The notes below the pieces were generated by a model. That model made no database searches, was not told the DNA's origin, and saw only the letters and a list, made by a program, of their open reading frames with translations. From assembly GCA_963733055.1 (NCBI GenBank), contig CAVTBR010000003.1, forward strand, positions 704,001 through 768,000: a stretch of 64,000 nucleotides of DNA, in the 5' to 3' direction. Shown piece after piece: positions 1 through 64,000 of the stretch; position 1 is the first letter of the stretch, and every line of letters starts with the position of its first letter. Source of the DNA: Candidatus Bathyarchaeota archaeon. Lineage in GTDB: Archaea > Thermoproteota > Bathyarchaeia > 40CM-2-53-6. The translations under genes and the position numbers were made by a program.

Positions 1-2
1 AA

Positions 3-83
3 AAGAAGATCCTCTTGACGCAGAACGAGGGGGATTCTGATTTGTACATAAGATTAGGTGAGGTCTCACCCCCAATTGTCTGA
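3..83 (+). CDS. scpA: 3' end of probable segregation/condensation protein A (partial)
   Basis: Frame from nt 3 reads KKILLTQNEGDSDLYIRLGEVSPPIV*, resembling the ScpA C-terminus, and overlaps the start of scpB. Confidence 0.6.
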   Translation, partial: KKILLTQNEGDSDLYIRLGEVSPPIV

Positions 84-711
84 ACCCACGCCCCCGCCCC
101 CACCTGAACCTAAGCTTTCAATCCCGAAAGCCAGAACGAAAGTCGCTTTGATCGAAGCCGCGCTCTATGTCACTGGAAAGCCCTTAGACCTAAAGACGCT
201 GGGCTCGGTCGTGGAATTCAGATCGGAGGACAAGATCAAGGAACTAGCACGGCATCTCAAGGCAAAGTACAGGGCCGACGATAGCTGCCTCGAAGTCTTA
301 GAGTTAAGCGACGGAAGGTTCGTCATGCAACTCAAACCACAGTACGTTAGCCACGTAAAGCGCCTCGCTACCAGGCAACTACTAACGCCAGGCCCCATGA
401 AGACGCTATCCTTCATCGCCTACCGACAACCAGTCACTCAGTCTTATCTCGCGAAGGTCCGCGGAAGCCTAGCCTACTCGCACGTGAGACAACTCCGTGA
501 GATAGGCTTGATTGCTGAGGAGAGATTAGGGCGAACGAAGGTCCTCCGCACGACCCCGAACTTTGCGGACTACTTCAACCTAAGCCATGAACCCCAAGCC
601 CAGAAGAAGCAGCTGGAACGACTCTTCGACAACATCAAAATGCAAAGAACACCGAAGAAAGCCGAAATACCAAACCCCGTTCCAGTCTCAAAACCAGAAC
701 AACTACTCTGA
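58..711 (+). CDS. scpB: SMC-Scp complex subunit ScpB
   Basis: IEAALY..GKPL, TLSFIAYRQPVTQS, RTTPNFADYF motifs; true start may be TTG at 76. Confidence 0.92.
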   Translation: MRSHPQLSEPTPPPPPEPKLSIPKARTKVALIEAALYVTGKPLDLKTLGSVVEFRSEDKIKELARHLKAKYRADDSCLEVLELSDGRFVMQLKPQYVSHVKRLATRQLLTPGPMKTLSFIAYRQPVTQSYLAKVRGSLAYSHVRQLREIGLIAEERLGRTKVLRTTPNFADYFNLSHEPQAQKKQLERLFDNIKMQRTPKKAEIPNPVPVSKPEQLL

Positions 712-838
712 GCCAACTCTACCGACGAGAAAGAACAAAGCTTTCGACCTCAGGTTCTGGTTCCGTCTCGTTTGGCGACGACAAGTGGTCAACGCTAATC
801 CAAAACGCTAGTAAGGCAAAAGCCAGCATAAGTCGAAC

Positions 839-1069
839 TTGAAGTCGAACAAAATGGGGAGGCGTTTGATAGTAGCGGTCGTCCTTGTTGAGATGATCTT
901 CTTGTTAATCTCATTCTTCTTGCTGAGCAAAGCTACAACGCATGTAAGCCTTAGCCAACAAATGGTTCTGGAAATCGTCGGGGTTCTCCTAATCCTAGTC
1001 GCGTTCATAGTGAGTGCTCAATATGAACCACTTAGCGGTGTCCTGAGCGGACCCTCCCTTGGCCCCTAA
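839..1069 (+). CDS. small two-TM membrane protein, unknown function
   Basis: 76-aa ORF with two hydrophobic segments filling the scpB-rps8e gap. Confidence 0.5.
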   Translation: MKSNKMGRRLIVAVVLVEMIFLLISFFLLSKATTHVSLSQQMVLEIVGVLLILVAFIVSAQYEPLSGVLSGPSLGP

Positions 1070-1212
1070 CTGAGTAGATCTCACGACCAAACGAAAAGTA
1101 ACAACCCTAGAAATTGAACCTACCATCGTTAAGGTCCCAAAGTCTGACCTCACAATGCTTAAATGAACCGCTCCACGCCTCTGATCGAAATCGCGATCAG
1201 GAGTTAGTTTGA

Positions 1213-1608
1213 TTGCCCCAATGGCATGGAGATCTTCACAAGAGAAAGAAGAGCGGTGGTAAGAAGCACATTTTCCGCGGTAAGCGCGCGTTTGAGATGG
1301 GTAGCGATCCAGCGCAAACCATTGTTGGAGAGAAGCGTTTTTCGTTACGGAGGGGCCACGGCGGGAGAATAAAACTAGCAGCTCTGGCGGTTGACACAGT
1401 CAATGTAACTGACCCGGCAACTGGAAAGAGCCAGAAGACTGAGATTCAAGGGGTCGCGAAGAATCCAGCTAACGTCGACTACCAACGACGTGGCGTAATT
1501 ACCAAAGGCGCAGTACTCGATACTCCTCTCGGTCAGGCGGTCGTTACTTCGAGACCTGGACAACACGGCGTTGTAAACGCAATCCTAATCCAGAGTACAC
1601 AGAAGTAA
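1213..1608 (+). CDS. rps8e: 30S ribosomal protein S8e
   Basis: WHGDLHKRKKSGGK, NPANVDYQRRGVITKGA, VTSRPGQHGVVNA. Confidence 0.97.
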   Translation: MPQWHGDLHKRKKSGGKKHIFRGKRAFEMGSDPAQTIVGEKRFSLRRGHGGRIKLAALAVDTVNVTDPATGKSQKTEIQGVAKNPANVDYQRRGVITKGAVLDTPLGQAVVTSRPGQHGVVNAILIQSTQK

Positions 1609-1638
1609 GAGTTCGCGCCGTCCTCGAAGGCGTGACGC

Positions 1639-1947
1639 TTGAAACTTCATGGAAAGTCGGTGATCTGGCCGGCGAACCTTGATTCAACTAAATCCAGAAA
1701 AGCCGGGCGAAAACTCGCAAAAGGCCCGGCTGTACAAACTCCCAAGCTGGAAGAGCTAAAGGATGCTGCAACCCAGCTCGCCATCGAACATGAAGCCGTA
1801 GGTGGGAAGTCTAGGCCGAACAGTTGGTGGGAAAAGGGAGGTTATCTCATCGTCCCAAGGGCGAACCCTCGATCCAAACTCCTCCGCTCCCTCGCAACCG
1901 AGATTCGCAAACAGAGAGTTACGAAGGAGAAAGACAAGAAGCCCTAG
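1639..1947 (+). CDS. srp19: signal recognition particle protein SRP19
   Basis: VIWPANLDSTKSRKAGRK, PNSWW motifs; follows rps8e. Confidence 0.93.
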   Translation: MKLHGKSVIWPANLDSTKSRKAGRKLAKGPAVQTPKLEELKDAATQLAIEHEAVGGKSRPNSWWEKGGYLIVPRANPRSKLLRSLATEIRKQRVTKEKDKKP

Positions 1948-1951
1948 CCCT

Positions 1952-3226
1952 TCAAACGTCTCCCACTAAGATAACTTCCACTTCTTCACCCGCCTCGATA
2001 GCTCTGACTGATTCGGGAATCGTCACGATCCCATTAGCGTCGACCATGCTCGCCAACACCGACGAACGCTGAACTTTCAAGGGCTCAGCTAGAAAACCTG
2101 TCTGTCCCCTTTCAACCTTAACGCGCACAAACGTTCGTAGGTTTGGTGCACCTGAGATTCTCTCTTTAAGCACCGCTCTTATCGATGACTCGATCGGGAT
2201 AGGAGATCCAGTCATTTTAGTCAAAAGCCTAGGCACGAAAGTCTTGAAGGCGACGATTGCTGAGACTGGGAAACCGGGCAGTGAGACTATTGGCTTGCCG
2301 TTTATGACCGCTAGTCCGGTTGGCATGGCCGGTCGCATTGCGACTCCATGTACTAGCATGCCGGGTTTTCCGAGGCTGTTGATGCAACCTGGGACGAGGT
2401 CTCTCTTGCCAACCGAAGACCCAGCCGTGACTAGGACTATGTTCGTGGTGCGTAAACCCTTCTTGAGTGCTCGTGTTATTTCTCGGGGCTCATCCTTAGC
2501 TATGCCTAGGTCAACGGTTTCGGCCCCTAGTTCCCGCACCATCGCTGAAATTATGGGACGATTTATGTCGACGATCTTCGCACTTTGATTCGCGGGTTGT
2601 GAGTTTACGAGCTCGCTTCCTGTCGATAGGATTCCTACGCGGACCTTTCTAACGACGAGGACCTTGGTCAGGCCCAATGCCTTGAGTGCTCCAATATCTT
2701 CGGGTCTTAACCGTCTGCCCTTGCGGAGGATCAGCCGACCTGGTGCGAAGTCCGCTCCCTTGCGTGTCACGCCCTCTCCTGGAGTTGTAGTAGAATGGAT
2801 CCCGACCCTGTTCCCCTGTAGCCTTGTCGTGTGTTCGACCATCATGACCGAATCAGCTCCTCGCGGCAAGCGGCTCCCTGTTGCAACCGCGACCGCTTGC
2901 CCTGAGACAATCTTCAAGTGACAAGGTTGGCCAAGTTTACTTTCTCCAACGACCTCCAAAACTACCTCATTAGCCTGAGACGCGCCTTGAAGGTCGTTTG
3001 ATTGAACCGCGTAACCATCCAATGCCGACAGATCAGCTGCTGGAAGGTATCTTCGTGCAATGGCATCTTTTGCCAGGATCCTACCTACGGCATCGTGAAT
3101 CAGAACCCTTTCGGCTCTTTCTTTCATATAGCCAACGGCTTGCAGAAATGCATGATTTGCATCTTCTATGGTTGAGAGTTGCCAGAATCCTTTCGTCTCC
3201 ATAAGCTTCAATCCTACAGTTCCCAA
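1952..3226 (-). CDS. moeA: molybdopterin molybdotransferase MoeA
   Basis: SALDGYAV, ATGSRLPRGADSV, STGSEL, GSSVGKRD, LPGFPVS. Confidence 0.95.
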   Translation of the reverse strand: MGTVGLKLMETKGFWQLSTIEDANHAFLQAVGYMKERAERVLIHDAVGRILAKDAIARRYLPAADLSALDGYAVQSNDLQGASQANEVVLEVVGESKLGQPCHLKIVSGQAVAVATGSRLPRGADSVMMVEHTTRLQGNRVGIHSTTTPGEGVTRKGADFAPGRLILRKGRRLRPEDIGALKALGLTKVLVVRKVRVGILSTGSELVNSQPANQSAKIVDINRPIISAMVRELGAETVDLGIAKDEPREITRALKKGLRTTNIVLVTAGSSVGKRDLVPGCINSLGKPGMLVHGVAMRPAMPTGLAVINGKPIVSLPGFPVSAIVAFKTFVPRLLTKMTGSPIPIESSIRAVLKERISGAPNLRTFVRVKVERGQTGFLAEPLKVQRSSVLASMVDANGIVTIPESVRAIEAGEEVEVILVGDV

Positions 3227-3269
3227 ACGAAGATATTATTCCAGCCCTATGTAACCCAAGCTGACGCTC

Positions 3270-3506
3270 TTGCAATTACCCGCAAGCCTTGCGATCGGAG
3301 TCCTTTCCGTCGGGGCAGTAGTAGTCCTATTGTCGGGACTAGTTGGGTGGACTAGAAGCCGGCGCGAGAAGTCAGCTGAGCCCATCATTGAGCTTGAGAA
3401 ACTCGTGAATTGTAAATCGTGCGGATCGCTCATGCCTGAGGGTGCCCGCAAATGCGCATTTTGCGGTGCTTGGCAGAGGCAGGAACCGATTCCGGAGAAC
3501 AAATAA
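3270..3506 (+). CDS. membrane-anchored zinc-ribbon protein
   Basis: N-terminal TM helix plus CKSCG...CAFCG. Confidence 0.7.
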   Translation: MQLPASLAIGVLSVGAVVVLLSGLVGWTRSRREKSAEPIIELEKLVNCKSCGSLMPEGARKCAFCGAWQRQEPIPENK

Positions 3507-3550
3507 AGAGCTAACAGGAAATGCGCGAACGCCGCCGAACGGACACACGA

Positions 3551-3678
3551 GCCGCCGTATGCGAATGTTACGCAGACGATAGCTCAGTGGTGGAGCAGCG
3601 GATCCTTCGCAAGAAGGAGCTGAAGCTGTTAAACGGGCAGAAACCCGTTGGTCGCAGGTTCGAGCCCTGCCGGCGGCG
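3551..3678 (+). tRNA. tRNA-Asn(GUU) with three introns (8/9: 3559-3580; 30/31: 3602-3624; 37/38: 3632-3642)
   Basis: Joining 3551-3558, 3581-3601, 3625-3631 and 3643-3678 gives a 72-nt cloverleaf: acceptor GCCGCCG/CGGCGGC, D stem GCTC/GAGC, anticodon stem GCGGG/CCCGT around CT-GTT-AA, T arm GCAGG-TTCGAGC-CCTGC, discriminator G; each intron forms a BHB/BHL-type motif. Confidence 0.92.
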
Positions 3679-3698
3679 CTATTGATTTCACTAGCAAG

Positions 3699-4115
3699 TC
3701 AGCTGCTCGGGGTAATGACTAGGAAGTTTTTGCAGACGAGATCTCCGCGTACGTTTTGGCCAGTCGCGATGGTTCCTACGCTATAGGACCCTGAAGGCAA
3801 TCCTCTAGCCAAAGTCACGTTGTATTGCCCAGCTGGGACAACTAGCGTTACGATGGCGTTGGATCCACCGAAGCCTTCCAGGCCTGGGCAGCTAGGTTCA
3901 GGGTAAATAGCGAGATCTGTTGGGCCTCCACCGGAGTAATAGAATTCTATGGGTTGTTTTGCTATTGGAGCCGCGGGTGAGTAGCTTATGGTGGGAGGAC
4001 TTTGCCCATAGGCAAGGTTAGTCGAAGTTAGGATTGCGACAGCAACCATAGCGATTCCCAGTAGCTTCCGCAAATCATAGGTCAAAGTGAAACGCCAAAC
4101 TCCGACGGCTAACAC
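3699..4115 (-). CDS. putative secreted protein
   Basis: Signal-peptide-like N-terminus followed by a beta-rich region. Confidence 0.6.
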   Translation of the reverse strand: MLAVGVWRFTLTYDLRKLLGIAMVAVAILTSTNLAYGQSPPTISYSPAAPIAKQPIEFYYSGGGPTDLAIYPEPSCPGLEGFGGSNAIVTLVVPAGQYNVTLARGLPSGSYSVGTIATGQNVRGDLVCKNFLVITPSS

Positions 4116-4280
4116 CGTAGAGTCGGATATAATCAGTCGGATCGAGGGAGCATGCTATTGCTATGCAGCTCTAATCCTCACCAAATTATCAGCTACAGTT
4201 TTGACAGCAAATAGTGAGAGTCCAAAGGCTAAAGTGTCGCCCAGATTGTCTCGTCGTTCGTAAGTTCCCCAGAATCCTAG

Positions 4281-4715
4281 ATGATCGGATTGTCGAGAGC
4301 GCAGATTCATGAATTTCAAATGAAGGATTACGACGCGATTCTTGGGCTCTGGAAGGCGGCCGGCTTGGTCATCAGGCCGGGTGACGATGTAAGTGGGGTG
4401 CGAACGAAATTGCTGCGAGATCCCGACCTTTTCCTTACCGCGCTGATGGGGGAGGAGATTGTCGGGTGTATCATCGGCGGGTGGGATGGACGGCGCGGAT
4501 GGATATATCATCTGGCCGTGAAACCATCCGATCAAAGGCAAGGTATAGCTACAGCTCTCCTAACCGAGGTTGAGAAGCGTCTGGCTGAGAAAGGGGCGAA
4601 GAAGGTTAACGCTCAAATTTACGAGTCGAATGAGAAGTCTATGAAGTTCTTCAAGAAACGAGGTTACGAAACGCATGCCGACCTTGTAATGGTCGGCAAG
4701 TACCTGAAAGGTTGA
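4281..4715 (+). CDS. GNAT family acetyltransferase
   Basis: GWDGRRGWIYHLAV, QRQGIA acetyl-CoA motif, FFKKRGY. Confidence 0.92.
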   Translation: MIGLSRAQIHEFQMKDYDAILGLWKAAGLVIRPGDDVSGVRTKLLRDPDLFLTALMGEEIVGCIIGGWDGRRGWIYHLAVKPSDQRQGIATALLTEVEKRLAEKGAKKVNAQIYESNEKSMKFFKKRGYETHADLVMVGKYLKG

Positions 4716-4724
4716 GGGTTCCGA

Positions 4725-5789
4725 CTAATTGGCTCGTGCTTCGGGAAGGGGTAGGTATTCACAGATTGGGGAGGGCTTCTCCAAGATGCGGTTTATAGTT
4801 ACTTCGCCGACCATTCGACAATATTTTGATATTTGACCTAGGTTCCAGACTATAATCCTGAGGCTGGCTGCGATAACTGGGTCCTTCACGTAGGCGAGAA
4901 CTTTCTGAGTCAATTTTCTTTCGTCGTTTTCCGCTGACTCGACCATTTCCACCGCCTCGTTGGACATGGCGATGTCTCCGGTGAGAAGGGCTTTCATGGT
5001 TTGTTCTGAGGTCTTGGTTGTCTGTGTTGCGAATTTTGATATGTCGTTCAATATGGCGTCGCTAGTGACCTCCTTATCCTTCAACGCTAGGACTTCGTTT
5101 GCGATGTTCTCTGCTGAATCAGCCATTTCTTCAAGCATCTTAGCGACAACTCTGTTCCCCGCGATATGGACGGGAGACTCAATCCCGATCTTCATGCCCA
5201 CACTCCGATCGCGTATGGCGAGCAGCAACTGCCGCACAATGAGCCAATATATTCTATCTGACTCCTCCTCCATATGCGTGACTTCAGTCGCGAGTTCGGG
5301 CCGCCTCTCAACCAAGGCTTTGATTGAAACGTCAACCATCGAGGTGATGATGATGTGCAGACGGCGCATAAGGCCGTAGATAGGGAAGCGTGTGGGGTCG
5401 ACGAAACTCTGGAGGGTTATCTGTTTGATTGTTTGCTCCACTATACTGAGTCCGGTGAGTCGTTGTGTCGTCGCCCGTATCTCTTCCAGATGGGCCTTCT
5501 TCAATTCATCCTTGGCCTGGATCTGAATGGTGTCATGGCCGAGGATGTAGTTGGCGGTTATGACGCGGGTCAGGAGATGGGTTGAGTTGCAGAGATCGGC
5601 GTTCACTATGCAATTCCTGATTTCGTCCCGTTTGTGTTCGGTGCCGGGGAAGAGTTTCAGTGATCCATCGTCCTCTCGTTTAATGGATACAATGTCTCCG
5701 GCCTTGAGCTTCACATCTTCAACCCAGTCTCGAGGCAGGGAGACGGTGAGAGTTGAGTACCCTACGCGCTGCACTTTACGAGCTTCCAA
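4725..5789 (-). CDS. AbrB-PhoU family regulator (paralog 1)
   Basis: N-terminal RKVQRVGYSTLTVSLPRDW (AbrB-type) plus PhoU helical repeats (EEESDRIYWL, LEEMADSAENIA). Confidence 0.9.
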   Translation of the reverse strand: MEARKVQRVGYSTLTVSLPRDWVEDVKLKAGDIVSIKREDDGSLKLFPGTEHKRDEIRNCIVNADLCNSTHLLTRVITANYILGHDTIQIQAKDELKKAHLEEIRATTQRLTGLSIVEQTIKQITLQSFVDPTRFPIYGLMRRLHIIITSMVDVSIKALVERRPELATEVTHMEEESDRIYWLIVRQLLLAIRDRSVGMKIGIESPVHIAGNRVVAKMLEEMADSAENIANEVLALKDKEVTSDAILNDISKFATQTTKTSEQTMKALLTGDIAMSNEAVEMVESAENDERKLTQKVLAYVKDPVIAASLRIIVWNLGQISKYCRMVGEVTINRILEKPSPICEYLPLPEARAN

Positions 5790-5854
5790 AATCTCGCCTC
5801 GGTGAAATATACTCTAAGCAGTAGAATATATGCTTCTATAGTGTTTTTCACACT

Positions 5855-7160
5855 CTAAACTAACCTAAGGCAACTATAGAGATTACAATAAGGCATCAAG
5901 AAAACTGTATCGCTGGCGTGGGGGCTTACTCTAGTTACTTGGCCACCCGCGAACACGTACGACGAGACGTATTCCGCGATCCGTTTCATTCCGAGGTCTA
6001 TTCTTTGTTCGGGTTCGCTTACGAAAGTCAGCCGGATATGTCCTGCTCCTTTTTCTCCAAAGAATGAGCCGGGTATTGCAACGACACCCTTTTGCTTGAG
6101 CAAGTGGTCGCACAACTCCATGTCCGTTTGATCCATTTCAGCCAGATACTTCTTCATATCAACGAAAAAGTAGAATGCTCCATCTGGCTTCACGGTGGTC
6201 GGCGTCAGGCAAATACTTCTGGATAGATTGTTCCATGAAGTTTCTTCGCGCAAGATACGTTGGAATGACCATCTCTCTCAGATACTTCTCCTTGACATCC
6301 CCAGTCAAGAAGCGCAGCATTGCAAGTTGGCTTAACGTATTTGGTGCTAGCGTCGTGTATTGCTTTATCTTCTCCATGCCGTCAATGACCTGGGCTGGGC
6401 CCAACGCGTAACCTAGCCGCAACCCAGGCACGGATGCCTCCTTCGAAAAACTTCCAGTGGAGATGACTCGTTCGTGTGCTCCGGGTAGGGAGGTGAGTTT
6501 GGGTTGAATGTTTTCGCCGTAGACTATGTCGCGATATGTTGCGTCATATATGATCCAGAAATCGTTGTCAACGGCCATGTCCAAGAGGCCTTTGACAAAC
6601 GGGAGGCGAGCAATCCTTCCCGTTGGATTGTCGGGGCTGAGCAAAACTACAACTTTGGTCCGCCGAGAAACCAACGACTGCAGCAGTTCGAGGCTCGGTT
6701 GGTATCCGTCTTTCACGGAAACCGGCAGTCGCACGATCCGTCCCCCAGCAAGCTGCGCTGCCTCTGAGTAACCGAGGTAAGTCGGGTCGGCAAGGATTAC
6801 TTCGTCGTTCTTGTTGAGTATCGAATGGAAAGCGGCGAAGATAGCTTCGGTGGCTCCTTCGCTCAATATTACCTCGGTTTCGGGGTCATAGGCTTCGCCT
6901 TGATGCCGAGCCCAATCATCCGCGATAAGGCTTCTAAGCTCTAGGTAGCCTCTCGTCCCCGAGTAAACGATCGTTCCCTGAGGATCTTTAGACATCATCC
7001 GAATAATTTCGTTTGACACTTCTTTGGGCGGTGGTAGGCTGGGAGCACCGCCGCCGAAGGAAATTATCTCCTTCCGATTGTTCGCTTCTGCGAGGAGTGC
7101 TGCAACGCGGCGGATGGGGGAGACGTGGAGTGCGCCAACACGGTCAGATAGAGTTACCAT
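5855..7160 (-). CDS. PLP-dependent class I/II aminotransferase (frameshift near 6205)
   Basis: SPDNPTG, YDATY, SFSKEASVPGLRLG in one frame; PDGAFYFF, PGSFFG, HIRLTF continue in another. Confidence 0.9.
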
Positions 7161-7296
7161 CTGTATGCCCGCCATCTCGTGCTTGGTTACTGTGCGCCGA
7201 TTCCTACCTCCGAACTTAAGGTATATGCAGTGCGATAACGCACCAAGTTTGATAACCAACATGTATTACGAGTAAGGAGAAATATCAAGCGAGTGT

Positions 7297-7767
7297 ATGA
7301 TCGAGTCGAGTGGATCGCTCTTGTGTCTAAACTTCGTTGAGGGCGGAAGATGCCACCTCATTGATGGAAAATGCCTCCTGGGCGAACGCGGCGCTACCGC
7401 TAGGAATTCTGATGGAGCATGTGAGTTTCATGGCAAGTTTGACGTGTGGCTGACCAACAGCAACGATGTCTTCATCACGGACATGGGTTTTCCATCGGAT
7501 GAACCGAAACAGTGCTTAGCCCTTGGCGTCAATGAGAACCTTGCTCGAAATATCGCGACGGAGAAATCTGAGAAGTTCGCAACCAGAGTCATGACGAGCG
7601 AGAGGGGATGCGTCCGATGCGGGGCTCGCTATTGGATATCGCAACACCAACGATCGCTAGGGTTACATGAAACAGGGCATAACCATTTCTGTCCGGATTG
7701 CATCGGCCGCGTAACAGAGCAGGAAAAGGAGCGTAGACTAGGGGCTCAGCGTTACTGGTGCGGATGA
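7297..7767 (+). CDS. Cys-rich hypothetical protein (probable metal-binding)
   Basis: Several Cys, including CVRCG and FCPDC pairs. Confidence 0.55.
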   Translation: MIESSGSLLCLNFVEGGRCHLIDGKCLLGERGATARNSDGACEFHGKFDVWLTNSNDVFITDMGFPSDEPKQCLALGVNENLARNIATEKSEKFATRVMTSERGCVRCGARYWISQHQRSLGLHETGHNHFCPDCIGRVTEQEKERRLGAQRYWCG

Positions 7768-7772
7768 CCCCT

Positions 7773-8408
7773 CTATTGGTCAGCCCATGCAGGAATGCAG
7801 TGGAACGGGCATTTGGAGCTGAATTCAGGTATTGGGTTTGCCCGAACGAATTCTCTGCCTTTCTTGAACGCCAGATAATTCAGGCCGATTAGCTCTTCTT
7901 TCTTCCCAGACATGAAGTACTTGATCGATTCCTTGGTCCGGTCGTCGTCAATTTCTGGTGCACACAGGCCGATGAAGGCGCCAAACATCACTGCATTTGC
8001 GAATATTTTGGTATCGTTGATTCCTTTTGATTGGATCTCGCCCTTCAGTTGGTCGGCCATTTCTGTGGCGGGTATACCCAGGCTCTTTACATCGTCTCGA
8101 TCTACTCCGGTTTCTACAAGCGATGAATTGTACAGGACTAGCCCGTTGGGACGGAGGTAGTTTAGAAATTCCATTGAAGGTTGATTCATGATTAACTCAA
8201 TATCAGGCTCTTCTACGATTGGGTTGTCGACTTCTTCATCTGAGATTACAACGTAGCATTTTGCTTTGCCACCGCGTGTTTCCGGTCCATATGATGGGGT
8301 ATATGCAACGTGTTTTCCTTCCAGCATTGCGGCGTAGGCGATGTAGTCGCTCAGCAGTAGGACGCCCTGGCCACCGTGGCCTGCTACAAGCATCTTAGTC
8401 TTGGTCAT
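7773..8408 (-). CDS. 2-oxoacid:ferredoxin oxidoreductase gamma subunit
   Basis: AGHGGQGV, PSYGPETRGG, ANAVMFGA. Confidence 0.93.
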   Translation of the reverse strand: MTKTKMLVAGHGGQGVLLLSDYIAYAAMLEGKHVAYTPSYGPETRGGKAKCYVVISDEEVDNPIVEEPDIELIMNQPSMEFLNYLRPNGLVLYNSSLVETGVDRDDVKSLGIPATEMADQLKGEIQSKGINDTKIFANAVMFGAFIGLCAPEIDDDRTKESIKYFMSGKKEELIGLNYLAFKKGREFVRANPIPEFSSKCPFHCIPAWADQ

Positions 8409-9205
8409 TCTTTCTCAACTCCAAAGCTGTCTTTGTATAACCCCAACGGGAATTTCTTCACCATCTGTTCGTAAACAAAACGCTTAGCGTCAAGCACCGG
8501 CATCTTCCAGTTGATGGCGCATGTGCTCAGGAGCTCCACGAATGCGAACCCTCCGAGGGCTTGAACTTTGAATGCGTTCTCCACGGATTTCTTTGCATCG
8601 AGCAGGTTCTTTATCGTGTACACTTTGCCCCTTTGGCTAGAAATCTCTTGAACCGCCAGGCTCACCCGTTTGACGTATGAGGCGCCATCCATTCCCGCAA
8701 CGAGCTTTGACGCGTCCAGCTCTGTTCCAGTTAGATGGGCGTCTCTGCCGAACGGCGTTGTGCTTGTAACCTGGCCTTCCAGGGTTGTGGGCGCCATTTG
8801 CCCTCCGGTCATCCCATAAATTGCGTTGTTCACAAGGAATATCGTAATCGGTGTCCCTCTCTTTGCCGCGTAGACAAGTTCTAAAAGCCCGATCGAGGCC
8901 GCGTCCCCATCACCCTGAACCGTAAAAACCGTCAACTCAGGCCGTACATGTTTCAAACCCGCGGCCACTGCCGGCGCCCTCCCGTGTGCCGAGACTACAT
9001 GATCGAAGTTGAGGTAGTTGTAGGCGAGAACACTGCAACCGACCGAGTCGATCATCACGGTTTTCTCACGTACACCTAAATCGTCAATCGCCGCAGCTAT
9101 CAGCCTCGTAAGCGTGCCGTGTTCGCAGCCTGCACAGTAATGCGTCGGGGTATCGGTTAACGACTTCAGTTTTCCAACTTTAACTCGGAGCGCTAGTTGG
9201 CTCAT
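8405..9205 (-). CDS. 2-oxoacid:ferredoxin oxidoreductase beta subunit (TPP-binding)
   Basis: YCAGCEHG, SVGC, QGDGD..NNAIYGMTGGQMAPTT. Confidence 0.95.
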   Translation of the reverse strand: MSQLALRVKVGKLKSLTDTPTHYCAGCEHGTLTRLIAAAIDDLGVREKTVMIDSVGCSVLAYNYLNFDHVVSAHGRAPAVAAGLKHVRPELTVFTVQGDGDAASIGLLELVYAAKRGTPITIFLVNNAIYGMTGGQMAPTTLEGQVTSTTPFGRDAHLTGTELDASKLVAGMDGASYVKRVSLAVQEISSQRGKVYTIKNLLDAKKSVENAFKVQALGGFAFVELLSTCAINWKMPVLDAKRFVYEQMVKKFPLGLYKDSFGVEKE

Positions 9206-10278
9206 ACCGCGACCACCTCCAACCTCCTTAGTTTGCTCTCTATCTCTGCTTCAGTCGGTACGAGACCTCCCCATTTTCCTAGAAAATCAACAGTAACATC
9301 GCTGCCAACCGCGAGCTTCACATCCTCAATCATTTGTCCTGTATTCAGCTCGACGACTAGGAATCGTTTACCTTCTGACGCAAGTTTCTTGAGTTGTAAT
9401 TTGGGAAATGGCCACAGGGTTATCGGCCGGAAGAGTCCGACTCTCATCCCTTTGGAGCGCAGCTTGTTAACTACGCCTTTCGCTATTCGGGAGACGATTC
9501 CGAAGGCCACGATGACCGTCTCGGCGTCTTCAGTTCGGTATTCTTCGAACATGACATCGTTTGCTTCGGCGTTTCTGTATTTCTCGAAGATTCTTCCAAT
9601 GTGTTTGAAGTGCTTCTGCTGGTCGAGTTCTAGCGAATTGAGAATGTGAGGCGCTCTATCCTTTGCGCCCGTGGTTGCCCAGGATGACACGTCATACTGT
9701 TCGGGCGTGAATTCCGGGAATTCTACATCTTCCTTAAGCTGTCCAGTAAATGCATCGCTGAGGATTAGGACTGGGTTTCTGTACTTGAAAGCCAGATCGA
9801 ACCCGACTCTCGGCAGGATAGCCATTTCCTGGACCGTTGCGGGTGCAAGAACGAGTAGGTGGTAGGTCCCGTGACCACCACCCTTGGTTGACTGGAAATA
9901 GTCACTCTGTTCCGGGCCGAGGTTTCCTAACCCCGGTCCCGCTCTGCATATGTCAGCTACTAAGAATGGGAGTTCCATGCATGCTGCATATGAGAGACCT
10001 TCCTGCTTCAAACTGAAACCTGGGCTCGATGTCGCGGTCATTGCCCGGGCACCGCCTGAGGCGGCGCCGATTACCATGTTAATTGCTTCGAGTTCGCTTG
10101 CGGCCTGGAGGAAGAATTTGTACTCTGGATACTTGTTGCCGCCAAATTCTTTCGCCAGTGTTTCCGGGATTTCGCTTGAGGGCGTGATCGGATACCCGAA
10201 GTAGGCGTTGAGTCCTGCTTCCAATGCGCCGTATGCGAGGGCTTCGTTTCCTTTCAAGTAAACTCGTTTCTTGGCCAT
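9202..10278 (-). CDS. 2-oxoacid:ferredoxin oxidoreductase alpha subunit (2-ketoisovalerate/VorB type)
   Basis: KGNEALA, GYPITPSSE, TSSPGFSLKQE, RAGPGLGNL, QSDYFQSTKGGGHG. Confidence 0.95.
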   Translation of the reverse strand: MAKKRVYLKGNEALAYGALEAGLNAYFGYPITPSSEIPETLAKEFGGNKYPEYKFFLQAASELEAINMVIGAASGGARAMTATSSPGFSLKQEGLSYAACMELPFLVADICRAGPGLGNLGPEQSDYFQSTKGGGHGTYHLLVLAPATVQEMAILPRVGFDLAFKYRNPVLILSDAFTGQLKEDVEFPEFTPEQYDVSSWATTGAKDRAPHILNSLELDQQKHFKHIGRIFEKYRNAEANDVMFEEYRTEDAETVIVAFGIVSRIAKGVVNKLRSKGMRVGLFRPITLWPFPKLQLKKLASEGKRFLVVELNTGQMIEDVKLAVGSDVTVDFLGKWGGLVPTEAEIESKLRRLEVVAV

Positions 10279-10530
10279 CTATGCTTTCACCTGGATTTCG
10301 CTGATGGCAAAGTCTGGGCAGACCCAGTAGCAGATTGCGCAACCGGTGCACTCTCCCCTTGTTCCCCGATAAGAGAACTCGACTGGGTGGAAGCCAGCAT
10401 GGTTCAGCTTTGTTGAAAATTTCAAGTTACCTTGTGGGCATGTAACGACACAGAGCTCGCACGCTTTGCATCGCTCTTCAAGAATCTTAACGTCGGCTCT
10501 AGGTTGAAGCACGGTTGTTACCTGGCTCAA
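10279..10530 (-). CDS. 2x[4Fe-4S] ferredoxin (delta subunit)
   Basis: CKACELCVVTCP and CTGCAICYWVCP. Confidence 0.93.
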   Translation of the reverse strand: MSQVTTVLQPRADVKILEERCKACELCVVTCPQGNLKFSTKLNHAGFHPVEFSYRGTRGECTGCAICYWVCPDFAISEIQVKA

Positions 10531-10958
10531 ACTTCTAAAACCTCTTTCTTCTCGACAAAACTCTCCAAGAGGTAACGCAGCATGGCGTAATGTTGTTCCT
10601 CATCCAACGCTAACATTGTCAGCAGGGTCTTCAGGTGCGGATCCCGAACCTGAGATGAGGCGGACGTGAACAGTCGCAAGGCCTTCTCCTCCATGTCCAT
10701 GAGCTCAAGAATATCCTTCCGAGTTTCACCAATTGGGGCGAGTGCTTCCCATTTGTCGCTCGCTAGGTAGCTGAGGGCGCAGCGGATGACGTCCGCGTGC
10801 TGCATCGAGTCCCGCATCAATTTGGCGTAGAGAAGTTTTGCAACACTGTGTTTGGTTTCTCTTACCTTTCGGGCGTAGACTTCGGTCTCGTGTTCTTCAT
10901 GATCGAGCTGACCTTTTAGCAAGTCCCCGAGTTTTTGGTTCAGCATAATCCCGACCAC
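10527..10958 (-). CDS. ferritin-like/rubrerythrin-like protein
   Basis: DSMQHAD and DEEQHY motifs in a predicted four-helix pattern; first gene of the oxidoreductase operon. Confidence 0.75.
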   Translation of the reverse strand: MVGIMLNQKLGDLLKGQLDHEEHETEVYARKVRETKHSVAKLLYAKLMRDSMQHADVIRCALSYLASDKWEALAPIGETRKDILELMDMEEKALRLFTSASSQVRDPHLKTLLTMLALDEEQHYAMLRYLLESFVEKKEVLEV

Positions 10959-11135
10959 GAGAAAATGGCGGGGTAATTACAATTAGAAGTTCTGCTGCTA
11001 TTCTATATATTATACTGAGACGTCCGTGGACATAGCTGAATACATCACAGGGTTCCTGCAGGAGATATGCGAACCAAAAAGCATCCCCATTTCTAAACCT
11101 CCTATCCGCTTCAGTAACTCGGAAGACATACTGAA

Positions 11136-12350
11136 CTATCGTGAAGGCGGCGCTCGAGGGTCCTTAAGCATTAGCGCCACCAGTAATGTCAGTGCGGCAG
11201 GTATCATGGCGTTCAACGCAACAGCTCTTCCTACTCCTATGACGAAAAGAGATGCCGTGATTATTGGCGAAATGACGGTGGCCACTGACTGGGATGTCGT
11301 CGTGAGCCCGAGGGCGGTCCCGGTCCTGCCCTTGCAGGTATCAACCATTAGCGCTTGCATAATTGGGAAGATTGCGCCGCTGAAGAAGCCCATCATAATG
11401 GCAACCAACAGATCAAGGATCAGATTTGAGGTTGCGAAAAAAAGCGCATACGACAATATCACGGCAAGGGAAATTGAAGCCAACAATCTGTTCCTACGCC
11501 AAAGATCCGACGCTCCACCTAGGACAAGTTTACCGATTCCTCCCGAAATGAAAACTACTGCCGCGAAGAGGGCGGAGGACAATATCCCAAAATGCATGAC
11601 TTTAAAGAAATAGTAGGGCAAAAACACCACTTGCCAAACGGAAGCCCAGGTCGCCAAAAGCGCAAAGGCCATCATGAGAATTACGTTCCTTTGTCTGAGA
11701 AGCTTCAAGGCGTCGCTGCCCAGTCTTATCCGTGCAGAATCATTACCAGACGAGGAAAATTTGCTTTTCAGCCCGACTACACCAGCGATTACTAAGAGAC
11801 CTAGCGACGGCGCAGCGAAGAAGGCAGTTCGCCAGCTTCCTGAAAGAGCGTAGGCGAGGCCTCCCAATGAGAGACCGGCAACGCTTCCCGCATCAAAACC
11901 AATATAGAATATGCCCAAAGCCAGTCCCTTGCGCTCCTTGAAATATGATGCAACCGCAGCCATAGCAACGGGCCAGAAGATTCCCTCACCGAAGCCGCTC
12001 ACGAGGCGAAAGACAAACGCTTCGAAGAAACTCGACGCCAGTCCTATCAGCCCTGTGAACAGCGTGAACACCACTAGACCGACGATCAAGACGGACCTTC
12101 TTCCATACCTGTCCGACAGGTGACCTGCAAGGAAAACGAAACACAGAACACCAATGTATTGAGCTGAACCGAGGAGACCGATTCCGTAGTTCGTCAACTG
12201 AAGATCCGGAATCATCAGCGCCAACACGGACGCGAGGACAGTTCGGTCAGCGGCGTAAACGGCGTAACCGACGGTCATGATCAGTAGGAATAGAATTGAG
12301 GACCAGCGGTAGTTGAGCCATTTGGCTCGAAAGGCGAGTATTCGAGACAA
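11136..12350 (-). CDS. MFS transporter
   Basis: AGHLSDRYGRR motif A, about 12 TM segments; start placed at TTG 12350 to avoid overlap with the upstream gene. Confidence 0.9.
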   Translation of the reverse strand: MSRILAFRAKWLNYRWSSILFLLIMTVGYAVYAADRTVLASVLALMIPDLQLTNYGIGLLGSAQYIGVLCFVFLAGHLSDRYGRRSVLIVGLVVFTLFTGLIGLASSFFEAFVFRLVSGFGEGIFWPVAMAAVASYFKERKGLALGIFYIGFDAGSVAGLSLGGLAYALSGSWRTAFFAAPSLGLLVIAGVVGLKSKFSSSGNDSARIRLGSDALKLLRQRNVILMMAFALLATWASVWQVVFLPYYFFKVMHFGILSSALFAAVVFISGGIGKLVLGGASDLWRRNRLLASISLAVILSYALFFATSNLILDLLVAIMMGFFSGAIFPIMQALMVDTCKGRTGTALGLTTTSQSVATVISPIITASLFVIGVGRAVALNAMIPAALTLLVALMLKDPRAPPSR

Positions 12351-12369
12351 ATCGGCTGCTCTCTTTTGC

Positions 12370-13155
12370 CTAGGTTGGAACGGGTATGGCATTTGCCATA
12401 GCCATATCCGATAGGGTGTACTTTCTGAGGTTCGCAACCTGGGTTGGCGTTAGGATCGTACATGCGAAACCCCAATGAAACGAAATCCAGTCTCCCTTCT
12501 TCGCTCCAGCTACGAAACTCTTCCCCTGAACTTGCGCAAGAACCTTCGTCATCGTCGGCTTTCCCAAATTCAATACGCCGTTTACCCGCTGCAAAGGCTC
12601 ATAATCGACAACCAGATTACCGCTCTCATCCGCCTCCAGAACTCTCCCCCATGAGATACGGCATTTGTCCATCAAGCCCCCAACCGCCTCGTCCTTCCCC
12701 GCACCGCTCGCGAGGGCTTCGGGAGCAGTCCCCATTGTGGAGAATGAGTTGAACACGTGAAGGGCGTGGTGAGGAAATGGAGCGAAAGTTTTGGTTTCAA
12801 AGAATTTCTTGATATGTTCTTTGGGGAATTTTGACTTGAATCTGGCTGCGAGATGGTCGTAGAAGTCTCCGGGGGAGATCTTCTGAAGATAATCGTTGCC
12901 GATCCAATACGCCTCCGCGGCCCTGTAATCTAGGGGATCCTGGGCTCCGAGTGATTCGGCTATGAATCGGATGTATGGGTAAGCGGCTTTGAAGCCCCTG
13001 AGGGCGTCGATCAGTTGCTCGTTGCGCGTGTTGCTCAGGCAGGAATCGAATAATACGTCATTTTCGTCTGGGCCGCAGTAGCCAAGACGATTGGGCATGA
13101 AGCTGTGCCGCGCCGCCAGAATTGCGCCATCCATCAGATTGGGTCTCGTCTGCAA
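12370..13155 (-). CDS. DUF6390-like protein (hyp-associated) with HypC-like C-terminus
   Basis: RHSFMPNRLGYCGP, EAYWIGN, PHHALHV, DKCRISWG, GDWISFHWGFAC. Confidence 0.75.
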   Translation of the reverse strand: MQTRPNLMDGAILAARHSFMPNRLGYCGPDENDVLFDSCLSNTRNEQLIDALRGFKAAYPYIRFIAESLGAQDPLDYRAAEAYWIGNDYLQKISPGDFYDHLAARFKSKFPKEHIKKFFETKTFAPFPHHALHVFNSFSTMGTAPEALASGAGKDEAVGGLMDKCRISWGRVLEADESGNLVVDYEPLQRVNGVLNLGKPTMTKVLAQVQGKSFVAGAKKGDWISFHWGFACTILTPTQVANLRKYTLSDMAMANAIPVPT

Positions 13156-13160
13156 ATCTG

Positions 13161-13394
13161 CTATGACTCCTCCGAGTCAATACCCCGAATCATCTTCCAC
13201 AAATCCAAGGTCTCCAATGCCTCTTTCTTGGAGAGCACCTTGATGGCAAAACCACCTTGCACGAGAACGTAACTGCCGAGATTCGGCTTTACAAGAGAGA
13301 CGTTGACATTGTCTCTGATTCCATCCTGGCCATAGTCCACTGAGGCAAATTCCCCAGTTATCGCCACTACTTTTCCAGGATAAGTGAGGCACAA
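13161..13394 (-). CDS. hypC: hydrogenase maturation chaperone HypC
   Basis: MCLTYPGKVV N-terminus, GSYVLVQGGFAI, EALETL. Confidence 0.88.
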   Translation of the reverse strand: MCLTYPGKVVAITGEFASVDYGQDGIRDNVNVSLVKPNLGSYVLVQGGFAIKVLSKKEALETLDLWKMIRGIDSEES

Positions 13395-13555
13395 GGCCAA
13401 CCGCTGATGGAAAAATCTGTAGGCGACCTATATGTCTGTAATGCCAATTCCCAAAGGTGAATTCGGTAGCCGTTGTCACAAGGCTTCTGATTGTGAGAAT
13501 TCAATAGGTACTTTCTTAACCCGTAGCTCTCAGAGCAACAACAGATGGAAATGCC

Positions 13556-14245
13556 TTGGCAAAACCAGTCGAAGTAGTGACCTCCGCAGAAGGGGAGGTT
13601 TTCGATGTGGAACTCGAAGTCAGCATACTCAGAGAAAATGATCGATTAGCGAAAGAGAACCGGAGCAGATTGGATGCGAAGGGGGTTCACGCGGTAGATG
13701 TTATGGGCTCCGTTGGTTCGGGTAAAACTTCCCTGATTAAGTCGATGATTTCCCGACTCAAGAAAGACCTACGAATTGCCGTCATTGAGGGCGATGTCAC
13801 GACCACGATTGACTCGGACATTATCTCCTCAGAAGGTATACCCACGGTTCAAGTCAACACGGGTAAAGAATGCCACCTTGATGCGAACCTTATTCGAAAA
13901 GCGTTGAATAAAATCCCCCTTGATACGCTTGACTTGATCTTCATTGAGAACGTTGGAAATCTCATCTGCCCGGCTGAGTTTCCGTTGGGGTCGGACAGGC
14001 GGCTAGTGGTCATTAGTGTAACTGAGGGCCCCTACATGGTCCTTAAACATCCGATGATGTTCCGGGACGCAGCAGTGGTTGCGATCAACAAGATCGACGT
14101 TGCGGCAGCTATGGGCGTCGACCCAGACAAACTCAGCTCTGATGTCGCTCACATCAACCCTCGAGCGGCCACGGTTCACACAAGCTGCAGGAACGGGACG
14201 GGCATTGCTGAGGTTATTGAGAAGCTTGGGCTGAAGAATAGGTAG
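13556..14245 (+). CDS. hypB: hydrogenase nickel incorporation protein HypB
   Basis: GSVGSGKTSL, TGKECHLDA, ENVGNLICPAEFPLG, NKID. Confidence 0.96.
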   Translation: MAKPVEVVTSAEGEVFDVELEVSILRENDRLAKENRSRLDAKGVHAVDVMGSVGSGKTSLIKSMISRLKKDLRIAVIEGDVTTTIDSDIISSEGIPTVQVNTGKECHLDANLIRKALNKIPLDTLDLIFIENVGNLICPAEFPLGSDRRLVVISVTEGPYMVLKHPMMFRDAAVVAINKIDVAAAMGVDPDKLSSDVAHINPRAATVHTSCRNGTGIAEVIEKLGLKNR

Positions 14246-14248
14246 AGG

Positions 14249-14665
14249 GTGCTTCACGTGCATGAGCTTGCGATTGCAACTTCACTGACTGAGGCACTTT
14301 TAGAACTGGTCAAGGAACGCTCTGCAAGTAAGGTCTTGGAGGTTCAGCTAAAGGTTGGGAAGCTTCGGGTTCTATCGATCGAGCAACTGAAGTTCTCCTA
14401 TGAGATACTGTCCAAAGGCACGGCATTAGAAGGATCGACCTTGAATGTTGAAGAGACGCCGGGATTTGCGAGATGCACAAACTGTAACTATGCTGAAAAA
14501 CTTGAAACTGACGATCTCTCATTCCACTTTAGCTTACCACAAATGACCTGCCCTCGATGTGGGGTGAATTTGATCCTAGAAGGGGGAGATGAATGCCTCA
14601 TAACGAGAGTTCGCATGGTAGCTCCATCAGCCAGCTCTGTGATGTCGATGAATGGGCACGACTAG
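14249..14665 (+). CDS. hypA: hydrogenase nickel metallochaperone HypA
   Basis: (M/V)HELAIA start, CTNC and CPRC zinc motifs. Confidence 0.94.
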   Translation: MLHVHELAIATSLTEALLELVKERSASKVLEVQLKVGKLRVLSIEQLKFSYEILSKGTALEGSTLNVEETPGFARCTNCNYAEKLETDDLSFHFSLPQMTCPRCGVNLILEGGDECLITRVRMVAPSASSVMSMNGHD

Positions 14666-14787
14666 TCGAACAAGTATTCGACAATGCAGATAGTTCTCTA
14701 TATAGAATCACGGCGAAATATATAACAGCGCAGGAGGACGACCCTCCACAAGAATGACGAGCCAGAAATAACTACAATGAAGCTTGA

Positions 14788-15891
14788 GTGAAGGATTTGG
14801 AAATCAGAAAGGTACAACGTGTCGGCCACTCAACCCTAACGGTTTCCTTGCCCCGGGATTGGGTAAGGCAAGTTGGTCTCAGACGGGGCGGTGTCGTTAC
14901 ACTTCGACTTTCCGAGTTCGGAGAGTTAGTCGTCACTCCAGGCAGCGAGATGGAGTCCGACGAAATGACCGTTTGCAAGATCAATGCCGACGCTTGCAAG
15001 GACAGCGAACTTCTCGCCAGAATGATTACAGGCAACTACATCCTGGGACGCGACACGACCATCATTTCCTCCACTACGGATCTAACTGCTGAACAAATCA
15101 ACGCCATCCGCAACTCAACAAGACGCCTAAGCGGATTAGGTATCGTCGAACAGACTCCTAAGGAGACAGTAATCCAATGCTTCCTCGACCCGTCAAAGTT
15201 CCCCATCACAGGCCTCCTCTCACGACTTCACAAGGTCGCCGTTTCAATGCTGGAGACAGCACTACAAGCATTGATGGAACGCAAGTTCTCCCTCGCGCTA
15301 GAGGTTCTGGAGCTTGAAAACGAAGCAGACAGATTATATTGGCTGATACTACGCCAGATCTTCCGCGCGATCTCAAGGATTCCATTGTCACGACATGTCG
15401 GTATTGAGTCCGCCACACATGCCGTCGGTTACAGAGCTGTCTCAAAATACCTAGAGGAGACAGCCGACTGCAGCGAGTCAATGGCCAACCACATATTAAC
15501 CATCGCTGAAGAGAGATACACTGAATATGTTTCAATTATTGATGCAGTGTGTAAGTTCGGAGTCGAAACACTTGCGACCTCGAATGGTGCGATGAACTCC
15601 TTCAGCCTGTTGGATGTAGAACTCGCAAATCGTACCATTGAACAATCCAAGAGACTAGAAGAGGAACAGAAGAAACTCATTGACCTGGTTATCTCATCCG
15701 TGCAGGATCGGAAGCTCTGCCTTGTGCTCAGAGGAATAGTTTGGGACCTCGCTCGAATCTCCCACCTATCACAAATGGTCTCTGAAGTAGCTTTGAACCG
15801 ATATCTTGAAAGCAACACTGAAGTCTCTCAATTCTGGAAAGAGCGCAAGAGCGGGGGAGACATTCAATACCTGAAGAAGATAGCAACCTAA
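14788..15891 (+). CDS. AbrB-PhoU family regulator (paralog 2)
   Basis: RKVQRVGHSTLTVSLPRDW plus PhoU repeats; clear paralog of 4725-5789. Confidence 0.9.
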   Translation: MKDLEIRKVQRVGHSTLTVSLPRDWVRQVGLRRGGVVTLRLSEFGELVVTPGSEMESDEMTVCKINADACKDSELLARMITGNYILGRDTTIISSTTDLTAEQINAIRNSTRRLSGLGIVEQTPKETVIQCFLDPSKFPITGLLSRLHKVAVSMLETALQALMERKFSLALEVLELENEADRLYWLILRQIFRAISRIPLSRHVGIESATHAVGYRAVSKYLEETADCSESMANHILTIAEERYTEYVSIIDAVCKFGVETLATSNGAMNSFSLLDVELANRTIEQSKRLEEEQKKLIDLVISSVQDRKLCLVLRGIVWDLARISHLSQMVSEVALNRYLESNTEVSQFWKERKSGGDIQYLKKIAT

Positions 15892-17345
15892 ACTCGTTTT
15901 TTGACCCAAAATCATTAGCAGTCATCGGCGCCTCCGCAACCCCGAGCAGAATAGGGTATGCAATTGCGGAGAACATGGTCACAAACCGAAACAGGGGCAT
16001 CTTCAAAGGCCATGTCCACCTAGTCAACCCAAAGCATCATGAGATCATAGGCGAGAAATGCTATCCCACCCTATCAGCGGTACCTGACAAGGTTGAAACA
16101 ATTGTAGTTGCCATTCCCGCTCCCGGTGTGCCTGCAGCAATTGAGGAAGCGGGACAATGCGGCGCCAAAGCAGCGATCGTAATATCCTCAGGATTCGCGG
16201 AGGTCGGATATAGAGACCTAGAAGAGGAACTCGTGAAGGCGGCAAGGAAATACGATTTGCGAGTAATAGGCCCGAACTGCCTCGGAATATACGACGCATA
16301 CACGGGAATGGATACCCTCTTCCTCCCGGAACACAAGTTCCTCTCTGACGGCCGCGAAGTCGTCGCCACTCCTCGCCCAAGACGAGGGTCGGTCTCGTTT
16401 CTCACCCAAAGCGGAGCTTTCGGAGCGGCGGCTCTGGATTACATGGCCGGACATGCCATGGGAATTAGAGGGTTCGTGAGTTATGGAAACAGATGTGACG
16501 TAACCGAAGATGAACTTCTTGCCTACTTCGGGAATGACGCTCAAACGAAAGCGATTCTAATGTATGTTGAAGGGCTCGCGCGTGCAAGAGATTTTCTCTT
16601 CACAGCTAAGGAGACATCGAAAAAGAAACCTATCGTAGCCCTGAAAGCAGGAAAGACCGAAGCGGGCACAAGAGCAACGGCGTCTCACACCGCCGCTCTC
16701 GCCGGGATGGACCAGATTTACGACGGCGCGTTCAAGCAAGCCGGGATTATTCGAGTACGAAATGTTGAGGAGCTTTTCGACTTCGGCCGCACGTTGGCTC
16801 TACAACCCCCAACCTACACGAAAAACATGGCAGTCATAACGAACGCCGGCGGGCCTGGGATAATCGCGACCGACGCCTTAGAAGAATCGGGACTCATCGT
16901 GCAGAAATTCCCGGAACGCATCATGGCAAAATTCTCTGAGTACAAAGAGAAGAAGCTACTCCTCTCAGTTCAATCAGGTTTCAACCCAATCGATCTCTCA
17001 GCAGAAGCCACGAGCGATATGTTCGCCTTAGTAGTATCGACTATTCTGGAAGATCCGGAAATTGGAGGACTAGTAGCCATATGCCTACACCACGCACCAA
17101 CCATACTCGACGACGTGCCCGAGAAACTTGCGAAGATAATCCCGAAATATGGAAAACCTGTAATGGTGTGCGACATGGGGGCGACGGAAATGGCGCAAAC
17201 GATGAGAATGTCGTTTGAGAAACATGGCCTTCCGGCATACTCGGTACCGGAAAGAGCCGCACGCACGCTCTGGGCTCTTAGCTACTATGGAACTTATTTG
17301 TTGGAGCATGGTGTCGTAGGGAAACGAGAAGAGATTACCGCTTAG
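15867..17345 (+). CDS. acdA: ADP-forming acyl-CoA synthetase alpha subunit
   Basis: Frame extends upstream of 15975 with FFDPKSLAVIGAS; GPNCLG, QSGAFG, ASHTAALAG, TNAGGPG, NPIDL; start uncertain (ATA at 15867). Confidence 0.92.
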   Translation: MPEEDSNLNSFFDPKSLAVIGASATPSRIGYAIAENMVTNRNRGIFKGHVHLVNPKHHEIIGEKCYPTLSAVPDKVETIVVAIPAPGVPAAIEEAGQCGAKAAIVISSGFAEVGYRDLEEELVKAARKYDLRVIGPNCLGIYDAYTGMDTLFLPEHKFLSDGREVVATPRPRRGSVSFLTQSGAFGAAALDYMAGHAMGIRGFVSYGNRCDVTEDELLAYFGNDAQTKAILMYVEGLARARDFLFTAKETSKKKPIVALKAGKTEAGTRATASHTAALAGMDQIYDGAFKQAGIIRVRNVEELFDFGRTLALQPPTYTKNMAVITNAGGPGIIATDALEESGLIVQKFPERIMAKFSEYKEKKLLLSVQSGFNPIDLSAEATSDMFALVVSTILEDPEIGGLVAICLHHAPTILDDVPEKLAKIIPKYGKPVMVCDMGATEMAQTMRMSFEKHGLPAYSVPERAARTLWALSYYGTYLLEHGVVGKREEITA

Positions 17346-17359
17346 GAAGATTCACCCTC

Positions 17360-18517
17360 TTGCCCGTTGCTGCGTTACCGAAATATGTCGACGAACTAAA
17401 AATACGGCCGCTCGACAATCTGGTTACGCCGCTCGTCGAGTCCCCTCCAGATGTCACATTATCCAAAATCCTAGGGATGATGCAAGATCGGGCAGTCTAC
17501 GAAGTCTTCTTCCCCGAAGGCACTAGATGCGGCATGATTTCAGAGAGAGAAGTCCTCAAGGCGCCAAGTATCGAGGCGACAAAAATCTCAGCCTTGGTTG
17601 TGTACGTACCCGTTCTCAAGAAAGAGGCAACAGTCGGGGAGGTCGCCAGATTGATGGCGGACTATAGAGTTAGAGCAGCGCCAATCTCAGACGGTCGGAA
17701 GATCATCGGCCAAGTAAACTGCACGACCCTTCTGCACGAACTAAAAGGAAGAATTGGGGGAGACCTCAAAATTACCTCAATAGCTACGGAAAACCCAATC
17801 ACGATCGAAGAGGACGATTCAGCCGCAAAGGCGAAGGATCTTCTGGTAAGAAAACGCATTGATCATTTGCCCGTAATCAAGGAGAAACGAGTCGTAGGAC
17901 TGCTTACCTCATCCCACATCGTTTCCAGATTGAGATCGCCCGAGCGTGTCGGTAGCAAGTCCATTAGGCCCGACACAAGACACAGTTTGGGCTTTCGTTC
18001 TGGAGATGCCATGGACCCTACTCCGCTCACGTGTCCCCCAGACACCACCGCAGAACACGCACTCGAATCCATCCTCAAGGCCGCCAAGACGTGCACATTG
18101 GTCACCCAATGGGAAGAACTCCAAGCAATATCCACTCAGCGAGACTTCATGACCCTGCTAGCCGAAATCGAACCCGCCCCCGAGTTCCCGATATTCATCG
18201 TCGGCCTACCCGAAGACCCATTCGAAGCCGAAGCTACTAAGACGAAGTTCAAACGGGTAGTCAATCAACTACACAAGGTCTTTCCAGATATTCTCGAAGC
18301 GAGGTCGGTCATAAAATCAAAATTCAAAGCTGGAAGAGAAAGAGGCCGTTATGAAGTTACGGTTCAGATCCGAACTCCCGTAGATTCTTTCAGCTACTCT
18401 GATGAAGGCTGGGAACTCGCCGCGCTATACGACCTTATAACGGACAGGCTTAAACGCCTGATGACCCACAAGCAGAAACCGCGGCGAACTCGTCAGAGGG
18501 AAAACCCAGAAGCCTAA
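17360..18517 (+). CDS. four-CBS-domain protein with C-terminal HPF/RaiA-like domain (candidate ribosome hibernation factor)
   Basis: CBS repeats (RAAPIS..GQV, IDHLPV..VVGLLT); C-terminal IFIVGL...YEVTVQIRTP...SDEGWEL..LYDLITDRLKR pattern. Confidence 0.75.
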   Translation: MPVAALPKYVDELKIRPLDNLVTPLVESPPDVTLSKILGMMQDRAVYEVFFPEGTRCGMISEREVLKAPSIEATKISALVVYVPVLKKEATVGEVARLMADYRVRAAPISDGRKIIGQVNCTTLLHELKGRIGGDLKITSIATENPITIEEDDSAAKAKDLLVRKRIDHLPVIKEKRVVGLLTSSHIVSRLRSPERVGSKSIRPDTRHSLGFRSGDAMDPTPLTCPPDTTAEHALESILKAAKTCTLVTQWEELQAISTQRDFMTLLAEIEPAPEFPIFIVGLPEDPFEAEATKTKFKRVVNQLHKVFPDILEARSVIKSKFKAGRERGRYEVTVQIRTPVDSFSYSDEGWELAALYDLITDRLKRLMTHKQKPRRTRQRENPEA

Positions 18518-18551
18518 TCAAGAATCGCAAAAACTCTGGAGACACGACCAC

Positions 18552-20579
18552 TTGCTATTACCGACCAGGATGAGACGCGTCGAGATAATTGTACCGAAGA
18601 GAAACTTCGAAGACGTGATGCTCTACCTCAGAGAGCAGAATACTATCGAACTGCTTGACGTCAAGGAAATGATCAAAGGGTATGGCGGAGGCGTTACTCC
18701 AACTCCTCTTTCGGATAGGCTATATCGGCTTACGACTCTGGAATCGAAGATCAATTCCGTAATCGCAACGCTCGAAATTACCGGAACCCGCGCAAAGCCG
18801 GTCTCAGTCGAACGACGAGTCTCCGACGAACAGTTTGCCGAAGTTGAAAAGAAAGTATCCGATTTAGAATCGCGGGTAACAGGCCTCACGAATGAAGCAC
18901 AGACCCTCGAAGCCCTCGTCACGTACGCAGAACATCAAGTTAATCTGAGCATTGAAGAGATAATGAAGATTGACGACGTAAACTCCCCCGAAGGCCGACA
19001 TAAGCTCGAGGAGATCATCACTGGCATCTTCCAGACATTGAAACCGACGGAACTCAAAGTTTCAGGCCCGCTGGAAGATATTGTTCAATCGAAAGCGTTG
19101 GAAGAGGCGGTTGTCAAGGATATTTCAGACAATGTTACCAAAATTTTGGAATCGAAACGAGACTCCGCCGCAATCGCCGAGACCATCACCAGCACGTTAG
19201 GCCTGAAACTGAAATCAATTTCACGGAAAAAGAACCTCAGGTACGAAGCGGCAAGCAGAATCGAAGCCGCGCGAACGCGACTCAAGGAATTGAAAGCGAA
19301 CCTTGCCGAGATCAGCCACGCAGACGGAGAATACCTGCTGGTACAGAGGGAAGTCATCGGCGCGGAAAGAGCACTCGAGCAAGCAAAGGGCTACTGCGGA
19401 AAGACGGAATCGACATCCATGATCGAGGGATGGATACCGTCCTCAAAAGTGAACAAGATTAAGGACGGACTCAAATCGATATGTGCAGACGAAGTAATCG
19501 TCAAAGACTGGCCCGCCAAAAACGCCCCAACACAGCTCCAAAACCCCAAGGGGCCAATCTTATCCACATTCGAGAAACTAACAGTCGGCTTCGGAGTACC
19601 AAAGAGCGAAGAGATCGATCCCACCATTCTATGGCTCGTAACCTACCCGCTCTTCTTCGGGCTTATGTTCGGTGACGTAGGCAACGGAATTGTAGTAATA
19701 ATCGCATCAAGCATCATTTACTTCTACAAGAGAAGGGGATTGAAGATCCCAGACAACGCCTACGGAGGAATGGGCGGCGTCTTCAGCATGGTAATCGCCG
19801 GTTCACCCTTATTGATTCTGAGCGGCTTCGCGTCCCTATTTGTTGGATTCCTGTACGGAACAATATTCGGAAATGTGGAATGGTTTAAGATGGTTACCGG
19901 CCTCCCTGGACCCCTCTGGTTCGAACCATTCAGCAACATACGACTAATGCTGAGATTATCCATAACGATCGGCGTAATTCACATAATGTCCGGCATGATA
20001 CTGAAGATAATAGACAAGCTCTACGTCCGAGATTACCGCGAAATGATTTCCGGCCCCTTGGTTTGGCTATGGTTCTACGGAGCGTTCGGTATCACTTTGT
20101 TACAATACGGGTTGCGCTTCCCCAACTACCTCTTCAACCCGAACAACGGCATGAACATATTCTTGATTATGGGAGTCCCTCTCATCGCGATGCTGGTAGC
20201 AAAGTTCTGGGCTGTAGGACCAATGGGTTTGATGGAGGCCTTTGAAGCGTTGCTCGCAACCTTGTCCCACACAATATCCTATGTTCGAATACTCGCAATG
20301 AAACTCATCGAGGACGTATTCTTCCACTTATTCCTTGGAGTACTAGTCTTCTTCATGGCTTGGGGAAACCTAGCCGGCGACGCCCTCGGATACATACTCT
20401 TCGCGGCTCTAACAACAATACTAATCATGATACTAGAGACCGCTTTCGTGTTCATGCAGACTCTTCGACTTCACTGGGTAGAGTGGTTCCTCAAATTCTA
20501 CGAGGGAAGCGGTATCGCATTCAAACCCTACGGCATCATCAGAACCTACACCCGAGTTCAGACCGACCTCCCCTCGTAA
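18552..20579 (+). CDS. atpI: A/V-type ATP synthase subunit I
   Basis: EIDPT, FFGLMFGDVG, SHTISYVRILA, LRLHWVEWF.KFY.G.G..F.P. Confidence 0.93.
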   Translation: MLLPTRMRRVEIIVPKRNFEDVMLYLREQNTIELLDVKEMIKGYGGGVTPTPLSDRLYRLTTLESKINSVIATLEITGTRAKPVSVERRVSDEQFAEVEKKVSDLESRVTGLTNEAQTLEALVTYAEHQVNLSIEEIMKIDDVNSPEGRHKLEEIITGIFQTLKPTELKVSGPLEDIVQSKALEEAVVKDISDNVTKILESKRDSAAIAETITSTLGLKLKSISRKKNLRYEAASRIEAARTRLKELKANLAEISHADGEYLLVQREVIGAERALEQAKGYCGKTESTSMIEGWIPSSKVNKIKDGLKSICADEVIVKDWPAKNAPTQLQNPKGPILSTFEKLTVGFGVPKSEEIDPTILWLVTYPLFFGLMFGDVGNGIVVIIASSIIYFYKRRGLKIPDNAYGGMGGVFSMVIAGSPLLILSGFASLFVGFLYGTIFGNVEWFKMVTGLPGPLWFEPFSNIRLMLRLSITIGVIHIMSGMILKIIDKLYVRDYREMISGPLVWLWFYGAFGITLLQYGLRFPNYLFNPNNGMNIFLIMGVPLIAMLVAKFWAVGPMGLMEAFEALLATLSHTISYVRILAMKLIEDVFFHLFLGVLVFFMAWGNLAGDALGYILFAALTTILIMILETAFVFMQTLRLHWVEWFLKFYEGSGIAFKPYGIIRTYTRVQTDLPS

Positions 20580-20675
20580 CACGCAGAACTTGCGGTTGAA
20601 CCTCGAACAGATGCGGCTTCTGTTTATATTGCCGTGTCGCTGGCGTACCAGACACAGCGATAAGGTGAATCTCCT

Positions 20676-21998
20676 ACGAGTGCATCAAGCGCAGTTCAGG
20701 TCCAAGCAATAAGCGACATTGTCGCGGAACTACAGGAATATGGCCTGACCCGAAATGAAGCCCGAGTACTCGTCTTCTTAGCGAAAACGGGCCCGTCAAA
20801 AGCCAGCGAGGTCGCACGAGCTGTCCTGATCAACCGAACAGAAACCTACCGAACCATCAGGAACCTTCAGAGGCGCGGCCTCGTGGAGGCAACACTTGAG
20901 CGACCCGTACGATTACAATCTGTCCCCTTTGAGCGATGCTTGAGCATTCTCATCGAGGAACGAAAGGCGAGGCTGAGAATTCTCGAACAGCGGGGAGAAG
21001 CCCTACGTCGCCAATTTGACGTTGTTCGCATAGAGCCCGTGACCCACGAAGTGGAACGGTTTCAAGTAGTGGAAGGTAGACTTCGAATTGAACAGAGACT
21101 GCAGGGCATGTGTTCGCAGGCCCAAAAATCAGTCATGACAGTTCTTTCCCCCTCAGAGATGGTCAGGGCCGATACCGCCGGCCTCTTTGACATGCTAAAC
21201 CAGGCTGCGTCAGGCGGGTTACGCGTAAGAGTGATTACTTCGATAGTGAAACCGAACCTCGAGATAGTCGAGAAACTCCCGCAACACGTTGAGATTCGAC
21301 ACTTGGACCTGAAAGCAAAGCCGATTCCGAGAGTTTCAATTATTGACGACAGCGAGGCTCTATTCGAGATAAGCACTGCTGATGACTCGCCCAGAATGGA
21401 AGAAGAGGTCGCGCTGTGGATCAACAGCCGCGCATTCGTGCGAAACCTTCAAGCCTACTTTGACGAGATGTGGACCTCTGCGACACCCTCCGAAGCTCGG
21501 ATTGAAGCTTTGCGAAAGGGCATTCCTCCAGACGAACTCAAAATCTTCAAGGGACGAAACGAAGTCAACGGAAAGCTCAATCAAATGATCGAATCCGCCG
21601 ATAAGAGCGTTGAGATCTGGACGACGATGAGGGGAATTCAGGCTCTCGCGGACTTCCATTTCGCGCAGTTGAAAGAGGCAAAAGGGCGCGGAGCGAAGAT
21701 TCGTATCATAGCGCCGATCACAAGCGAGAACACGGAAGGAGCTAGGAAACTCGTCCCGGTCTCCGAATTGCGTTACTCCGAGGCGCTTGGGCCGACAGGA
21801 ATGGCTATCGTGAATCAACGAGAGTTAATGCTCTACGAGAGGTTACCGGACGACAACAGCCCGGATGTGGGAGCTGATGTTGGATTTTGGACTAACAGTA
21901 CTCGGTTCACTGAAACTATGAGTCGAGCGTATGATGCCATGTGGAAAGGGGTGTTTACAATCTACACGCCAAAGCGTCGCGGGTCTCAGAGTAGATAG
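20676..21998 (+). CDS. TrmB family transcriptional regulator
   Basis: Frame upstream of 20883 encodes LQEYGLTRNEARVL...SEVARAV...TYRTIRNLQRRGLVE (TrmB wHTH), then two effector-type domains; no in-frame ATG/GTG/TTG, ACG at 20676 follows GGTGA. Confidence 0.88.
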   Translation, partial: TSASSAVQVQAISDIVAELQEYGLTRNEARVLVFLAKTGPSKASEVARAVLINRTETYRTIRNLQRRGLVEATLERPVRLQSVPFERCLSILIEERKARLRILEQRGEALRRQFDVVRIEPVTHEVERFQVVEGRLRIEQRLQGMCSQAQKSVMTVLSPSEMVRADTAGLFDMLNQAASGGLRVRVITSIVKPNLEIVEKLPQHVEIRHLDLKAKPIPRVSIIDDSEALFEISTADDSPRMEEEVALWINSRAFVRNLQAYFDEMWTSATPSEARIEALRKGIPPDELKIFKGRNEVNGKLNQMIESADKSVEIWTTMRGIQALADFHFAQLKEAKGRGAKIRIIAPITSENTEGARKLVPVSELRYSEALGPTGMAIVNQRELMLYERLPDDNSPDVGADVGFWTNSTRFTETMSRAYDAMWKGVFTIYTPKRRGSQSR

Positions 21999-22036
21999 AC
22001 CGAAAATACTTTCATGAATTTACATAGGCGCTGTAT

Positions 22037-22906
22037 TTGTCGCGCCCGAAGTTCGGCCTCCAGCTTCCGCAGGATACTCCCAATCCGGACCATCTCATTG
22101 AGGTGGCCAAAGAATGCGAGGCCCTTGGATACGATAGCGTTTGGGCATATGACCACCTTTCTCCTTACTGGCTTCCCTCAGGCAGAGCCATGGAATGCTG
22201 GACCCTGCTTTCCGCCGTCGCGGCTCGGACGTCAAAGATTAGAATTGGAAGCCTCGTAACGAATGTAAATCTGCGCAATCCCGCATTACTCGCAAAGATG
22301 ACGAGCACAGTCGACTGCATTAGTGGGGGGAGGCTGATTGTCGGATTGGGTCCCGGTGATAGAATGAGTGCGCATGAAATGCAAAGCCATGGCTATCACT
22401 TTCCGTCGCTTGAACGGAGAATAAGTCGCCTGAGGGATACAATCCTTATCTTGAGAGAGATGTGGACTGGCGAGAACATCTCGGTAGTCGGCAAAACATC
22501 AGGGGTATCGAATGCGCTGAGCCTACCGGAGCCGAAACAAGAACCTGGACCACCAATTTGGATTGGCGGGAAACACCATATGATTCTAGATCTTGTCGCC
22601 GAGCTTGCGGATGGATGGAATTATTGGGACTTGGACAAGGGCCTCTTGGAAGAACGCGAGAAGTATCTGTTTGCAAAATGTGCAGAGTTCGGTCGCTCCC
22701 CCGAAGATCTGCTGAAGTCGTGGGCTGGAACGGTTGACAACGAGGTGAGGCGATCCTACAACAAGTCAATGATGGTTGATAGCATTAGGAGAATGCTGTT
22801 GTCGAAGACAAGCAAGTATACCGATTATTTCATAGCTTCTTTTGGCCACGAATCCGACCGCGAGGCTTACGAGGCATTCGCGGAGGCTGTGAAATCACTC
22901 GCCTAA
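22037..22906 (+). CDS. LLM class flavin/F420-dependent oxidoreductase
   Basis: GYDSVWAYDHL, RNPALLAKM, SGGRLIVGLG, PPIWIGG, ADGWN. Confidence 0.9.
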   Translation: MSRPKFGLQLPQDTPNPDHLIEVAKECEALGYDSVWAYDHLSPYWLPSGRAMECWTLLSAVAARTSKIRIGSLVTNVNLRNPALLAKMTSTVDCISGGRLIVGLGPGDRMSAHEMQSHGYHFPSLERRISRLRDTILILREMWTGENISVVGKTSGVSNALSLPEPKQEPGPPIWIGGKHHMILDLVAELADGWNYWDLDKGLLEEREKYLFAKCAEFGRSPEDLLKSWAGTVDNEVRRSYNKSMMVDSIRRMLLSKTSKYTDYFIASFGHESDREAYEAFAEAVKSLA

Positions 22907-22919
22907 TGGGGGTTGGATT

Positions 22920-23659
22920 ATGAACCTCTCTGAGCAGCGGACGACCAAGACTAGGCAGATTACGTTGGCTGCGGTCTTTGCGATCGTATACTTCATTCTA
23001 AGGAGCGTGCCCACGTTTTCGATGATTGAGTTGTCTGGACAGTTTACGGCGGGAGACTTTCTGTTGACAACTATCGCTTTAGTGGCGGGGGTTTGGAGCG
23101 GAACAATCGCGGTTTTGGTCGGAACTATAATCGCTTACCCGGTGAGGCCTCCTATTTTCTTTGGGTTGGATTTTCTTCCTGGCGTTGTGAACGTTTTCGT
23201 GGCTGCGCTTCTAATTTCAGGGCGACGCAGAATTGCCCAAGCTGTCTACGTTCTGATCTTGGCCGCATTTCTTGTAAGCCCGTATAGCGTATTCTATGGC
23301 TACGACCATGTCCCCTACGTGTGGCTTCACCTGATCGCTCTTATCGTCCTCCTATCTCCTGCGGCCTCTCGGATACCCCGTGGTTGAACAAGGGTGGATA
23401 TTTCGGAGCTGCCGCCATTGCAACCCTAGCTTTTGTGGGCACCATGGCGCAACACCTTGTGGGTGGAATATTGTTCGAAACCGTAGTGGGGTTCGTGGGA
23501 GGAGTTTCACCCGCTAAGTTTGCGCAGATCTGGGGAGTAGTATTCTTCCTATATCCGGAAGAAAGACTGATCATTCTGACGATATCGACGATTCTAGGTA
23601 TCGCAATATTCAACGCCTACCAACGGTTGCTCCCTCACACTACGAGAGGAAGACAGTAG
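22920..23659 (+). CDS. membrane protein, ECF S-component-like (frameshift near 23378)
   Basis: Two overlapping hydrophobic ORFs joined at a CCCC run; AAVFAIVY N-terminus, YPEERL near C-terminus. Confidence 0.65.
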
Positions 23660-23784
23660 GCTATGCGAGCTGAGGGCCCGAGCAGGACAAAGTCTGAACG
23701 ACCTCTCCCGTTCCGCGGTTAACTCCTGTAACCATATTAGAGTGCGGAAACCTATCCTCTTCTTGATGTAGGTAAAACCGCTGG

Positions 23785-24834
23785 GTGGAACGGATTATGG
23801 CCAAACGCCCGATGAAACTCTTCGAACGGTTGCTAGATACTGACGTGAAGGCAGACCTACTTACGCTCTTTCATAACAATGCCAACATGTCTGAGACTCC
23901 GGAAGGACTGGCGAAGAAGGTTGGACGGAACCCAGTCGAGGTCCAGCGTGAGCTCGAAGATTTAGTGGAACTTGGAATTCTGAAGAAAGTTGAGGTTTAC
24001 TCGTTTGGAATGGACCGAGATAAGGAAATACAAGACGCGATTTCAAAGCAACTAGCTCTCGGAGAGATCGTTGGACCCGGCGGAGCAGTTAGCGGCACCG
24101 GCGTTAATGCAAGACAAGTTCCTAGGATCAGATCAGGGATCGAGATCATAGACAAGATGCTTCCCGATGGATTACCCTCTACATGCACGATCGTCCTACT
24201 CACCGATCCGGGGGCTGGACCAGAGAACGTTGTGGCGCACATGGTCGGTCGCCAAATCGAATCTGGGAAGACCGTTCTGTACATCACTTTGGATAATTTC
24301 CCACCCAACATTCGGCAGAGCGTTCACGCGCACGTTACTCAGGGAACTACTGACTGGTCGTCTCTTGTGTTTGTCGATTGCTACTCGAAGACGGTCGGCG
24401 TCGAGAGTGAAGAGACGCACGCGGTTGATCCGGAAAACGTGACAGCAATCAGCATCGCAATATCGGACGTGATGGCGCGCAGTGCAGTGTCACTGATCGT
24501 GGTTGACTCATTCAACACCTTGATACGCAAAAGAGGGGGCCATTCGGCGATTGAGTTCTTGCGCGTCCTCGTGGCTAGAACACGGCAGGCGAAGTGTCTT
24601 TGCCTAGTCACTATGAATCGGAAGGCCTTTCATCCGGCCATCGTCGCTTCGGCGCAGGACATTGTGGACGGAGTTATCGAACTTAAACTGGACGAAGAAG
24701 CCGAAGGGATCGCCACGTCGCTTCGGATTCTTAAGATGGTTGGGGCAAAACATTCCACCGCTTGGGAGCGGTATACGATTTCCGATGACGGTGAATTGGT
24801 TTCAGCGGCTCCGGATACAACTGAAAAAACTTAG
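23785..24834 (+). CDS. wHTH-fused KaiC/RAD55-like RecA-fold protein with degenerate Walker A
   Basis: SGIEIIDKML, DPGAGPE in place of GxGKT, FVDCYS, IVVDSF, DGVIEL, LRILKMVG; N-terminal HTH (GLAKKVGRNPVEVQRELEDLVELGIL). Confidence 0.82.
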   Translation: MERIMAKRPMKLFERLLDTDVKADLLTLFHNNANMSETPEGLAKKVGRNPVEVQRELEDLVELGILKKVEVYSFGMDRDKEIQDAISKQLALGEIVGPGGAVSGTGVNARQVPRIRSGIEIIDKMLPDGLPSTCTIVLLTDPGAGPENVVAHMVGRQIESGKTVLYITLDNFPPNIRQSVHAHVTQGTTDWSSLVFVDCYSKTVGVESEETHAVDPENVTAISIAISDVMARSAVSLIVVDSFNTLIRKRGGHSAIEFLRVLVARTRQAKCLCLVTMNRKAFHPAIVASAQDIVDGVIELKLDEEAEGIATSLRILKMVGAKHSTAWERYTISDDGELVSAAPDTTEKT

Positions 24835-24841
24835 ATGTGGT

Positions 24842-25959
24842 CTAGCTCATCTCTTTCAATTTCGCTGGTAGGTACTTGTCGACTATGTAGGCTAGGCCGT
24901 AACGGCTGAAAGCCTCCTGCTCCGATTTACGTTTGTTCTTCAGGAACGACGCAATCTCCTTCTTCCACAATTTCCCATCGTATCGAGGATCCTTCTCAAG
25001 CTCGTAGAGGCGTTTTATGTCAAGATCGGTTAGTGGGTCACTTGGGAGTTTGTAATTAACGATATCCGAGGCATGAACTCCGCACCATTTGGCGTCTGGC
25101 GTGTTTAGGTCCCGAAGGTGTGCTGCGTTCGCTGAACCCGAGATTATGACGTTGGCGATGTGCATTCCCCAAGGATCCGCAGTCGCAGAATATGTAACAT
25201 GGTAGCTTCAGCTCTCTATTCATTCGCCTTATCAGAGATCGAGTTGCGCGAGGAGCCTGGCCGGCTGTGTGAATCAATATTGCCCTGTGCTTCTCATGAA
25301 CCCGCTCTTCGATGAAACGAGTGAACAAGCCACCTTTCTCGATGGCAATTATCTTGTCGGCACCACAATCACCGAATTCGGCATTTGTCGAGCGCGGGGC
25401 CGATCATCATTCCGTCGGGATGCGAGGCAAGGTTAAGTTCCTTCCCCTCGTAACCTCGCACGGTATACCGAATTGTTAAGTCGCCGAATATTGCGCTCCG
25501 TTCTTCGGGAAAGACGTTGAAATCTTCCCTAGAGTGACCAATCACTGTTTCTAGATCAGTGATTATGTCATCGCTTTCTGCCTGATCGGCGAAGCTCATT
25601 TCATATGCCTGGGCAGAATAGAAGACGTCTCGAAGGGTTGAGGTTTTTCCTTCGCTGGTGAGTTCGTCGACGAATGACCCAGTCCAGACAAGTTGGGTTA
25701 ACGGCCGGACGTGTCTGATGTTGCGCACGCTTCGTCTTACGAAGTGATCTCCAAGAATGTACTGCCGAGTCTGTTGATCGTAGTGGATGTTAGTGATAGA
25801 TCGGCTTGGCATGCGGACTGAGGGCCACTGTTTCTGAGACAGTTGCGCGTAGATTTGCTCGCCAAGGTCCTTTAGGGTACCCTGGACGACGCGTTTCTTT
25901 TCTTCGATTCGGCTAGGCGTCTTGGATGTCTTCGTCGCTTTCGTCGCTTTCTTCTTCAT
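24842..25959 (-). CDS. top6A: DNA topoisomerase VI subunit A (two apparent frameshifts)
   Basis: [24 protein letters not shown] motifs spread over three ORFs. Confidence 0.93.
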
Positions 25960-27469
25960 GGCTTAGAACACTCTTCAGTAACAACGAAACGTCGGGCTGC
26001 TTACTTTTTCTCGCAAGCTTCGTGGAGAATAAGGCAATTTTCGGAAGGTACTTTTGGAATACGTCAAGCCTGTGCTTGTCGTGGGCGATATTGATTTTCT
26101 TTGATAGGAATAATGATAGTCTCCGAGCGACCTCCCTTAGCGCGTTTAATATTTCGTGTTCGACATCAGGCCTGTCCGCGATGAATTCCTTCCCAACGGT
26201 CTTGTACGGTACTTTGGTGGAGCATATGTGAACGAAAACTGCGATCGGCATGTCGGGGGTGGCCTTGTAATGCTTCCAGTCGACTTGCGTATTGACTACC
26301 TTCCAAGAGACGTCGCTTGCTTCATCGAAGAGCAGGGGGATCTTGTTGGCAAACCTAAACAATTTGATGCCGCCGCCGGCCTCAATCTGTCCACCATACG
26401 CAATCCCAACCTCAACTATGAAGGGGAATCCGGCGTAAGCTGAGGGTTTTCGTTGGTAGACGGCGATGAATTCTGGGGAAAGCTCCTTCTTTATCCCAGC
26501 CTCCAACAATTCCTCGCCCAACGGAGAGAGGCAGCTGGCGTCAGGAGCTAGGAACTTGTAATTCTTCATCCCGTTCACGAGGGTGACGATTTCCTCCGGG
26601 GTGAGTTTCTTAGGGTTCTTCCTCGTCGCGAGGTTGACCGTTTGGAGGAACGACGTGGCAATGGTTCTCCCAACCCGATGGAAATGAGTTCGCATGAAAT
26701 TCACGAGCGTCCTCTCGTTGGTTAGATCGATTAGGCGCTTCATGGTTTCGACGTCGACTCCGTGTGGGTGGGGTAAGGTTTCTTCAGGCGGTTTCGGCAT
26801 CTGGGTGGTAATGCGATCAAACCTGTACAGCCTGCCTCGCGGATCAACGTAAGTCACGGTGGCGTAGGGGGCGACGATCGCGGTCTCCATTAGGTAATCT
26901 AGAATTTTCGACATTGCACGGGTGTAATCTGCTTCTGTGGAGAATTCGATTACGGCCCCGTGCCATCGGTTCTCGTTCGGATGGGTTTTGTGTTTCAAAA
27001 CCGTGGGCTTGTTCTTCTGTATGTCAATAATCAGATCGTATTGATGGATCTTCGTCGGACCGGTGCTCGACATTATAGTGGCCGTCCCATGAGTGGTGAT
27101 TTGGCCGTAGAGGATCGCCATCTTCCCGCCCAAGCCGAAGGTGCCTCGAGTCTGTCGGAGTTTGTACTTTGATCCGAAGAGCACCTGGCCGAAGGCTGAT
27201 GGAATTATGTCGTGAGGTATGCCAATCCCATTATCTTCAATATGCACCCTGTAAATGCCGGGCCCATCAGTGGGCCCCGACTCGTGCGAAATGCGCAGAT
27301 ATATGTCGGGCGGAATTTGTTTTGTTTCACACGCGTCCAGAGAGTTTTCAACTAGTTCACGGATGGTTGAATAGATCGCCCGAGTTGGATTTGTGAACCC
27401 CGCGATGTCACGGTTCCGGTAGAAGAAGTCTGCCGCAGAGATTTCCTGGAATACTTCTTGCAGCGCCAT
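25913..27469 (-). CDS. top6B: DNA topoisomerase VI subunit B
   Basis: RELVENSLDA, EDNGIG, QTRGTFGLG, PHPHGVD, RFANKIPL. Confidence 0.97.
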   Translation of the reverse strand: MALQEVFQEISAADFFYRNRDIAGFTNPTRAIYSTIRELVENSLDACETKQIPPDIYLRISHESGPTDGPGIYRVHIEDNGIGIPHDIIPSAFGQVLFGSKYKLRQTRGTFGLGGKMAILYGQITTHGTATIMSSTGPTKIHQYDLIIDIQKNKPTVLKHKTHPNENRWHGAVIEFSTEADYTRAMSKILDYLMETAIVAPYATVTYVDPRGRLYRFDRITTQMPKPPEETLPHPHGVDVETMKRLIDLTNERTLVNFMRTHFHRVGRTIATSFLQTVNLATRKNPKKLTPEEIVTLVNGMKNYKFLAPDASCLSPLGEELLEAGIKKELSPEFIAVYQRKPSAYAGFPFIVEVGIAYGGQIEAGGGIKLFRFANKIPLLFDEASDVSWKVVNTQVDWKHYKATPDMPIAVFVHICSTKVPYKTVGKEFIADRPDVEHEILNALREVARRLSLFLSKKINIAHDKHRLDVFQKYLPKIALFSTKLARKSKQPDVSLLLKSVLSHEEESDESDEDIQDA

Positions 27470-27526
27470 TAGGGTTCGACTACCTTTGCGGGCGTGTGGA
27501 ATAAAGCTGATGATGGTTTCTGCGTG

Positions 27527-28099
27527 TCAACTCGGTGGCTTTTGCCACAGCTCAAGGGTTTCTCTCTTTTTGCTTTCACTCTTTATCTTTCTAAGTAATT
27601 TGTACACGGTGGAATGCTGTTTGCCTTTCAGTAAGAGTTCTATTGCTTCTCTTGCAGCAGTGACCGTCTCATAATCGCCGAGCATCGAGATCGTATGCCC
27701 GTAAACTGACACTTTTGCATCGGTCATTTCCTCCAGTAATCTACGAATCTTTCCTTCGCGGCCGATCACGCGCCCTTTCAGTCGAGAGATGTCTCGGTCA
27801 TTCTTGCCGAAAGTTTCTCGCAAGTCAATAATGTCGAGCACTATGTCGTCGTCGGTGAGTGTGAGTGCGCGTTCGGGTGAAAATCCTTCGAGCAATTGCG
27901 AGAACTACGTCACGCGCCCGTAGGATTGTGGTTGGATCATCTGAATCTTCGCGCGGACGATCTCGATCACGCCGCTCTCACTTTGAACGAGAAGCTTCAC
28001 CTTGAACGCATTCTCAATTTCGGATTTTGTTGTCCCATCTCTTCCAATTAAGACGCCCATGCGTTCATTCGGAATAGTCGTGCTAATTCTTGTCGACAT
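27527..28099 (-). CDS. KH-domain pre-rRNA processing protein Dim2/Pno1 (frameshifted)
   Basis: RMGVLIGRDG and KGRVIGREGK KH motifs in adjacent ORFs; sits between rio1 and top6B. Confidence 0.9.
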
Positions 28100-28880
28100 C
28101 TTCCCCTGTCACCCATTTCGTTAGCCTTTCGATTGGAGGTACGCCAACTCCGATCTTCGAGAAGTATTCATTCATTCGTAGCAGATCTCTTTCAAGAAAA
28201 GTATTCGCCATAGGGTGTTCAATGGTCACTGCTTGTGCAAAGTCGAAGATTATCGGGTTGAGATCCACCATCATTATGTTGTACTCGCTCAGGTCGCCGT
28301 GAACCAGATGCGCCTTCTGGTAAAGGAGCTTTACTGCTTCAGCTACCTTGTCGTACACTCGTGCTGGATGGTTTAATGGGGTTTCCCTTAGCAGGGGTGC
28401 GGGTTCTCCTTTCTTCCCGATAAATTCCATCAGTAGCACATTGCCTTCAACCTTCAACGGGGTTGGGACACGTATACCGACCTCGGCAGCTTGCTGTAAG
28501 TTCCTGAACTCCTTCAACGCCCACAAGTTGACTAATGAACGTGTGTCTTTTCTTGTGCTCTTGAACCTTTCATCACCTTGAATGTACATCATTCTGCCCT
28601 TCAAGAATTCCGCGGAGGTCGTCAGGTAAATTTTGATGGCTACGAGCTTTCTTTTTCTCCCGACGCCCCAGTATAGCCGCGACTCTTTCCCAGCGCGGAC
28701 GACGCCGTTGATGCTGTTAATGTAGCCGCGGTTAAGTAAGCGGTAGACGATCATGAGTGTGGATCTATCGAACACTTCTTCGAGGGTGTCCATTTCTTCG
28801 CTGCGTTTGTCCCTCATCAATCGTTTTGTTTCATATTGCGCGACTCTCCTTCGTAGCTTTCGCTCGGCCCACGGTTCCAT
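28083..28880 (-). CDS. rio1: RIO1 family serine kinase
   Basis: GKESRLY, AIKIY, HGDLSEYNI, FDFAQAV. Confidence 0.95.
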   Translation of the reverse strand: MEPWAERKLRRRVAQYETKRLMRDKRSEEMDTLEEVFDRSTLMIVYRLLNRGYINSINGVVRAGKESRLYWGVGRKRKLVAIKIYLTTSAEFLKGRMMYIQGDERFKSTRKDTRSLVNLWALKEFRNLQQAAEVGIRVPTPLKVEGNVLLMEFIGKKGEPAPLLRETPLNHPARVYDKVAEAVKLLYQKAHLVHGDLSEYNIMMVDLNPIIFDFAQAVTIEHPMANTFLERDLLRMNEYFSKIGVGVPPIERLTKWVTGEDVDKN

Positions 28881-28897
28881 CTAAGACACCTTGGATT

Positions 28898-29203
28898 CTA
28901 TGCGAGGATGCGTCCTTGACTTCGTAGCACGTTGGCCTGGCTTTCCGTATAACGCCAGAGAATGTCGCCCCGCGAGTCCGTCTGGAAATCCCAGGGCGCG
29001 ACAAGTACGGTATCCCCGACCTTGATCCATACCCGACGTTTCATTTTCCCCCTGATGCGACACACTCTTTCGTGACCGTCCGCACATTTCACCATCAGTC
29101 GGTCATAACCTAGCATCTGAAGTACGACGCCGAACATCTGCCCCTCGCCGGGCAGCACCATTTCCCTGAGGTCTCCCTCACTCAGGACCTTCTTCTTACC
29201 CAC
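28898..29203 (-). CDS. eif1a: translation initiation factor aIF-1A
   Basis: CRIRGKMKRRVWIKVGD, PWDFQ, GDILWRY. Confidence 0.96.
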   Translation of the reverse strand: MGKKKVLSEGDLREMVLPGEGQMFGVVLQMLGYDRLMVKCADGHERVCRIRGKMKRRVWIKVGDTVLVAPWDFQTDSRGDILWRYTESQANVLRSQGRILA

Positions 29204-29321
29204 ACATTCCACCGAGTTTTGTTCTGCTATCAGCCCAGGACACTAAATAAGCATTTTAACCCCGCGTTAGCAACCCACGGTGGACCAACCGATACCCCAT
29301 ACAACCGGCCTGAAACCTGCG

Positions 29322-29630
29322 TCACATTTTGACGATTTGCACGTGGGGGACGCCGCTAATGTGAAGGATTGCGGTTGGATCGACGAGACTCTGTTGAACG
29401 GCCGCTTGCACTATTGTCTCGCCTACGAGGTTAGCGATGTCCGCGGTGTCTATGGCCGCTAATGCTTCTCCAACGCTGGCGCGGTTTCCTTGGTAGAAAT
29501 CTGGTTTGACTTCGAGCTTTAGTTTTCCCTCTCGAAAAGTCTCACCGAGAAGTTCGGTATCACACGCTGCCACTAACGTGTGCTTTGCGTCTTTGATGAC
29601 CCTTAGGAATACCTCAGTCAGAGGATGCAC
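29322..29630 (-). CDS. DUF424 family protein
   Basis: VAACDTELLG, FYQG, ANLVG, GVPHVQ. Confidence 0.88.
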   Translation of the reverse strand: MHPLTEVFLRVIKDAKHTLVAACDTELLGETFREGKLKLEVKPDFYQGNRASVGEALAAIDTADIANLVGETIVQAAVQQSLVDPTAILHISGVPHVQIVKM

Positions 29631-29633
29631 TTC

Positions 29634-30044
29634 CTAGAATGGTAGTATCGAGGACCGGGCACCGCAAGCCTCGCAACGAAGGAACAGGTAACGTCCCTCC
29701 TTCTCGACCTTAGTGTCAGGCCTGTTGCAAATCGGGCAGATGACAAACCTCTTTGCATATATGTTGAGTAGCCGCGTGACTGTTTGTACGTCGAATCTAC
29801 CCTGGAAGATTGCTCTGCCGCCATCCAAAGACGCTGCTGTCGCTAACTCTCTAGAGAGGAACTTCAGCAGGTGATGTGGGTCACGGTTTATTTTGCTACT
29901 GATATCGCCAAAATTCTGGAGAATAGTCCTACGTCCCATCCTAATTCCGACAACCCTCGGAATCTCAAACCTCTCTCCAGTACCCACAGACTTCGGTAGA
30001 GTCGAATACGCCCTATCCAGGAGCTTTGCATAATCCGCGCTCAT
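29634..30044 (-). CDS. eif2b: translation initiation factor aIF-2 beta
   Basis: YAKLLDRAY, RFEIP, CPICNRPDT, CEACGA. Confidence 0.96.
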   Translation of the reverse strand: MSADYAKLLDRAYSTLPKSVGTGERFEIPRVVGIRMGRRTILQNFGDISSKINRDPHHLLKFLSRELATAASLDGGRAIFQGRFDVQTVTRLLNIYAKRFVICPICNRPDTKVEKEGRYLFLRCEACGARSSILPF

Positions 30045-30236
30045 GACTAATTCCTGACGCCCCTTGTGAAGCGCCATATTTCTTGATTCCCCTTAAAGAA
30101 AACGTTAATGGGGACACGCGCCAAGGTTGGGAAAGCATTTGGAGGGGCAGATACTAACCACAAACAACCCGACGGGCAGTAAAGGCTCAGACCACCTTCC
30201 CTGGAATATATCTGCCACGAGTGGAGGCGAGGACTA

Positions 30237-31880
30237 TTGACACGATGGATCATCAATTCTGCTTGGCCCTACGTTAATTCCGTTCCCCATCTGGGCACAT
30301 TCATTCATCCACTGTATGCTGATGTGTACGCTAGATACTTGCGCCTCAAAGGTGAGGACGTCATAGCGGTCACTGGCTCGGACGAACATGGGACTCCCAT
30401 CGAAGTTGAAGCCATCAGGAAAGGTGTCCCACCAAAACAATTGACCGATCAAATACACAACCAGATCCTCCAATTTCTCGATGCATTCAATATTCGCCTT
30501 GACAATTATACACGGACTGAAAATCCCGTTCACATTCGGTATACGCAGGATTTGTACAGGAAGGCGTACGAGAACGGGTACATATACACTCAGAACGTCA
30601 ACCTACCGTATTGCCAAACCGACCAAAGATTTCTCCCCGATCGATTCGTGGAAGGAACGTGCCCTCACTGTGGCTACGAAAACGCAAGAGGAGACCAATG
30701 TGACTCATGCGGCCGAGTTTTAGACCCTCTTGAGTTAGTGAAGCCACGATGCGTCTTCTGCGGTAACACGCCGACGATAAAATCATCAACTCACTGGTTC
30801 TTCGACCTACCCAAATTTCGCGACAAACTCTACGCCACAGTCAAGGATAACAAACAGTTACCGGAAAACGCACGCAACTTCTCGTTGAGATGGCTCGAGG
30901 AGGGTTTGAAACCCCGCTCAGTGACACGGGATAACAAGTGGGGAATCCCAGCCCCCTTCCCCGGCGCCGAGGGTAAAACGATCTACGTCTGGTTAGAAGC
31001 CGTACTAGGCTATGTCTCCGCCGCCATAGAGTGGGCGGAAAAGTCTGGTAAACCCGAAGCTTGGAAGGACTACTGGTTCTCGCAAGAAACCAGGAATGTC
31101 CATTTCATTGGCAAAGATAACATTCCGTTCCACGTGATCATCTTCCCCGCGCTCCTGCTCGCAACACACGACCCTTACGTCCTACCCTGGCAGGTTTCCT
31201 CGACCGAATTCATATTGTTTGATGGAAAGAAGTTCTCCAAAAGCAACAAAATCGGTGTGTGGATCGACGAGGCTTTGAAAGTCGCGCCCGGTGAGTACTG
31301 GCGGTACGTGCTGATTGCAATAAGACCGGAAGCCCGGGACGCGAACTTTACTTGGCATGAGTTTGAAACGCACGTGAATTCCGAGTTGAATGATGTTCTC
31401 GGAAATTTCGTTCACCGAACCCTCACTTTCGTGAATAACCAATTCGAAGGAGTAGTGCCCGAACCTGGCACATTCGACGAGAAGGATGAGGCGATTAGGA
31501 AGGAGATTGAAGAGGCTCCGTCGAAGATCGCGTCACAGCTGGATCACTTCCAGTTGAAGGGAAGCTTAGCGCAAACAATAGAATTGGCGAGGACGGGGAA
31601 CCAATACCTCAGCGAACGCGAACCATGGCACCTGATCAAAACAGACCGCACCAAGACCGCGACCACGCTCTACCTAGCGACTCAACTCGTAGGATCACTT
31701 GCAATCCTGATTTCACCGTTCTTACCCGAAACTGCGAAGGGAATTGGCGAACAGCTCAATCTAAGTACGAACCTGACAGGTAGCTGGTGGGACGCGGGCA
31801 AACTACGCGTCGAGGCGGGGCATAAGATAGGGAAACCCGTCCCCTTATTCCATAAGGTCAGCGTTTCCAAATCACAATGA
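30237..31880 (+). CDS. metG: methionine--tRNA ligase (no C-terminal appended domain)
   Basis: WPYVNSVPHLG, GSDEHGTP, zinc knuckles, YVWLEA, GKDNIPFH, KFSKS. Confidence 0.97.
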   Translation: MTRWIINSAWPYVNSVPHLGTFIHPLYADVYARYLRLKGEDVIAVTGSDEHGTPIEVEAIRKGVPPKQLTDQIHNQILQFLDAFNIRLDNYTRTENPVHIRYTQDLYRKAYENGYIYTQNVNLPYCQTDQRFLPDRFVEGTCPHCGYENARGDQCDSCGRVLDPLELVKPRCVFCGNTPTIKSSTHWFFDLPKFRDKLYATVKDNKQLPENARNFSLRWLEEGLKPRSVTRDNKWGIPAPFPGAEGKTIYVWLEAVLGYVSAAIEWAEKSGKPEAWKDYWFSQETRNVHFIGKDNIPFHVIIFPALLLATHDPYVLPWQVSSTEFILFDGKKFSKSNKIGVWIDEALKVAPGEYWRYVLIAIRPEARDANFTWHEFETHVNSELNDVLGNFVHRTLTFVNNQFEGVVPEPGTFDEKDEAIRKEIEEAPSKIASQLDHFQLKGSLAQTIELARTGNQYLSEREPWHLIKTDRTKTATTLYLATQLVGSLAILISPFLPETAKGIGEQLNLSTNLTGSWWDAGKLRVEAGHKIGKPVPLFHKVSVSKSQ

Positions 31881-31886
31881 GGTTTC

Positions 31887-32518
31887 TTGATGCCTTTACT
31901 TAAGATAGACATGCACGTTCACACAGTTAGATCCCCCGACGCCCACACAAAGCGCGAAGACCTACCCGCTATCATCAAGAGTAAAAGGTTAGACGGCGTT
32001 GCGGTGACGGAGCATAACGTCTTTGATCCGCCCGCGTTTGACGATGCCCTGATTTTGCCGGGTGTGGAAATCAGTTCGCGTGATGGGCACATCATTGCTT
32101 TGGGCATAAGGGAAATGATACAACCGGGGCTCCCAGCCGACGATACAATTCAAAGAATACATGAACAAGACGGCGTGGCCATAGTCCCTCACCCATACGA
32201 CCCCGTAAGCAAGTGTGTCAAACTCGCCCGTTTGAAGACAAGGCCAGATGCCGTTGAAACAGTGAACGCCGATGCCCTCTCGTTCTATCTTTCAAACTGG
32301 CTTGCGGAAGAGACTCCGTCAGATTCAAGGTTCCCCAGGTTGGAAGCAGCGATTCCCATATTCCCCAAACCATCGGAGACGCCTACACCATAGTCGATGC
32401 CAAATCCAGAGACCTCAAAGACATACTTGACGGGATAAGATCTGGCAAAGTTAGGGCAGAAGGACACGCTACTTCTATCAGGAACAAGATGCGAAAGCTA
32501 AGCTACAAATTCCGCTAA
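31887..32518 (+). CDS. PHP-domain phosphoesterase (frameshift in 3' part)
   Basis: DMHVHT, TEHN, GVEIS..GHI, PHPY; the SDSH..TIGDAYT motif continues in another frame to TAA 32518. Confidence 0.85.
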
Positions 32519-32691
32519 TCCATATCCTCAATCTGGTCCAGACCCAGGTCGATGTCTATTCTTTCATCTTCTCCAGCCTCAAGTTCCATCTCCCATAACT
32601 CAAAATGCAATTTCCTTCGCGGCCGAGGTTGAACCTGTTGAATTCTCTCACTCAGGCGATTCGCCGTGTGGCTGTCGAGTTTCAAGTACAC
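32515..32691 (-). CDS. small protein with acidic C-terminus (58 aa, not in ORF track)
   Basis: GTG...YLKLDSHTANRLSERIQQVQPRPRRKLHFELWEMELEAGEDERIDIDLGLDQIEDMD*; stop overlaps the PHP stop. Confidence 0.45.
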   Translation of the reverse strand: MYLKLDSHTANRLSERIQQVQPRPRRKLHFELWEMELEAGEDERIDIDLGLDQIEDMD

Positions 32692-32902
32692 ACCTTCGCC
32701 TCTCGAGTTCTATTCTGAACTCGGACGTCATCGAGACATATTTGCGAGGAGGCGCCTCATTGCGGTTGCACACGCTGAGTAAAGAGTAGAATGAGCAGTT
32801 TCCCAAGCTCATAGGTGTGTTATCTGTCGAAGAAATAGCGAAAGCACACTGAACGCTGGGAGGCTAATTGCAATACGAGTGACTAATTGCGCTAGGCGCT
32901 AA

Positions 32903-33190
32903 CTAGCCTCCGCCAACCGGTGGGATTATCGCCAAGACGCAACCATCAGTTAACACCGTTGAGGGGCCGCTGAGCGCGGAAATTGGCTTGTCGCCCACTA
33001 GAATCTGAATGGAGCGTCGCAAATCATCGCCTTTAGAATCGTAGATATACTCTCTGAATTGCTTGCCATGCATCTTGACCAGTAGATCGAGCAGATTCTG
33101 CACCGTGCCACCCTGGGGTAGGTCTAGCGTCTCCTCACGCAACCCGACCAACTCCCTGACGGTAGCGAAAAATCGCACACTCACCTTCAA
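32903..33190 (-). CDS. MoaD/ThiS (SAMP-like) ubiquitin-fold protein
   Basis: VSVRFFAT start, C-terminal IIPPVGGG. Confidence 0.92.
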   Translation of the reverse strand: MKVSVRFFATVRELVGLREETLDLPQGGTVQNLLDLLVKMHGKQFREYIYDSKGDDLRRSIQILVGDKPISALSGPSTVLTDGCVLAIIPPVGGG

Positions 33191-33225
33191 ACCGAACTCC
33201 AGCCTCCCTTCCGCTAAGCAAGTGT

Positions 33226-34722
33226 CTATTCTGTCGCGTGCGCCGCCCACGTTAACTCCATCGTCTTTGGTCGATTCGCCTTCGCTTCATCAATTCTCGT
33301 GACGCTGGCTGCGTGTGGGCTAGTTTTCGGTTGATCGGAGTTTGAGTACGCTTCTGCGCTTATCTTCTCGAACGCGGATATCATCACGTCGAGTTCTAAC
33401 TTACTCACGGTTTCAGTCGGTTCAGCCATCATCGCCTCTTCCACGATAAGGGGGAAATAGACGGTGGGAGGGTGAATGCCGAAGTCGAGGAGTCTCTTCC
33501 CGACAAGTAAAGCTGTCACTCCCGTATCTTTTGCAAGCCCCGAAGCCGATAGCACGAATTCATGCTTCCTCGGAATGCCCTCTGCATATGGCAACGAGAA
33601 ACCTTTGATCTTTCGAAGTTTCTGAGCCATGTAGTTGGCGTTAAGAACGGCCGTCTCGGAGGCGGTCACTAACCCTTCTTTACCATGCAAGAGAATGTAA
33701 GCATAGGCACGGAGGACTACGGCGGCGCTTCCATGGTATGCCCTCACCTTTCCGATGCTCTTCGGTCTGTTGTAATCTAGATAGTACTTCGAGCCGTCGA
33801 ATTCGACTGTGGGCACTGGCAGGTAATCCGCGAGACTGCTCATCACTCCGATCGGACCGGCACCTGGACCGCCTCCACCATGAGGAGTAGCAAACGTCTT
33901 GTGAAGGTTAAGGTGGACGATGTCGAAACCCATGTCCCCTGGTTTCGCTTTGCCCATGATGGCGTTTAGGTTAGCACCATCGTAGTACAAGAGTCCGCCC
34001 GCCTCGTGAACGATACGAGTTATTTCGAGGATTTCGCGTTCGAAAATGCCGAGCGTGTTTGGGTTGGTTATCATCAGGCCCGCCGTCTTGGGTCCGACCG
34101 CCCCTTTCAAGGCCTCAGTATCGACGCAACCACTGGAGTTGGAAGATACTTCCACGACCTTGTAACCAGCCATGGCTGCGCTTGCTGGATTAGTTCCGTG
34201 CGCGGAATCCGGGACAATTATCTCATCACGGCCCAGATCTTTCCTGTCGCGGTGGTAGGCTCTCATCAGCATTAGACCCGTGTACTCTCCGTGAGCGCCA
34301 GCGGCGGGCTGCAGCGTCATCTTCTGCACCCCGACGATCTTAGAGAGGGAATCCGCCGCCTCGTACAGAAGCTGGAGTATACCCTGAACGGTCCTCTGAT
34401 CCTGGTACGGATGAAGCTCCTGGATCTTATGGGACGCAGCGAGAAGATCACAAATCTTCGGATTATACTTCATCGTGCAGCTTCCAAGTGGGTACAACCC
34501 AAGATCGACGCCGAAATTCTCCTGAGAAAGTCGGGTGTAATGACGAATTACATCAACCTCAGAAAGCTCCGGAAGAGAAGGCGGATTCGAGCGTCTCAGC
34601 TTTTTCGGGATGGTGGCTAGTGCTGGTGATGGGTCTGAGGATTGTTTGTGGAAACCGATTTGCCCGTGCCCTGATAGTGATTTGATTGGCGGTTCGTCCC
34701 ATCGGGCTTGAGAGTACACCAT
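33226..34722 (-). CDS. gcvPB: glycine dehydrogenase (decarboxylating) subunit 2
   Basis: YPLGSCTMKYNP, SAHGTNPASA, LNLHKTFATPHGGGGPG. Confidence 0.97.
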   Translation of the reverse strand: MVYSQARWDEPPIKSLSGHGQIGFHKQSSDPSPALATIPKKLRRSNPPSLPELSEVDVIRHYTRLSQENFGVDLGLYPLGSCTMKYNPKICDLLAASHKIQELHPYQDQRTVQGILQLLYEAADSLSKIVGVQKMTLQPAAGAHGEYTGLMLMRAYHRDRKDLGRDEIIVPDSAHGTNPASAAMAGYKVVEVSSNSSGCVDTEALKGAVGPKTAGLMITNPNTLGIFEREILEITRIVHEAGGLLYYDGANLNAIMGKAKPGDMGFDIVHLNLHKTFATPHGGGGPGAGPIGVMSSLADYLPVPTVEFDGSKYYLDYNRPKSIGKVRAYHGSAAVVLRAYAYILLHGKEGLVTASETAVLNANYMAQKLRKIKGFSLPYAEGIPRKHEFVLSASGLAKDTGVTALLVGKRLLDFGIHPPTVYFPLIVEEAMMAEPTETVSKLELDVMISAFEKISAEAYSNSDQPKTSPHAASVTRIDEAKANRPKTMELTWAAHATE

Positions 34723-34727
34723 CTAAT

Positions 34728-36128
34728 TCAGCTCCCCAAAATGACGCGAAGCTCATCAGCGAGCATGTCGATATCGCGGTGTGTGTGAACCTCTGTGAAG
34801 CAGTAGAGTGCGGTCTGCCCCAGTTCGGGGAAGCGTGTGCTCAGGTCAAGTCCACCTTGAATTCCGGCAGTTAAGAGAGCGTCATTTATCTCCGAAACTC
34901 TTTTCCCCGTATTCCCAAACTTCACGGTGAATTCCATGTAATGAAATGCCTTGAATGCCGGTGCCTTTACCCCCGGCAGCTTTCCAATCTGCTCGATTGC
35001 ATAGTTTGTCCTATCAAGAATTGTTGCGCTGAGATCTGTGATTCCTTCGGGGCCGAGCATGGACAAGTACATGGCTGCGGCGAGGGCGAGTAACGCTTCG
35101 TTCGTGCAGATGTTCGAAGTTGCCTTTCCTCGCCTGATGTGCTGCTCTCGGGTCTGTAGCGCCATACAGTACGCGTCCTGTTTACCGTCTTGAGTTGTAG
35201 TTCTCCCGATGATGCGTCCCGGCATCTGCCTGAGCAACCCCTGGCCCTTGCAGGCAAAGATGCCGAGCAGAGGTCCACCGAAGTTCATGTGATTCCCGAG
35301 GGGCTGTCCCTCTCCGACACAGATATCGGCGCCCAACTCTCCGGGCGGTTTGAGCGCGCCTAGTGAGATTGGTTCGCATCCAATTACAAATAGCGCGCCT
35401 TGATCACGGGTCAGCTGGGCGATCTCGTCGCAGGATTCTTCTACGAAGCCTAGAAAGGATGGAAACTCGACGTAAACCCCAGCGGTTCGGTTTGAGAGTC
35501 TCCGTCTTAGCTCAGAGAGGTCAACATTACCCGTCTCAAGATCTTGCGGCACTTCGACAATCTTGATGTCCGCAGGGTCGCAGAAGGTTTTCAGTGTCTG
35601 TAAGCGCTCCGGGTGGATAAAGTGTGGAACAATGAATTCGTCTCGGCCGGTTGCGCGTGATGTCATCCGCGCGGCTTCACCTAAAGCCGTCGACCAATCG
35701 TAAAGGGAACTGTTCGCGTAGTCCATTGCGGTGAGATCGCAGATTAGGCTCTGGTATTCGAACAGGGATTGGAGCATCCCCTGAGAGATCTCAGGTTGGT
35801 AGGGAGTGTAGGAGGTTAGAAATTCTCCACGACTGATGACCGCGTCAATTGCGGCAGGCACGTGATGGGGCCAAACCCCTGCACCTAAGAATGATAGAAT
35901 GTCACGCGTCGATTGATTCTTGGACAACAAGCCTTCAACGTACCGTCTTGTTTCAATCTCAGAAAGCTTCGACATGATTGGCAGTTCTGCTTTGGATCTC
36001 AATTGAGTTGGAATATCGTTGAAGAGCCCGTCTATGGATTTCACACCAATATCGGCGAGCATCTTTCTCTGTATCTCTCGATCACTATTGGGCATGTATG
36101 GATGAACTTGCGACACTTTGACAACCAC
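34728..36128 (-). CDS. gcvPA: glycine dehydrogenase (decarboxylating) subunit 1
   Basis: SYTPYQPEISQG, LQTREQHIRRGKATSNICTN. Confidence 0.97.
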   Translation of the reverse strand: MVVKVSQVHPYMPNSDREIQRKMLADIGVKSIDGLFNDIPTQLRSKAELPIMSKLSEIETRRYVEGLLSKNQSTRDILSFLGAGVWPHHVPAAIDAVISRGEFLTSYTPYQPEISQGMLQSLFEYQSLICDLTAMDYANSSLYDWSTALGEAARMTSRATGRDEFIVPHFIHPERLQTLKTFCDPADIKIVEVPQDLETGNVDLSELRRRLSNRTAGVYVEFPSFLGFVEESCDEIAQLTRDQGALFVIGCEPISLGALKPPGELGADICVGEGQPLGNHMNFGGPLLGIFACKGQGLLRQMPGRIIGRTTTQDGKQDAYCMALQTREQHIRRGKATSNICTNEALLALAAAMYLSMLGPEGITDLSATILDRTNYAIEQIGKLPGVKAPAFKAFHYMEFTVKFGNTGKRVSEINDALLTAGIQGGLDLSTRFPELGQTALYCFTEVHTHRDIDMLADELRVILGS

Positions 36129-36231
36129 TCAAGGACCTTTACGAAATCGGTTCATATTATTTGATTGTGGTCACCTCTCGAAAACAATCACCGCCCCATT
36201 TGCCAACAAATCCATTTAGCCCGCGTGTGTC

Positions 36232-37017
36232 ATGGTAGCATCGGACCGAAGTTCCTTGAGTTCAAGAAGAAGCGCCCCAACTGCGGCGAAGAAGCGCTTG
36301 CTAGGACGTGGCACCTACGTTGAGAAAGGCGCTCAATTGCTTGGCAATGTGCAGATCGGGGAAGGCGTGTACGTCGATGCAAACGCGGTCCTCTACGGCC
36401 CGATAACGGTCGGAAAGCATAGTTACATTGGACCAAATTGCGTGATAGGATTTCCAGCCTCTACCGAGCTCAACCAAATGACGCGGTCCCGCAAGATCGA
36501 ATCAAAGAAACCGACCTTGCTCGGGGAGAATTGCACGGTGCGATCAGGAACCACCATCTATTCCGACGTAACCGTAGGGGACAACGTGTCCTTCGGCCAC
36601 AACGCAATGGTAAGGGAGAACGTCACCATTGGTGGCATGTCGAAGCTTGGCACTAACGTCGTTGTTGACGGAAGTTCGAGGATTGGCAGTCGAGTTTCAA
36701 TTCAGACGGGGGTCTATGTCTGCACCTACTCAACAATCGAAGATGGTGTATTCCTCGGCCCATGTTGCGTTTTCACGAACGACAAATTCGTCACACAGAA
36801 ACCCTACAAGTTGATCGGTCCCACTGTGAAGAAAGGGGCAAGTATTGGTGCGAATGCGCTCCTATTCCCAGGAGTAGTCATTGGAGAAGGAGCGGTGGTA
36901 GGTTCGCAGGCCATGGTAAACACCGACGTTCCCCCTCGAACCGTCTTTGTGGGAATCCCCGCGAGGAAAATCAGAGATTTACCCGACGATTGGCACACAT
37001 CTCTCTTGCAGGATTGA
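36232..37017 (+). CDS. left-handed beta-helix acyltransferase (sugar N-acetyltransferase-like)
   Basis: Hexapeptide repeats, VFLGPCCVFTND, GASIGANA, VGIPAR. Confidence 0.9.
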   Translation: MVASDRSSLSSRRSAPTAAKKRLLGRGTYVEKGAQLLGNVQIGEGVYVDANAVLYGPITVGKHSYIGPNCVIGFPASTELNQMTRSRKIESKKPTLLGENCTVRSGTTIYSDVTVGDNVSFGHNAMVRENVTIGGMSKLGTNVVVDGSSRIGSRVSIQTGVYVCTYSTIEDGVFLGPCCVFTNDKFVTQKPYKLIGPTVKKGASIGANALLFPGVVIGEGAVVGSQAMVNTDVPPRTVFVGIPARKIRDLPDDWHTSLLQD

Positions 37018-37112
37018 ACTTCGAGAGTCAGCAGAATGAATAAATAGCGAACGTCCCAATCACGGCGATGTTCAGTTAACATTACCCCGATGAAAGCGAG
37101 GCTAAGCTGAGG

Positions 37113-38832
37113 TTGAATTCGAAGTTCATAGTACTTACCTTACTCTTGGTGCTCGCGTTCATCGCTGCCGTTCCAACCCATGCCCAAAGTGCACCGGCTC
37201 AATTGACGATAGATATTTCCAGACTAGCGGCCATCGGACAATATGGCGTTGTACATATTCTCGATAACTTCACTGTCCGGAACACCGGGGGGTCAACCGC
37301 CTCATACCTAGATTTTGGTGTGCCCGCCTCTTACAGGGCCGACTTATTCTATGTTGACGCGACAGATAGCCAAGGAAAAACACTCGTCTTGGATACGAAT
37401 GTGAACGGGACGGCCGGTTTCTATTGGATGCGAGTTCACTTCGCTAACCAACTCCCCGGCAACTCGACATATCGATTCACAGTGGTCTCCATCCTGGGTC
37501 ACATCATCACAACCGCCCCGAACGGACTTTTGTACAATTTCACAGCCGCCCCAGTGCTTACGCAGGACGTGAGGCAAGCCAATGTCACGCTACTTGGAGC
37601 GGTTGGGTCAAGTTTTGCGGTCGCCCAAAATTCAACCTACAAGCAGGTCAATGTCGCGGGACAACCCGCCCTGGTAAAAGACTACCAGCCTTGGAAGGCG
37701 TACTCTACGGATACATTCGTCGGGCCTTACCTCACGGTTAGCCAATATCTTCTAGACATCTATTCTGCAGAGCGGGACATCATAATAGGCAATTCAGGCA
37801 CTCTGAGTATTCGCGACACGTACAACCTCCATAACTACGCGATCCCGATCACCAGCCTAACGATCACACTTCCTGACGGCGCGACTAACGTTATGGCGCA
37901 TGACCTTGTTGGTTCAATGTGGACGACCCCCGAGAACCCAAGCGCACCATACCAAGTAAGCGTGGCTCCTAGATACGGCGAGGGAATTAGGGGAAATGAG
38001 AACTTCACATTCAGCCTCACTTACGACCTCCCCCAATCCCAATACCTCAAACAAGTGAGCTGGTGGGGGAACTACAATCTCACAGTCCCTATGCTGAACA
38101 ACCGCGAGGATTTCATATTTGACAATGCTACGGTCAAGATCATCACGCCGAGTGGCGTAAAGATCGATAACGTCGTCCTTCCTTCCTCGAACCCAATCTC
38201 GCCAGCACCCCAATACGATCCTGTGCAAAGTCGAATCCAAATTCTAGGAGTAACCGTCTCGACCAACGTAACGCTCGGCGTCTTCTTCAGATACATCCCC
38301 TTCTGGGCTGCATTCGATTATTTGCCTTGGTTATTGGGTCTCGAAGTGGCATTTGCCGCAGTAGTTCTAACGGTCAGAGCCAGACGAGGACCGGAACTTG
38401 CGATCCCCATCCCTGTCGAGAAACTCAGAGAGTTCGTGGGCTTGTACGATGAGAGGATTTCGCTCTCGAAGAGAGCTCGTTTCGATGGAAGAGGAGGTCG
38501 CGAGGGGCGGAATGGTCAAGCATGAGTTCAGAAGGAGAACGAAAGTGATGGAATTGAGGCTTGATGAAATCAACAAGTCGCTCATGGCGGTTAAGGCGGA
38601 GATCAGGGCGATCAGCCAACACTATGACGAATTGATCCGACGGATAGACAGGGCTGAAGCCGAGATTCAAGTCTCTAGAAGCAGCTTGAACCAAGTGAGA
38701 GGTCAATACCGATCAGGAAAAACGACGAGGGAAACTTACGATGCGATGGTCAACGAACTCACCAAGCGCATTGATCGAGCCGAGGGAACGGTCGAAACGA
38801 TTTTGATCACCCTCAGAGAAGAAGCCCGCTAA
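37113..38832 (+). CDS. ribophorin I (OST1)-like membrane protein (frameshift near 38470)
   Basis: Signal peptide, two beta-rich domains with RPN1-like motif order, one TM helix, C-terminal helical domain in the overlapping ORF. Confidence 0.72.
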
Positions 38833-38895
38833 ACCTAAAGCCTGACTTGTTCCACAGGTTCTTTAGCCCGCGTCGACGCCAATGGAATCCATCTC

Positions 38896-40158
38896 GTGTC
38901 CCAGATGTCCAACCAGGTCACAGTCTCGAAACTTCAAGATTGGCTGAGGAATTCCTTAGGCTCGAACCTCTCCCAAGCGGAAAGAGAACGGGACAAACTC
39001 ATTTCGGAGATTAACCGAGGAGTTGATTCCCTCAGACAGTCCTGCGGCCAACTCACACGAAAAGCCGAGCAAGACATGGAAACCAAGAGGGACAATAGAG
39101 CACAATATAGGGCTTCGAAAGCAGTAGCGAGGCTCACGAGCATCATACCTGACATGTGCAAAGACTTCAACATCCCGACCGTAAAGGACTCAATGAGCTT
39201 GAGAAACCTACAACGGGACACATCAAAGATAGCATCGGAAGCCGCTCGAACCAGAGAGGAATGGTTACGACAAATCAGACCCTACTACATCCTAGACATG
39301 ATGACGTTGGGCGGCAATATTGACAAACTCCGGAGGCTCAGCGACGAACTCCACAATTTTCTCATGGGCCGCGGCGCGCTCCTTCGCTCGCTTGAGGATA
39401 TTCGAGAGAAAAGCGACTCTTTGAGCAAATTACAAGCATCCGAAGAGCTAGCCGTGTCTCAGAGAAAATCCCTAGAGGACAGGCTGAAGGAAACGGACCA
39501 ATTAGACGAATCGTTGAGGCTTCAAGCTGAAACGGTTCGAGGAAACCCAAAGGTCACGAAGTTTCTTGAAATCGATTCGGAATTGAGAAGGCTGAGAGGG
39601 GAATTGATTAGAACTGGCTTCAGTAGGCTCGGCCGACCGCTGAAGAAACTCACGTCAATTTCGGAACGCGGAGATTACCCGCTTCCAGTCGAAGTTCGCG
39701 AAAGCGCAAAAGAGTACATCAAGAAACCCTTCACAACCTTCCTCGCAGAACCAGAAGGGTATCCTCGTTTGAAATCGGTAATGTCAGCCTTGTCCGGCGC
39801 AGTCTCTTCGGGCAAACTTGCACTGAAGCAACGCGAAGCGAAGAAAGTCATAGAACGATCCGAACAGGTCACCTCCGAAAACTCATTGTCGAACCTTCAT
39901 GAAAGTGCGAGGAAGGCCAAATTGACCTACGACCAAATACTCTCCGATCAGGAAACGAAGGCGTTAGTGACAGAGCTCAAGGATCTACGCAGGAAGGGGA
40001 AGGAAAACCGCGCTGCGCAAGACGAATTAAAAGCGGAACTGGAACGAGCAATCCAAAACGAGGATCATTCACGTGAGCAAATCATCTCGCTCTTACACGA
40101 AATAGAAGGCTTTGTTCGTAAACTTGTCGGCACCGATTTGAAGCTTCAACTCGAATAG
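38896..40158 (+). CDS. long coiled-coil hypothetical protein
   Basis: 420 aa, highly charged, helical heptad-like pattern. Confidence 0.75.
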   Translation: MSQMSNQVTVSKLQDWLRNSLGSNLSQAERERDKLISEINRGVDSLRQSCGQLTRKAEQDMETKRDNRAQYRASKAVARLTSIIPDMCKDFNIPTVKDSMSLRNLQRDTSKIASEAARTREEWLRQIRPYYILDMMTLGGNIDKLRRLSDELHNFLMGRGALLRSLEDIREKSDSLSKLQASEELAVSQRKSLEDRLKETDQLDESLRLQAETVRGNPKVTKFLEIDSELRRLRGELIRTGFSRLGRPLKKLTSISERGDYPLPVEVRESAKEYIKKPFTTFLAEPEGYPRLKSVMSALSGAVSSGKLALKQREAKKVIERSEQVTSENSLSNLHESARKAKLTYDQILSDQETKALVTELKDLRRKGKENRAAQDELKAELERAIQNEDHSREQIISLLHEIEGFVRKLVGTDLKLQLE

Positions 40159-40163
40159 CGATA

Positions 40164-41994
40164 CTAGGTTAAGACTCGAATTCTCTGTTTTGAGACGAGA
40201 GCGCGCAAGAGGCTCCGGCCTAGATCGGACTTCTTTGACACTCTGATCTGACCCTTCTTCCCAATTGTTGCTGAGAATAGATACTGGTCGCCGACGTAGA
40301 CATTAGCAACCGTTCCAGTTAGGCTTTCATCGAAAACGATGTCAATCCGATTACCTACCTCCCTTATCTCGTACCTCGTTTCTTTTCCGGACGAACTTGG
40401 AGCGAGAGGCTCCACATCAATCTTAACCCCGAGCTTCTCCTCGAGTTTAGTGACCGTCACGCCCTTCTTGCCGATGAGGATCGGAACAATGTCGTTGTCG
40501 ACTCGGACGACGGCTCGATTGTCGGATACCAGTGTTACCTCAGCGTTGGGATCGAAATGCCTGATCTCCTGAGTTATCCTTTCCTCCGCCAGCTTCCGCG
40601 CCCCGCTTACCGTTCGCTTGATTTCGCTGACTGGAATTATCACGTTCTCTTCGCCGAACGTGTAGATCTCGAATCGAAGGTTTCCTGTCTCGAAATCGTT
40701 TACCTCAACCACAGGCCTAGCTAAATCCGCCTCCGTCATTCCGGTTGGAACCTTTACGGTGAGGTTCAAGGTGAATAGGTCGCGCACCTCTCCATACTGG
40801 ATGAAGATTACCGTGTCGATTATGTGAGGGATCATGCCTAACTCTACTCGCCCAATGAAGCGTTGGATAGCGTTGATAGCCTCACTCGCGTGAACGACGC
40901 CGATCATGCCCACTCCGGCCAAACGCATGTCCGCGAATATCATGAAATCCTTACTCTTCCTCACCTCGTCGAAAACAGTGTAATCAGGCCGCACGAGGAG
41001 CAGGATTTCCGCGGTCTTCTCGAAATCGCCTTCCAACGGGCCGTACTGGGTTATCTCAGGTCCAACCTGCAGATCCCTTGGAGACTCGAGCGTCTTCACG
41101 ATCTTGCTCTTTTTCAAGTAGAATTCCGCCAGGGACGAGGCGAAGGTCGTCTTACCGGAACCTGGCGGCCCCGAAATGAGGATACCTTCGGCACCTGTTG
41201 CGAGACGCTCCATGAGCTTCTCGGAAAGCTTGTAGTCTTGTAGGGTGAGGCTTACGACCGGGCGTACGATGGTTACTTCCAAACCGTCCGATAAAGGCGG
41301 ACGGGTAATAGCGACCCTGAACCGGCCGAGCTGAATTACCATGGCGCCGCCGCGGTTGATTTCGACGAACCCCTCATCGCTTACACGGGTGGCCTCCGTG
41401 ACTTCTCGAATTATCTGTTCAACTTCCTGAACCGTGCTGAGGCTTTCGGACAGGGTAACCAGTTCAAATTTGCCCGGTTTACCTCTCTTCGCTAGCGGTT
41501 TCGTCCCTTCCTTCAAGTGGATACTGGAAGTGTCGGGGGTGAAGAATTTCTCAAACGCGAGGCCGGTCAGTTTAACCTCGCCTGGGATGTGCTTGACCTT
41601 CACGCCCGCGGCTTCTGCCGCCAAGGCTTGCACGTAGTCCGCGGTCAGTAGGGTTCCGTTCTCAGTTTTCGCGACATCGGTGATTAGGGCGTCGAGGCGG
41701 CCGCTTCTGGCGAGCATAATGTCGTTGTAGCCGGGTCGCTCCCCCAAGAATGTGAGTTTAATCCCCTTACTCTCGCAAAGAACTCTTAGTTTCTTTATTT
41801 CTTCTAACCCAATGAAGCCTGTTTCGCGACCTTTCGAAGCTTGAGCTTGCAGTTCATCTAGGACCGCGCGGTGGGATGATAATTTCAACATCTCCCAATC
41901 CTTCCTTCTCTATGATGGATGGCACCTTTCCGTCGATGATTATCGATGTATCGGGAACGAATTTCTCTGTCAACTCTAAATCCTTACGCGCCAT
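40164..41994 (-). CDS. PIN-domain/VirB11-like ATPase with KH domain (PINA-type; frameshift near 41870)
   Basis: VPDTSIIIDG (PIN), GPPGSGKTT, ESPRDL, RPDYTVFDEVR, ILIGKKG (KH). Confidence 0.92.
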
Positions 41995-42087
41995 GACTAG
42001 AGAACTCTCCATAAAAACAGTACCAACCGAAACAGGCGATTGAGAATCGAACATCTATTATCGATGAACGCCTCGGAACTGTAAGCG

Positions 42088-42616
42088 ATGAAGTTGGAGC
42101 AGCGAATCTCATCCAAAAGCGTGTACAACGGCAGAATCCTCAACCTACGTCTTGACGAGGTAAGGATCGAAAACGGGAAACTCGCGAGCCGCGAAATCGT
42201 TGAACACCGAGGAGCCGCAGCCATAGTGCCTATTCTTCCGGGAGGCAACGTGATCCTCGTCCGTCAGTACCGATACGCCGTCTCCGCTGAACTCCTTGAG
42301 ATCCCCGCTGGAACGTTAGAGCGCGGCGAGGACCCGAAGGTCTGTGCGGGACGAGAGTTAGAGGAAGAAACAGGGTACACTTGTCGAACCCTTGTTAAGA
42401 TTCTGGAATGCTTTGTAGCACCCGGCTACAGCACCGAGAAGATCCACATTTACTTGGCCAAAGACTTGACGAAGACGCAGACGAGATTGGAAGAAGATGA
42501 AAACCTTACCGTTGAAAGTTTCCCATTCCAAACGGCCTTAGAGAAGATCCGGACCGGGGAAATACGGGACTGCGAAGACAATAGCCGGTCTTCAAGGCAC
42601 AGCAAAACTACTCTAA
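42088..42616 (+). CDS. NUDIX hydrolase (ADP-ribose pyrophosphatase-like; 1-nt insertion near 42571)
   Basis: EIPAGTLE..EDP..CAGRELEEETG; removing one base restores IRDAKTIAGL ending at TAA 42616. Confidence 0.9.
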
Positions 42617-43197
42617 TTCACAATCCCGATCTTGAAAAAATCAGGGTAACCGGCGGATATCATTCTTGAGACATTGTCTCGAAGATGGTCTATGTTCACA
42701 CCGAAATGTTCTGAATGATGATCAGACAATTTACTTTGGGCCCGACGCATCACGCTGAGAGTAACCGCCAGTTCATTCTTTTGTAAATGAACGAGTGCGG
42801 CGGCGAGAAGGATTAGGCCCTGGAGTATCTCCTTATCAGTTCCGGCAGCCTTCAACCATGCCGACTCCAGTGCTTCGTGGCTTTCCCAGAACCTCTCATC
42901 ATTGAAGAACTGAAGTCCCTGTCGAATCGCATCCCCGGGTTCCATTTGCGGGCTTGGGATGTCAAGCTCCCTTAGAGTAAGCAGTGGCCCTAACTCGTTC
43001 TCTAGAGACTTCGTTGCTTGCTGCAGATTGCCCTTTGAGTCTAGCAGCAGATCCAACTCCACAGCTGAGCTACTAACTCGAAGATTCCCAACATCTCCGC
43101 CAAACTCCTTCACCACCCGGTATGATCGCAGCGTCAAATCTCTCGCATCCTTAGGCGCAAACTGTGATCGATTCGATAGCCTAAGCAGGAATCTCAT
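42613..43197 (-). CDS. DUF309 domain protein
   Basis: FFNDERFWESHEALESAW, QGLILLAAALVH. Confidence 0.88.
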   Translation of the reverse strand: MRFLLRLSNRSQFAPKDARDLTLRSYRVVKEFGGDVGNLRVSSSAVELDLLLDSKGNLQQATKSLENELGPLLTLRELDIPSPQMEPGDAIRQGLQFFNDERFWESHEALESAWLKAAGTDKEILQGLILLAAALVHLQKNELAVTLSVMRRAQSKLSDHHSEHFGVNIDHLRDNVSRMISAGYPDFFKIGIVN

Positions 43198-43288
43198 CGA
43201 GACACGCCTGGCACTCTAATTGAGAGTGGGGGTATTTGACAACAGCTATAACGATGTGCAAGGGTGTCACCCGTGAATCGGTTCGGAG

Positions 43289-43711
43289 TTGCAATCCAAG
43301 GTGTCAACAACGCAGGAGTATGTGATTGACGGGAATGATTTCAATAAGAAACTCGATCCCTTGAACCTTGAAGCTTTCCAGCCGACGGGTGAACTCCACC
43401 AAATGTTAACCGGTCAAGTGTTCGAAGCCGTTGAGAAGAAAGTCATTAAGGGATTGGCTGACGAGATTGAGAAGACTAAACCTCAAACAGTTCGATTCGT
43501 AAACCTTGAGGCCCTAGCTACGGGCCCACACAAAGCCTACCTATACCCAATATGCGGCTCCCTCGCCGCCCTCATCGAGAACCTCAAGGCTAAGGGAATT
43601 CAGGTTACCGGCACAATCCAGAACCCAATGCTGTTACCATGGCATTTGGTTGCAAAGCTAGACGCGAACTTCAAAGGCATACCAGCCCCAGGACAAATCG
43701 AACCACCCTGA
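43289..43711 (+). CDS. hypothetical protein
   Basis: 140-aa ORF with protein-like composition occupying an intergenic slot. Confidence 0.65.
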   Translation: MQSKVSTTQEYVIDGNDFNKKLDPLNLEAFQPTGELHQMLTGQVFEAVEKKVIKGLADEIEKTKPQTVRFVNLEALATGPHKAYLYPICGSLAALIENLKAKGIQVTGTIQNPMLLPWHLVAKLDANFKGIPAPGQIEPP

Positions 43712-43791
43712 ACCCAATCCTAGAAAGGCCTGGACCTACGTGAGAAACGGTTAATTGTGAGCTTGAAAATTCATCACACGAGGAAACAGAT

Positions 43792-44253
43792 TTGTCAGTT
43801 GATGTAGGCCAAAAAATGTTAGACTTCCAACTTCCGGACCAGAACCGAAAGCAAAGGTCATTGAAGGAGTTTCAAGGAAAGAAGGTAGTCTTAGCGTTCC
43901 TCCCGGGAGCGTTCACGGGCGTATGCGATAAAGAGATGTGTACGTTCAGGGATTCTCTGCAAAACCTGCCGGGTCAGGTTGTTGCGGTCAGCGTGAACGA
44001 TCCGTTCACGAACAAAGCTTTCGCGGACGCGAACAAGCTACAGTTTCCAATACTCAGCGACTACATGAGAGAGACGATCAAGAAACTGAACATCGTTCAC
44101 AACGATTTCGCAGGATTGAAAGGATATACCGCCGCGAAGAGAGCCGTGTTCGTACTAGACCCTTCTGGGACGGTTCGCTACAGGTGGATATCGGACGACC
44201 CTGGGAAGGAACCAAACTACGACGAAGTCAAATCCGCCTTAGCCAAGCCCTAG
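43792..44253 (+). CDS. peroxiredoxin (BCP/AhpE-like)
   Basis: PGAFTGVCDKEMC, FPILSD, RAVFVLD. Confidence 0.93.
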   Translation: MSVDVGQKMLDFQLPDQNRKQRSLKEFQGKKVVLAFLPGAFTGVCDKEMCTFRDSLQNLPGQVVAVSVNDPFTNKAFADANKLQFPILSDYMRETIKKLNIVHNDFAGLKGYTAAKRAVFVLDPSGTVRYRWISDDPGKEPNYDEVKSALAKP

Positions 44254-44275
44254 ATAAACCAGTGACTTAGAAAGC

Positions 44276-44310
44276 GGGTGTCCGACACAGCGGATGACAC
44301 CCTGATTTTT
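44276..44310 (+). terminator. hairpin plus T-tract after the peroxiredoxin gene
   Basis: GGGTGTC...GACACCC stem followed by TGATTTTT. Confidence 0.45.
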
Positions 44311-44623
44311 CCGGACTCGAAGGGTTAACCCCGCCCCCTCCTCTCGCTAGTAGGGCGTTGAGTCCCTCTTCAATAGGACACTCAGGCGTGCTCCCATTAA
44401 CAACTCGAGGCAACCACGGGATTGAAATGGGTTCCAGTTGGATTCAACTGTGTCCCAATTCAGCCGCATTGTGATATGGGTACCTACCACACACGGTTCG
44501 TCCCGTGCCGAAGATAATTGTAGAGCGCACTCTGGCACGATCTGGTGCAACTATGGCACAGTTCTCAGCCGCCATCCCCACTCTACTGAATGAGGAGTGA
44601 GTAGGTTAAGGCTGCGCGCCGGA
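44310..44623. ncRNA. candidate large structured RNA (or MITE-like element), unassigned
   Basis: Nested long-range complementarities and internal hairpins, no credible ORF; strand unresolved. Confidence 0.5.
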
Positions 44624-44836
44624 TTCGCATGATCATGTGAAGGGGGTGCTTTGACGGACGGTTTCTTGGGTTTGCTCTATCTGAGTTTGGGTTTCGAGTA
44701 AAGTTAATTTAGAGACCTCACAATTTTCCTTGTCAAGGTCGAGCCGTTGAGAAGGAATAGCCTTCCATAGCATTCCGAACCGATTTTTCCTAGAATTATC
44801 TGGACCCATTTGCGTTTCTTTGCTTGGAGGCCGGTT

Positions 44837-45764
44837 TTGATGCATAGGGGGAATCGCCTTCCAGTTTGGGAGGGCAACTAAGCGCAGCTACTTCGGTAAC
44901 GAAATCTCAAAGCAGCCACTGAAGACTCAAGAAATAACCGAGTCTTGCATTACTACAGGTTTCGACTTTCATTTCATCGATGCCGAATGGCAAAGAAACT
45001 ACATGCCCCCAAGCGAACTAGACTCCTTACTCAGTTGGGTTGAGGAACTAGAATCTAACCTAACGATCGTCGTAACCGTCAATGCGAGGCATCGATCCGC
45101 CTTCGATCTGATCGCCGAATACACTGAATCCATGAGACAGCACGATAATGGCGGGCTTTGCTTTGTCGCAGGTAATCCCACGTACCTATGCGAAGAGGAA
45201 TGTGAGTTGGATGGCGAATCTAGAATCCTTGAGCTAGTCAAAACAAGTCGAAGTAAGCTTCCTTCCGCTCCCATATTTCTCGGATCTGAAGTCATGCATC
45301 CGTCGTCATTGCAGGTTGCGGCTAGTTACAACGTCATTCCGTTCATGCTTCTCGGTAAGAGGACGATGAGCACGTTAGCAGAGCGAAATTCCACCGACGG
45401 AGTCTCAGAATCGGCCGTCTATTGTCCCGCCTACTTATCCGCGCACAACGAAAAGAAACTAGTGAAAGCACTGGGACCCTATGCTCTTAGGCGAAGATGG
45501 GTCAGGAGAATGTTGAGAGAACGAGGATTACGGGTTGCGGATGTCAAGTCTCAGATCTCGAACGGTGGATTGACTGAGAGGACGACTGAGAGTTTGCTCG
45601 CGAATGCAATACGCGAGCTCGCCCTGTGCAAGGGAGATCATGCTGAACAAACCCTTCGCGGCCTTTCATCGTTGGGAGTGAGGTACGCCGCGGTGCTACA
45701 GGCGGAGGATAGTGGGGAGGAATTTGAACATCTCCGCAGGCTCGCGACTCAATTCAGTAATTAG
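44837..45764 (+). CDS. hypothetical alpha/beta protein (probable 1-nt indel in G run 44847-44851)
   Basis: Frame of ORF 45003-45764 is open about 50 codons upstream; GGAGG then TTG-ATG at 44837 joins it if one G is removed. Confidence 0.65.
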
Positions 45765-45798
45765 AAAAATGAGAAAAAAGGCGGGAGGAGGGATGGGT

Positions 45799-46407
45799 TT
45801 AGTCGATTTTGATTTCTTTGCCCTTTGGTCTAGGTTGGGTTTTGCGTAGGGTGATTTCTAGGACGCCGTTGTTGTATGAGGCCTTGGTGCTGTCGGGGTC
45901 TACGCCGGTCGGTAGTTGAACTTCCTTGTAGTACTTGTGGTTCGGTGAATCCACTCTGATCGTTAATGCGTCCTCGTTGATGCTGGTCTTTATGTCGGAC
46001 TTCTCGACGCCGGGTAGTTCCGCAACTACGCGCACTTGTGCTTGTTCGTTGATGACATCGACTAAGGGTTCACGGGTTTCTTTTGGTTCCAGGGCTGGTT
46101 GCTGCATGCCGAATGCGCCTGGGCGTCGGGATGGTTTCACGTTGCCGAACTCTTGTACGTTGGGCTTGCCGTCGGGGCCGATAGACATGGAGTAGCCGTA
46201 AACGAAGGGGCCGTACTGCTTCACGGTTGAACCGTCAGGTAGCTTTCTCTCAGTCATCATGTCCTTCGGCATACCCTTGAGCATGTCCTGGAACATGTTC
46301 TCGAACATCTCATCGACGTCGCCGAACCAGCGGTCCATCCAACCGAAAGGAGACTGCCTGCCCTTTCGTGACCTAAACCATTCGGGAAGGAATTCGTCTG
46401 AAGACAT
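45799..46407 (-). CDS. hsp20: archaeal small heat shock protein Hsp20
   Basis: GPFVYGYSMSIGPDGKP, REPLVDV, AELPGVEK, ASYNNGVLEI. Confidence 0.96.
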   Translation of the reverse strand: MSSDEFLPEWFRSRKGRQSPFGWMDRWFGDVDEMFENMFQDMLKGMPKDMMTERKLPDGSTVKQYGPFVYGYSMSIGPDGKPNVQEFGNVKPSRRPGAFGMQQPALEPKETREPLVDVINEQAQVRVVAELPGVEKSDIKTSINEDALTIRVDSPNHKYYKEVQLPTGVDPDSTKASYNNGVLEITLRKTQPRPKGKEIKID

Positions 46408-46436
46408 TTTCTTAATTCACCTCTGATAGGCTAGTT

Positions 46437-46485
46437 TGTTACCTTTAGTAACAGTCCGATATAAATATTGTTACGTAAGGTAACG
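46437..46485 (-). promoter_or_regulatory. hsp20 promoter: TATA box flanked by two GTTAC-N5-GTAAC operator-like palindromes
   Basis: TGTTAC-CTTTA-GTAACA 46437-46453; ATTTATAT on minus strand 46459-46466; TGTTAC-GTAAG-GTAACG 46469-46485. Confidence 0.7.
46471..46478. repeat. 8-bp palindromic target site duplication TTACGTAA, copy 1
   Basis: Identical 8-mer at 49323-49330 and 52117-52124, each abutting GGTAAC/GTTACC element ends. Confidence 0.9.
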
Positions 46486-46540
46486 TCAAGTCCTCGGTTG
46501 ATAGGTTAGTTTCTTGTTGTTGTAAAAAAGCGGTTGATAA

Positions 46541-47110
46541 CTAGGACTTTGACTTAGGTCGGAGTAGAAGTGCGTCGGTCGTATCTTGCCTAATATCTGT
46601 AAGGCCCTTTCTTATCGAGGACTTATACGCATCGGAATATCGAGCATATCGGTTGTTGAGCGAATCGAAAACTCGAAGGTGCTCATCATCATAGCCAACT
46701 ACTGTGAACATATGCTTGTTGCCATTAAGTTGGCCCGTGTAAACATCGTGCGATGGAACGGAGATTATGTAAGGTAGTCCGTCATCCACACCTTTTTCCA
46801 GAGCGATAATTAGGTCTTCGAATGTCTTGAAGTCGGATGCGGGAAAATGTTTAGGCGTTCGTGACCAAGCTAAGTCTTCATGCGTCGAAAGAGGCGGCTC
46901 TGTGTAAGACAAAAGCCCAATGTCTGACTCAGGTTTTCGCATTCGTGCATTACACGCTGATATGAAAACTTCAGAAAGCGCATTTTGGTTTATCTTCGAA
47001 TCAGGTACGTGATAACGCGTAACGGCTTCAACATTCGCAAATGTACACCACCACCAATCTGCTTGCCGTACGCCGAAAGGGAAATCGTCGAACCTTGGTA
47101 TGCACTTCAT
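46541..47110 (-). CDS. papain-fold (C39-like) peptidase, cargo
   Basis: VRQADWWWC...KHMFTVVGYD...RVFDS gives Q-C-H-D catalytic order; start overlaps the transposase stop. Confidence 0.65.
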   Translation of the reverse strand: MKCIPRFDDFPFGVRQADWWWCTFANVEAVTRYHVPDSKINQNALSEVFISACNARMRKPESDIGLLSYTEPPLSTHEDLAWSRTPKHFPASDFKTFEDLIIALEKGVDDGLPYIISVPSHDVYTGQLNGNKHMFTVVGYDDEHLRVFDSLNNRYARYSDAYKSSIRKGLTDIRQDTTDALLLRPKSKS

Positions 47111-48261
47111 GTAAGCTCTTTCATGTTTCTTGCTTCTTTTGCGTTTTGGATGAGCGTTAGCCACTTGTTTTCACCGCTTATGGTTATTCCCGCTACTTCT
47201 GCCGGAGTTTTGCCGTTCAATGCCGTGTGTGGTCGTATGTAGTTGTGAAATAATTGATAGCCCCTAAGTATGGGACTGTCGGGCTTTTCGAGGGTACGCA
47301 TTACACGTTCTCGGTCACGGATTTCCCCGTTCATGCGTTCCATTTTGTTATTGTGAACCGTTCCATCGAAGCGTATGTCGCGTATGTGTTCGGGACGATT
47401 CGCTAGTTTGCTTGTGTAGAACTCGTCGTTGAATGCTTCATGAAAGTTAGGCGCACCGTCAGTAATGAGGGTTCTGGGGTTCTTGTGTGCGATTGCCTTA
47501 GCTTGTTTAAACAGCGGTCGAATGTCAGCCGAATACTTGGTATCGGCTACCTCTTGCGCTATCCAGAAACGGGTTTGGTCATCCATTAGAGCGTAGAGAT
47601 ATTTCATGTTGCCATGAACTTTCAGAAAGAGTTCATCGGCTCTCCAAGTATCGCTTACCTGCGGTGTGATTTTGTCTAAGTATTTCTCCATCAGAGCCGT
47701 GTATTTCTCAATCCAGTTGTAAACGGTTTGGTGGCTAACCTGAGTGCCCAACAGTCTGAGTGACCGAGAAGTATTTCTGAGGCTCTCACCGGAGAAATAA
47801 AGTTGCATAGCCGTTGTGATAGCTTGCGGGTTGTGCTTCATGCGCTCGAAACCTAGATTCACGCTAAAGGTTCTATGACAATCCGCACAGAGGAATCGCT
47901 GAATGTCGCCGTACTTGTTGTGTCTGCACCCGAACTTCTTCAGGTTTGAGGATTGGCAGAATAGGCAGGATGTAATCGAAACGGGTTCAATCACGTTTTC
48001 TTTGACTTTCTCCCTTATCCTGAGGCTGAACTCTACAGCCCAAATGTGCTTACATCTTAAAATCTGGTGAAGCTCTGAGGCTCGGTAGTGGAAATCTAAA
48101 CAATCACAAATCCATGAACCGTTCTCGCGACGAATAACATCATACATTCCATGTCCGTTCTGAGAAGCTACCTTGTAACTGCGCTCATCCATGCGCTGAA
48201 TTTGGTTTGGTTTCTCAGCGATTAGTCGGCCTCTTTCTTCACGGGAGAGAACTGTTTGCAT
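47107..48261 (-). CDS. IS6-like DDE transposase with N-terminal SWIM finger and zinc ribbon
   Basis: CDCLDF..CKH (SWIM), CLFC..CADC, HTH (LYFSGESLRNTSRSL), WRADE / LITDG / NNKMERMNG, HNYIRPH. Confidence 0.92.
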   Translation of the reverse strand: MQTVLSREERGRLIAEKPNQIQRMDERSYKVASQNGHGMYDVIRRENGSWICDCLDFHYRASELHQILRCKHIWAVEFSLRIREKVKENVIEPVSITSCLFCQSSNLKKFGCRHNKYGDIQRFLCADCHRTFSVNLGFERMKHNPQAITTAMQLYFSGESLRNTSRSLRLLGTQVSHQTVYNWIEKYTALMEKYLDKITPQVSDTWRADELFLKVHGNMKYLYALMDDQTRFWIAQEVADTKYSADIRPLFKQAKAIAHKNPRTLITDGAPNFHEAFNDEFYTSKLANRPEHIRDIRFDGTVHNNKMERMNGEIRDRERVMRTLEKPDSPILRGYQLFHNYIRPHTALNGKTPAEVAGITISGENKWLTLIQNAKEARNMKELT

Positions 48262-48271
48262 CGCTTTCACG

Positions 48272-48323
48272 GCTACGATACTGTAGCCTAAGTTTAATAT
48301 AAGGCTTACTACGATATCGTAGC
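48272..48323. promoter_or_regulatory. divergent promoter with paired operator-like repeats (element 1)
   Basis: GCTACGATACTGTAGC and ACTACGATATCGTAGC, 36 bp apart, around TTTAATATAA. Confidence 0.65.
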
Positions 48324-48333
48324 TCTGAGAACA

Positions 48334-48516
48334 ATGGTCAGAAGAGAGATACTCGGCAAATCCGAGCGTAAAGTACTAGAGGCATACTTCAACGGTAAAC
48401 GAATGAAAGGATACACAACGCTCTTCACCCGAATACGGCAACTCGGACTAACCGCAATAATCGAGGGATGTGAACACGATCTAGCTTTGTTGAGAAAGTT
48501 GAAGGGCGTACTCTAG
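48334..48516 (+). CDS. conserved 60-aa element protein (putative regulator)
   Basis: Homologous to 50994-51185 (MVR..ILG..ER..LE.Y..G...KGYT.L..RIR..GL.AIIEGCEHDL). Confidence 0.85.
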   Translation: MVRREILGKSERKVLEAYFNGKRMKGYTTLFTRIRQLGLTAIIEGCEHDLALLRKLKGVL

Positions 48517-49207
48517 CCTAGAACCTGTGCTTCAACGCTTCCATTAGGTGTAGGCTTAAGTTCGATATGATGTAACTTGCCGTCAACGCTTGTTCTCAAA
48601 GTCAGCCTGAAAGGGGTTAGGTCTAGTCCAGATGCACCGGAAGCAACTCCCAAGAAGATTGTATCAACGCTTTCGATTGTAAAGGCTAACAGTACTGTAG
48701 TTTGCCCGCCGTTTCTAGGAATTGTCTCTCTAGATACATGATGGATTCTGTCTCCACGGAAAGCAATTGTATATGGTTGATGTTTGCCCGCTGTTATTTC
48801 CAAATCACCTTCAGGGATGTGCGCATAGGTCAGTGGAAGCTCAACTGGGAAGAAATGCTTACTTGGCGGTGTCGCAGCCGAGGGAACATTAGTCACGGTA
48901 CAATCCTTCGCGTCTGCCCTCCCGTTGTTTTGCAATTTCAGATACGTGAGGAACGCTTTCTTTGGGCCAAGGTTACTAACCTTACCCTTCTCATCTAGAA
49001 ATGTCACATTCTTCGTTTGATATTCCATTGGAGGAAGGGCTTCAAACTTTAGCTTCGGTTTTAGAAAAAAATGCGATAGACTAGCCAAAATGCTGGTATC
49101 CCAAAAAGGATACCAGTCTCTATAATCAAAATCAACTCCCCCCAACTCGCTAAGGGAGGAATCCCCGCTGTCGTCGTGGTCGCATTTTGTAGGGGAAACA
49201 TGGACAT
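48513..49207 (-). CDS. membrane-anchored cargo protein (probable indel in A run 49065-49071)
   Basis: ATG 49207 frame gives MSMFPLQNATTTT...LILIIETGILFGIPAFWLVYR (TM), joining LKPKLKF... of the listed ORF; the listed start 49310 lies inside the TIR. Confidence 0.6.
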
Positions 49208-49322
49208 CTTCTGTTCCGATTCCATATTTAACGCCTCTTAAGAAAGAAGCTGATTTCGAGCCATCAACCGAAATTTTACAACGAGAAGAACTAAGGCTAT
49301 CAACCGTCATCTTGACGTTACC

Positions 49323-49330
49323 TTACGTAA
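49323..49330. repeat. TTACGTAA target duplication, copy 2
   Basis: Centre of GTTACC-TTACGTAA-GGTAAC junction. Confidence 0.9.
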
Positions 49331-49426
49331 GGTAACGTTACCTTAACGGTTGACGGCTCAAATTCTTGGTGCTGTTACCGTTCGGTTGATTTACCGCCAA
49401 GCCTCTCAAGCAGACAGGGCTTACTC

Positions 49427-49795
49427 TTGTATGCTTACGCTATCGGCACTACCATATTGGGAATCGTGGCAGGTGTATGTGCCGCTTTATTCCAAAAACG
49501 CAAAGAAAGCGTAGATGACGATATTGGATACCTAGAAGTTGGACAATGGTCCGCTCAATTGTTTACCGTGGAGCATTTCAATGAGCGATTTGCTAACTAT
49601 CACATCTACATAGACCCTAGTACAATACCAAACACGCCAGAGGCGACAATGACAGCCCCCTATGCTGCTTGCAGATATTTTCTAAGTAGGTTGAAAGCAA
49701 TTAGAGACACTAGACGATTCACAGTTACCCTTTCCACCATTATCGCTGCTATTGCGATAGGCACAGCCGCGATACTATTCGCGTTTGGATTTTGA
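49427..49795 (+). CDS. two-TM cargo protein
   Basis: Hydrophobic N- and C-terminal helices; convergent with the transposase. Confidence 0.6.
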   Translation: MYAYAIGTTILGIVAGVCAALFQKRKESVDDDIGYLEVGQWSAQLFTVEHFNERFANYHIYIDPSTIPNTPEATMTAPYAACRYFLSRLKAIRDTRRFTVTLSTIIAAIAIGTAAILFAFGF

Positions 49796-50917
49796 TGCGT
49801 TCTGAATCAGCGTTAGCCACTTATTTTCGCCCTCAACTTTGATTCCTGCAACTTCCGCAGGTGTGCGACCTTTCAAACCCTCGTGCGGTCGAACAAAGTT
49901 GTGATAGATTTGCATACCCGTTAGAATTGGTGTATCAGGAATCTCAAGAGTACGCATGACCTTCTCACGGTCCCTGAGTTCTCCGTTCATTCTTTCCATC
50001 TTATTGTTGTGGACTTGACCGTCAATGCGGATTTCTCGTATGTGTTCGGTTCCCGTTGGAGTCCAGAATTCTTTCTTGTACGCTTCATGGAAGTTTGGTG
50101 CACCGTCAGTTATCAGTGTCTTAGGTTGTTTACCTGCAATGTGTTTTCCGTGTTGAAAGAGTGAGCGAACATCAGCCGTGTACTTTGTATCGGCTACTTC
50201 TTGGGCTATCCAGAAGCGGGTTTGGTCATCCATGAGGGCATACAGGTATTTCATGTTCCCTTTCACTTTAAGAAATAGTTCATCCGCTCGCCATGTGTCA
50301 GATACGTTCGGTGTGATCTGGTTAGCGTAGTTCTGCATCAATGTCGTGTATTTCTTTATCCACATGAAAACCGTCTTGTAACTCACCTGAACCCCAAGCA
50401 ACCGTAGCGATCTAGCCGTATTCCTAAGCGATTCGCCTGAGAAGTACAACTGCATCGCGGTCGTTACTCCTTGCGGGCTGTGCTTCATCCGTTCAAATCC
50501 AACATTCACGCTGAAGGTGCGATCACAACTCACGCATAGAAAACGTTGAATGTCACCGTACTTGTTGTGGCGTATGCCGAACCTTTTCAGAGCCTTATCG
50601 GAATGACAGTAAATGCAAGCAGTAATTTCGACAGGTCGAATGATTACGTTCTCCCGTACCTTTTCTCGTAGCTGCTCGCGAATTTGACAGGCGATGATAT
50701 GTTTGCAGCGAACAATATGTCGTTGCTCTAATGCGCGGTAGTGGAAATCTAGGCAGTTACATAGCCACGAACCGCTTTCTCTATGGACTACATCATACAT
50801 TCCATCCCCACGCTGAGAAGCGACTTTGTAGTGACTTTCATCCATCTGCTGGATTTGGCTTGGATTCTCAGCGATAAGTCGCCCCTTTTCTTCACGGGAG
50901 AGAACCGCTTTCTGCAT
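49775..50917 (-). CDS. IS6-like SWIM-DDE transposase, copy 2
   Basis: CNCLDF..CKH, CIYC..CVSC, WRADE / LITDG / NNKMERMNG. Confidence 0.92.
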   Translation of the reverse strand: MQKAVLSREEKGRLIAENPSQIQQMDESHYKVASQRGDGMYDVVHRESGSWLCNCLDFHYRALEQRHIVRCKHIIACQIREQLREKVRENVIIRPVEITACIYCHSDKALKRFGIRHNKYGDIQRFLCVSCDRTFSVNVGFERMKHSPQGVTTAMQLYFSGESLRNTARSLRLLGVQVSYKTVFMWIKKYTTLMQNYANQITPNVSDTWRADELFLKVKGNMKYLYALMDDQTRFWIAQEVADTKYTADVRSLFQHGKHIAGKQPKTLITDGAPNFHEAYKKEFWTPTGTEHIREIRIDGQVHNNKMERMNGELRDREKVMRTLEIPDTPILTGMQIYHNFVRPHEGLKGRTPAEVAGIKVEGENKWLTLIQNASKSKRE

Positions 50918-50931
50918 GTCTTTCTACCTAA

Positions 50932-50982
50932 TGCAATATTGCTGCATAAGTAATATATAACACTTACTGCAATACTGCTGCA
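50932..50982. promoter_or_regulatory. divergent promoter with paired operator-like repeats (element 2)
   Basis: TGCAATATTGCTGCA and TGCAATACTGCTGCA, 36 bp apart, around TAATATATAA. Confidence 0.65.
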
Positions 50983-50993
50983 CGGGTGATAGA

Positions 50994-51185
50994 ATGGTCC
51001 GAAAACAGATACTAGGCGATTGGGAACGCAATATCCTAGAATCATATCTGAAAGGCGAGAAACTAAAAGGCTATACAGCGTTGTTATCTAGAATACGAAG
51101 CATGGGATTAAAGGCAATCATTGAAGGGTGCGAGCACGATTTGGTGATACTGAAACGCCTCGCCAAATCTGAGGCGACAATGTGA
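50994..51185 (+). CDS. conserved 63-aa element protein (putative regulator)
   Basis: Paralog of 48334-48516 at the same position in the element. Confidence 0.85.
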   Translation: MVRKQILGDWERNILESYLKGEKLKGYTALLSRIRSMGLKAIIEGCEHDLVILKRLAKSEATM

Positions 51186-51856
51186 GTAAATACATGCTTG
51201 GAGTAAGCCGGTTAAGGCTCGCCATTTGCGCGATCGTCATTTTATGTATCGGTGCAAGTCTATTTATTGAAGGCGGAATGTACCCGAAGGCAACTCTCTA
51301 TTCGCTTAACTATAGCTACCTAAGCTATGCCTTTCTCGCTCTTGCGTTTGTTTTCATATCTCCAACTATCTTGAACGCAGCTAAAGCGTGGAGAGCGATA
51401 GTCAACGATCTTGCAACTAAGAGAAAACTGGGCAAAGATGATTGGAATATCGAGGAGACGCGTGGAATCTTTGCTCTGGGCATCATAGGGACCATCATAG
51501 TGGTGAGAACGGACAAAAACGTAATCGCCATGGATTCTACTGGGTACTTGTTGTTTGCCATGAATGTCATGTTGGCCTGTTGGGTAGCCTATTCAATTTG
51601 CATGGCAATTGCACTACCTAACGAGTGGATTAGTCAACGAGTAAGAATTTGGAGTTTCCTAAGTGCTCAACTGTTATTTGTTTTCGGTGTCGTAATAACT
51701 GTCGCCGTTGGTTTGACGGGTTTTGTGACATATGTTTTAAGTGATTTCAAGGCAACTCCTCTTTATCCTTGGATAATCGGAATAACCGTTTGCCTTTCAA
51801 GTTTCGGAGTTGCCTTGCTTTTCTTCGAACCGAGAGAAGAATTTCAGACCGCGTAA
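51182..51856 (+). CDS. multi-pass membrane cargo protein
   Basis: About six hydrophobic segments; start overlaps the small gene's stop. Confidence 0.7.
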   Translation: MSKYMLGVSRLRLAICAIVILCIGASLFIEGGMYPKATLYSLNYSYLSYAFLALAFVFISPTILNAAKAWRAIVNDLATKRKLGKDDWNIEETRGIFALGIIGTIIVVRTDKNVIAMDSTGYLLFAMNVMLACWVAYSICMAIALPNEWISQRVRIWSFLSAQLLFVFGVVITVAVGLTGFVTYVLSDFKATPLYPWIIGITVCLSSFGVALLFFEPREEFQTA

Positions 51857-52116
51857 TGTTAAGCCGCTTGAGCACGAGAGAATCCCGATGACGACTAAAG
51901 GTTGCAGATTATGGTTCACTATGATGTAGACTGTGCCAATCACAAGTAGGAAAAGCGAACAAAAGAACGCTCCCAAATAGAAATCTCGTAACTCCTTCTT
52001 GTTCGTTCACTTTTACGCTTCTATTCCTCCTTAGTCTAGACCGATAGAATCCTTCCATCAACCGGACGGTAACAGTTGGATTCTATCCAGTTTTCAACCG
52101 TAGAGGTAACGTTACC

Positions 52117-52124
52117 TTACGTAA
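52117..52124. repeat. TTACGTAA target duplication, copy 3
   Basis: Centre of GTTACC-TTACGTAA-GGTAAC junction. Confidence 0.9.
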
Positions 52125-52184
52125 GGTAACGTGAAGTTCACGGTTGATAGGATATGCTGTGAAAAATCGGTTGATACTCTCTCA

Positions 52185-52658
52185 CTAACCGTGAATACGA
52201 TGTTTCAGCCAAAATTGAATTGCCACGGTTAATCCAGCGGCTATGAATAATCCTATGATGGCTCCAATCTGCCCATCAAGAAGATAGCCACCCACAGGGA
52301 ATATAATTCCGAGAATGCTGAATGTCGCAGTTCTCCAAGACGAGATTTGTGTCTGACCTACGTAAACCGACTTACCAGTAAGGAATGTGTAACCCACCAA
52401 GATAATGCAATAGCCAGAAAAGAAAACCACCCAAGACACTACTTCGTAGGACGCACCACCAATGAAATGAATACTGGCGGAAACGATTCCCGAAATCAGG
52501 AGCGCTGCAAGGTAGATTGGTGAAGTCTTGAACTTAGACTTTGGCGCTATCTTACCCGCACGATCGTGTTTAGAGGAAAGCGGGGCTTGGCAGACAGTGC
52601 AGTAGCTGTATTGATCGCTGACTTTTGACCCGCATTTTCCGCATTTAACGGTGCGCAA
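52185..52658 (-). CDS. zinc-ribbon plus four-TM cargo protein
   Basis: CGKCG..CTVC then four hydrophobic helices. Confidence 0.7.
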   Translation of the reverse strand: MRTVKCGKCGSKVSDQYSYCTVCQAPLSSKHDRAGKIAPKSKFKTSPIYLAALLISGIVSASIHFIGGASYEVVSWVVFFSGYCIILVGYTFLTGKSVYVGQTQISSWRTATFSILGIIFPVGGYLLDGQIGAIIGLFIAAGLTVAIQFWLKHRIHG

Positions 52659-52728
52659 CGATTTGACTTCGAACTAGTGCTTTGAGCTGCGTTCTGAATT
52701 AAGGTTGATTCCTTCCTGACATAGTAGG

Positions 52729-53133
52729 CTAGAATGGATGCTTTGGCCTGTCCTTGATCGCGTAATATGGCTTTTGAAAGTGTAGAAGGATTGCGACCGC
52801 CACAACTAATACGACTAGAATGAGAATCGCTAGATAGTCGAAATGGGTAAGCGTTGCTGTTGCGTTCGACGAAACGGTGATGGTACGAACTACCGTATAT
52901 TGACTCTCAGCGGTGATGCATCCTTCATCAAAACCACATGGAACAGTTGCCACCGTCTCAGGTACAACGTAAGTAAAACTAACAGCTGTGCCTAGAGTTG
53001 TTGTCTGTGAAGTCATCGACTGAAGAGAGGATTGAAGAAGCAATTCAAAATGACCGAATACAAGCAAAACAGCAACTACGGCTAGAAGAAAGAGATAGCG
53101 ACGCAGATGCGACTTCGGCGGCGGTCTCATCAA
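52729..53133 (-). CDS. two-TM cargo protein with Thr-rich loop
   Basis: TM - Thr/Ser-rich segment with a Cys pair - TM; start overlaps the transposase fragment's stop. Confidence 0.65.
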   Translation of the reverse strand: MMRPPPKSHLRRYLFLLAVVAVLLVFGHFELLLQSSLQSMTSQTTTLGTAVSFTYVVPETVATVPCGFDEGCITAESQYTVVRTITVSSNATATLTHFDYLAILILVVLVVAVAILLHFQKPYYAIKDRPKHPF

Positions 53134-53405
53134 ATCCTAGAACCAGTAGCATTCTTAGAAGCGTTTTGTATTAGAGTTAACCACTTGTTTTCACCGTCAA
53201 CTGTGATTCCTGCCGCTTCACTTGGAGTGTGACCGTTTAACGCTTCATGTGGACGAATGTAGTTGTGGAAGATTTGCATACCTGACAGAATCGCTGTATC
53301 GGGCTTTTCTAAGGTGCGCATGACCTTCTCTCTTTGGCGGAGCTCGCCGTTCATGCGCTCCATCTTGTTATTGTGTCGAACATCATCAAACGCAATATCT
53401 CCGAT
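53130..53405 (-). pseudogene. 3' fragment of SWIM-DDE transposase
   Basis: DIAFDDVRHNNKMERMNGELR...HNYIRPH...ENKWLTLIQNA; similarity stops near 53405. Confidence 0.88.
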
Positions 53406-53699
53406 AGGTTCGCTTCGTGCTTCTAGCCGAGTTGCGTGGAATTCTTTCCTTTTCCGGCATGGTTCAAAACTGCGTTTCGAAGCTGGAGAAAATCCCGCTT
53501 AGATGGATTGGTCAAGAGCGATTCCACTTAGTAGAACGGAACGGCAGTTGGTGGAACACTTCGGAGGGTGTTTTTCTCGGACGACCTGATACTTTGACGG
53601 AACGATTCAAGGACTTTGAAGGCTTCAATGCGAGGTTTTGGGTTTCAAAGTGAGGTTTTTGCGATTCAAGATGGCGGCGCCGCGGCGCGTGATGTTGCC

Positions 53700-54029
53700 A
53701 TGCCAGATCATACCACCAAGGAGTTCAATGATGAAGTCAAATTGGCTATTGATAATGCGATCTACACGCTACTAGGGCAGCAGGTTCTCAGGGCTGTATA
53801 CGATCACTTGAGAGAGCGTTACGATGTAACGGGAGATGAGCTCCCTTATCGGTTGGACACCTTGTTCGAGACGCTTGAAGCCACTTTCGGGCTTAAGGGT
53901 GCATTAACCCTTGGCCGAGTGATCGCGAGGTGCGTTTATGCTCGAATGGGACTGAGATTCATCGAACTACCAAATTATACACTTCAGGATTATTTGGAGC
54001 GCGCCAAGCAGCAATTAGCCCTAACGTAG
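53700..54029 (+). CDS. NitrOD5/DUF3227-like small helical protein
   Basis: AIDNAIYTLLG..V...Y.HL...Y......LPYRLDTLF..L...FG pattern. Confidence 0.65.
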   Translation: MPDHTTKEFNDEVKLAIDNAIYTLLGQQVLRAVYDHLRERYDVTGDELPYRLDTLFETLEATFGLKGALTLGRVIARCVYARMGLRFIELPNYTLQDYLERAKQQLALT

Positions 54030-54449
54030 TACCCAACCTAGGTTCTCTGGAGGTGACTGAAGCGCCAACAGATTTTGTGTTGAATCCTTCGGCTGGTAAC
54101 TAACATCTTCATTTGGTGGTTGCGGCTGCATGAGGTCTTCGGCGAGTATGCGCTTCAACTCTTCGACGTGCTCTGTGAAAGTGCGCTCGATCTTAAGGTC
54201 TAATGGAACATTCGCTTTAGCGTACAGTTTCTTGACTATCACCCTTCCCAAGGTCTCCCCTCCAACTCCGAAAGCGCCCTTAAGGGACGCAAACAGGGTG
54301 TCCAAGCGGTAGGGCATCTCATCACGAGTGATTCCAAGAAACGCCTGATAATGGTACCAAAATGCTGCCGTTACTCTGTTTCCCAAGACTTCGGAAATAG
54401 CTTCGTCTACAGAATCAATGAGAAGATCATTGAAGTCAGTAAGATGCAT
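54021..54449 (-). CDS. NitrOD5/DUF3227-like protein, convergent paralog
   Basis: Shares DE.PYRLDTLF..L...FG..G..LGRVI with 53700-54029. Confidence 0.65.
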   Translation of the reverse strand: MHLTDFNDLLIDSVDEAISEVLGNRVTAAFWYHYQAFLGITRDEMPYRLDTLFASLKGAFGVGGETLGRVIVKKLYAKANVPLDLKIERTFTEHVEELKRILAEDLMQPQPPNEDVSYQPKDSTQNLLALQSPPENLGWVLR

Positions 54450-54530
54450 TCTTGGCAAGGAGAAAAGGCAAATAAGATTACTCAAAATCTTGCAGTTAAG
54501 ACTTGCGTAAACTCAAGCTTCTCTTCTCGG

Positions 54531-54905
54531 TTATTCGCCGAGGTACGTCGATCCCAGCATTCGAATGAGGTCTGAAACTGCGCTAACGAACGGAGTCGTT
54601 ACTTTCGGATCGTAACTCAAGATTACGATGAGTTTCTTGACCCTGAAGAATACGAGGAGGACCTTGTCGTACCTAATCGTCACCGACTCCAATGCACCGA
54701 GTATAACCTGTAGCTTCTCCGCAGCGTCGACGAGAATGGGCGGCATTATTTGAATGAATCTGCGGTCATCCTCCTCGGCGGACACACTTTCTACTCCTTC
54801 TCGCATTTTCGAGAGGACGACGTGAAATTGGCTGTCTACAATTCCAACGTACCGAAGCTTGCCGTCCCGTCTAAATGCCTCATTCGCGAATTTCTCGACG
54901 TCCAA
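54531..54905 (-). CDS. roadblock/profilin-like small protein (DUF6659-like)
   Basis: LRYVGIVD..MREGV...LG.LESVTIRYDKV..VFF pattern. Confidence 0.65.
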   Translation of the reverse strand: MDVEKFANEAFRRDGKLRYVGIVDSQFHVVLSKMREGVESVSAEEDDRRFIQIMPPILVDAAEKLQVILGALESVTIRYDKVLLVFFRVKKLIVILSYDPKVTTPFVSAVSDLIRMLGSTYLGE

Positions 54906-55350
54906 GCCTCAAACCGCCTACCATTTGGCTGATGATCTGGGTATTGAAGGTTGGTTATGCGTCACTTGCAAGGGGTTTGCCATCGAAACGGCTGCTAAGA
55001 CGGTTGGTTAGGCGACAATGCGCCCGCCACACCTGGCGCACACGGGAAGGGAGTTTTGTGTGGAGGGTTGGCGGAGGTTACCGTCACATGTGCATATCCC
55101 AAGCGGACCCCTTCCTTCCTTGGACGAAGCCAAGCCCCCCCTCTTTTCGGCTGGCAGCCGAGGAGGAATGCTAAACCTTTTTGCTTCCATGCCTCCTCGG
55201 CAACTCCAGTGTGACAAAAAGATATGTGGAAATACTCGAAAAACGGATTCAAATAAGCGGTTAACGTCCAATTTTGCTCAGGTTAAGCAGAAACAACATA
55301 AATTAAAGCAATTGTAGCCAAAAAATAAAATGTTATTCATGTATTACTCT

Positions 55351-56073
55351 TCACCCGCTTGCCTGGTTCATCCGTAACATTATTCCTTGGTCCAGTATCT
55401 GAAACGGCATCCATACCTCCGGGTGACTGCCGAGACGATACTTGGTTATCCTGAGCATCCGTTCCAAACGTTCCCCCGCTTCAATTTTCATCTCCACAAT
55501 GAGGTCGAAGAGTGAGTATAGTTGAGCAAGTGTTGAAGGGGAATGAATACCCGAGGTTAAGGATACGACCGCGGACCCATGTTGCCTAACCTTAGCTAAA
55601 ACGGAGGGAACGAGTCTAAGCGCCGTCTCTTCCCCGATCGTGCTAATCAAAGTTGACAGCGAATCAAAAATGACAATACTCCACCCGCTACCAAGCTCCT
55701 CGTAGAATTTCCGAATAGCAATCTGGACATCTGTAACGTTTAATGGGCAAAGCCTGCTTCCAAACTGCGTGTCGGTATACTCTTGGTTCCCGTCTTCCAA
55801 CCAAGAGTACATATCCACCAATCTCAAGTTTGTTCGAATGTATTCCTGAACATCCCACCCATGCCCCAACATACGTTCCACTATTTGAGCGGACGAACGC
55901 TCGGTTGACATGTAGATCACTTTGCGTCCGGCCTTGAGGAGCTCGTACGCATACTGTTTGCACAACACCGACCTTCCGCTCCCAGGCGGTCCCAAGTAAA
56001 GGCCCACAATATGCGGATCGGCCTCTCGGATGCTTAGTAGTTCTCGCATCTCACTAGTCAAAGGAGGGTTCAT
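55351..56073 (-). CDS. KaiC/RAD55-like ATPase with variant Walker A
   Basis: GPPGSGRS, YMSTE, LVDMYS, IFDSLSTL, LRITKYR. Confidence 0.85.
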   Translation of the reverse strand: MNPPLTSEMRELLSIREADPHIVGLYLGPPGSGRSVLCKQYAYELLKAGRKVIYMSTERSSAQIVERMLGHGWDVQEYIRTNLRLVDMYSWLEDGNQEYTDTQFGSRLCPLNVTDVQIAIRKFYEELGSGWSIVIFDSLSTLISTIGEETALRLVPSVLAKVRQHGSAVVSLTSGIHSPSTLAQLYSLFDLIVEMKIEAGERLERMLRITKYRLGSHPEVWMPFQILDQGIMLRMNQASG

Positions 56074-56257
56074 AGTGCAATCTTCTCGAAAGGATTCCGA
56101 TACACCTTCAAATTCGTTCTATAACCAACCGCCGTTCGCGAATAAAAATAAACCACAAAATGACGCTCAATCACAAACACACAACCCTCACTGCAATGGC
56201 CGGGCGCAATCCGAGCGTTGCTCTCAAATAGCAGACGAGTTTCATCCGACTCCGCTC

Positions 56258-56770
56258 ATGACCAAGGATCTTCTCGGCGAGGTATTCGATCTCATTTATT
56301 CGAAGAACAGAACGGAAGAAGCAATTCTGAAGCTCAACTCTGTAATCAAGTCCTCCCCGGAAAACAGTCGAGCCATCGCACTCAAGGCATACGCACTCAA
56401 CAAATTGGCCAATCTCCACAAGGAGTGGCAATATTCGAAATTGGCTTTGGAATTTGCCGAACGGGCATTGTCATTAAACCCCAACGACGACATCGCATTC
56501 ACAAGTCAAGGCTGGGCTCTGATCGACTTGGGCAGGGCGAACGAGGCGATACCCGCGCTGAATCAGGCTACGAGGATTAATCCGAACAATGAATTTGCGT
56601 GGTACAACCTGGCTTGGGCCCAATACCTCACCGGGAACGCGCTTGCCTCAACGGAATCCATCCGCAGAGCTCTCGCTCTCAGTCCTAACAATCCGATCCT
56701 AAGACGGGGCAAGGAGATGATGCAGAAAGGCGAGGTGCCGAAGCATTTGAGGAAACGTTCTCAGCAGTAA
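56258..56770 (+). CDS. TPR repeat protein
   Basis: ALSLNPNDDIAF..QGWAL..LG, INPNNEFAWYNLA repeats. Confidence 0.88.
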   Translation: MTKDLLGEVFDLIYSKNRTEEAILKLNSVIKSSPENSRAIALKAYALNKLANLHKEWQYSKLALEFAERALSLNPNDDIAFTSQGWALIDLGRANEAIPALNQATRINPNNEFAWYNLAWAQYLTGNALASTESIRRALALSPNNPILRRGKEMMQKGEVPKHLRKRSQQ

Positions 56771-56782
56771 GCTCTAGGCCGA

Positions 56783-58273
56783 CTAACCTTTGGTTACGCC
56801 GATTGGAGTAAGGCGGGCGACTTTGGTTGCTATGCCGAGTTGGTGGCTGACTTCGGCTACGCTGTCGACGTTCTTGTAGGCTTCGGGGGCCTCCTCACTT
56901 ACGGTTCCTATGTTCTCGGCTCTGATCATGATTCCTTTCTTACTGAGCAATTCTTCGACGGCACTCGCGGGGTTCCTTCTCTTCGCCGCCGCGCGGCTCA
57001 TGAACCTCCCCGCTCCATGCGCCGTCGTCCCGAAACTAAGCTCCATCGACTTCGGCGCCCCTATCAAAACCCACGATGCGGTACCCATGCTTCCCGGGAT
57101 AAGGACCGGTTGCCCAATGTCACGATATTCGGATGGTATGGCTTGGTGGCCTGGGGGAAAGGCCCGAGTCGCCCCTTTCCTGTGAACGTAAACCTTCTTC
57201 ATTCCCCCATCAACCGCATGCTCCTCAATCTTCGCGATGTTGTGGCATACGTCGTAGATCAAGCCCATGTCGAGCTGGTCCGCTGATTTCCCAAAAATCT
57301 TCTCAAATGATTCCCTGGTCCAATGGGTGATCATTTGCCTGTTTGACCAGGCGAAATTTGCCGCGCAAGACATGGCACCGATATAATCTTCAACCTCATT
57401 ACTCTTCGCCGGTGCGCAGGCCAGCTGCCTATCGGGCAACTTGATCCCGTATTTCTGAATCGCGTGTTCCATAACCCTGAGGTAATCGCTACAAACCTGA
57501 TAGCCGAACCCCCTGCTGCCGGTGTGAACTAGAACTAGCACTTGCCCTTCTTTTCGAATTCCAAGTTTCTCCGCTACGGGCTGATCGAAAATCTTGTCCA
57601 CCCTTTCTATCTCGAGAAAATGGTTGCCGCTCCCTAAGCTTCCAAGTTGGGGTGCACCACGTTGCTTCGCAACCCCAGACACCTTGTCCGGATCAGCTGT
57701 CTCCATGCACCCGTTCTCCTCACAGTGCTTCTGATCCTCAGCCCAACCATAACCATGCTCAACAGCCCACTCCACCCCCTCTCGCGTGACCTTCTCCAAA
57801 TCTCCCTGTGAAAGCCTCCCAACCTTCCCACGACTCCCCAAACCAGAAGGAACATTCACAAACATAGTATCCAGCAACTTCCCCAAGAAGGGCCGAACAT
57901 CCGCCTCCATCAGATTCGTCCTGATCAATCTGACGCCACAATTTATGTCATAGCCGATTCCGCCGGGGCTTACGACGCCTTCGTCGTAGTCGCTTGCCGC
58001 TACTCCTCCTATTGGGAATCCGTATCCTTCGTGGCCGTCGGGCATTGTGATTGCCCAGTTGTATAGGCCTGGTAGCGTCGCCACATTGGCGCATTGTTGG
58101 AGTGTGGCGTCTGTTCGCATTTTCGCGATGAGTGCGTCGTCAGCGTATATTCTCCCAGGCACTGTCATTCCCGGTTGAGAGTCCTTCGGAATCTCCCAGA
58201 CGTACTTGTCGATCTGTTTGAGTGCAACTTGCTGTGAGGCTCGGCCGTATGCTGGTTGCGACATTTTGGCCAC
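56783..58273 (-). CDS. rtcB: tRNA-splicing ligase RtcB
   Basis: MPDGHEGYGFPIGG, GYDINCG, GSGNHFLE, HTGSRG, HRKGAT, HGAGR. Confidence 0.97.
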   Translation of the reverse strand: MAKMSQPAYGRASQQVALKQIDKYVWEIPKDSQPGMTVPGRIYADDALIAKMRTDATLQQCANVATLPGLYNWAITMPDGHEGYGFPIGGVAASDYDEGVVSPGGIGYDINCGVRLIRTNLMEADVRPFLGKLLDTMFVNVPSGLGSRGKVGRLSQGDLEKVTREGVEWAVEHGYGWAEDQKHCEENGCMETADPDKVSGVAKQRGAPQLGSLGSGNHFLEIERVDKIFDQPVAEKLGIRKEGQVLVLVHTGSRGFGYQVCSDYLRVMEHAIQKYGIKLPDRQLACAPAKSNEVEDYIGAMSCAANFAWSNRQMITHWTRESFEKIFGKSADQLDMGLIYDVCHNIAKIEEHAVDGGMKKVYVHRKGATRAFPPGHQAIPSEYRDIGQPVLIPGSMGTASWVLIGAPKSMELSFGTTAHGAGRFMSRAAAKRRNPASAVEELLSKKGIMIRAENIGTVSEEAPEAYKNVDSVAEVSHQLGIATKVARLTPIGVTKG

Positions 58274-58352
58274 TCTTGGAACGCGTGAAACAGGTTCGCG
58301 CTCTATTTAAGCTTCGACAGGTCTTATTGAAAAATAATTTCTAACTCCAACG

Positions 58353-58814
58353 TCATTTCGGTCTCAAAGTTCTTTCGAACATTCGAATTGCGTTCTCTTG
58401 CTCCAAACTCTGTATCGAGCCCGGACGTTTTTCCCTCACCTTGTTGATAGCGTCATCCGCGGTCATCCCCTTGTGGACCAAGTAAGCTGCTAAAACCGTC
58501 CCGGTTCTTCCCATACCCTCGGCACAGTGAACGACCACGGGTTTCGATTGAGCGTTATGCGCGTCAATGAACTGAATAATCTCGTCGAGTTGAACCAGCG
58601 ATGGCGCGCCTGAGATGTGGGAGTGGAGGTACGCAAAGCCCAAACGGTTAACCGGTTCTGGGTAGAGCGGCGTTCCGGTAAGAGAGATTATCGCCTTGAC
58701 TCCTTCGCTTCTAAGTCCGTTTAGTTCAGCCTCGGACTCCGGCCTGGCACACCCGGCAAGCTTGGATTCTACGACCCAACTGAAATTTCTGGGAAGGACT
58801 ATTCGCTCATCCAA
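58353..58814 (-). CDS. dual-specificity (Cys-based) phosphatase
   Basis: HCAEGMGRTG, RPGSIQ..EQ. Confidence 0.92.
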   Translation of the reverse strand: MDERIVLPRNFSWVVESKLAGCARPESEAELNGLRSEGVKAIISLTGTPLYPEPVNRLGFAYLHSHISGAPSLVQLDEIIQFIDAHNAQSKPVVVHCAEGMGRTGTVLAAYLVHKGMTADDAINKVREKRPGSIQSLEQENAIRMFERTLRPK

Positions 58815-59568
58815 ACTTGACCACCTCTAATGAACCGGCTCCGGGTGAAAGGTAAAGGCCTGTGCGTGCCGGATGAACCAAAAATCCCTTAGATTGCCAT
58901 CCACCGCAATTCGCAACCCTATGCTTCGAATCGATTCCAGGAATGTGAGTGTGGCCAAAGATCACCCAGTCTTGGTCCGGGACACCGGCTATACGTTTCC
59001 AAGCCCTCTCCAAACTCAACTTCGAAATGAACCTGTCCCAGCCGTGGCCGATTGCTCCTTTCAAACTTAGGTCATGACCATGATAGGCCACCGCCCGTAT
59101 ACCGTTGAAGTTTAAGATTGCACATCGGCCGACCGGAACGAGACCGGACCCATCAAATAAGGCACGGTTTTCCGGGGACGGATCGTGAGGGGGCGAACCA
59201 TCGACGAAGAACGCTTTTGCAGATAGTGCATCTAAACCAAGAATGTCACTAATCGGGTGAGCCGAGACTCTACTCAGGATCTTCTGTGCGTCGTCGGGTG
59301 AATCGAATAGGTCGCCGACAACAATTAGATTAGAAACGCTGCGGTCCTTCAGTAGCTCATGCAACACCGCAGAGTACGTGAAAGGTGTGTCCGCTCTTAG
59401 GTGTAGATCTGAGATGAAGAGAGCATTCCCGTCAAGCTTGAAGACTGTCGCGGTGTGCATTGGATTTAGTTCCGGCATGAAGGGATAAAGGAGAAAACGA
59501 AAGTTCATGACAACGGCGATGAGCGCTGCGGTTACGATTACAACCGCCAACAAACCTAACGCTTGCAT
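58807..59568 (-). CDS. membrane-anchored calcineurin-like metallophosphoesterase
   Basis: ISDLHL, VGDLFD, YHGHD, FGHTH; N-terminal TM. Confidence 0.88.
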   Translation of the reverse strand: MQALGLLAVVIVTAALIAVVMNFRFLLYPFMPELNPMHTATVFKLDGNALFISDLHLRADTPFTYSAVLHELLKDRSVSNLIVVGDLFDSPDDAQKILSRVSAHPISDILGLDALSAKAFFVDGSPPHDPSPENRALFDGSGLVPVGRCAILNFNGIRAVAYHGHDLSLKGAIGHGWDRFISKLSLERAWKRIAGVPDQDWVIFGHTHIPGIDSKHRVANCGGWQSKGFLVHPARTGLYLSPGAGSLEVVKFG

Positions 59569-59820
59569 TACCGAACTCCCTTGTGTTTCTTTGACTCAAC
59601 TCTCTCACTCTCAATTCGTGCTTTGAGTTAAATCCACGCCTTAACACACGCAGGAGGTTAAGTGTCCCAAGGATCTTGTTCACAAGATATTGCGACCAAT
59701 AATCTCAAGCGCACTTGTTTGCTAGGCTAGGCGCGAAGATTGACAAATCCGCGACTCATAGACTTACAAGAACCGAATGGTATCGAAAAAGTTCTCAATC
59801 AATGCTGAGAAAAACCAACA

Positions 59821-60321
59821 ATGACAACCCTACACCCAAAGTACCCTGCGGCACGAAAACAGTTGATTTCCTTCCTGCAAACGGAAGGATTCAGGGTTCA
59901 TCCGGAGGAGGTGTACTGCCCGGACGCGAAACATTGTTGGGTGGACGTGGCTGCCGTCAAAGGCCAAGATTATTGGGCTTTTGAATACAAGTCTCGCACC
60001 GATTCAATAAAGCGTGGGCTGGATCAGTGCAATTCCTACGCAAAGGCCTTCAATTTTGTGGTACTCGTAGCGGACCGGAATCGCGCAACCGCAAGCCCAT
60101 ATTTCGGCAACTTCAAACAAAATGGCTTCGGCGTATGGTCACATGTCGGAATCATATTCCATCCGCTACTCAAACCAAAACGGAGACTGGCAGCCAGGAA
60201 TAGCAGGGTTGTTGTCGAGCGCCAGTTTAGGCGGATATTAGGAGAAACTGAGCATCTTGAAGACCGAAAAGTATCAGACTGGTTCCCTACCCGTATTGAA
60301 CCAAGACTAGTAGACGCATAA
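59821..60321 (+). CDS. PD-(D/E)XK nuclease-fold protein
   Basis: EV...VDV......AFEYK......GLDQ..SY pattern. Confidence 0.7.
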   Translation: MTTLHPKYPAARKQLISFLQTEGFRVHPEEVYCPDAKHCWVDVAAVKGQDYWAFEYKSRTDSIKRGLDQCNSYAKAFNFVVLVADRNRATASPYFGNFKQNGFGVWSHVGIIFHPLLKPKRRLAARNSRVVVERQFRRILGETEHLEDRKVSDWFPTRIEPRLVDA

Positions 60322-60337
60322 GTGTCTGCGCCGAAAG

Positions 60338-61084
60338 TTAGTCTGCGTGACCATTGTTCCAGTTCGTAATAACACCGAGAGCTTCTGTCAGACTTCCGAC
60401 CCTTGCGTCCGGGTTCACGAAAGACATACCTTCGATCGGTTTGCGAAGTATATGAATCGAACGCATTCCCATCCTCTTTGAACCCACGACATCCGCTTCC
60501 ATTGAGTCACCCACAAAAATCGAATCAGATGCCTTCACTCCCAAGGAACTCAAAGCCTGAGTGAAGATTTCTTGGCGCGGCTTCCTGATCCTCAGCGCAG
60601 CAGAACTCAGAATGGTCTTGAAGAATCCGTTTAGGTTACGCCGTTCTAATATCGCGTGCACAGCATAGTCGCTCTTTGCGTTTGAGACTATCCCCATGAC
60701 GTAACCCTGCCCCTCGAGGGCGGCTAGTGTTTCGATTGTATCGGGGTAGACCTGCCAAGACTCAATTTCCGGTTTGAAGAACTCAACCATAGCATTCGTT
60801 GGCAGTTCCATGCCTTGATGCTCTAATCCGGACTTCGTTAGAGTCTTTGAGATGATTTCTTCCATCGGAATCTCAATTTTACGTAAGTTCGCTTCGTCGG
60901 AGGCGTGGTTGAATTGTTTTGCGAATTTTTTCGCGAATTTCTCTGAATCCAGTTTCAGACCTTGCGTGCTAAGATAGTTGTAGAGTTGTTGGAGGTTCGC
61001 TTGGAAGATATCCTCCCAGGGTCGGTCTAGGTGTACCAACGTGTCACCGAGGTCGAGAAAGACCGCCCTGACCAACGCTATCAC
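60338..61084 (-). CDS. HAD family hydrolase
   Basis: DLGDTL, VSN, RKP, VGDSMEADV. Confidence 0.92.
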   Translation of the reverse strand: MIALVRAVFLDLGDTLVHLDRPWEDIFQANLQQLYNYLSTQGLKLDSEKFAKKFAKQFNHASDEANLRKIEIPMEEIISKTLTKSGLEHQGMELPTNAMVEFFKPEIESWQVYPDTIETLAALEGQGYVMGIVSNAKSDYAVHAILERRNLNGFFKTILSSAALRIRKPRQEIFTQALSSLGVKASDSIFVGDSMEADVVGSKRMGMRSIHILRKPIEGMSFVNPDARVGSLTEALGVITNWNNGHAD

Positions 61085-61196
61085 GAGTCTACGGAATGCG
61101 GTGGGTAGAGGCTCATAACTCTTCGTGACCGTTCATCTGAACAGCATTCAGTTGTTTTAAGTAGGGTTCCATCCCTCAGGCTCATGGTGTCTATGG

Positions 61197-62537
61197 ATGC
61201 CGAACGGTCCAAGTGGAGTAACTTTCTACGGGGGCGTGGGCGAGATCGGTGGAAACAAGATTCTCGTCGAGGACAAGGGTTCTCGCATTATGCTGGATTT
61301 CGGAATGAGTTATGCCGACCGACGCCGATTCTTCGTTGACCCTATTCTGTCCCCCGGCGACGAAAAGGATCTGCTTGAATTCGGAATACTCCCCGACATA
61401 AAGGGAATTTACGCATTCGAAGAATCCACACCATCAATCAACGCGGTTTTCCTCTCCCACGCCCACGGAGACCACTGGGGCTACATCTCATTTCTGAAGC
61501 GAGAAATCCCGATTCATTGTGGGGAAACATGCGCACGAATTCTTGAATCAGCATCGGCAACAAGGGTTAGGCACTTCGAGTCGGACATTAGAGGAATTCA
61601 TTTTGAAACATTCAGGACCGGCAAGACGGTTACAGTAGGGACTATCGAGGTGACCCCCTGCCACGTTGACCACTCCATTCCGGGAGCATATGGATTCATA
61701 GTGAGAACTTCTCAGGGCACTGTTGCTTACACGGCCGATTTGAGATTGCATGGAACGAAACCACAAATGACCGGAGATTTCCTTGACCTCGCCGCCAAGT
61801 CCGATCCTAGAATCCTTCTCGCCGAAGGAACGAATATCTTAGGCGGCGAAGTAACTAGCGAAAGCGAGGTCAAATCAAAACTCAATCAGCTAGTCTCCAG
61901 CACGAAAAGCTTAGCCTTAGCTAATTTCTCGAATGTTGATGTGGATAGAATTCGCACCTTTTTCGACGTGGTGAAGGAAAACGATAGGGTGCTTGCTATC
62001 TCGTTGAAGCAGGCGTACCTCCTGAACCAACTGTCATCTGACCGGGAGCTGAACCTACCTAACCCGCTCGAGCGAGATGACAACATCGCCGTATTCAGGA
62101 GGGCGAAGAAGAGGTATTATGATTGGGAGGAAACCGTCATGGAGAAAGCCAGAACCATCGACAGTGAAGAGTTAAGGAGGGACCAAAGAAAGTTCGTCGT
62201 CGCTTTCTCGATGCCAGATTTCAAAGAGCTAGTCGACATTAGACCAAGTGCCGGAAGCATATTCGTACTTTCAACCTCCGAACCATTCAACGAAGAACAA
62301 GAGTTCGAGTTTGAGAGGTTACGGAATTGGCTCGACCATTTTGGCCTTCCGATGTATCACATACACTGCTCAGGCCACATAATGCCTAGCGAGCTGAAAA
62401 GTAGTATAGAAAAAATCAAACCCCGTCGACTATTCCCAATTCACACAGAGTACCCCGGCCTGTACGCCAAGTACCTAGCCGACACGGCCAAGATTGAAAT
62501 CCCATCACGAGCGCGATTATTCGAAATAGCCGACTAG
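61197..62537 (+). CDS. MBL-fold beta-CASP hydrolase (RNase J-like)
   Basis: GGVGEIGGN, SHAHGDH, VDHS, YTADLRLHG, HCSGH, PIHTE. Confidence 0.88.
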   Translation: MPNGPSGVTFYGGVGEIGGNKILVEDKGSRIMLDFGMSYADRRRFFVDPILSPGDEKDLLEFGILPDIKGIYAFEESTPSINAVFLSHAHGDHWGYISFLKREIPIHCGETCARILESASATRVRHFESDIRGIHFETFRTGKTVTVGTIEVTPCHVDHSIPGAYGFIVRTSQGTVAYTADLRLHGTKPQMTGDFLDLAAKSDPRILLAEGTNILGGEVTSESEVKSKLNQLVSSTKSLALANFSNVDVDRIRTFFDVVKENDRVLAISLKQAYLLNQLSSDRELNLPNPLERDDNIAVFRRAKKRYYDWEETVMEKARTIDSEELRRDQRKFVVAFSMPDFKELVDIRPSAGSIFVLSTSEPFNEEQEFEFERLRNWLDHFGLPMYHIHCSGHIMPSELKSSIEKIKPRRLFPIHTEYPGLYAKYLADTAKIEIPSRARLFEIAD

Positions 62538-63052
62538 TAGTCGCGCTCGAACTCAACCCTAAGCGTCATACCCTTGAGTTCCTGAGCCATCGTCTTCACT
62601 ATGTCAAGTTCCACCGGCATCCTGCGAGGCTGTCGCCCGGTGAGAATGACCTTAGTCTCTGTGCTTCCGTCGGGAATCCAAATTGTGTTTATGGTTAGAA
62701 TTGAAAGAGGGCTAAAGAGATCTTCGAGGAACTCTCGGTCGTCGCCACCATAGCTAATCAGCTTAACACGCTTGCCGAACGTATCGCCAAGGTCTTTGAC
62801 GATCTTCGCCCCACCTCCAAGCAACCTCGGAACATCCTTCCTATCCACCAGAACTGCCAACATTCCGTCTGCTTCAACAGAACGATGGTAAGTCACATCC
62901 TGAAGAACAGGGTGTTCCTTCTCCAGTTCCACCATACGCTGGATTACCTTGAGGTCTAATTCAGTTATCTGACCTTTCTCAAGCTTCTCCTCACACCTGC
63001 GGCAGAGGATGCCCGACTTCACACAAAATGCATCCAGAATCGTCTTTACCAT
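62534..63052 (-). CDS. NusA-like KH-domain protein with N-terminal Cys cluster
   Basis: FCVKSGILCRRC, LLGGGAKIV, INTIWIPDG. Confidence 0.8.
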   Translation of the reverse strand: MVKTILDAFCVKSGILCRRCEEKLEKGQITELDLKVIQRMVELEKEHPVLQDVTYHRSVEADGMLAVLVDRKDVPRLLGGGAKIVKDLGDTFGKRVKLISYGGDDREFLEDLFSPLSILTINTIWIPDGSTETKVILTGRQPRRMPVELDIVKTMAQELKGMTLRVEFERDY

Positions 63053-63278
63053 TCACTTTCAACTATTATCTGAATCCTACACTTCGTCAGCCAGTACCGC
63101 ACTCGCGAAACCGGCGTCATCTTACAGGACGACACCGCGCAACCTATTTGAACAATTTGGTTACGAAAAATATGTTTGACTAACAAATCATGTTTCCAGT
63201 CAACCCCGAGGGCGTTGAAGCGATTTTATTACCGAATCCCCAGTCTAGGTCACGCGAGGTTTCGGGACGGTAATTGGC

Positions 63279-64000
63279 TTGAAGCTTTTCGAATATGAGG
63301 CTAAAGAGATCGCACGGCAATACGACCTGCCAGTGCCCCGCGGGTTTATCGCGTCTACCTCGGTCGAAGCAAGAGACGCTTACATGCAGCTAGGGAGGCC
63401 ATCGATGATTAAGGCACAGGTACTCGTGGCCGGCCGCGGAAAAGCTGGCGCAATCAAGCCCGCTTCCAACCCTGAGGAAGCAGAGCGGGTTGCGCAAGCA
63501 ATCCTCTCCATGACTGTGAAAGGAGAAAAGGTTGCAAAGGTGCTCGTGGAGGAGCAGTTAGCGAGCAAGTACGAACGCTATGTGAGCATAGTTGTTGATC
63601 GAGGGTCCAAATGTTACACGATCCTCTGTTCAACGGAGGGCGGGGTCGACATCGAGGAGGTAGCCACATCACACCCGGAAAAAATCATCCGGTACAAAAT
63701 CGACCCGCTACTAGGTTTGCAAGAATTCGAAACTAGGACGGTCGCAAAGCGACTGGGTTACTCCGGGAGTCAAATGGCTCAAGTCGCGAGTATCGTCGGA
63801 AAACTCTACCAGATCATGCTTCAATACGACGGCGAACTCATCGAATCAAATCCCCTGATCGAGACAAAGGCGGGCGATATTGTTGCCGCAGACCTCCGAA
63901 TACTTGTAGACGACAACTCACTATTCAGACAGAAGAAATTCCTAGAACGTTCCAAGACTTTGGAACCGGATATGACCGACCTCGAGATCAATGCAAGGGA
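63279..64000 (+). CDS. sucC: succinyl-CoA synthetase beta subunit (partial)
   Basis: TTG start, MKLFEYEAKE...IKAQVLVAGRGKAG...STEGGVDIEE; runs off the window end. Confidence 0.93.
   Translation, partial: MKLFEYEAKEIARQYDLPVPRGFIASTSVEARDAYMQLGRPSMIKAQVLVAGRGKAGAIKPASNPEEAERVAQAILSMTVKGEKVAKVLVEEQLASKYERYVSIVVDRGSKCYTILCSTEGGVDIEEVATSHPEKIIRYKIDPLLGLQEFETRTVAKRLGYSGSQMAQVASIVGKLYQIMLQYDGELIESNPLIETKAGDIVAADLRILVDDNSLFRQKKFLERSKTLEPDMTDLEINAR

Follow-up and report, generated by a model that had tools for sequence, protein, structure and literature searches.

Multi-intron tRNAs are an established class of molecule, as are relaxed splicing motifs and introns at positions 30/31 and 37/38 (sections of PMC4090602, PMC4033280, and PMC8450103). 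The systems closest to the gene described here are the interrupted tRNAs of the Thermoproteales and of the Asgard Atabeyarchaeia and Freyarchaeia, which, as sections of PMC4090602 and PMC4033280 describe, likewise have up to three short introns, bulge-helix-bulge or relaxed motifs, and a broad-specificity EndA. In Asgard archaea, tRNA genes are heavily interrupted and software misses introns on the 5' side; as at our locus, introns near the D arm are under-called by standard programs (parts of PMC11291895 and of the preprint 10.64898/2026.10.13.758758). A second kind of relative is provided by the split and permuted tRNAs of Nanoarchaeum, Caldivirga, and Cyanidioschyzon, where extra non-tRNA sequence also pairs to give a splicing-competent structure: the extra sequences pair with each other and build the motif, and EndA removes them (sections of PMC4090602 and PMC4033280). 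Thermoproteales introns at position 3/4 of the acceptor stem offer a third parallel, since their motif likewise uses acceptor-stem bases (part of PMC4090602, citing Sugahara 2008). The text of that review names positions 3/4, 20/21, 22/23, 25/26, 29/30, 30/31, 45/46, 53/54, 56/57, 59/60, "etc."; position 8/9 is not named in this text, figures aside. Our literature search returned no study of tRNA introns in Bathyarchaeia. The gene reported here differs from the Thermoproteales and Asgard systems in its Bathyarchaeia host, in an intron at 8/9 that is conserved across the class and not recently gained, and in an upstream copy of its own 5' acceptor strand, for which we found no description in the literature searched, including parts of PMC3218864.

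The gene lies at 3551 to 3678 on the forward (+) strand of the window, by which we mean the whole stretch of 64,000 nucleotides that was analysed. It consists of four exons (8, 21, 7, and 36 nt) and three inserts (22, 23, and 11 nt), all on the same strand. Exon 1 (3551 to 3558), GCCGCCGT, supplies tRNA positions 1 to 8 and is followed at position 8/9 by intron 1 (3559 to 3580, 22 nt). Exon 2 (3581 to 3601) covers positions 9 to 30, namely the D arm and the 5' part of the anticodon stem, and is separated by intron 2 (3602 to 3624, 23 nt, position 30/31) from exon 3 (3625 to 3631), which covers positions 31 to 37 and holds the anticodon GTT at 3628 to 3630. Intron 3 (3632 to 3642, 11 nt) occupies the canonical position 37/38. 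The remainder, exon 4 (3643 to 3678), comprises positions 38 to 73: the 3' part of the anticodon stem, the variable loop, the T arm, the 3' acceptor strand at 3671 to 3677, and the discriminator G73 that follows it.

Joining the exons by script yields a 72-nt sequence that ARAGORN calls as tRNA-Asn(gtt), a perfect cloverleaf with all four stems intact. Its anticodon GUU, discriminator G73, and class I cloverleaf are the features by which a tRNA-Asn is identified. An earlier note on this DNA had proposed a three-intron tRNA-Asn(GUU) interrupted at 8/9, 30/31, and 37/38, and every coordinate of that proposal is present in the sequence. A split or permuted tRNA is ruled out by the colinear arrangement of all four exons within 128 nt. 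We also searched the genome for a second tRNA-Asn, a check that the earlier note had left to be made, and none was found: BLAST of the spliced sequence against its own genome matched this locus alone, and the other gene with a GCCGCCG acceptor strand is a tRNA-His (anticodon GTG, discriminator C73). A genome-wide search with the GTT anticodon arm gave 117 unspecific matches, none inside a tRNA candidate. Taken as a whole, the locus is very probably functional and the one tRNA-Asn(GUU) gene of its host, a soil archaeon of the Bathyarchaeia.

Standard scanners fail on this gene, as had been anticipated from its layout. ARAGORN at default settings reports no tRNA in the window, and with introns allowed it mis-calls the unspliced gene as tRNA-Trp. 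Rfam gives no match in the window at gathering thresholds; at relaxed thresholds its tRNA model scores 25.8 bits, below the 29-bit cut-off, and covers model positions 8 to 63 only. Across the host genome (2.88 Mb in three contigs), just 13 tRNA matches exceed the Rfam cut-off. For the genome-wide counts given below, we used a scanner of our own, which is incomplete, and retained 33 genes judged real by eye. Unless annotation models 5'-proximal introns, tRNA-Asn and other tRNAs will seem to be missing from genomes of this group, which is widespread in soil and sediment. The three bases after the tRNA (3679 to 3681) read CTA in this genome; CCA is encoded there in the other 28 of 29 parsed orthologs, and most other tRNA genes of this genome encode CCA.

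We examined the three introns against the bulge-helix-bulge motif, defined by two 3-nt bulges on opposite strands, a 4-bp helix between them, and cuts between the second and third bases of each bulge. Motif statistics refer to 29 parsed tRNA-Asn orthologs. Intron 2 has exactly this form, with helix CAGC/GCTG, bulges GG|A and AA|G, and a 6-bp hairpin. The hairpin is found in 29/29 orthologs, with 14 distinct stems, and the 4-bp helix is intact in 28/29. Intron 3 has a relaxed, bulge-helix-loop structure in which C32 to T35 pair with GCAG (helix CTGT/GCAG, with one T-G pair) and the inner hairpin is missing; it is present in 21 of the 29 orthologs, at lengths of 11 to 25 nt, and absent from eight. 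Intron 1 combines a 4-bp hairpin (TGCG/CGCA) with bulges G7-T8|A and A-T|A9 and a central helix in which C3 to C6 face the intron strand GACG, leaving one C-A mismatch. This mismatch occurs in 25/29 orthologs, the remaining four having four full pairs. The corresponding strand is GACG in 25 and GGCG in four, with GGTG in further genomes, and both GGCG and GGTG pair fully with CGCC. In 25/29 orthologs the hairpin closes directly with 3 bp or more; 18 distinct stems occur. The hairpin stems of introns 1 and 2 thus change among orthologs while pairing is retained, and recurrence of the layout in 29/29 with 18 and 14 different stems is more than chance would give. The assignment made in the earlier note (a full bulge-helix-bulge for intron 2, a bulge-helix-loop for intron 3, and one C-A mismatch in intron 1) agrees with both the sequence and the 29 orthologs.

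Removal of the introns restores a canonical cloverleaf (ARAGORN), as is expected of introns spliced by EndA. The exact placement of intron 1 deserves comment. In this genome, placement at 7/8, 8/9, or 9/10 gives an identical mature sequence; in 11 orthologs in which intron 1 begins with T, placement at 8/9 alone restores U8-A9-G10. The A preceding GCTCAG is invariant in orthologs, and the two bases before that A vary. The A of the C-A mismatch is base 3576, which had been singled out for confirmation. It is not an assembly error: the same A is found in 25/29 orthologs, and at 3576 no difference appears in the contigs that cover it from two further DNA runs, data in which related strains are seen. 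For intron 1, RNAfold prefers a 3x3 internal loop to the exact bulge-helix-bulge register, which it does not predict; we counted this failure as evidence neither way. The host genome encodes two EndA paralogs (PF01974) of 189 and 199 aa (83.9 and 54.7 bits), which fit a heterotetramer, and an RNase P RNA (176 bits).

Among named genomes, a pattern scan located the interrupted gene at 13 loci, all in Bathyarchaeota/Bathyarchaeia metagenome-assembled genomes (MAGs); the other listed matches were bacterial and due to chance. This places the host outside the Thermoproteales, and the comparison with that order through which the earlier note had framed the gene does not hold for its lineage. At the level of the order, we fetched 30 orthologous loci from 40 relatives in 10 families; introns 1 and 2 are present in 30/30 (29 were parsed, and one, L036, was read by eye). 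A class sample of 301 genomes gave matches in 75 of the 87 genomes of the order, always with the insert at 8/9, and no insert-free tRNA-Asn at this position was found among these 87 genomes. Three matches outside the order look like chance. A later scan recovered the gene, again with introns 1 and 2, from three further families that belong to other Bathyarchaeia orders (four genomes). Confinement of the 8/9 intron to one order had been an artefact of a D-loop start fixed in the class-scan pattern. Presence throughout the order and in other families indicates that the intron architecture of tRNA-Asn, as read from these sequences, is old and conserved across the class. A phylum scan for GCCGCCG...GCCGCCGT proved too noisy to be used: 113/401 genomes matched, a control pattern also matched many, and most matches were GC-rich coding repeats (30 loci checked).

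The part of the gene that the first reading had missed is an upstream copy of the acceptor strand. The sequence GCCGCCG at 3531 to 3537 (+), identical to tRNA positions 1 to 7, stands 13 nt upstream of tRNA-Asn and is separated from it by a spacer at 3538 to 3550 (+). The last two bases of the spacer, GA, can pair with T12 and C13, which would extend the outer helix of the intron-1 motif, and position -1 is A or G in 29/29 parsed orthologs. A TATA-like box read by eye, AAATAAAG (3501 to 3508, +), from which we take the position of the promoter, ends 22 nt before the copy. Ordinary tRNA genes of this genome have an AT-rich 8-mer ending 22 to 30 nt before the mature 5' end, and in five genes with a leader copy the TATA-like box ends 22 to 25 nt before the copy (both by eye). 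From this spacing we infer that transcription of tRNA-Asn probably starts at 3531 or a few bases from it. The copy is also seen in tRNA-Asn of other orders of the class.

A copy at the predicted transcript start, where leaderless tRNA genes begin, raises the question of whether exon 1 is really the upstream copy, with the second copy intronic, or whether the insert stays unspliced in a pseudogene or an expanded tRNA. An Asgard preprint notes, in the part relevant here, that some D-arm insertions may not be introns (10.64898/2026.10.13.758758). Against the first version, the upstream copy is followed by A, G, T, or C depending on the ortholog, and an exon of 1 nt (Asn, Cys) or 3 nt (Glu) would be needed. 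The second copy is always followed by T, which corresponds to the universal U8. An unspliced insert would not account for a splicing motif kept through many compensatory changes, and a pseudogene is hard to reconcile with the only Asn gene of the genome. We regard this group of explanations as extremely improbable and take the second copy, at 3551, as the start of exon 1.

Leader copies are not peculiar to tRNA-Asn. Six of the 33 tRNA genes of this genome have an intron at 8/9 or 10/11, and at both positions the 4-bp motif helix is made of positions 3 to 6 or 5 to 8, so that it competes with the acceptor stem. Exact 7/7 upstream copies precede four of the 33 genes, compared with about 0.08 expected by chance, and all four (Asn, Cys, Glu-CUC, and a tRNA with acceptor strand GGGGCCG) have an 8/9 or 10/11 intron. 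In total, five of the six genes with such an intron carry a copy, each matching its own acceptor stem: besides tRNA-Asn, these are tRNA-Cys (intron at 8/9, copy GCCGGGG), tRNA-Glu(CUC) (10/11, GCTCCGG), tRNA-Glu(UUC) (10/11, GCTCCGA, a 6/7 match), and the tRNA with acceptor GGGGCCG (10/11, exact copy). The sixth gene, a tRNA-Leu (G000:C1:211370, -) with a canonical 8/9 intron, has a 6/7 upstream match that is not conserved in its orthologs; an 8/9 intron without a conserved copy means that the copy is not obligatory. A conserved hairpin lies in the tRNA-Leu leader of about 45 nt, whose final bases, CCTGG, are complementary to D-loop CCAGG (loci L202 to L216) and could, from their sequence, extend the outer helix of the motif.

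We followed copy and intron through the orthologs of two further families. Among the matches listed, tRNA-Cys and tRNA-Glu orthologs include 47 with both features, none confirmed with the intron only, three with the copy only, and 42 with neither. Within the order, tRNA-Cys has both in 21 cases and neither in six, with no case of either feature on its own, and tRNA-Glu has both in 18, the copy only in one, neither in 10, and the intron only in none. For tRNA-Glu in a phylum sample of 401 genomes, again among the matches listed, the counts are 13 plus 8 with both, none confirmed with the intron only, two with the copy only, and 26 with neither. The 13 come from 27 loci that matched the copy pattern, of which all 13 tRNA-Glu have the 10/11 intron and the other 14 are not tRNAs. 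The eight are intron-bearing tRNA-Glu among the matches listed that lack an exact pattern match; a copy is present in 8/8, three of them exact with a 1- to 2-nt spacer, three reading GCTCTGG, and two reading GCTCCGA. Intron-less tRNA-Glu among the listed phylum matches are without a copy in 26/28 cases. At one phylum match (G062:C87), an insert at 10/11 comes without a copy, but also without a 3' acceptor strand in the 289 nt fetched. The combination of 10/11 intron and copy in tRNA-Glu extends to other classes of the phylum (L268, L277, L279, L282-L285, L287, L289, and L327-L330), in small genomes of 1.0 to 2.2 Mb.

These counts overstate the number of events. Kin are not independent, and the data amount to about five tRNA families and a few losses; within each family, one or two joint origins of intron and copy, followed by inheritance, may account for what is seen. 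What carries more weight is that a copy occurs in five tRNA families and in each matches that family's own acceptor strand.

How the copy varies bears on what it does. All variants seen are either C5 to T, which pairs with G68 as G-U (loci L256, L323, L324, L327, L299, and L300), or G7 to A or T at the end of the helix, and these are just the changes that selection for pairing would allow. The upstream 7-mer might alternatively act as DNA, as an initially transcribed or promoter-proximal element and not as an RNA pairing partner. Its placement relative to the TATA-like box, which is that of the mature 5' end in ordinary tRNA genes, would suit such a role. We nevertheless consider a DNA element very unlikely, for the 7-mer differs between tRNA families and always equals the gene's own acceptor strand, the 27 tRNA genes without 8/9 or 10/11 introns do without any such element outside the tRNA, and the tolerated variants are compatible with RNA pairing.

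A different explanation is that the copy is a by-product of intron origin, for example of a duplication of the 5' end at intron gain, with no role in processing. Joint occurrence of copy and intron in five tRNA families is what a shared origin predicts, and the conserved copy is dispensable for the 8/9 intron of tRNA-Leu. Copies also persist in three genes without an intron, the tRNA-Glu loci L246 (G022), L299 (G185), and L300 (G174). Relatives of L299 and L300 carry the intron and the same GCTCTGG copy, and from this comparison the two loci seem to have lost the intron precisely and kept the leader. We read the copies at all three loci as probable relics, although they would also fit a copy unlinked to splicing. 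A neutral relic should decay, however, and within the order the 7-mer is exact in 30/30 tRNA-Asn, 21/21 tRNA-Cys, and 16/18 tRNA-Glu while the spacer changes in sequence and in length (4 to 13 nt at tRNA-Asn). Such substitutions as the 7-mer does show either preserve pairing, as C to T opposite G does, or sit at the helix end, and the bases after the 7-mer are unlike positions 8 to 10. We judge a by-product without function unlikely, though less so than a DNA element.

The reading that we prefer is that the leader copy serves as a stand-in. On balance we infer, with moderate confidence, that it pairs with the 3' acceptor strand in the precursor and so frees exon 1 for the splicing motif. The primary transcript, starting at or near 3531, would carry all three introns; EndA would cut it at the bulge-helix-bulge motifs, and an RNA ligase would join the exons. 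In the intron-1 motif, exon-1 bases 3 to 6 would pair with GACG, and bases 1 and 2, together with two leader bases, would pair with D-stem positions 10 to 13, pairings that would exclude both the normal acceptor stem and the normal D stem. The copy, paired with 3671 to 3677, would form a surrogate acceptor stem, which would prevent the GC-rich 3' strand from pulling exon 1 away from the splicing motif and would delay RNase P. With intron 1 gone, exon 1 would be left without another partner, displace the copy, and take the 3' strand, and RNase P would then remove the 20-nt leader. Removal of the leader by EndA was considered and dropped, there being no bulge motif at the junction of leader and exon 1. 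The proposal thereby departs from split and permuted tRNAs: here the leader would pair with a strand of the tRNA itself (positions 66 to 72) to free another, and RNase P would remove it.

Folding models of 29 Asn precursors are consistent with this proposal. With the leader present, the copy pairs with the 3' strand at probabilities of 0.97 to 1.00, exon-1/intron pairing averages 0.56, and the minimum free energy (MFE) is about 10 kcal/mol lower than without it. When the leader is removed, exon 1 turns to the 3' strand (mean pairing, 0.93) and exon-intron pairing is down to 0.13. With poly-A as control the outcome was mixed, acceptor pairing averaging 0.65, and a reversed-copy control was uninformative because GCCGCCG reads identically backwards. 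An added complementary strand is expected by construction to pair in a folding model; the result makes the stand-in model plausible, nothing more.

A three-intron tRNA is itself of a known type, and novelty lies in the leader copy, the part that could matter. The link between the copy and 8/9 or 10/11 introns bears on the long-standing question of archaeal tRNA intron placement: it suggests that intron positions clashing with the acceptor stem are usable only where a compensating strand is supplied. The stand-in model predicts a fixed processing order and copy-dependent splicing. The same layout occurs in at least five tRNA families in Bathyarchaeia and, for tRNA-Glu, also in other classes of the phylum. 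On the broader proposal we are evenly divided: stand-ins for the 5' acceptor strand, encoded in the leader, would form a general cis-acting RNA device of the Thermoproteota, one that would occupy the 3' acceptor strand and so permit 8/9 and 10/11 introns, and would enforce splicing before RNase P cleavage. Some of the other classes with this tRNA-Glu layout may include cultured species, and if so the model could be tested at the bench.

Four further observations concern this gene and others in the genome. Within tRNA-Asn, intron 3 (3632 to 3642) holds ACGGG (GCGGG in several orthologs), complementary to positions 39 to 43 (3644 to 3648). In the predicted fold, this ACGGG occupies the 39-43 strand while positions 27 to 30 sit in the intron-2 motif; on this model, it may be a second stand-in strand, with the complementarity present in many orthologs and not in all. 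Elsewhere, a tRNA with D-loop and T-loop inserts and no intron at positions 8 to 11 (G000:C1:97443, +) has a 6/7 match, GCCGGTG, 1 nt before its acceptor strand, which could be a chance match or a decayed copy. At G000:C3 ~528141 (-), a T arm and a 3' end reading CGGCCCC-A-CCA have no matching 5' acceptor strand within 300 nt, and this locus could be a split, permuted, or very-long-intron tRNA, or a 3' fragment. Finally, upstream of tRNA-Asn, a 78-aa open reading frame (3270 to 3506, +) ends inside the TATA-like box, and its last part shows a CxxC...CxxC spacing that is zinc-ribbon-like when read by eye.

Follow-up and report, generated by a model that had tools for sequence, protein, structure and literature searches.

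In the closest described systems of targeted transposition, namely Tn7 with TnsD at attTn7, the yeast elements Ty3 (guided by TFIIIB) and Ty1, and the fission-yeast element Tf1, which inserts at stress promoters, a DNA-bound protein or landmark sets the distance at which insertion occurs. The place chosen is harmless for the host, and the same landmark can be hit repeatedly. The elements described here belong to the IS6 family. Its hallmarks are an 8-bp target duplication and ends that begin with GG, most members measure 700–890 bp (up to about 1.7 kb in the long clades) with transposases of 213–254 aa, and just one element is said to carry a passenger gene; the available portion of the review describes no preference for a sequence or a promoter, except for insertion beside a resident identical copy (PMC7986276).

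According to the available part of PMC9133787, only two archaeal heat-shock regulators are known. HSR1 of Archaeoglobus binds CTAAC-N5-GTTAG upstream of an operon of the hsr1-cdc48-hsp20 type, and Phr of Pyrococcus sits over the transcription starts of hsp20 and of AAA+ ATPase genes, where it blocks recruitment of RNA polymerase to TBP/TFB (PMC9133787). The initial annotation of the DNA studied here had named both as binding N5-type palindromes; this is correct for HSR1, while the Phr site as quoted in the same partial source is not an N5 palindrome. In the literature we found no description of a GTTAC-N5-GTAAC motif or of IS6-family elements in Bathyarchaeia, nor, in sources that were partly available, of promoter-directed transposition in archaea or by the IS6 family. 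The accessible part of a survey of mobile elements in Thaumarchaeota (PMC6563490) does not treat hsp20 or heat shock.

The window, by which we mean the whole 64-kb stretch of DNA analysed, contains an hsp20 gene of 202 aa (positions 45799–46407, minus strand; Pfam HSP20, E 5.4e-13), and orthologues were found in 35 of the 41 relatives searched. Its TATA box tataaata (TATTTATA on the hsp20 strand) lies at 46460–46467 on the minus strand, and the alignment of hsp20 promoters places the predicted TATA hexamer TTTATA (hsp20 strand) at 46460–46465, minus strand. The TATA box is flanked by two TTAC-N5-GTAAC palindromes, as the initial annotation had stated. The proximal operator TGTTAC-CTTTA-GTAACA (46437–46453) consists of host DNA throughout and, read along the hsp20 strand, follows the TATA hexamer at a distance of 7 nt. 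It is kept in all 18 hsp20 promoters read in the genus, and its extended motif TGTTAC-N5-GTAACA is also present at the cdc48, htpX and thermosome promoters of this genome. The distal palindrome reads TGTTAC-GTAAG-GTAACG (46469–46485). Within its core GTTAC-GTAAG-GTAAC (46470–46484) the inner half and the spacer (46470–46478) are host DNA, and the outer GTAAC (46480–46484) is the tip of the adjoining element E1, again as had been proposed. The core motif GTTAC-N5-GTAAC occurs twice in the 64-kb window compared to 0.01 expected, and none of 100 shuffles reached two copies.

Beyond the promoter, three elements (E1, E2 and E3) are bounded by three copies of the 8-mer TTACGTAA, which represent the target-site duplication (copy 1 at 46471–46478, copy 2 at 49323–49330, copy 3 at 52117–52124). 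The window holds four copies of this 8-mer versus 0.46 expected, and 1 of 100 shuffles reached four; the fourth copy (60879) lies within an unrelated ORF and was taken as chance. E1 is an IS6-family element of 2844 bp (46479–49322, minus strand) with matched inverted ends GGTAACGTCAAG and CGGTTGATAG and with TTACGTAA on either side. It encodes a transposase of 387 aa (47107–48270, minus strand; Pfam DDE_Tnp_IS240, PF13610, E 5.9e-14, 52.8 bits, cutoff 27), whose first ~200 aa contain Cys/His motifs and gave no significant match to a Pfam family (SWIM, E 0.68). A passenger ORF of 207 aa for a papain-like C39-type peptidase (46541–47164, minus strand; Pfam Peptidase_C39_2, E 1.2e-5, 26.4 bits, cutoff 24) is present as well, together with an ORF of 265 aa without a family match (48513–49310, minus strand), which starts inside the right inverted end and may not be a gene. 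E2 (2786 bp, 49331–52116, minus strand) is also of the IS6 family and has its own matched ends, GGTAACGTTACC and CGGTTGA, and a transposase of 380 aa (49775–50917, minus strand; DDE_Tnp_IS240, E 2.9e-14, 53.8 bits, cutoff 27) that shares about 72% identity with that of E1 (tblastn). The ends of both elements start with GGTAACG and carry two internal repeats of the CGGTTGA type within ~60 nt. The GGTAACG at 46479 marks the true end of an element: E1 and E2 each have matching inverted ends and a DDE_Tnp_IS240 transposase. E3 (52125–53444, minus strand) is decayed: its left end is intact and a C-terminal transposase fragment remains (~53160–53444), but no right boundary was found in the window. 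The 22-nt end of E3 recurs in the stack of another genome of the genus (G014). The internal junctions read GTTACC-TTACGTAA-GGTAAC at 49317–49336 and at 52111–52130, in agreement with the initial annotation.

Archaeal transcription is terminated by oligo-T runs. A T6 run on the hsp20 strand (46524–46529, minus strand) lies in the left end of E1 just past the stop of the last E1 ORF, and it may act as a terminator that shields hsp20 from read-through out of the element.

The assignment to the IS6 family rests on several features. E1 and E2 have a DDE transposase of the IS240/IS26 type, and eight different 8-mers were found duplicated on both sides of elements (TTACGTAA, CGGGCGCG, CATCTGAG, CCAGTATG and ATCTAGGA in this genome, CAGGCGCT, ATCCCGAG and TAAGAAAG in relatives). 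The inverted repeats start with GG, their ends being GGTAACG, GGTTCTG, GGTTGTG or GGCGCTG, and extend over ~60 nt. The compact organisation with a single ORF was not found: besides E1 and E2, an element at a thermosome promoter measures 2629 bp, and extra ORFs are present. Compared to the described family, the elements are thus much larger (2.6–2.8 kb), have two extra ORFs and transposases of 380–387 aa, and home to one promoter position.

The perfect palindrome GTTAC-N5-GTAAC is present at eight distinct sites of the 2.88-Mb genome, compared to about 2.8 expected from simple arithmetic. Seven of the eight are located at promoters of genes identified by Pfam: two at hsp20, two at cdc48, and one each at htpX, a thermosome gene and dnaK. 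At cdc48/VAT the TATA box is flanked by two palindromes that are arranged as at hsp20 and consist entirely of host DNA; at the gene for the M48 protease (htpX-like) the palindrome lies just downstream of the TATA box, and one perfect copy each precedes the thermosome gene and dnaK. A scan with the further requirement of a TATA-like hexamer 6–8 nt upstream also picked out a second thermosome gene, whose palindrome has one mismatch. The eighth perfect site (C2:46315) has no recognisable gene: neither there nor at C2:483321, which are both promoter-like targeted sites, was a called gene or a tRNA (ARAGORN) found downstream, and no Rfam family was found downstream of C2:46315.

Other families of the order likewise have the double palindrome in front of hsp20, and in sister genera it precedes an operon of a 248-aa ORF and hsp20 (248-aa ORF in G023 and G024; genomes of relatives are labelled G001, G002 and so on). 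Among the named hsp20 loci (35 of 80 scanned), the motif was found in 16 of 18 entries from Bathyarchaeia and in none of 17 from other archaea. The motif shares with the HSR1 site the 5-N5-5 geometry, and like the HSR1 and Phr sites it is located at the TATA box, or directly downstream of it, in hsp20 and in an AAA+ ATPase gene (cdc48). It differs in the sequence of its half-sites and in a wider regulon that includes htpX, thermosome and dnaK genes. The enrichment at chaperone and protease promoters bears out the earlier view of an operator-like palindrome, and judged from sequence the motif behaves as the operator of a predicted heat-shock regulon whose members are hsp20, cdc48, htpX, two thermosome genes and dnaK. 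Two candidates for the repressor were considered, a winged-helix-like ORF of 86 aa after cdc48 and the ORF of 248 aa that precedes hsp20 in G023 and G024. Neither gave a significant Pfam or PDB match, their winged-helix hits being below threshold, and tblastn found no match to the latter in this genome.

The initial annotation had proposed that the transposon end completes the distal palindrome at hsp20. This was not supported. Three genomes of the genus carry an hsp20 allele with no element, and the distal palindrome is perfect in G005, with GGTAAC being also present in G002 and G003; the GTAAC half-site, whose absence from empty alleles had been named as a refutation of operator targeting, is present in all three, and none of the refuting conditions set in the initial annotation was fully borne out. 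In G005 the sequence reads TTG-TTACTAAA-GGTAAC and then continues with host DNA that can be aligned with G002, G003, G008 and G012, and G008 has the same 8-mer as G005 but an element end next to it. In outgroup families both palindromes are found at hsp20, and there is no transposase within a distance of 1.5 kb. The distal palindrome thus belongs to the host and was complete before insertion. Because empty alleles, outgroups and the cdc48 promoter carry a native distal palindrome, the tip of the element replaces an identical half-site and is not its creator. The native half-site is thereby displaced to the opposite end of the stack. We searched G008 and the window for an intact far-side junction, consisting of the native GGTAAC and the host flank, and recovered none; in G008 the first ~45 nt of the host flank beyond the stack are missing.

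Insertion at hsp20 is common in the genus. In our set of 23 genus genomes, most of which are metagenome bins with contigs broken at repeats, 16 of 19 readable genomes have an element-type end at this exact nucleotide of the hsp20 promoter and three are empty, whereby kinship of the genomes makes such counts overstate the number of independent events. The order hsp20, stack, TPR, RtcB is conserved across the loci of the genus; of the 18 loci fetched, 11 gave transposase matches in the stretch from hsp20 to the conserved TPR/RtcB genes, and two more are cut by contig ends. The ends that adjoin hsp20 belong to at least five types of inverted repeats, three genomes with 95% identical Hsp20 bear three different element ends, and the orientation of the transposase at hsp20 differs between genomes. 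Junctions within stacks read GTTACC-8mer-GGTAAC and use the hsp20 8-mer of the respective genome (TTACGTCA in G019, TTACGCCA in G021, TTACGACA and its reverse complement in G004, TTACGTAA four times in G017). The suggestion that each insertion regenerates its target, and that this explains the stacking, is supported by the duplicated 8-mer at each stack junction. In stacks with several elements, a full-length transposase match was found in the hsp20-proximal element in six of seven cases, and the farthest element gave no more than a transposase fragment in all seven, which agrees with elements arriving one after another at the 8-mer copy nearest to the promoter. Reverse-complemented 8-mers are present inside the stacks of G004 and G019 (contig C18), and G017 has two inverted transposase copies of equal score; these arrangements are apparent signs of replicative intramolecular (cointegrate-type) events.

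Other promoters with the operator are hit at the same position. Where the palindrome lies 6–8 nt downstream of the TATA box, the element end is found 13 nt upstream of the TATA hexamer (8-bp duplication plus 5 nt). In this genome, GGTAACG occurs within 0–60 nt of a perfect palindrome only at a spacing of 26 nt, namely at three loci (hsp20, htpX and C2:46315); the same 26 nt separate an element end from a one-mismatch palindrome at C2:483294. At the second thermosome promoter, the 2629-bp element with tips GGTTGT and GGTACT lies 13 nt from TTTATA; CGGGCGCG is duplicated on either side of it and a further element end follows. In relatives, htpX has GGTAAC-tipped elements in G019 and G002 and GGTTCT-tipped elements in G021 (with CAGGCGCT on both sides), G014, G006 and G010, and the promoter of a putative dnaK-like gene of G002, assigned from the reading of the locus, has a GGCGCT-tipped element. 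A genus-wide pattern search gave matches in 19 of 23 genomes, and the reversed control pattern gave none.

For a census we used a query without any element letters (TTTATA-N7-GTTAC-N5-GTAAC with 45 free upstream positions) in the 23 genomes. It returned 28 promoters, 23 of which have an element end at −13. In 20 cases this is an end of the type ..GTTACC followed by an interior that resembles an inverted repeat. The remaining three have other termini, two of which (htpX of G013 and G018) are only likely, by their likeness to the thermosome-promoter element. No end was found at −13 in five promoters (G022:C188, hsp20 of G002, G003 and G005, and htpX of G001). Clean empty htpX sites were seen in G001 and, with a different spacing, in G011, while G015 is uncertain. 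The htpX promoter of G013 was rejected as an empty site, since the sequence upstream of it looks like the inverted repeat found in the thermosome-promoter element, and it is thus probably occupied.

The 8-mers at different promoters are unrelated and show no consensus. Where the spacer between TATA box and operator has 6 or 8 nt, the distance to the TATA box stays at 13 nt and that to the palindrome becomes 25 or 27 nt (five cases, all with tips other than GGTAAC, two of them verified by the duplication and three by the end motif). The htpX promoter, that of a thermosome gene and others are hit at the same register although they lack a distal palindrome. The insertion point is set relative to the TATA box and the proximal operator, not by the distal palindrome. 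The claim that the elements target the operator thus holds as far as it concerns site-specific insertion at operator promoters, and has to be modified with regard to what fixes the point and to the existence of copies elsewhere. As in landmark-directed insertion, the distance is fixed and independent of the sequence at the cut site. The proposed genome scan found the motif at other chaperone and protease promoters, with elements inserted at some of them.

The elements show a strong preference for operator promoters, though not an exclusive one. Of about eleven insertion loci in this genome, about five are at operator promoters, of which there are only some eight in 2.9 Mb, and about six are elsewhere, among them two small elements with the duplications CCAGTATG and ATCTAGGA; termini could not be counted genome-wide with a loose regular expression for the ends, which gave too much noise. 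G011 has two transposase copies of equal score, one at hsp20 and the other at an unrelated site with the duplication ATCCCGAG, and G004 has a clean off-target copy with the duplication TAAGAAAG. Insertion of related elements at sites unrelated to the palindrome, which had been named as an argument against targeting, does occur to this extent, yet leaves the preference standing.

An ancient single insertion beside hsp20 that was inherited and diversified in place, with selection purging other promoter insertions, would fit the conserved synteny, the shared history of related genomes and the harm expected from insertions nearer to the TATA box, but is hardly credible, since htpX, thermosome and other promoters of one genome are hit at the same register with unrelated 8-mers, close relatives differ in the type and orientation of the hsp20 end, three genomes of the genus have empty alleles, and selection leaves unexplained why equally harmless positions further upstream are never used.

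We consider it likely that a lineage of the IS6 family in soil Bathyarchaeia inserts at a fixed nucleotide of promoters with the heat-shock operator, and that this site is probably read via proteins bound to the promoter. The landing site would be recognised through proteins on the repressed promoter, i.e., the predicted repressor together with TBP/TFB, rather than through the sequence of the target DNA. A protein complex on the repressed promoter is favoured because there is no consensus at the cut site, the register follows the TATA box, and only operator-bearing promoters are hit. If the repressor is Phr-like, TBP and TFB would remain parked on the DNA without polymerase and could serve as long-lived landmarks; the 8-mer lies directly upstream of the expected BRE position. 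At hsp20 the fixed position falls inside the native distal operator, and the cut parts the outer GGTAAC from the rest. Since the elements found there all end in GGTAAC, the palindrome beside the TATA box is rebuilt base for base, and since the duplicated 8-mer stays beside them, BRE and TATA box are left untouched. As the 8-mer ends up equally far from the TATA box after each insertion, a newly arriving element uses the same point and older copies move outward, which results in the E1-E2-E3 stack with intact elements near the promoter and the relic far from it.

The main rival to reading through proteins on the promoter is recognition of the operator by the transposase itself, without a host protein: its ~200-aa Cys/His-rich N-terminal extension, the one candidate for a dedicated targeting part, would bind the palindrome, and the catalytic core would attack a fixed distance away. 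The palindrome is indeed common to all promoter hits, and the transposases are ~150 aa longer than the 213–254 aa given for the family in the accessible part of PMC7986276. An attack at a fixed distance from the palindrome does not agree with distances of 25, 26 and 27 nt at a constant 13 nt from the TATA box. The tip of the main clade equals the operator half-site, but ends with GGTTCT, GGTTGT and GGCGCT reach the same register, so that likeness between tip and operator is not required. As the N-terminal region, in addition, has no significant family match, we regard direct reading by the transposase as unlikely.

Much less probable still is targeting by element ends, as in the conservative integration of IS26 or in IS30 and IS911. 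In this case the native GGTAAC would act as a pseudo-end, resident elements would attract newcomers, and stacking would be a by-product. At hsp20 the native GGTAAC is located exactly where the tip later sits, the 8-mer of every stack junction is flanked by two GGTAAC ends, and integration beside a resident copy is known for IS26, IS1216 and IS257 (PMC7986276, available portion). As with IS26, IS30 and IS911, new elements insert immediately next to one that is already present, so that arrays form. Those systems require like ends or an identical transposase and produce no new duplication, and the IS26 route needs identical elements (PMC7986276, same portion), whereas the neighbours in our stacks are heterogeneous, with 72% transposase identity and different ends in E1 and E2, and have an 8-bp duplication between them. 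Furthermore, virgin promoters without any element end are hit: the htpX, second thermosome and G002 promoters were reached at the same register, in the absence of a GGTAAC pseudo-end, by elements with other tips. Hits at such promoters and duplications between heterogeneous neighbours show that end-directed targeting is not the general rule. The position of intact elements on the promoter side and of relics on the far side is also better explained by an anchor at the promoter than by a free choice of junctions.

The tip itself deserves separate consideration. GGTAAC was found at all 16 ends that adjoin hsp20 and at every stack junction found there. At other promoters, in cases found without GGTAAC in the query, two ends have GGTAAC and six have GGTTCT, GGTTGT or GGCGCT, a contrast that comes from a small and phylogenetically confounded sample. 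The comparison suggests that the tip may vary freely as far as transposition is concerned and is held as GGTAAC where it stands in for an operator half-site. Probably the GGTAAC tip evolved as an adaptation by which the distal hsp20 operator stays whole; it could equally be that the GGTAAC clade prefers a site that already carries GGTAAC. A farther-reaching version of the promoter-bound reading, namely that archaeal insertion sequences read the TBP/TFB complex held by a repressor as a landing pad, with the transpososome being recruited to the base pair directly upstream of BRE, and that the cleavage-site tip of the hsp20 clade evolved into a working copy of the half-site, is put forward as a serious possibility rather than as our expectation.

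Compared to Tn7, Ty3, Ty1 and Tf1, the elements at the hsp20 locus belong to other transposase families and hosts, and the protein landmark is one that we infer. The element family and landmark-directed insertion as such are known; what is new is their combination in an IS6 lineage that takes an archaeal core promoter as its landmark and whose tip copies an operator half-site. The data define a candidate heat-shock regulon and its operator from sequence alone in Bathyarchaeia, an abundant group of uncultured archaea, and they reveal an IS6-family lineage with a near single-nucleotide choice of target set by promoter architecture, in a family that matters for gene mobilisation. The match between tip and half-site offers a testable case of a parasite that preserves the regulatory site it interrupts. 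If a promoter-bound complex guides integration, transposition directed by transcription factors would no longer be confined to eukaryotic retroelements and Tn7, and archaea would have a natural safe-harbour insertion system that looks programmable. Should both the landing pad and the evolved tip prove true, these elements would be the first among prokaryotic insertion sequences, and among archaeal transposons, to read a transcription complex, as an analogue of Ty3 and Tf1; host regulation would survive the insertion, and the element would gain a permanent safe haven that refills itself.

Both E1 (46479-49322) and E2 (49331-52116), the complete IS6-family elements stacked upstream of hsp20, carry additional ORFs. 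In E1 these are a C39-like peptidase ORF (46541-47164) and a 265-aa ORF that starts within the inverted end (48513-49310); in E2 they are two membrane-protein-like ORFs (49427-49795 and 51182-51856). A review of the IS6 family quotes a passenger gene for one member only (PMC7986276), and E1 and E2 differ from the family in this respect. Between the relic of a third element, E3, and a conserved 124-aa gene, a convergent pair of ORFs (137 and 154 aa; 53616-54485) encodes paralogues with 37% identity, for which no family match was found. The same interval in the relative G013 lacks this pair, and the two ORFs may be old passenger genes.

Within stacks of relatives, the stack 8-mer also occurs in reverse complement (G004 hsp20 and G019:C18), and a pair of transposase copies of equal score stands in inverted orientation (G017:C4:835053-842840), as expected for inversions arising from intramolecular replicative transposition. 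A fourth copy of TTACGTAA, the 8-mer duplicated at the hsp20 target site, lies at 60879-60886 of the window within a HAD-type hydrolase-like ORF (60338-61084); no element end adjoins it, and it was taken as a chance occurrence. In metagenome bins a contig often ends within about 1 kb of hsp20 (G016, G020, G008, G005, G021, G019:C174), which is consistent with assembly breakage by repeated elements, and occupancy may therefore be under-seen in fragmented genomes.

At an operator-like site of the genome under study (C2:483321) an element end stands at the usual register, 13 nt upstream of the TATA hexamer. Immediately downstream is a tRNA-like, apparently interrupted sequence (C2:483340-483450, minus strand), for which ARAGORN made no call. 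In G013 the hsp20 promoter is present twice; the additional copy (C4:218213-218285; L075, L100) has both palindromes, the TTACGTAA 8-mer and a similar leader, and drives a gene for a secreted-looking 196-aa protein. An element stack adjoins this copy; promoter and elements seem to have been transferred or duplicated together. A further copy of this kind is located at the contig end of G019:C174.

In G023 and G024 (L033, L034), representing two sister genera, a 248-aa ORF precedes hsp20 and the pair is under the double operator, a layout reminiscent of the hsr1 operon. The C-terminal winged-helix signal of this ORF is weak, and tblastn revealed no counterpart in the genome under study. In that genome, cdc48 starts about 160 nt past its own proximal operator and is preceded by a 46-codon upstream ORF; an 86-aa ORF follows 4 nt after the gene (L001:1617-1757 and 3939-4199, respectively; G000:C1:383116-385699). 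Winged-helix matches of the 86-aa ORF (TFIIE_alpha, FUR) are sub-threshold, and it is a candidate regulator.

Follow-up and report, generated by a model that had tools for sequence, protein, structure and literature searches.

IS6-related cargo transposons of Bathyarchaeia that appear to home to a slot beside a promoter palindrome and stack in register

In one genus of Bathyarchaeia, IS6-related transposons that carry cargo genes probably home to a slot 18 nt from a promoter palindrome, where repeated insertion builds arrays of elements in register; we put the probability of this reading at about three in four. One such array lies upstream of the small heat-shock gene hsp20 in the 64,000-nt stretch of DNA analysed here (the window). 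It was compared across 23 genomes of the genus (the window's own and 22 others), all of them metagenome assemblies and not independent samples.

The 8-mer TTACGTAA is found at positions 46471, 49323, 52117 and 60879 of the window, four copies where 0.46 are expected, and at least four were reached in 1 of 100 shuffles of the window. No element ends flank the copy at 60879, which is unrelated to the array. As the sequence-only reading had stated, with coordinates that we confirmed, the other three copies divide two complete elements and one truncated element. These lie head to tail, with all three transposase genes on the minus strand, and the features are as follows.

45799..46407, minus strand: hsp20 (small heat-shock protein; Pfam HSP20, E 5.4e-13), host gene whose promoter holds the landing site
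46438..46452: landmark palindrome GTTACCTTTAGTAAC, operator-like, with the TATA box on one side and the hsp20 start codon on the other, assigned by motif and fixed spacing
46453..46470: 18-nt spacer agtccgatataaatattg with the hsp20 TATA box
46471..46478: target duplication, copy 1 (TTACGTAA)
46479..49322, minus strand: element 1, 2844 bp, with ends of about 70 bp at 46479-46548 and 49253-49322
46541-47164, minus strand: element 1 cargo, C39-like peptidase
47107-48270, minus strand: element 1 transposase, likely ATG at 48261
48271-48333: element 1 divergent promoter, two CTACGATA-type palindromes flanking a TATA box
48334-48516, plus strand: element 1 ORF60
48513-49310, minus strand: element 1 cargo, 265-aa ORF
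49323..49330: target duplication, copy 2 (TTACGTAA)
49331..52116, minus strand: element 2, 2786 bp
49427-49795, plus strand: element 2 cargo, 122-aa membrane ORF
49775-50917, minus strand: element 2 transposase
50918-50993: element 2 divergent promoter, GCAATATTGC / GCAATACTGC palindromes flanking a TATA box
50994-51185, plus strand: element 2 ORF63
51182-51856, plus strand: element 2 cargo, 224-aa membrane ORF
52117..52124: target duplication, copy 3 (TTACGTAA)
52125..53405, minus strand: element 3, truncated, promoter-side end intact
52185-52658, minus strand: element 3 cargo, 157-aa zinc-ribbon membrane ORF
52729-53133, minus strand: element 3 cargo, 134-aa ORF
53130-53363, minus strand: element 3 transposase remnant, last 77 aa (C-terminal)

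DNA similarity of element 3 to other copies ends at about 53405-53444. The segment 53616-54485 codes for members of a multi-copy chromosomal family and is therefore host DNA, and homology with the flank of the closest relative picks up again at 54519. Both internal junctions are perfect 24-bp palindromes, ACGTTACC-TTACGTAA-GGTAACGT, the sole two across the 2.88-Mb genome; of the 34 genomic copies of TTACGTAA, only the three of the array adjoin GGTAACGT-type ends.

The elements have GG-tipped, inverted ends of about 65-70 bp, in which 51 of 70 positions match in element 1 and 45 of 70 in element 2, and each end holds two subterminal CGGTTGA(T) repeats. The motif CGGTTGAT has 13 matches in the window against 2.4 expected, a count reached by no shuffle. 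Both complete elements thus have the imperfect terminal inverted repeats that had been described, together with the shared transposase core and a divergent ORF of 60 or 63 aa. Their transposases (387 and 380 aa) are 72% identical, and blastp at E 0.01 found no similarity among the six cargo proteins of the array, so that the divergence of the former and the unrelatedness of the latter, both claimed earlier, stand. The 60-aa protein is a putative repressor of the element's own divergent promoter.

The relationship to IS6, likewise proposed from the letters alone, is borne out by matches to Pfam DDE_Tnp_IS240 (PF13610) of 52.8 and 53.8 bits (cutoff 27); scores against the NCBIfam IS6 equivalog NF033587 are 109.8 and 97 bits, below the cutoff of 125. 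Across 46 homologues the DDE residues (D212, D271, E308/E313) are invariant and the four-Cys ribbon and SWIM-type CxC...CxH motif, which the sequence-only reading had also named, are invariant or nearly so. Within the SWIM-type motif C53, C55 and H73 never vary and C71 almost never does; strands are predicted before CxC and a helix from CxH. The SWIM signature is CxCxnCxH on a beta-beta-beta-alpha unit. The window transposases do not match the Pfam SWIM profile (PF04434) even at E 10, and a precomputed match to it is present in 5 of 120 among the relatives listed. An AF2 model of the transposase (pLDDT 80.8) resembles DDE transposases and integrases, the best match being ISCth4 (E 8e-7). Pfam scans of the ORFs in 45003-54905 revealed no integrase or recombinase, and profile scans of the element ORFs revealed no TnsA, TnsC or TnsD/TniQ homologues; each element has one transposase.

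Elements are 2.0-6 kb long with 2-4 extra ORFs each, and in the wider family 66 candidates combine GG tips with a perfect 8-bp duplication. Recent mobility is evident from 100% identical copies in two genomes. G011 has two such copies of 2748 bp, one in the proximal hsp20 slot (TTACGTAA) and the other solitary (ATCCCGAG), while the pair in G017 (2644 bp) shares one array, where the two are mutually inverted and bracket other elements and one occupies the proximal slot. With identical copies about 5 kb apart in one array, target immunity is not in evidence. The inverted identical copies, and the inverted 8-mers seen in G004 and G019, would fit intramolecular replicative transposition. Solitary copies are bounded by unrelated duplications (ATCCCGAG, TAAGAAAG, CCAGTATG) and have no palindrome nearby. 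Together, the identical and the solitary copies uphold the view that these are real transposons with 8-bp duplications.

The landmark is a (G/T)TTAC-N5-GTAAC palindrome between the TATA box and the gene at the hsp20, htpX and cdc48 promoters. GTTAC-N5-GTAAC occurs at only 8 sites in the window's genome, the hsp20 landmark among them. In the 23 genomes, the pattern TTAC-N5-GTAAC-N{12,40}-GGTAACG has 39 matches with a gap of exactly 26 nt (18 + 8) in 37, the remaining two gaps being 25 and 27 nt; a reversed control pattern has 1 match. Hsp20 orthologues account for 15 of the 39. The other 24, with a 26-nt gap in 22, are spread over about 16 further loci (about 17 with hsp20) and have differing 8-mers, among them ACCGCCGT, CATCTGAG, CTTTCGGC and GACGTTAG. 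At the orthologous hsp20 site, too, the 8-mer varies by species (TTACGTCA, TTACGCCA, TTACGACA, TTACTAAA and others). Constant across sites are the palindrome, 18 nt away, and the TATA-containing spacer. Palindrome and TATA box nearly always keep one fixed mutual distance; at the cdc48 sites a TATA-like box lies about 3 nt closer to the duplication and the palindrome still 18 nt from it, which suggests, mainly from these sites in two related genomes, that the palindrome and not the TATA box is the ruler.

Behind the palindrome lie genes for HSP20, peptidase M48/HtpX and a CDC48 AAA+ protein. At many of the approximately 17 loci no obvious gene was found behind it, and the putative heat-shock regulon therefore covers three gene families only. 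One promoter of the window's own genome (C1:383049-383094) has two palindromes and no element, and for the junction 8-mers CACTGAAC, GTTGATTG, AGAGAAAA and TTTTCTCA no palindrome was linked within the flanking DNA examined. The landmark motif differs from the Pyrococcus Phr site. A heat-shock repressor of the Phr-like kind probably has its operator here. In the part of the source consulted, Phr of Pyrococcus is a repressor of heat-inducible genes that recognises a palindromic site, and it binds ahead of HSP20 and VAT1 (PMC10746257).

Arrays recur throughout the genus. An hsp20 orthologue is present in 17 of the 22 other genomes, and wherever the adjacent site is readable in the genus it holds an element or a scar. 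The same architecture appears at hsp20 in 15 genomes, which answers the sequence-only reading's question whether insertions recur there, and the first element beside hsp20 differs from species to species, in agreement with its proposal of independent insertions piling up at one site. The empty alleles that it had called for in relatives did not turn up: no clean empty site was found at hsp20 in the genus genomes, and the compact sites of G002, G003 and G005, where TTACTAAA-GGTAAC is followed by about 50 unalignable nt, may be scars.

Junctions within arrays are in register. CGTTACC-N{0,24}-GGTAACG occurs at 34 sites, with a spacer of 8 nt in 31, and GTTACC-N8-GGTAAC in 13 of the 23 genus genomes versus 0 of 36 genomes from the family's other genera. 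Each hsp20 array has one species-specific 8-mer at all junctions, the exceptions being in G014 and G021 (variants by a single base) and in G004 (one copy inverted). The G019 8-mer, TTACGTCA, is non-palindromic and directly repeated and is therefore a duplication rather than part of the ends. Elements that share an array need not share a tip: GGTAACG, GGTGGCG and GGTTCTG occur with one 8-mer in the array at the htpX site of G002, as do GGCTCTG, GGTGCTG and GGCTCTT in G017:C5, beside TTTACCTGGGGTAAC. In eight multi-element arrays at hsp20-type promoters, the transposase gene is intact in the proximal slot of six, and the most distal recognisable element is intact in none. Of 24 transposase genes or fragments in the promoter-proximal position, 21 point one way; the strict orientation specificity once proposed gives way to this bias, since 3 of 24 are reversed and one array contains the same element in both orientations.

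In the homing reading, these would be autonomous cargo transposons of 2-6 kb with one IS6-related DDE transposase bearing an N-terminal SWIM-type domain and zinc ribbon, able to insert anywhere and yet homing with base-pair precision just upstream of certain promoters. In this genus, the slot would be set by the palindrome at hsp20, htpX, cdc48 and about a dozen other loci. The staggered cut would always fall 18 nt from the palindrome and 4-5 nt upstream of the TATA box, and promoter and gene would therefore remain intact. Each newcomer, presumably entering at the proximal slot, would cut the same two bonds, re-duplicate the same 8 bp and push older elements further from the promoter. Stacking would be in register because insertion is repeated at one fixed position, leaving the local 8-mer at every junction, the youngest element promoter-proximal and the distal elements decaying. 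The landmark could be read by the transposase itself, through its SWIM domain or zinc ribbon, or by a bound host protein (the heat-shock repressor, or TBP/TFB). The earlier claim of site specificity survives for the fixed slot near palindromes and fails for the solitary copies.

A different and, in our judgement, unlikely origin of the register is that a transposase bound to a resident tip steers the next insertion to the adjoining 8 bp, as IS30 and IS911 do, the first hsp20 insertion having been drawn by a native upstream half-site, GGTAAC, that resembles the tip. The 8-nt spacing of 31 of 34 back-to-back tips agrees with this, and an in-register insertion would attack exactly the bonds that the transposase cleaves at resident ends. 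Moreover, the hsp20 and cdc48 8-mers begin with TTAC and, with the tip GGTAAC, create a second GTTAC-N5-GTAAC palindrome; the genus-specific tip GGTAACG differs from the GGTTCTG usual in the wider family; and IS30 is described, in the part of the source consulted, as having two kinds of target, either hot spots or the element's own inverted repeats (PMC9333248). However, most arrays with a readable outer flank begin at the 18-nt distance from a palindrome, an outcome not predicted by end-targeting on its own, and unlike-tipped elements share arrays. Most 8-mers do not begin with TTAC, and a native second operator is therefore not general. Intact or identical copies are proximal, whereas any junction would serve end-targeting.

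It is very improbable that the transposase recognises the palindromic TTACGTAA itself, as had first been supposed: three in-register copies in the window and the same 8-mer at the hsp20 site of several other genomes invite that view, but species differ in their 8-mer at the orthologous site, and other loci have unrelated ones, at an unchanged spacing to the palindrome, and only 3 of its 34 genomic copies lie beside GGTAACGT-type ends. Equally remote is an assembly artefact that joined alternative alleles into a chimera, or a tandem duplication followed by divergence. Although all sequences are metagenome-assembled and no junction is bridged by the short-read contigs compared, the architecture recurs at hsp20 in 15 genomes assembled independently, and at about 16 further loci, several of these arrays sit on 0.5-1.4 Mb contigs, and transposases just 72% identical with unrelated cargo fit duplication in place poorly.

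Homing to a promoter landmark may have parallels further afield. Relatives of the transposase form 5279 protein clusters at E <= 1e-20 and are common in soil archaea. For elements without the GGTAAC tip, an outward TATA-like heptamer starts 1-14 nt from the duplication in 20 of 86 outer flanks, a count that takes in four genus-internal elements at L097 and L104, versus 2 of 84 in a control window 200 nt further out; the starts peak at nt 6. More distant relatives in other archaea thus tend to adjoin TATA-like boxes, just upstream. Tentatively, the elements could belong to an archaea-wide family, thousands of members strong, of single-protein cargo transposons that home to the upstream edge of promoters, a prokaryotic counterpart of Ty3-/Tf1-type targeting. 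In this genus the heat-shock operator would be read by the transposase, perhaps via its SWIM domain, or through tethering to TBP/TFB or the heat-shock repressor, and integration would follow 18 bp away, turning stress promoters into growing cassette-like arrays of accessory genes. On that broader reading the tip GGTAAC, equal to an operator half-site, may let the host repressor occupy the ends, coupling transposition to heat shock.

Among known systems, IS6/IS26 elements share the DDE core matching DDE_Tnp_IS240, the GG tips, the 8-bp duplication and, in relatives of the present elements (tip GGTTCTGT...), a CTGT-type motif in the ends. IS26/IS6 elements show little sequence preference in their targets, in contrast to the precise homing to a promoter landmark seen here. 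They also differ in being about 0.7-0.9 kb, up to 1.8 kb, with a transposase gene only and ends of 15-20 bp; the present elements are 2-6 kb with cargo on both sides, have ends of about 65 bp with two subterminal repeats, add a putative SWIM domain and a divergent small putative regulator gene, and score below the NCBI IS6 cutoff (110 and 97 bits against 125). Members of the IS6 family move by forming cointegrates, either replicatively or by a targeted conservative route, and the inverted copies and 8-mers described above are hints of such movement here. Their N-terminal zinc-finger extension recalls the long, clostridial IS6 clades h and i (Varani et al. 2021, PMC7986276; Harmer and Hall 2019, PMC6807381). 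In the sections consulted, these reviews describe short elements, archaeal members included, with no site-specific ones and ISDsp3 as the single passenger-carrying member (PMC7986276, PMC6807381).

The arrays resemble Tn7 in insertion at a fixed distance from a landmark left intact, in safe-haven logic, in orientation bias and in re-making the same duplication with each insertion. Tn7-like elements pair a TnsB-type transposase with a TnsC ATPase and a TnsD/TniQ selector; Tn7 is orientation-specific and can stack with unlike elements. The present elements differ in having a single transposase gene without TnsA, TnsC or TnsD/TniQ homologues, a duplication of 8 rather than 5 bp, a promoter operator as landmark and archaea as hosts. 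Nor is there a sign of the target immunity described, in the part of the source consulted, for Tn7, which inserts at attTn7 at a fixed distance from glmS (PMC11014353). With IS30 the elements share a palindromic landmark and abutted tips spaced by the duplication length; IS30 and IS911 target palindromic hot spots or their own inverted repeats (PMC9333248, in the part consulted). By the same partial account, IS30 junctions join copies of one element and are hyper-reactive, short-lived and part of a copy-out-paste-in cycle, whereas those seen here connect different elements and have lasted from species to species.

Insertion immediately upstream of where transcription starts, perhaps through tethering to bound transcription factors, and a preference for stress genes recall eukaryotic elements, although the enzymes and hosts are unrelated and tethering is only a possibility here. 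Examples are the retrotransposons Ty3 and Ty1, which target Pol III genes, and Tf1, which targets promoters of stress genes; P elements insert at the promoters of hsp70. The epithet integron-like, used in the sequence-only reading, is apt as an analogy (a linear array of unrelated gene units, the intact and apparently newest copy usually next to the anchoring site) and misleads as to mechanism, as there is no tyrosine integrase and no attC/attI, and the units are whole transposons, each with ends and a transposase of its own.

We found no earlier description of these elements in a literature search that covered subscription journals in part, and homing to a promoter landmark is a target choice not known for IS6-type transposons. 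The system would be a cargo-carrying IS6 relative that inserts with base-pair precision beside a promoter landmark, apparently with one protein. If the selector lies within the transposase, the result would be a compact system for sequence-guided insertion of DNA, and SWIM domains would gain a new function. If it is a host transcription factor, this would be an archaeal transposon tethered to the transcription machinery, of which we know no earlier case. As a by-product, the landmark supplies a candidate heat-shock operator for Bathyarchaeia. The arrays themselves are natural records of repeated insertion, of target choice and of the lack of target immunity, and could be used to follow how uncultured archaea gather accessory genes at stress promoters.

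Three copies of the 8-mer TTACGTAA, the 8-bp target duplication flanking each element, lie at 46471, 49323 and 52117 and separate the stacked cargo transposons upstream of hsp20 in the window. The sequence-only reading had described this array accurately. The features are as follows.

46438-46452, landmark palindrome GTTACCTTTAGTAAC, 15 bp, in the hsp20-side flank
46479-49322, element 1 (E1)
49331-52116, element 2 (E2)
from 52125, element 3, broken off within its own transposase gene near 53405

The element ends are imperfect inverted repeats of ~65-70 bp that begin with GGTAACGT and harbor two subterminal CGGTTGA(T) repeats per end. Both inner TTACGTAA copies are centered in perfect 24-bp palindromes, ACGTTACC-TTACGTAA-GGTAACGT, and these are the only two copies of this junction in the 2.88-Mb genome. 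Overall, TTACGTAA occurs four times in the window versus 0.46 expected, a count reached in 1 of 100 shuffles; the fourth copy (60879-60886) lies in ordinary sequence without transposon ends nearby and is unrelated to the array. A tyrosine-recombinase-type core site was considered for the 24-bp junction and dropped, as the spacer acts as a duplication and no recombinase occurs among the ORFs scanned between 45003 and 54905 (Pfam). The resumption of host DNA beyond truncated element 3 is marked by two convergent, overlapping paralogous ORFs (53616-54029, + strand, and 54021-54485, − strand) that are 37% identical and belong to a family with about ten copies round the chromosome and no Pfam match. 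On the opposite side of the array from hsp20 is a KaiC-like ATPase gene (55351-56073, − strand); a KaiC-domain protein is listed among proposed additional targets of the Pyrococcus regulator Phr (PMC10746257).

The transposases of the complete elements contain 380-387 residues, with those of E1 and E2 sharing 72% sequence identity. The Pfam DDE_Tnp_IS240 model matches them above threshold, while the NCBI IS6 model scores them at 110 and 97 bits, below its cutoff of 125. Across 46 aligned homologues, conservation is complete or almost complete for the SWIM-type CxC...CxH residues (C53, C55, C71 and H73), the ribbon cysteines (C101, C104, C128 and C131) and three acidic positions (D212, D271 and E308/E313). 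The Pfam SWIM model did not match the window transposases even at E 10, a precomputed SWIM match is present in 5 of 120 listed relatives, and a PDB sequence search with the protein bearing the SWIM-type motif returned nothing at E 1. The AlphaFold model of the transposase (pLDDT 80.8) resembles DDE transposases and integrases, the best structural match being the IS256-family ISCth4 transposase (E 8e-7). At E ≤ 1e-20 the protein family comprises 5279 clusters, which bear generic names only.

The elements are real, active transposons that make 8-bp duplications. The genome G011, from the same genus, contains two 2748-bp copies that are 100% identical, one in the hsp20 array with TTACGTAA flanks and the other elsewhere with ATCCCGAG flanks, and in G004 a 3.9-kb copy is flanked by TAAGAAAG. 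In the window's own genome (GCA_963733055.1) the family has also left a 585-bp derivative (C2:505890-506474) that lacks a transposase gene but retains typical ends flanked by the 8-bp duplication CCAGTATG; a transposase fragment and additional solo ends occur in the same region. Scanning of more distant hosts, which by their record titles include Nitrososphaeria, other Bathyarchaeia and Methanoperedens, yielded 66 candidate elements of 2.0-6 kb, each bounded by a perfect 8-bp duplication and tipped with GG, the ends most commonly starting GGTTCTGT. An inverted-repeat search gave no boundaries for the copies in Nitrosotalea devanaterra (L122), Nitrososphaera (L143) and Atabeyarchaeia (L157); those of the Nitrososphaera copy were recovered by the duplication scan.

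The transposase family is present, and often clustered, in 20 of the 22 other genomes of the genus, and an hsp20 orthologue was found in 17 of the 22. In 17/17 genomes a GGTAAC tip (the outermost bases of an element end) begins directly after the 8-mer at hsp20, a compact site in G003 reads likewise, bringing the number to 18 genomes, and the stricter GGTAACG tip is found at fixed distance in 15, own genome included; these counts overstate independence because genomes of one genus share history. The first element beside hsp20 varies by species, as does the 8-mer (TTACGTAA, TTACGTCA, TTACGCCA, TTACGACA, TTACGGAA, TTACATGA, TTACTAAA and TTACTACT). Within one species' array a single 8-mer occupies all junctions, except that G014 and G021 have variants differing at a single base and G004 has one copy inverted. 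Where two tips face each other within 24 nt, 31 of 34 such pairs genus-wide have a gap of exactly 8 nt. The G019 8-mer is non-palindromic and recurs as a direct repeat, which identifies it as a target duplication rather than a portion of the element ends.

No clean empty allele was found across the genus. The compact hsp20 sites of G002, G003 and G005 read TTACTAAA-GGTAAC followed by ~50 unalignable nt and a divergent DnaJ-type zinc-finger gene, and may be the scar of an insertion. This small CxxCxGxG gene (L178, G005:C15, 356-652) is divergently paired with hsp20, as it is at the matching sites of G002, G003, G008 and G012, which form one subclade. Its homologue in the window's clade lies elsewhere (C1:1412860), and thus the genome was rearranged at the array. 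Contigs derived from the reads of one DNA run (18% of words present) were 150-210 nt long, of low depth, and none spanned a junction; therefore the case against a chimeric assembly rests solely on recurrence across genomes. A read joint between both E2 ends, which has just 25 nt on one of its sides, is in all likelihood an artefact of a repeat.

The target of these transposons is a landmark, most likely the palindrome (G/T)TTAC-N5-GTAAC, and not the 8-mer. TTACGTAA had been proposed as the recognized target; however, the 8-mer varies among species and loci while its spacing to the palindrome is constant. In the hsp20-side flank the order is palindrome GTTACCTTTAGTAAC, an 18-nt spacer containing the TATA box, and the 8-mer. 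Only eight GTTAC-N5-GTAAC sites exist in the own genome, one of them formed by the first 8-mer and the tip of element 1, and at three of the other seven an 8-mer and element tip follow 18 nt beyond: at hsp20, at an M48/HtpX protease gene (Pfam) with the 8-mer ACCGCCGT, and at a third locus with CATCTGAG. The HtpX array (C3:639657-639703), which is outside the window and upstream of the gene starting at C3:639726, has the same palindrome and 18-nt spacer as hsp20 with a different 8-mer, and retains transposase fragments only. A search of 23 genomes for palindromes with a tip 12-40 nt further on gave 39 matches, of which 37 have a gap of exactly 26 nt (18 + 8); the reversed control pattern gave one match. 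Without the 15 hsp20 orthologues, 22 of 24 matches keep this gap, at about 16 loci with unrelated 8-mers; the loci include CDC48-type AAA+ ATPase genes (Pfam) in two genomes. The flanks of solitary insertions showed no such palindrome. At cdc48 the TATA-like box lies ~3 nt nearer the duplication and the palindrome distance is unchanged, which is why we take the palindrome to be the ruler. An unoccupied promoter-like site at C1:383049-383094 has two GTTAC-N5-GTAAC palindromes flanking a TATA box; its distal palindrome ends in CGTAAC, not GGTAAC, and its spacing is 1 nt shorter than at hsp20.

Arrays could in principle arise by end-directed stacking alone, each newcomer being guided by the end of a resident element. 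The genus-specific tip GGTAACG equals a half-site of the probable operator and, together with the 8-mer, rebuilds a second palindrome at hsp20 and cdc48. However, the palindrome is likewise found at 18 nt in the outer flanks of arrays elsewhere; the arrays with GACGTTAG (G006) and CTTTCGGC (G011) both end 18 nt from a TTTAC-N5-GTAAC palindrome. Moreover, unlike tips (among them GGTGGCG, GGTTCTG, GGCTCTG and GGTGCTG) share the same arrays, so the resident tip cannot be the main guide, and we demote this explanation. A G019 array with the 8-mer TGTAAGAA/TTCTTACA at first appeared to be a landmark-free site, which was overturned by a matching palindrome site on another contig. At hsp20 the 33-bp flank consists of promoter and 5′ leader sequence from a syntenic host gene, so we rejected the possibility that it belongs to a larger mobile element there.

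With the palindrome as target, each insertion would use the landmark-defined slot and hence duplicate the same 8 bp every time, older elements would be displaced outward by newcomers, and the element in the proximal slot, nearest the promoter, would be the youngest. The data on array members fit such growth. Of the eight arrays with multiple elements at hsp20-type promoters, six have an intact transposase gene in the proximal slot and none has an intact element at the most distal recognizable position, and in both genomes with identical copies one copy is in the proximal slot. Orientation is biased, not fixed. The orientation specificity proposed by the sequence-only reading holds as a bias, since in 21 of 24 sites the proximal transposase gene or fragment has its 3′ end towards the palindrome, but it is not absolute: one G017 array contains two copies of the same element, 100% identical over 2644 bp, that point in opposite directions. 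IS6-type intramolecular replicative transposition is described as producing inversions (PMC7986276), and the opposite G017 copies and the inverted 8-mers of G004 and G019 would be its expected traces. The identical G017 copies are ~5 kb apart, which argues against Tn7-like target immunity.

At hsp20, htpX and cdc48 the palindrome sits downstream of the TATA box and ahead of the start codon, the position from which archaeal repressors block polymerase recruitment. The landmark is thus probably the operator of a regulon comparable to that of Pyrococcus Phr, which is described as recognizing a palindrome, with sites before HSP20 and VAT1, and negatively regulating heat-inducible genes (PMC10746257). 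Cutting takes place 4-5 nt upstream of the TATA box, with retention of the 8-mer copy on the promoter side, so the promoter should survive each insertion; such promoter-sparing insertion would constitute a safe-haven strategy. The subfamilies have a common target despite differing subterminal repeats and ORF60 specificity, and hence the expected selector is either a host factor or a conserved transposase region (SWIM or ribbon).

ORF60, a gene of 60-63 aa, is transcribed divergently from the transposase gene, and the intergenic region always has a TATA box flanked by two palindromes. Because the half-sites of these palindromes covary with ORF60 residues 28-32 (five subtypes), we read ORF60 as a putative repressor of its own element. 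Its model is a three-helix protein (pLDDT 90.7) that matched no PDB fold at E ≤ 0.001, and its sequence had no match in Pfam, NCBIfam, PADLOC or Atlas. One ORF60 subtype has the operators GTTACGATATAGTAAC and GTTACCATATCGTAAT (L091 3657-3729, G019:C18), whose half-sites are those of the host landmark palindrome with one extra spacer base. A tblastn search for a chromosomal ORF60 paralogue, as a candidate operator-binding host factor, found none. Cargo varies from element to element and consists of a C39-like peptidase along with several small proteins of membrane or zinc-ribbon type; the cargo proteins show no mutual similarity, and no cargo ORF matched a defense system in PADLOC.

The enzyme and the duplication length place these elements near the IS6 family, but they miss its curated score cutoff and its short, cargo-free definition. 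Closest in behavior is Tn7, which through TnsD inserts at attTn7 with orientation specificity and can stack there with unlike elements. Fixed insertion distance and target immunity are both described for Tn7 (PMC11014353); our elements likewise insert at a fixed distance from a landmark, but do so without Tn7 accessory proteins, with no sign of immunity, and at promoters. IS30, which can target either palindromic hot spots or its own ends, offers a second parallel (PMC9333248). A literature search of article texts returned no description of such elements or of archaeal promoter-homing transposons.

Elements without the genus-specific tip, mostly from other lineages plus four genus-internal ones (L097, L104), may share a related preference. 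By a crude definition and in AT-rich genomes, an outward TATA-like heptamer starts 1-14 nt from the duplication in 20 of 86 outer flanks, compared to 2 of 84 in a control window 200 nt further out, and 18 of 46 sites have at least one such flank. The start positions peak at nt 6, and this clustering points to a family-wide habit of inserting immediately upstream of promoters. In the distant relatives L144 and L148, from other lineages, the elements lie 15-16 nt from a different palindrome, GTTATAAC. If promoter-edge insertion is a trait of the family, the heat-shock palindrome would be a genus-level refinement of it, and other lineages may use other landmarks.
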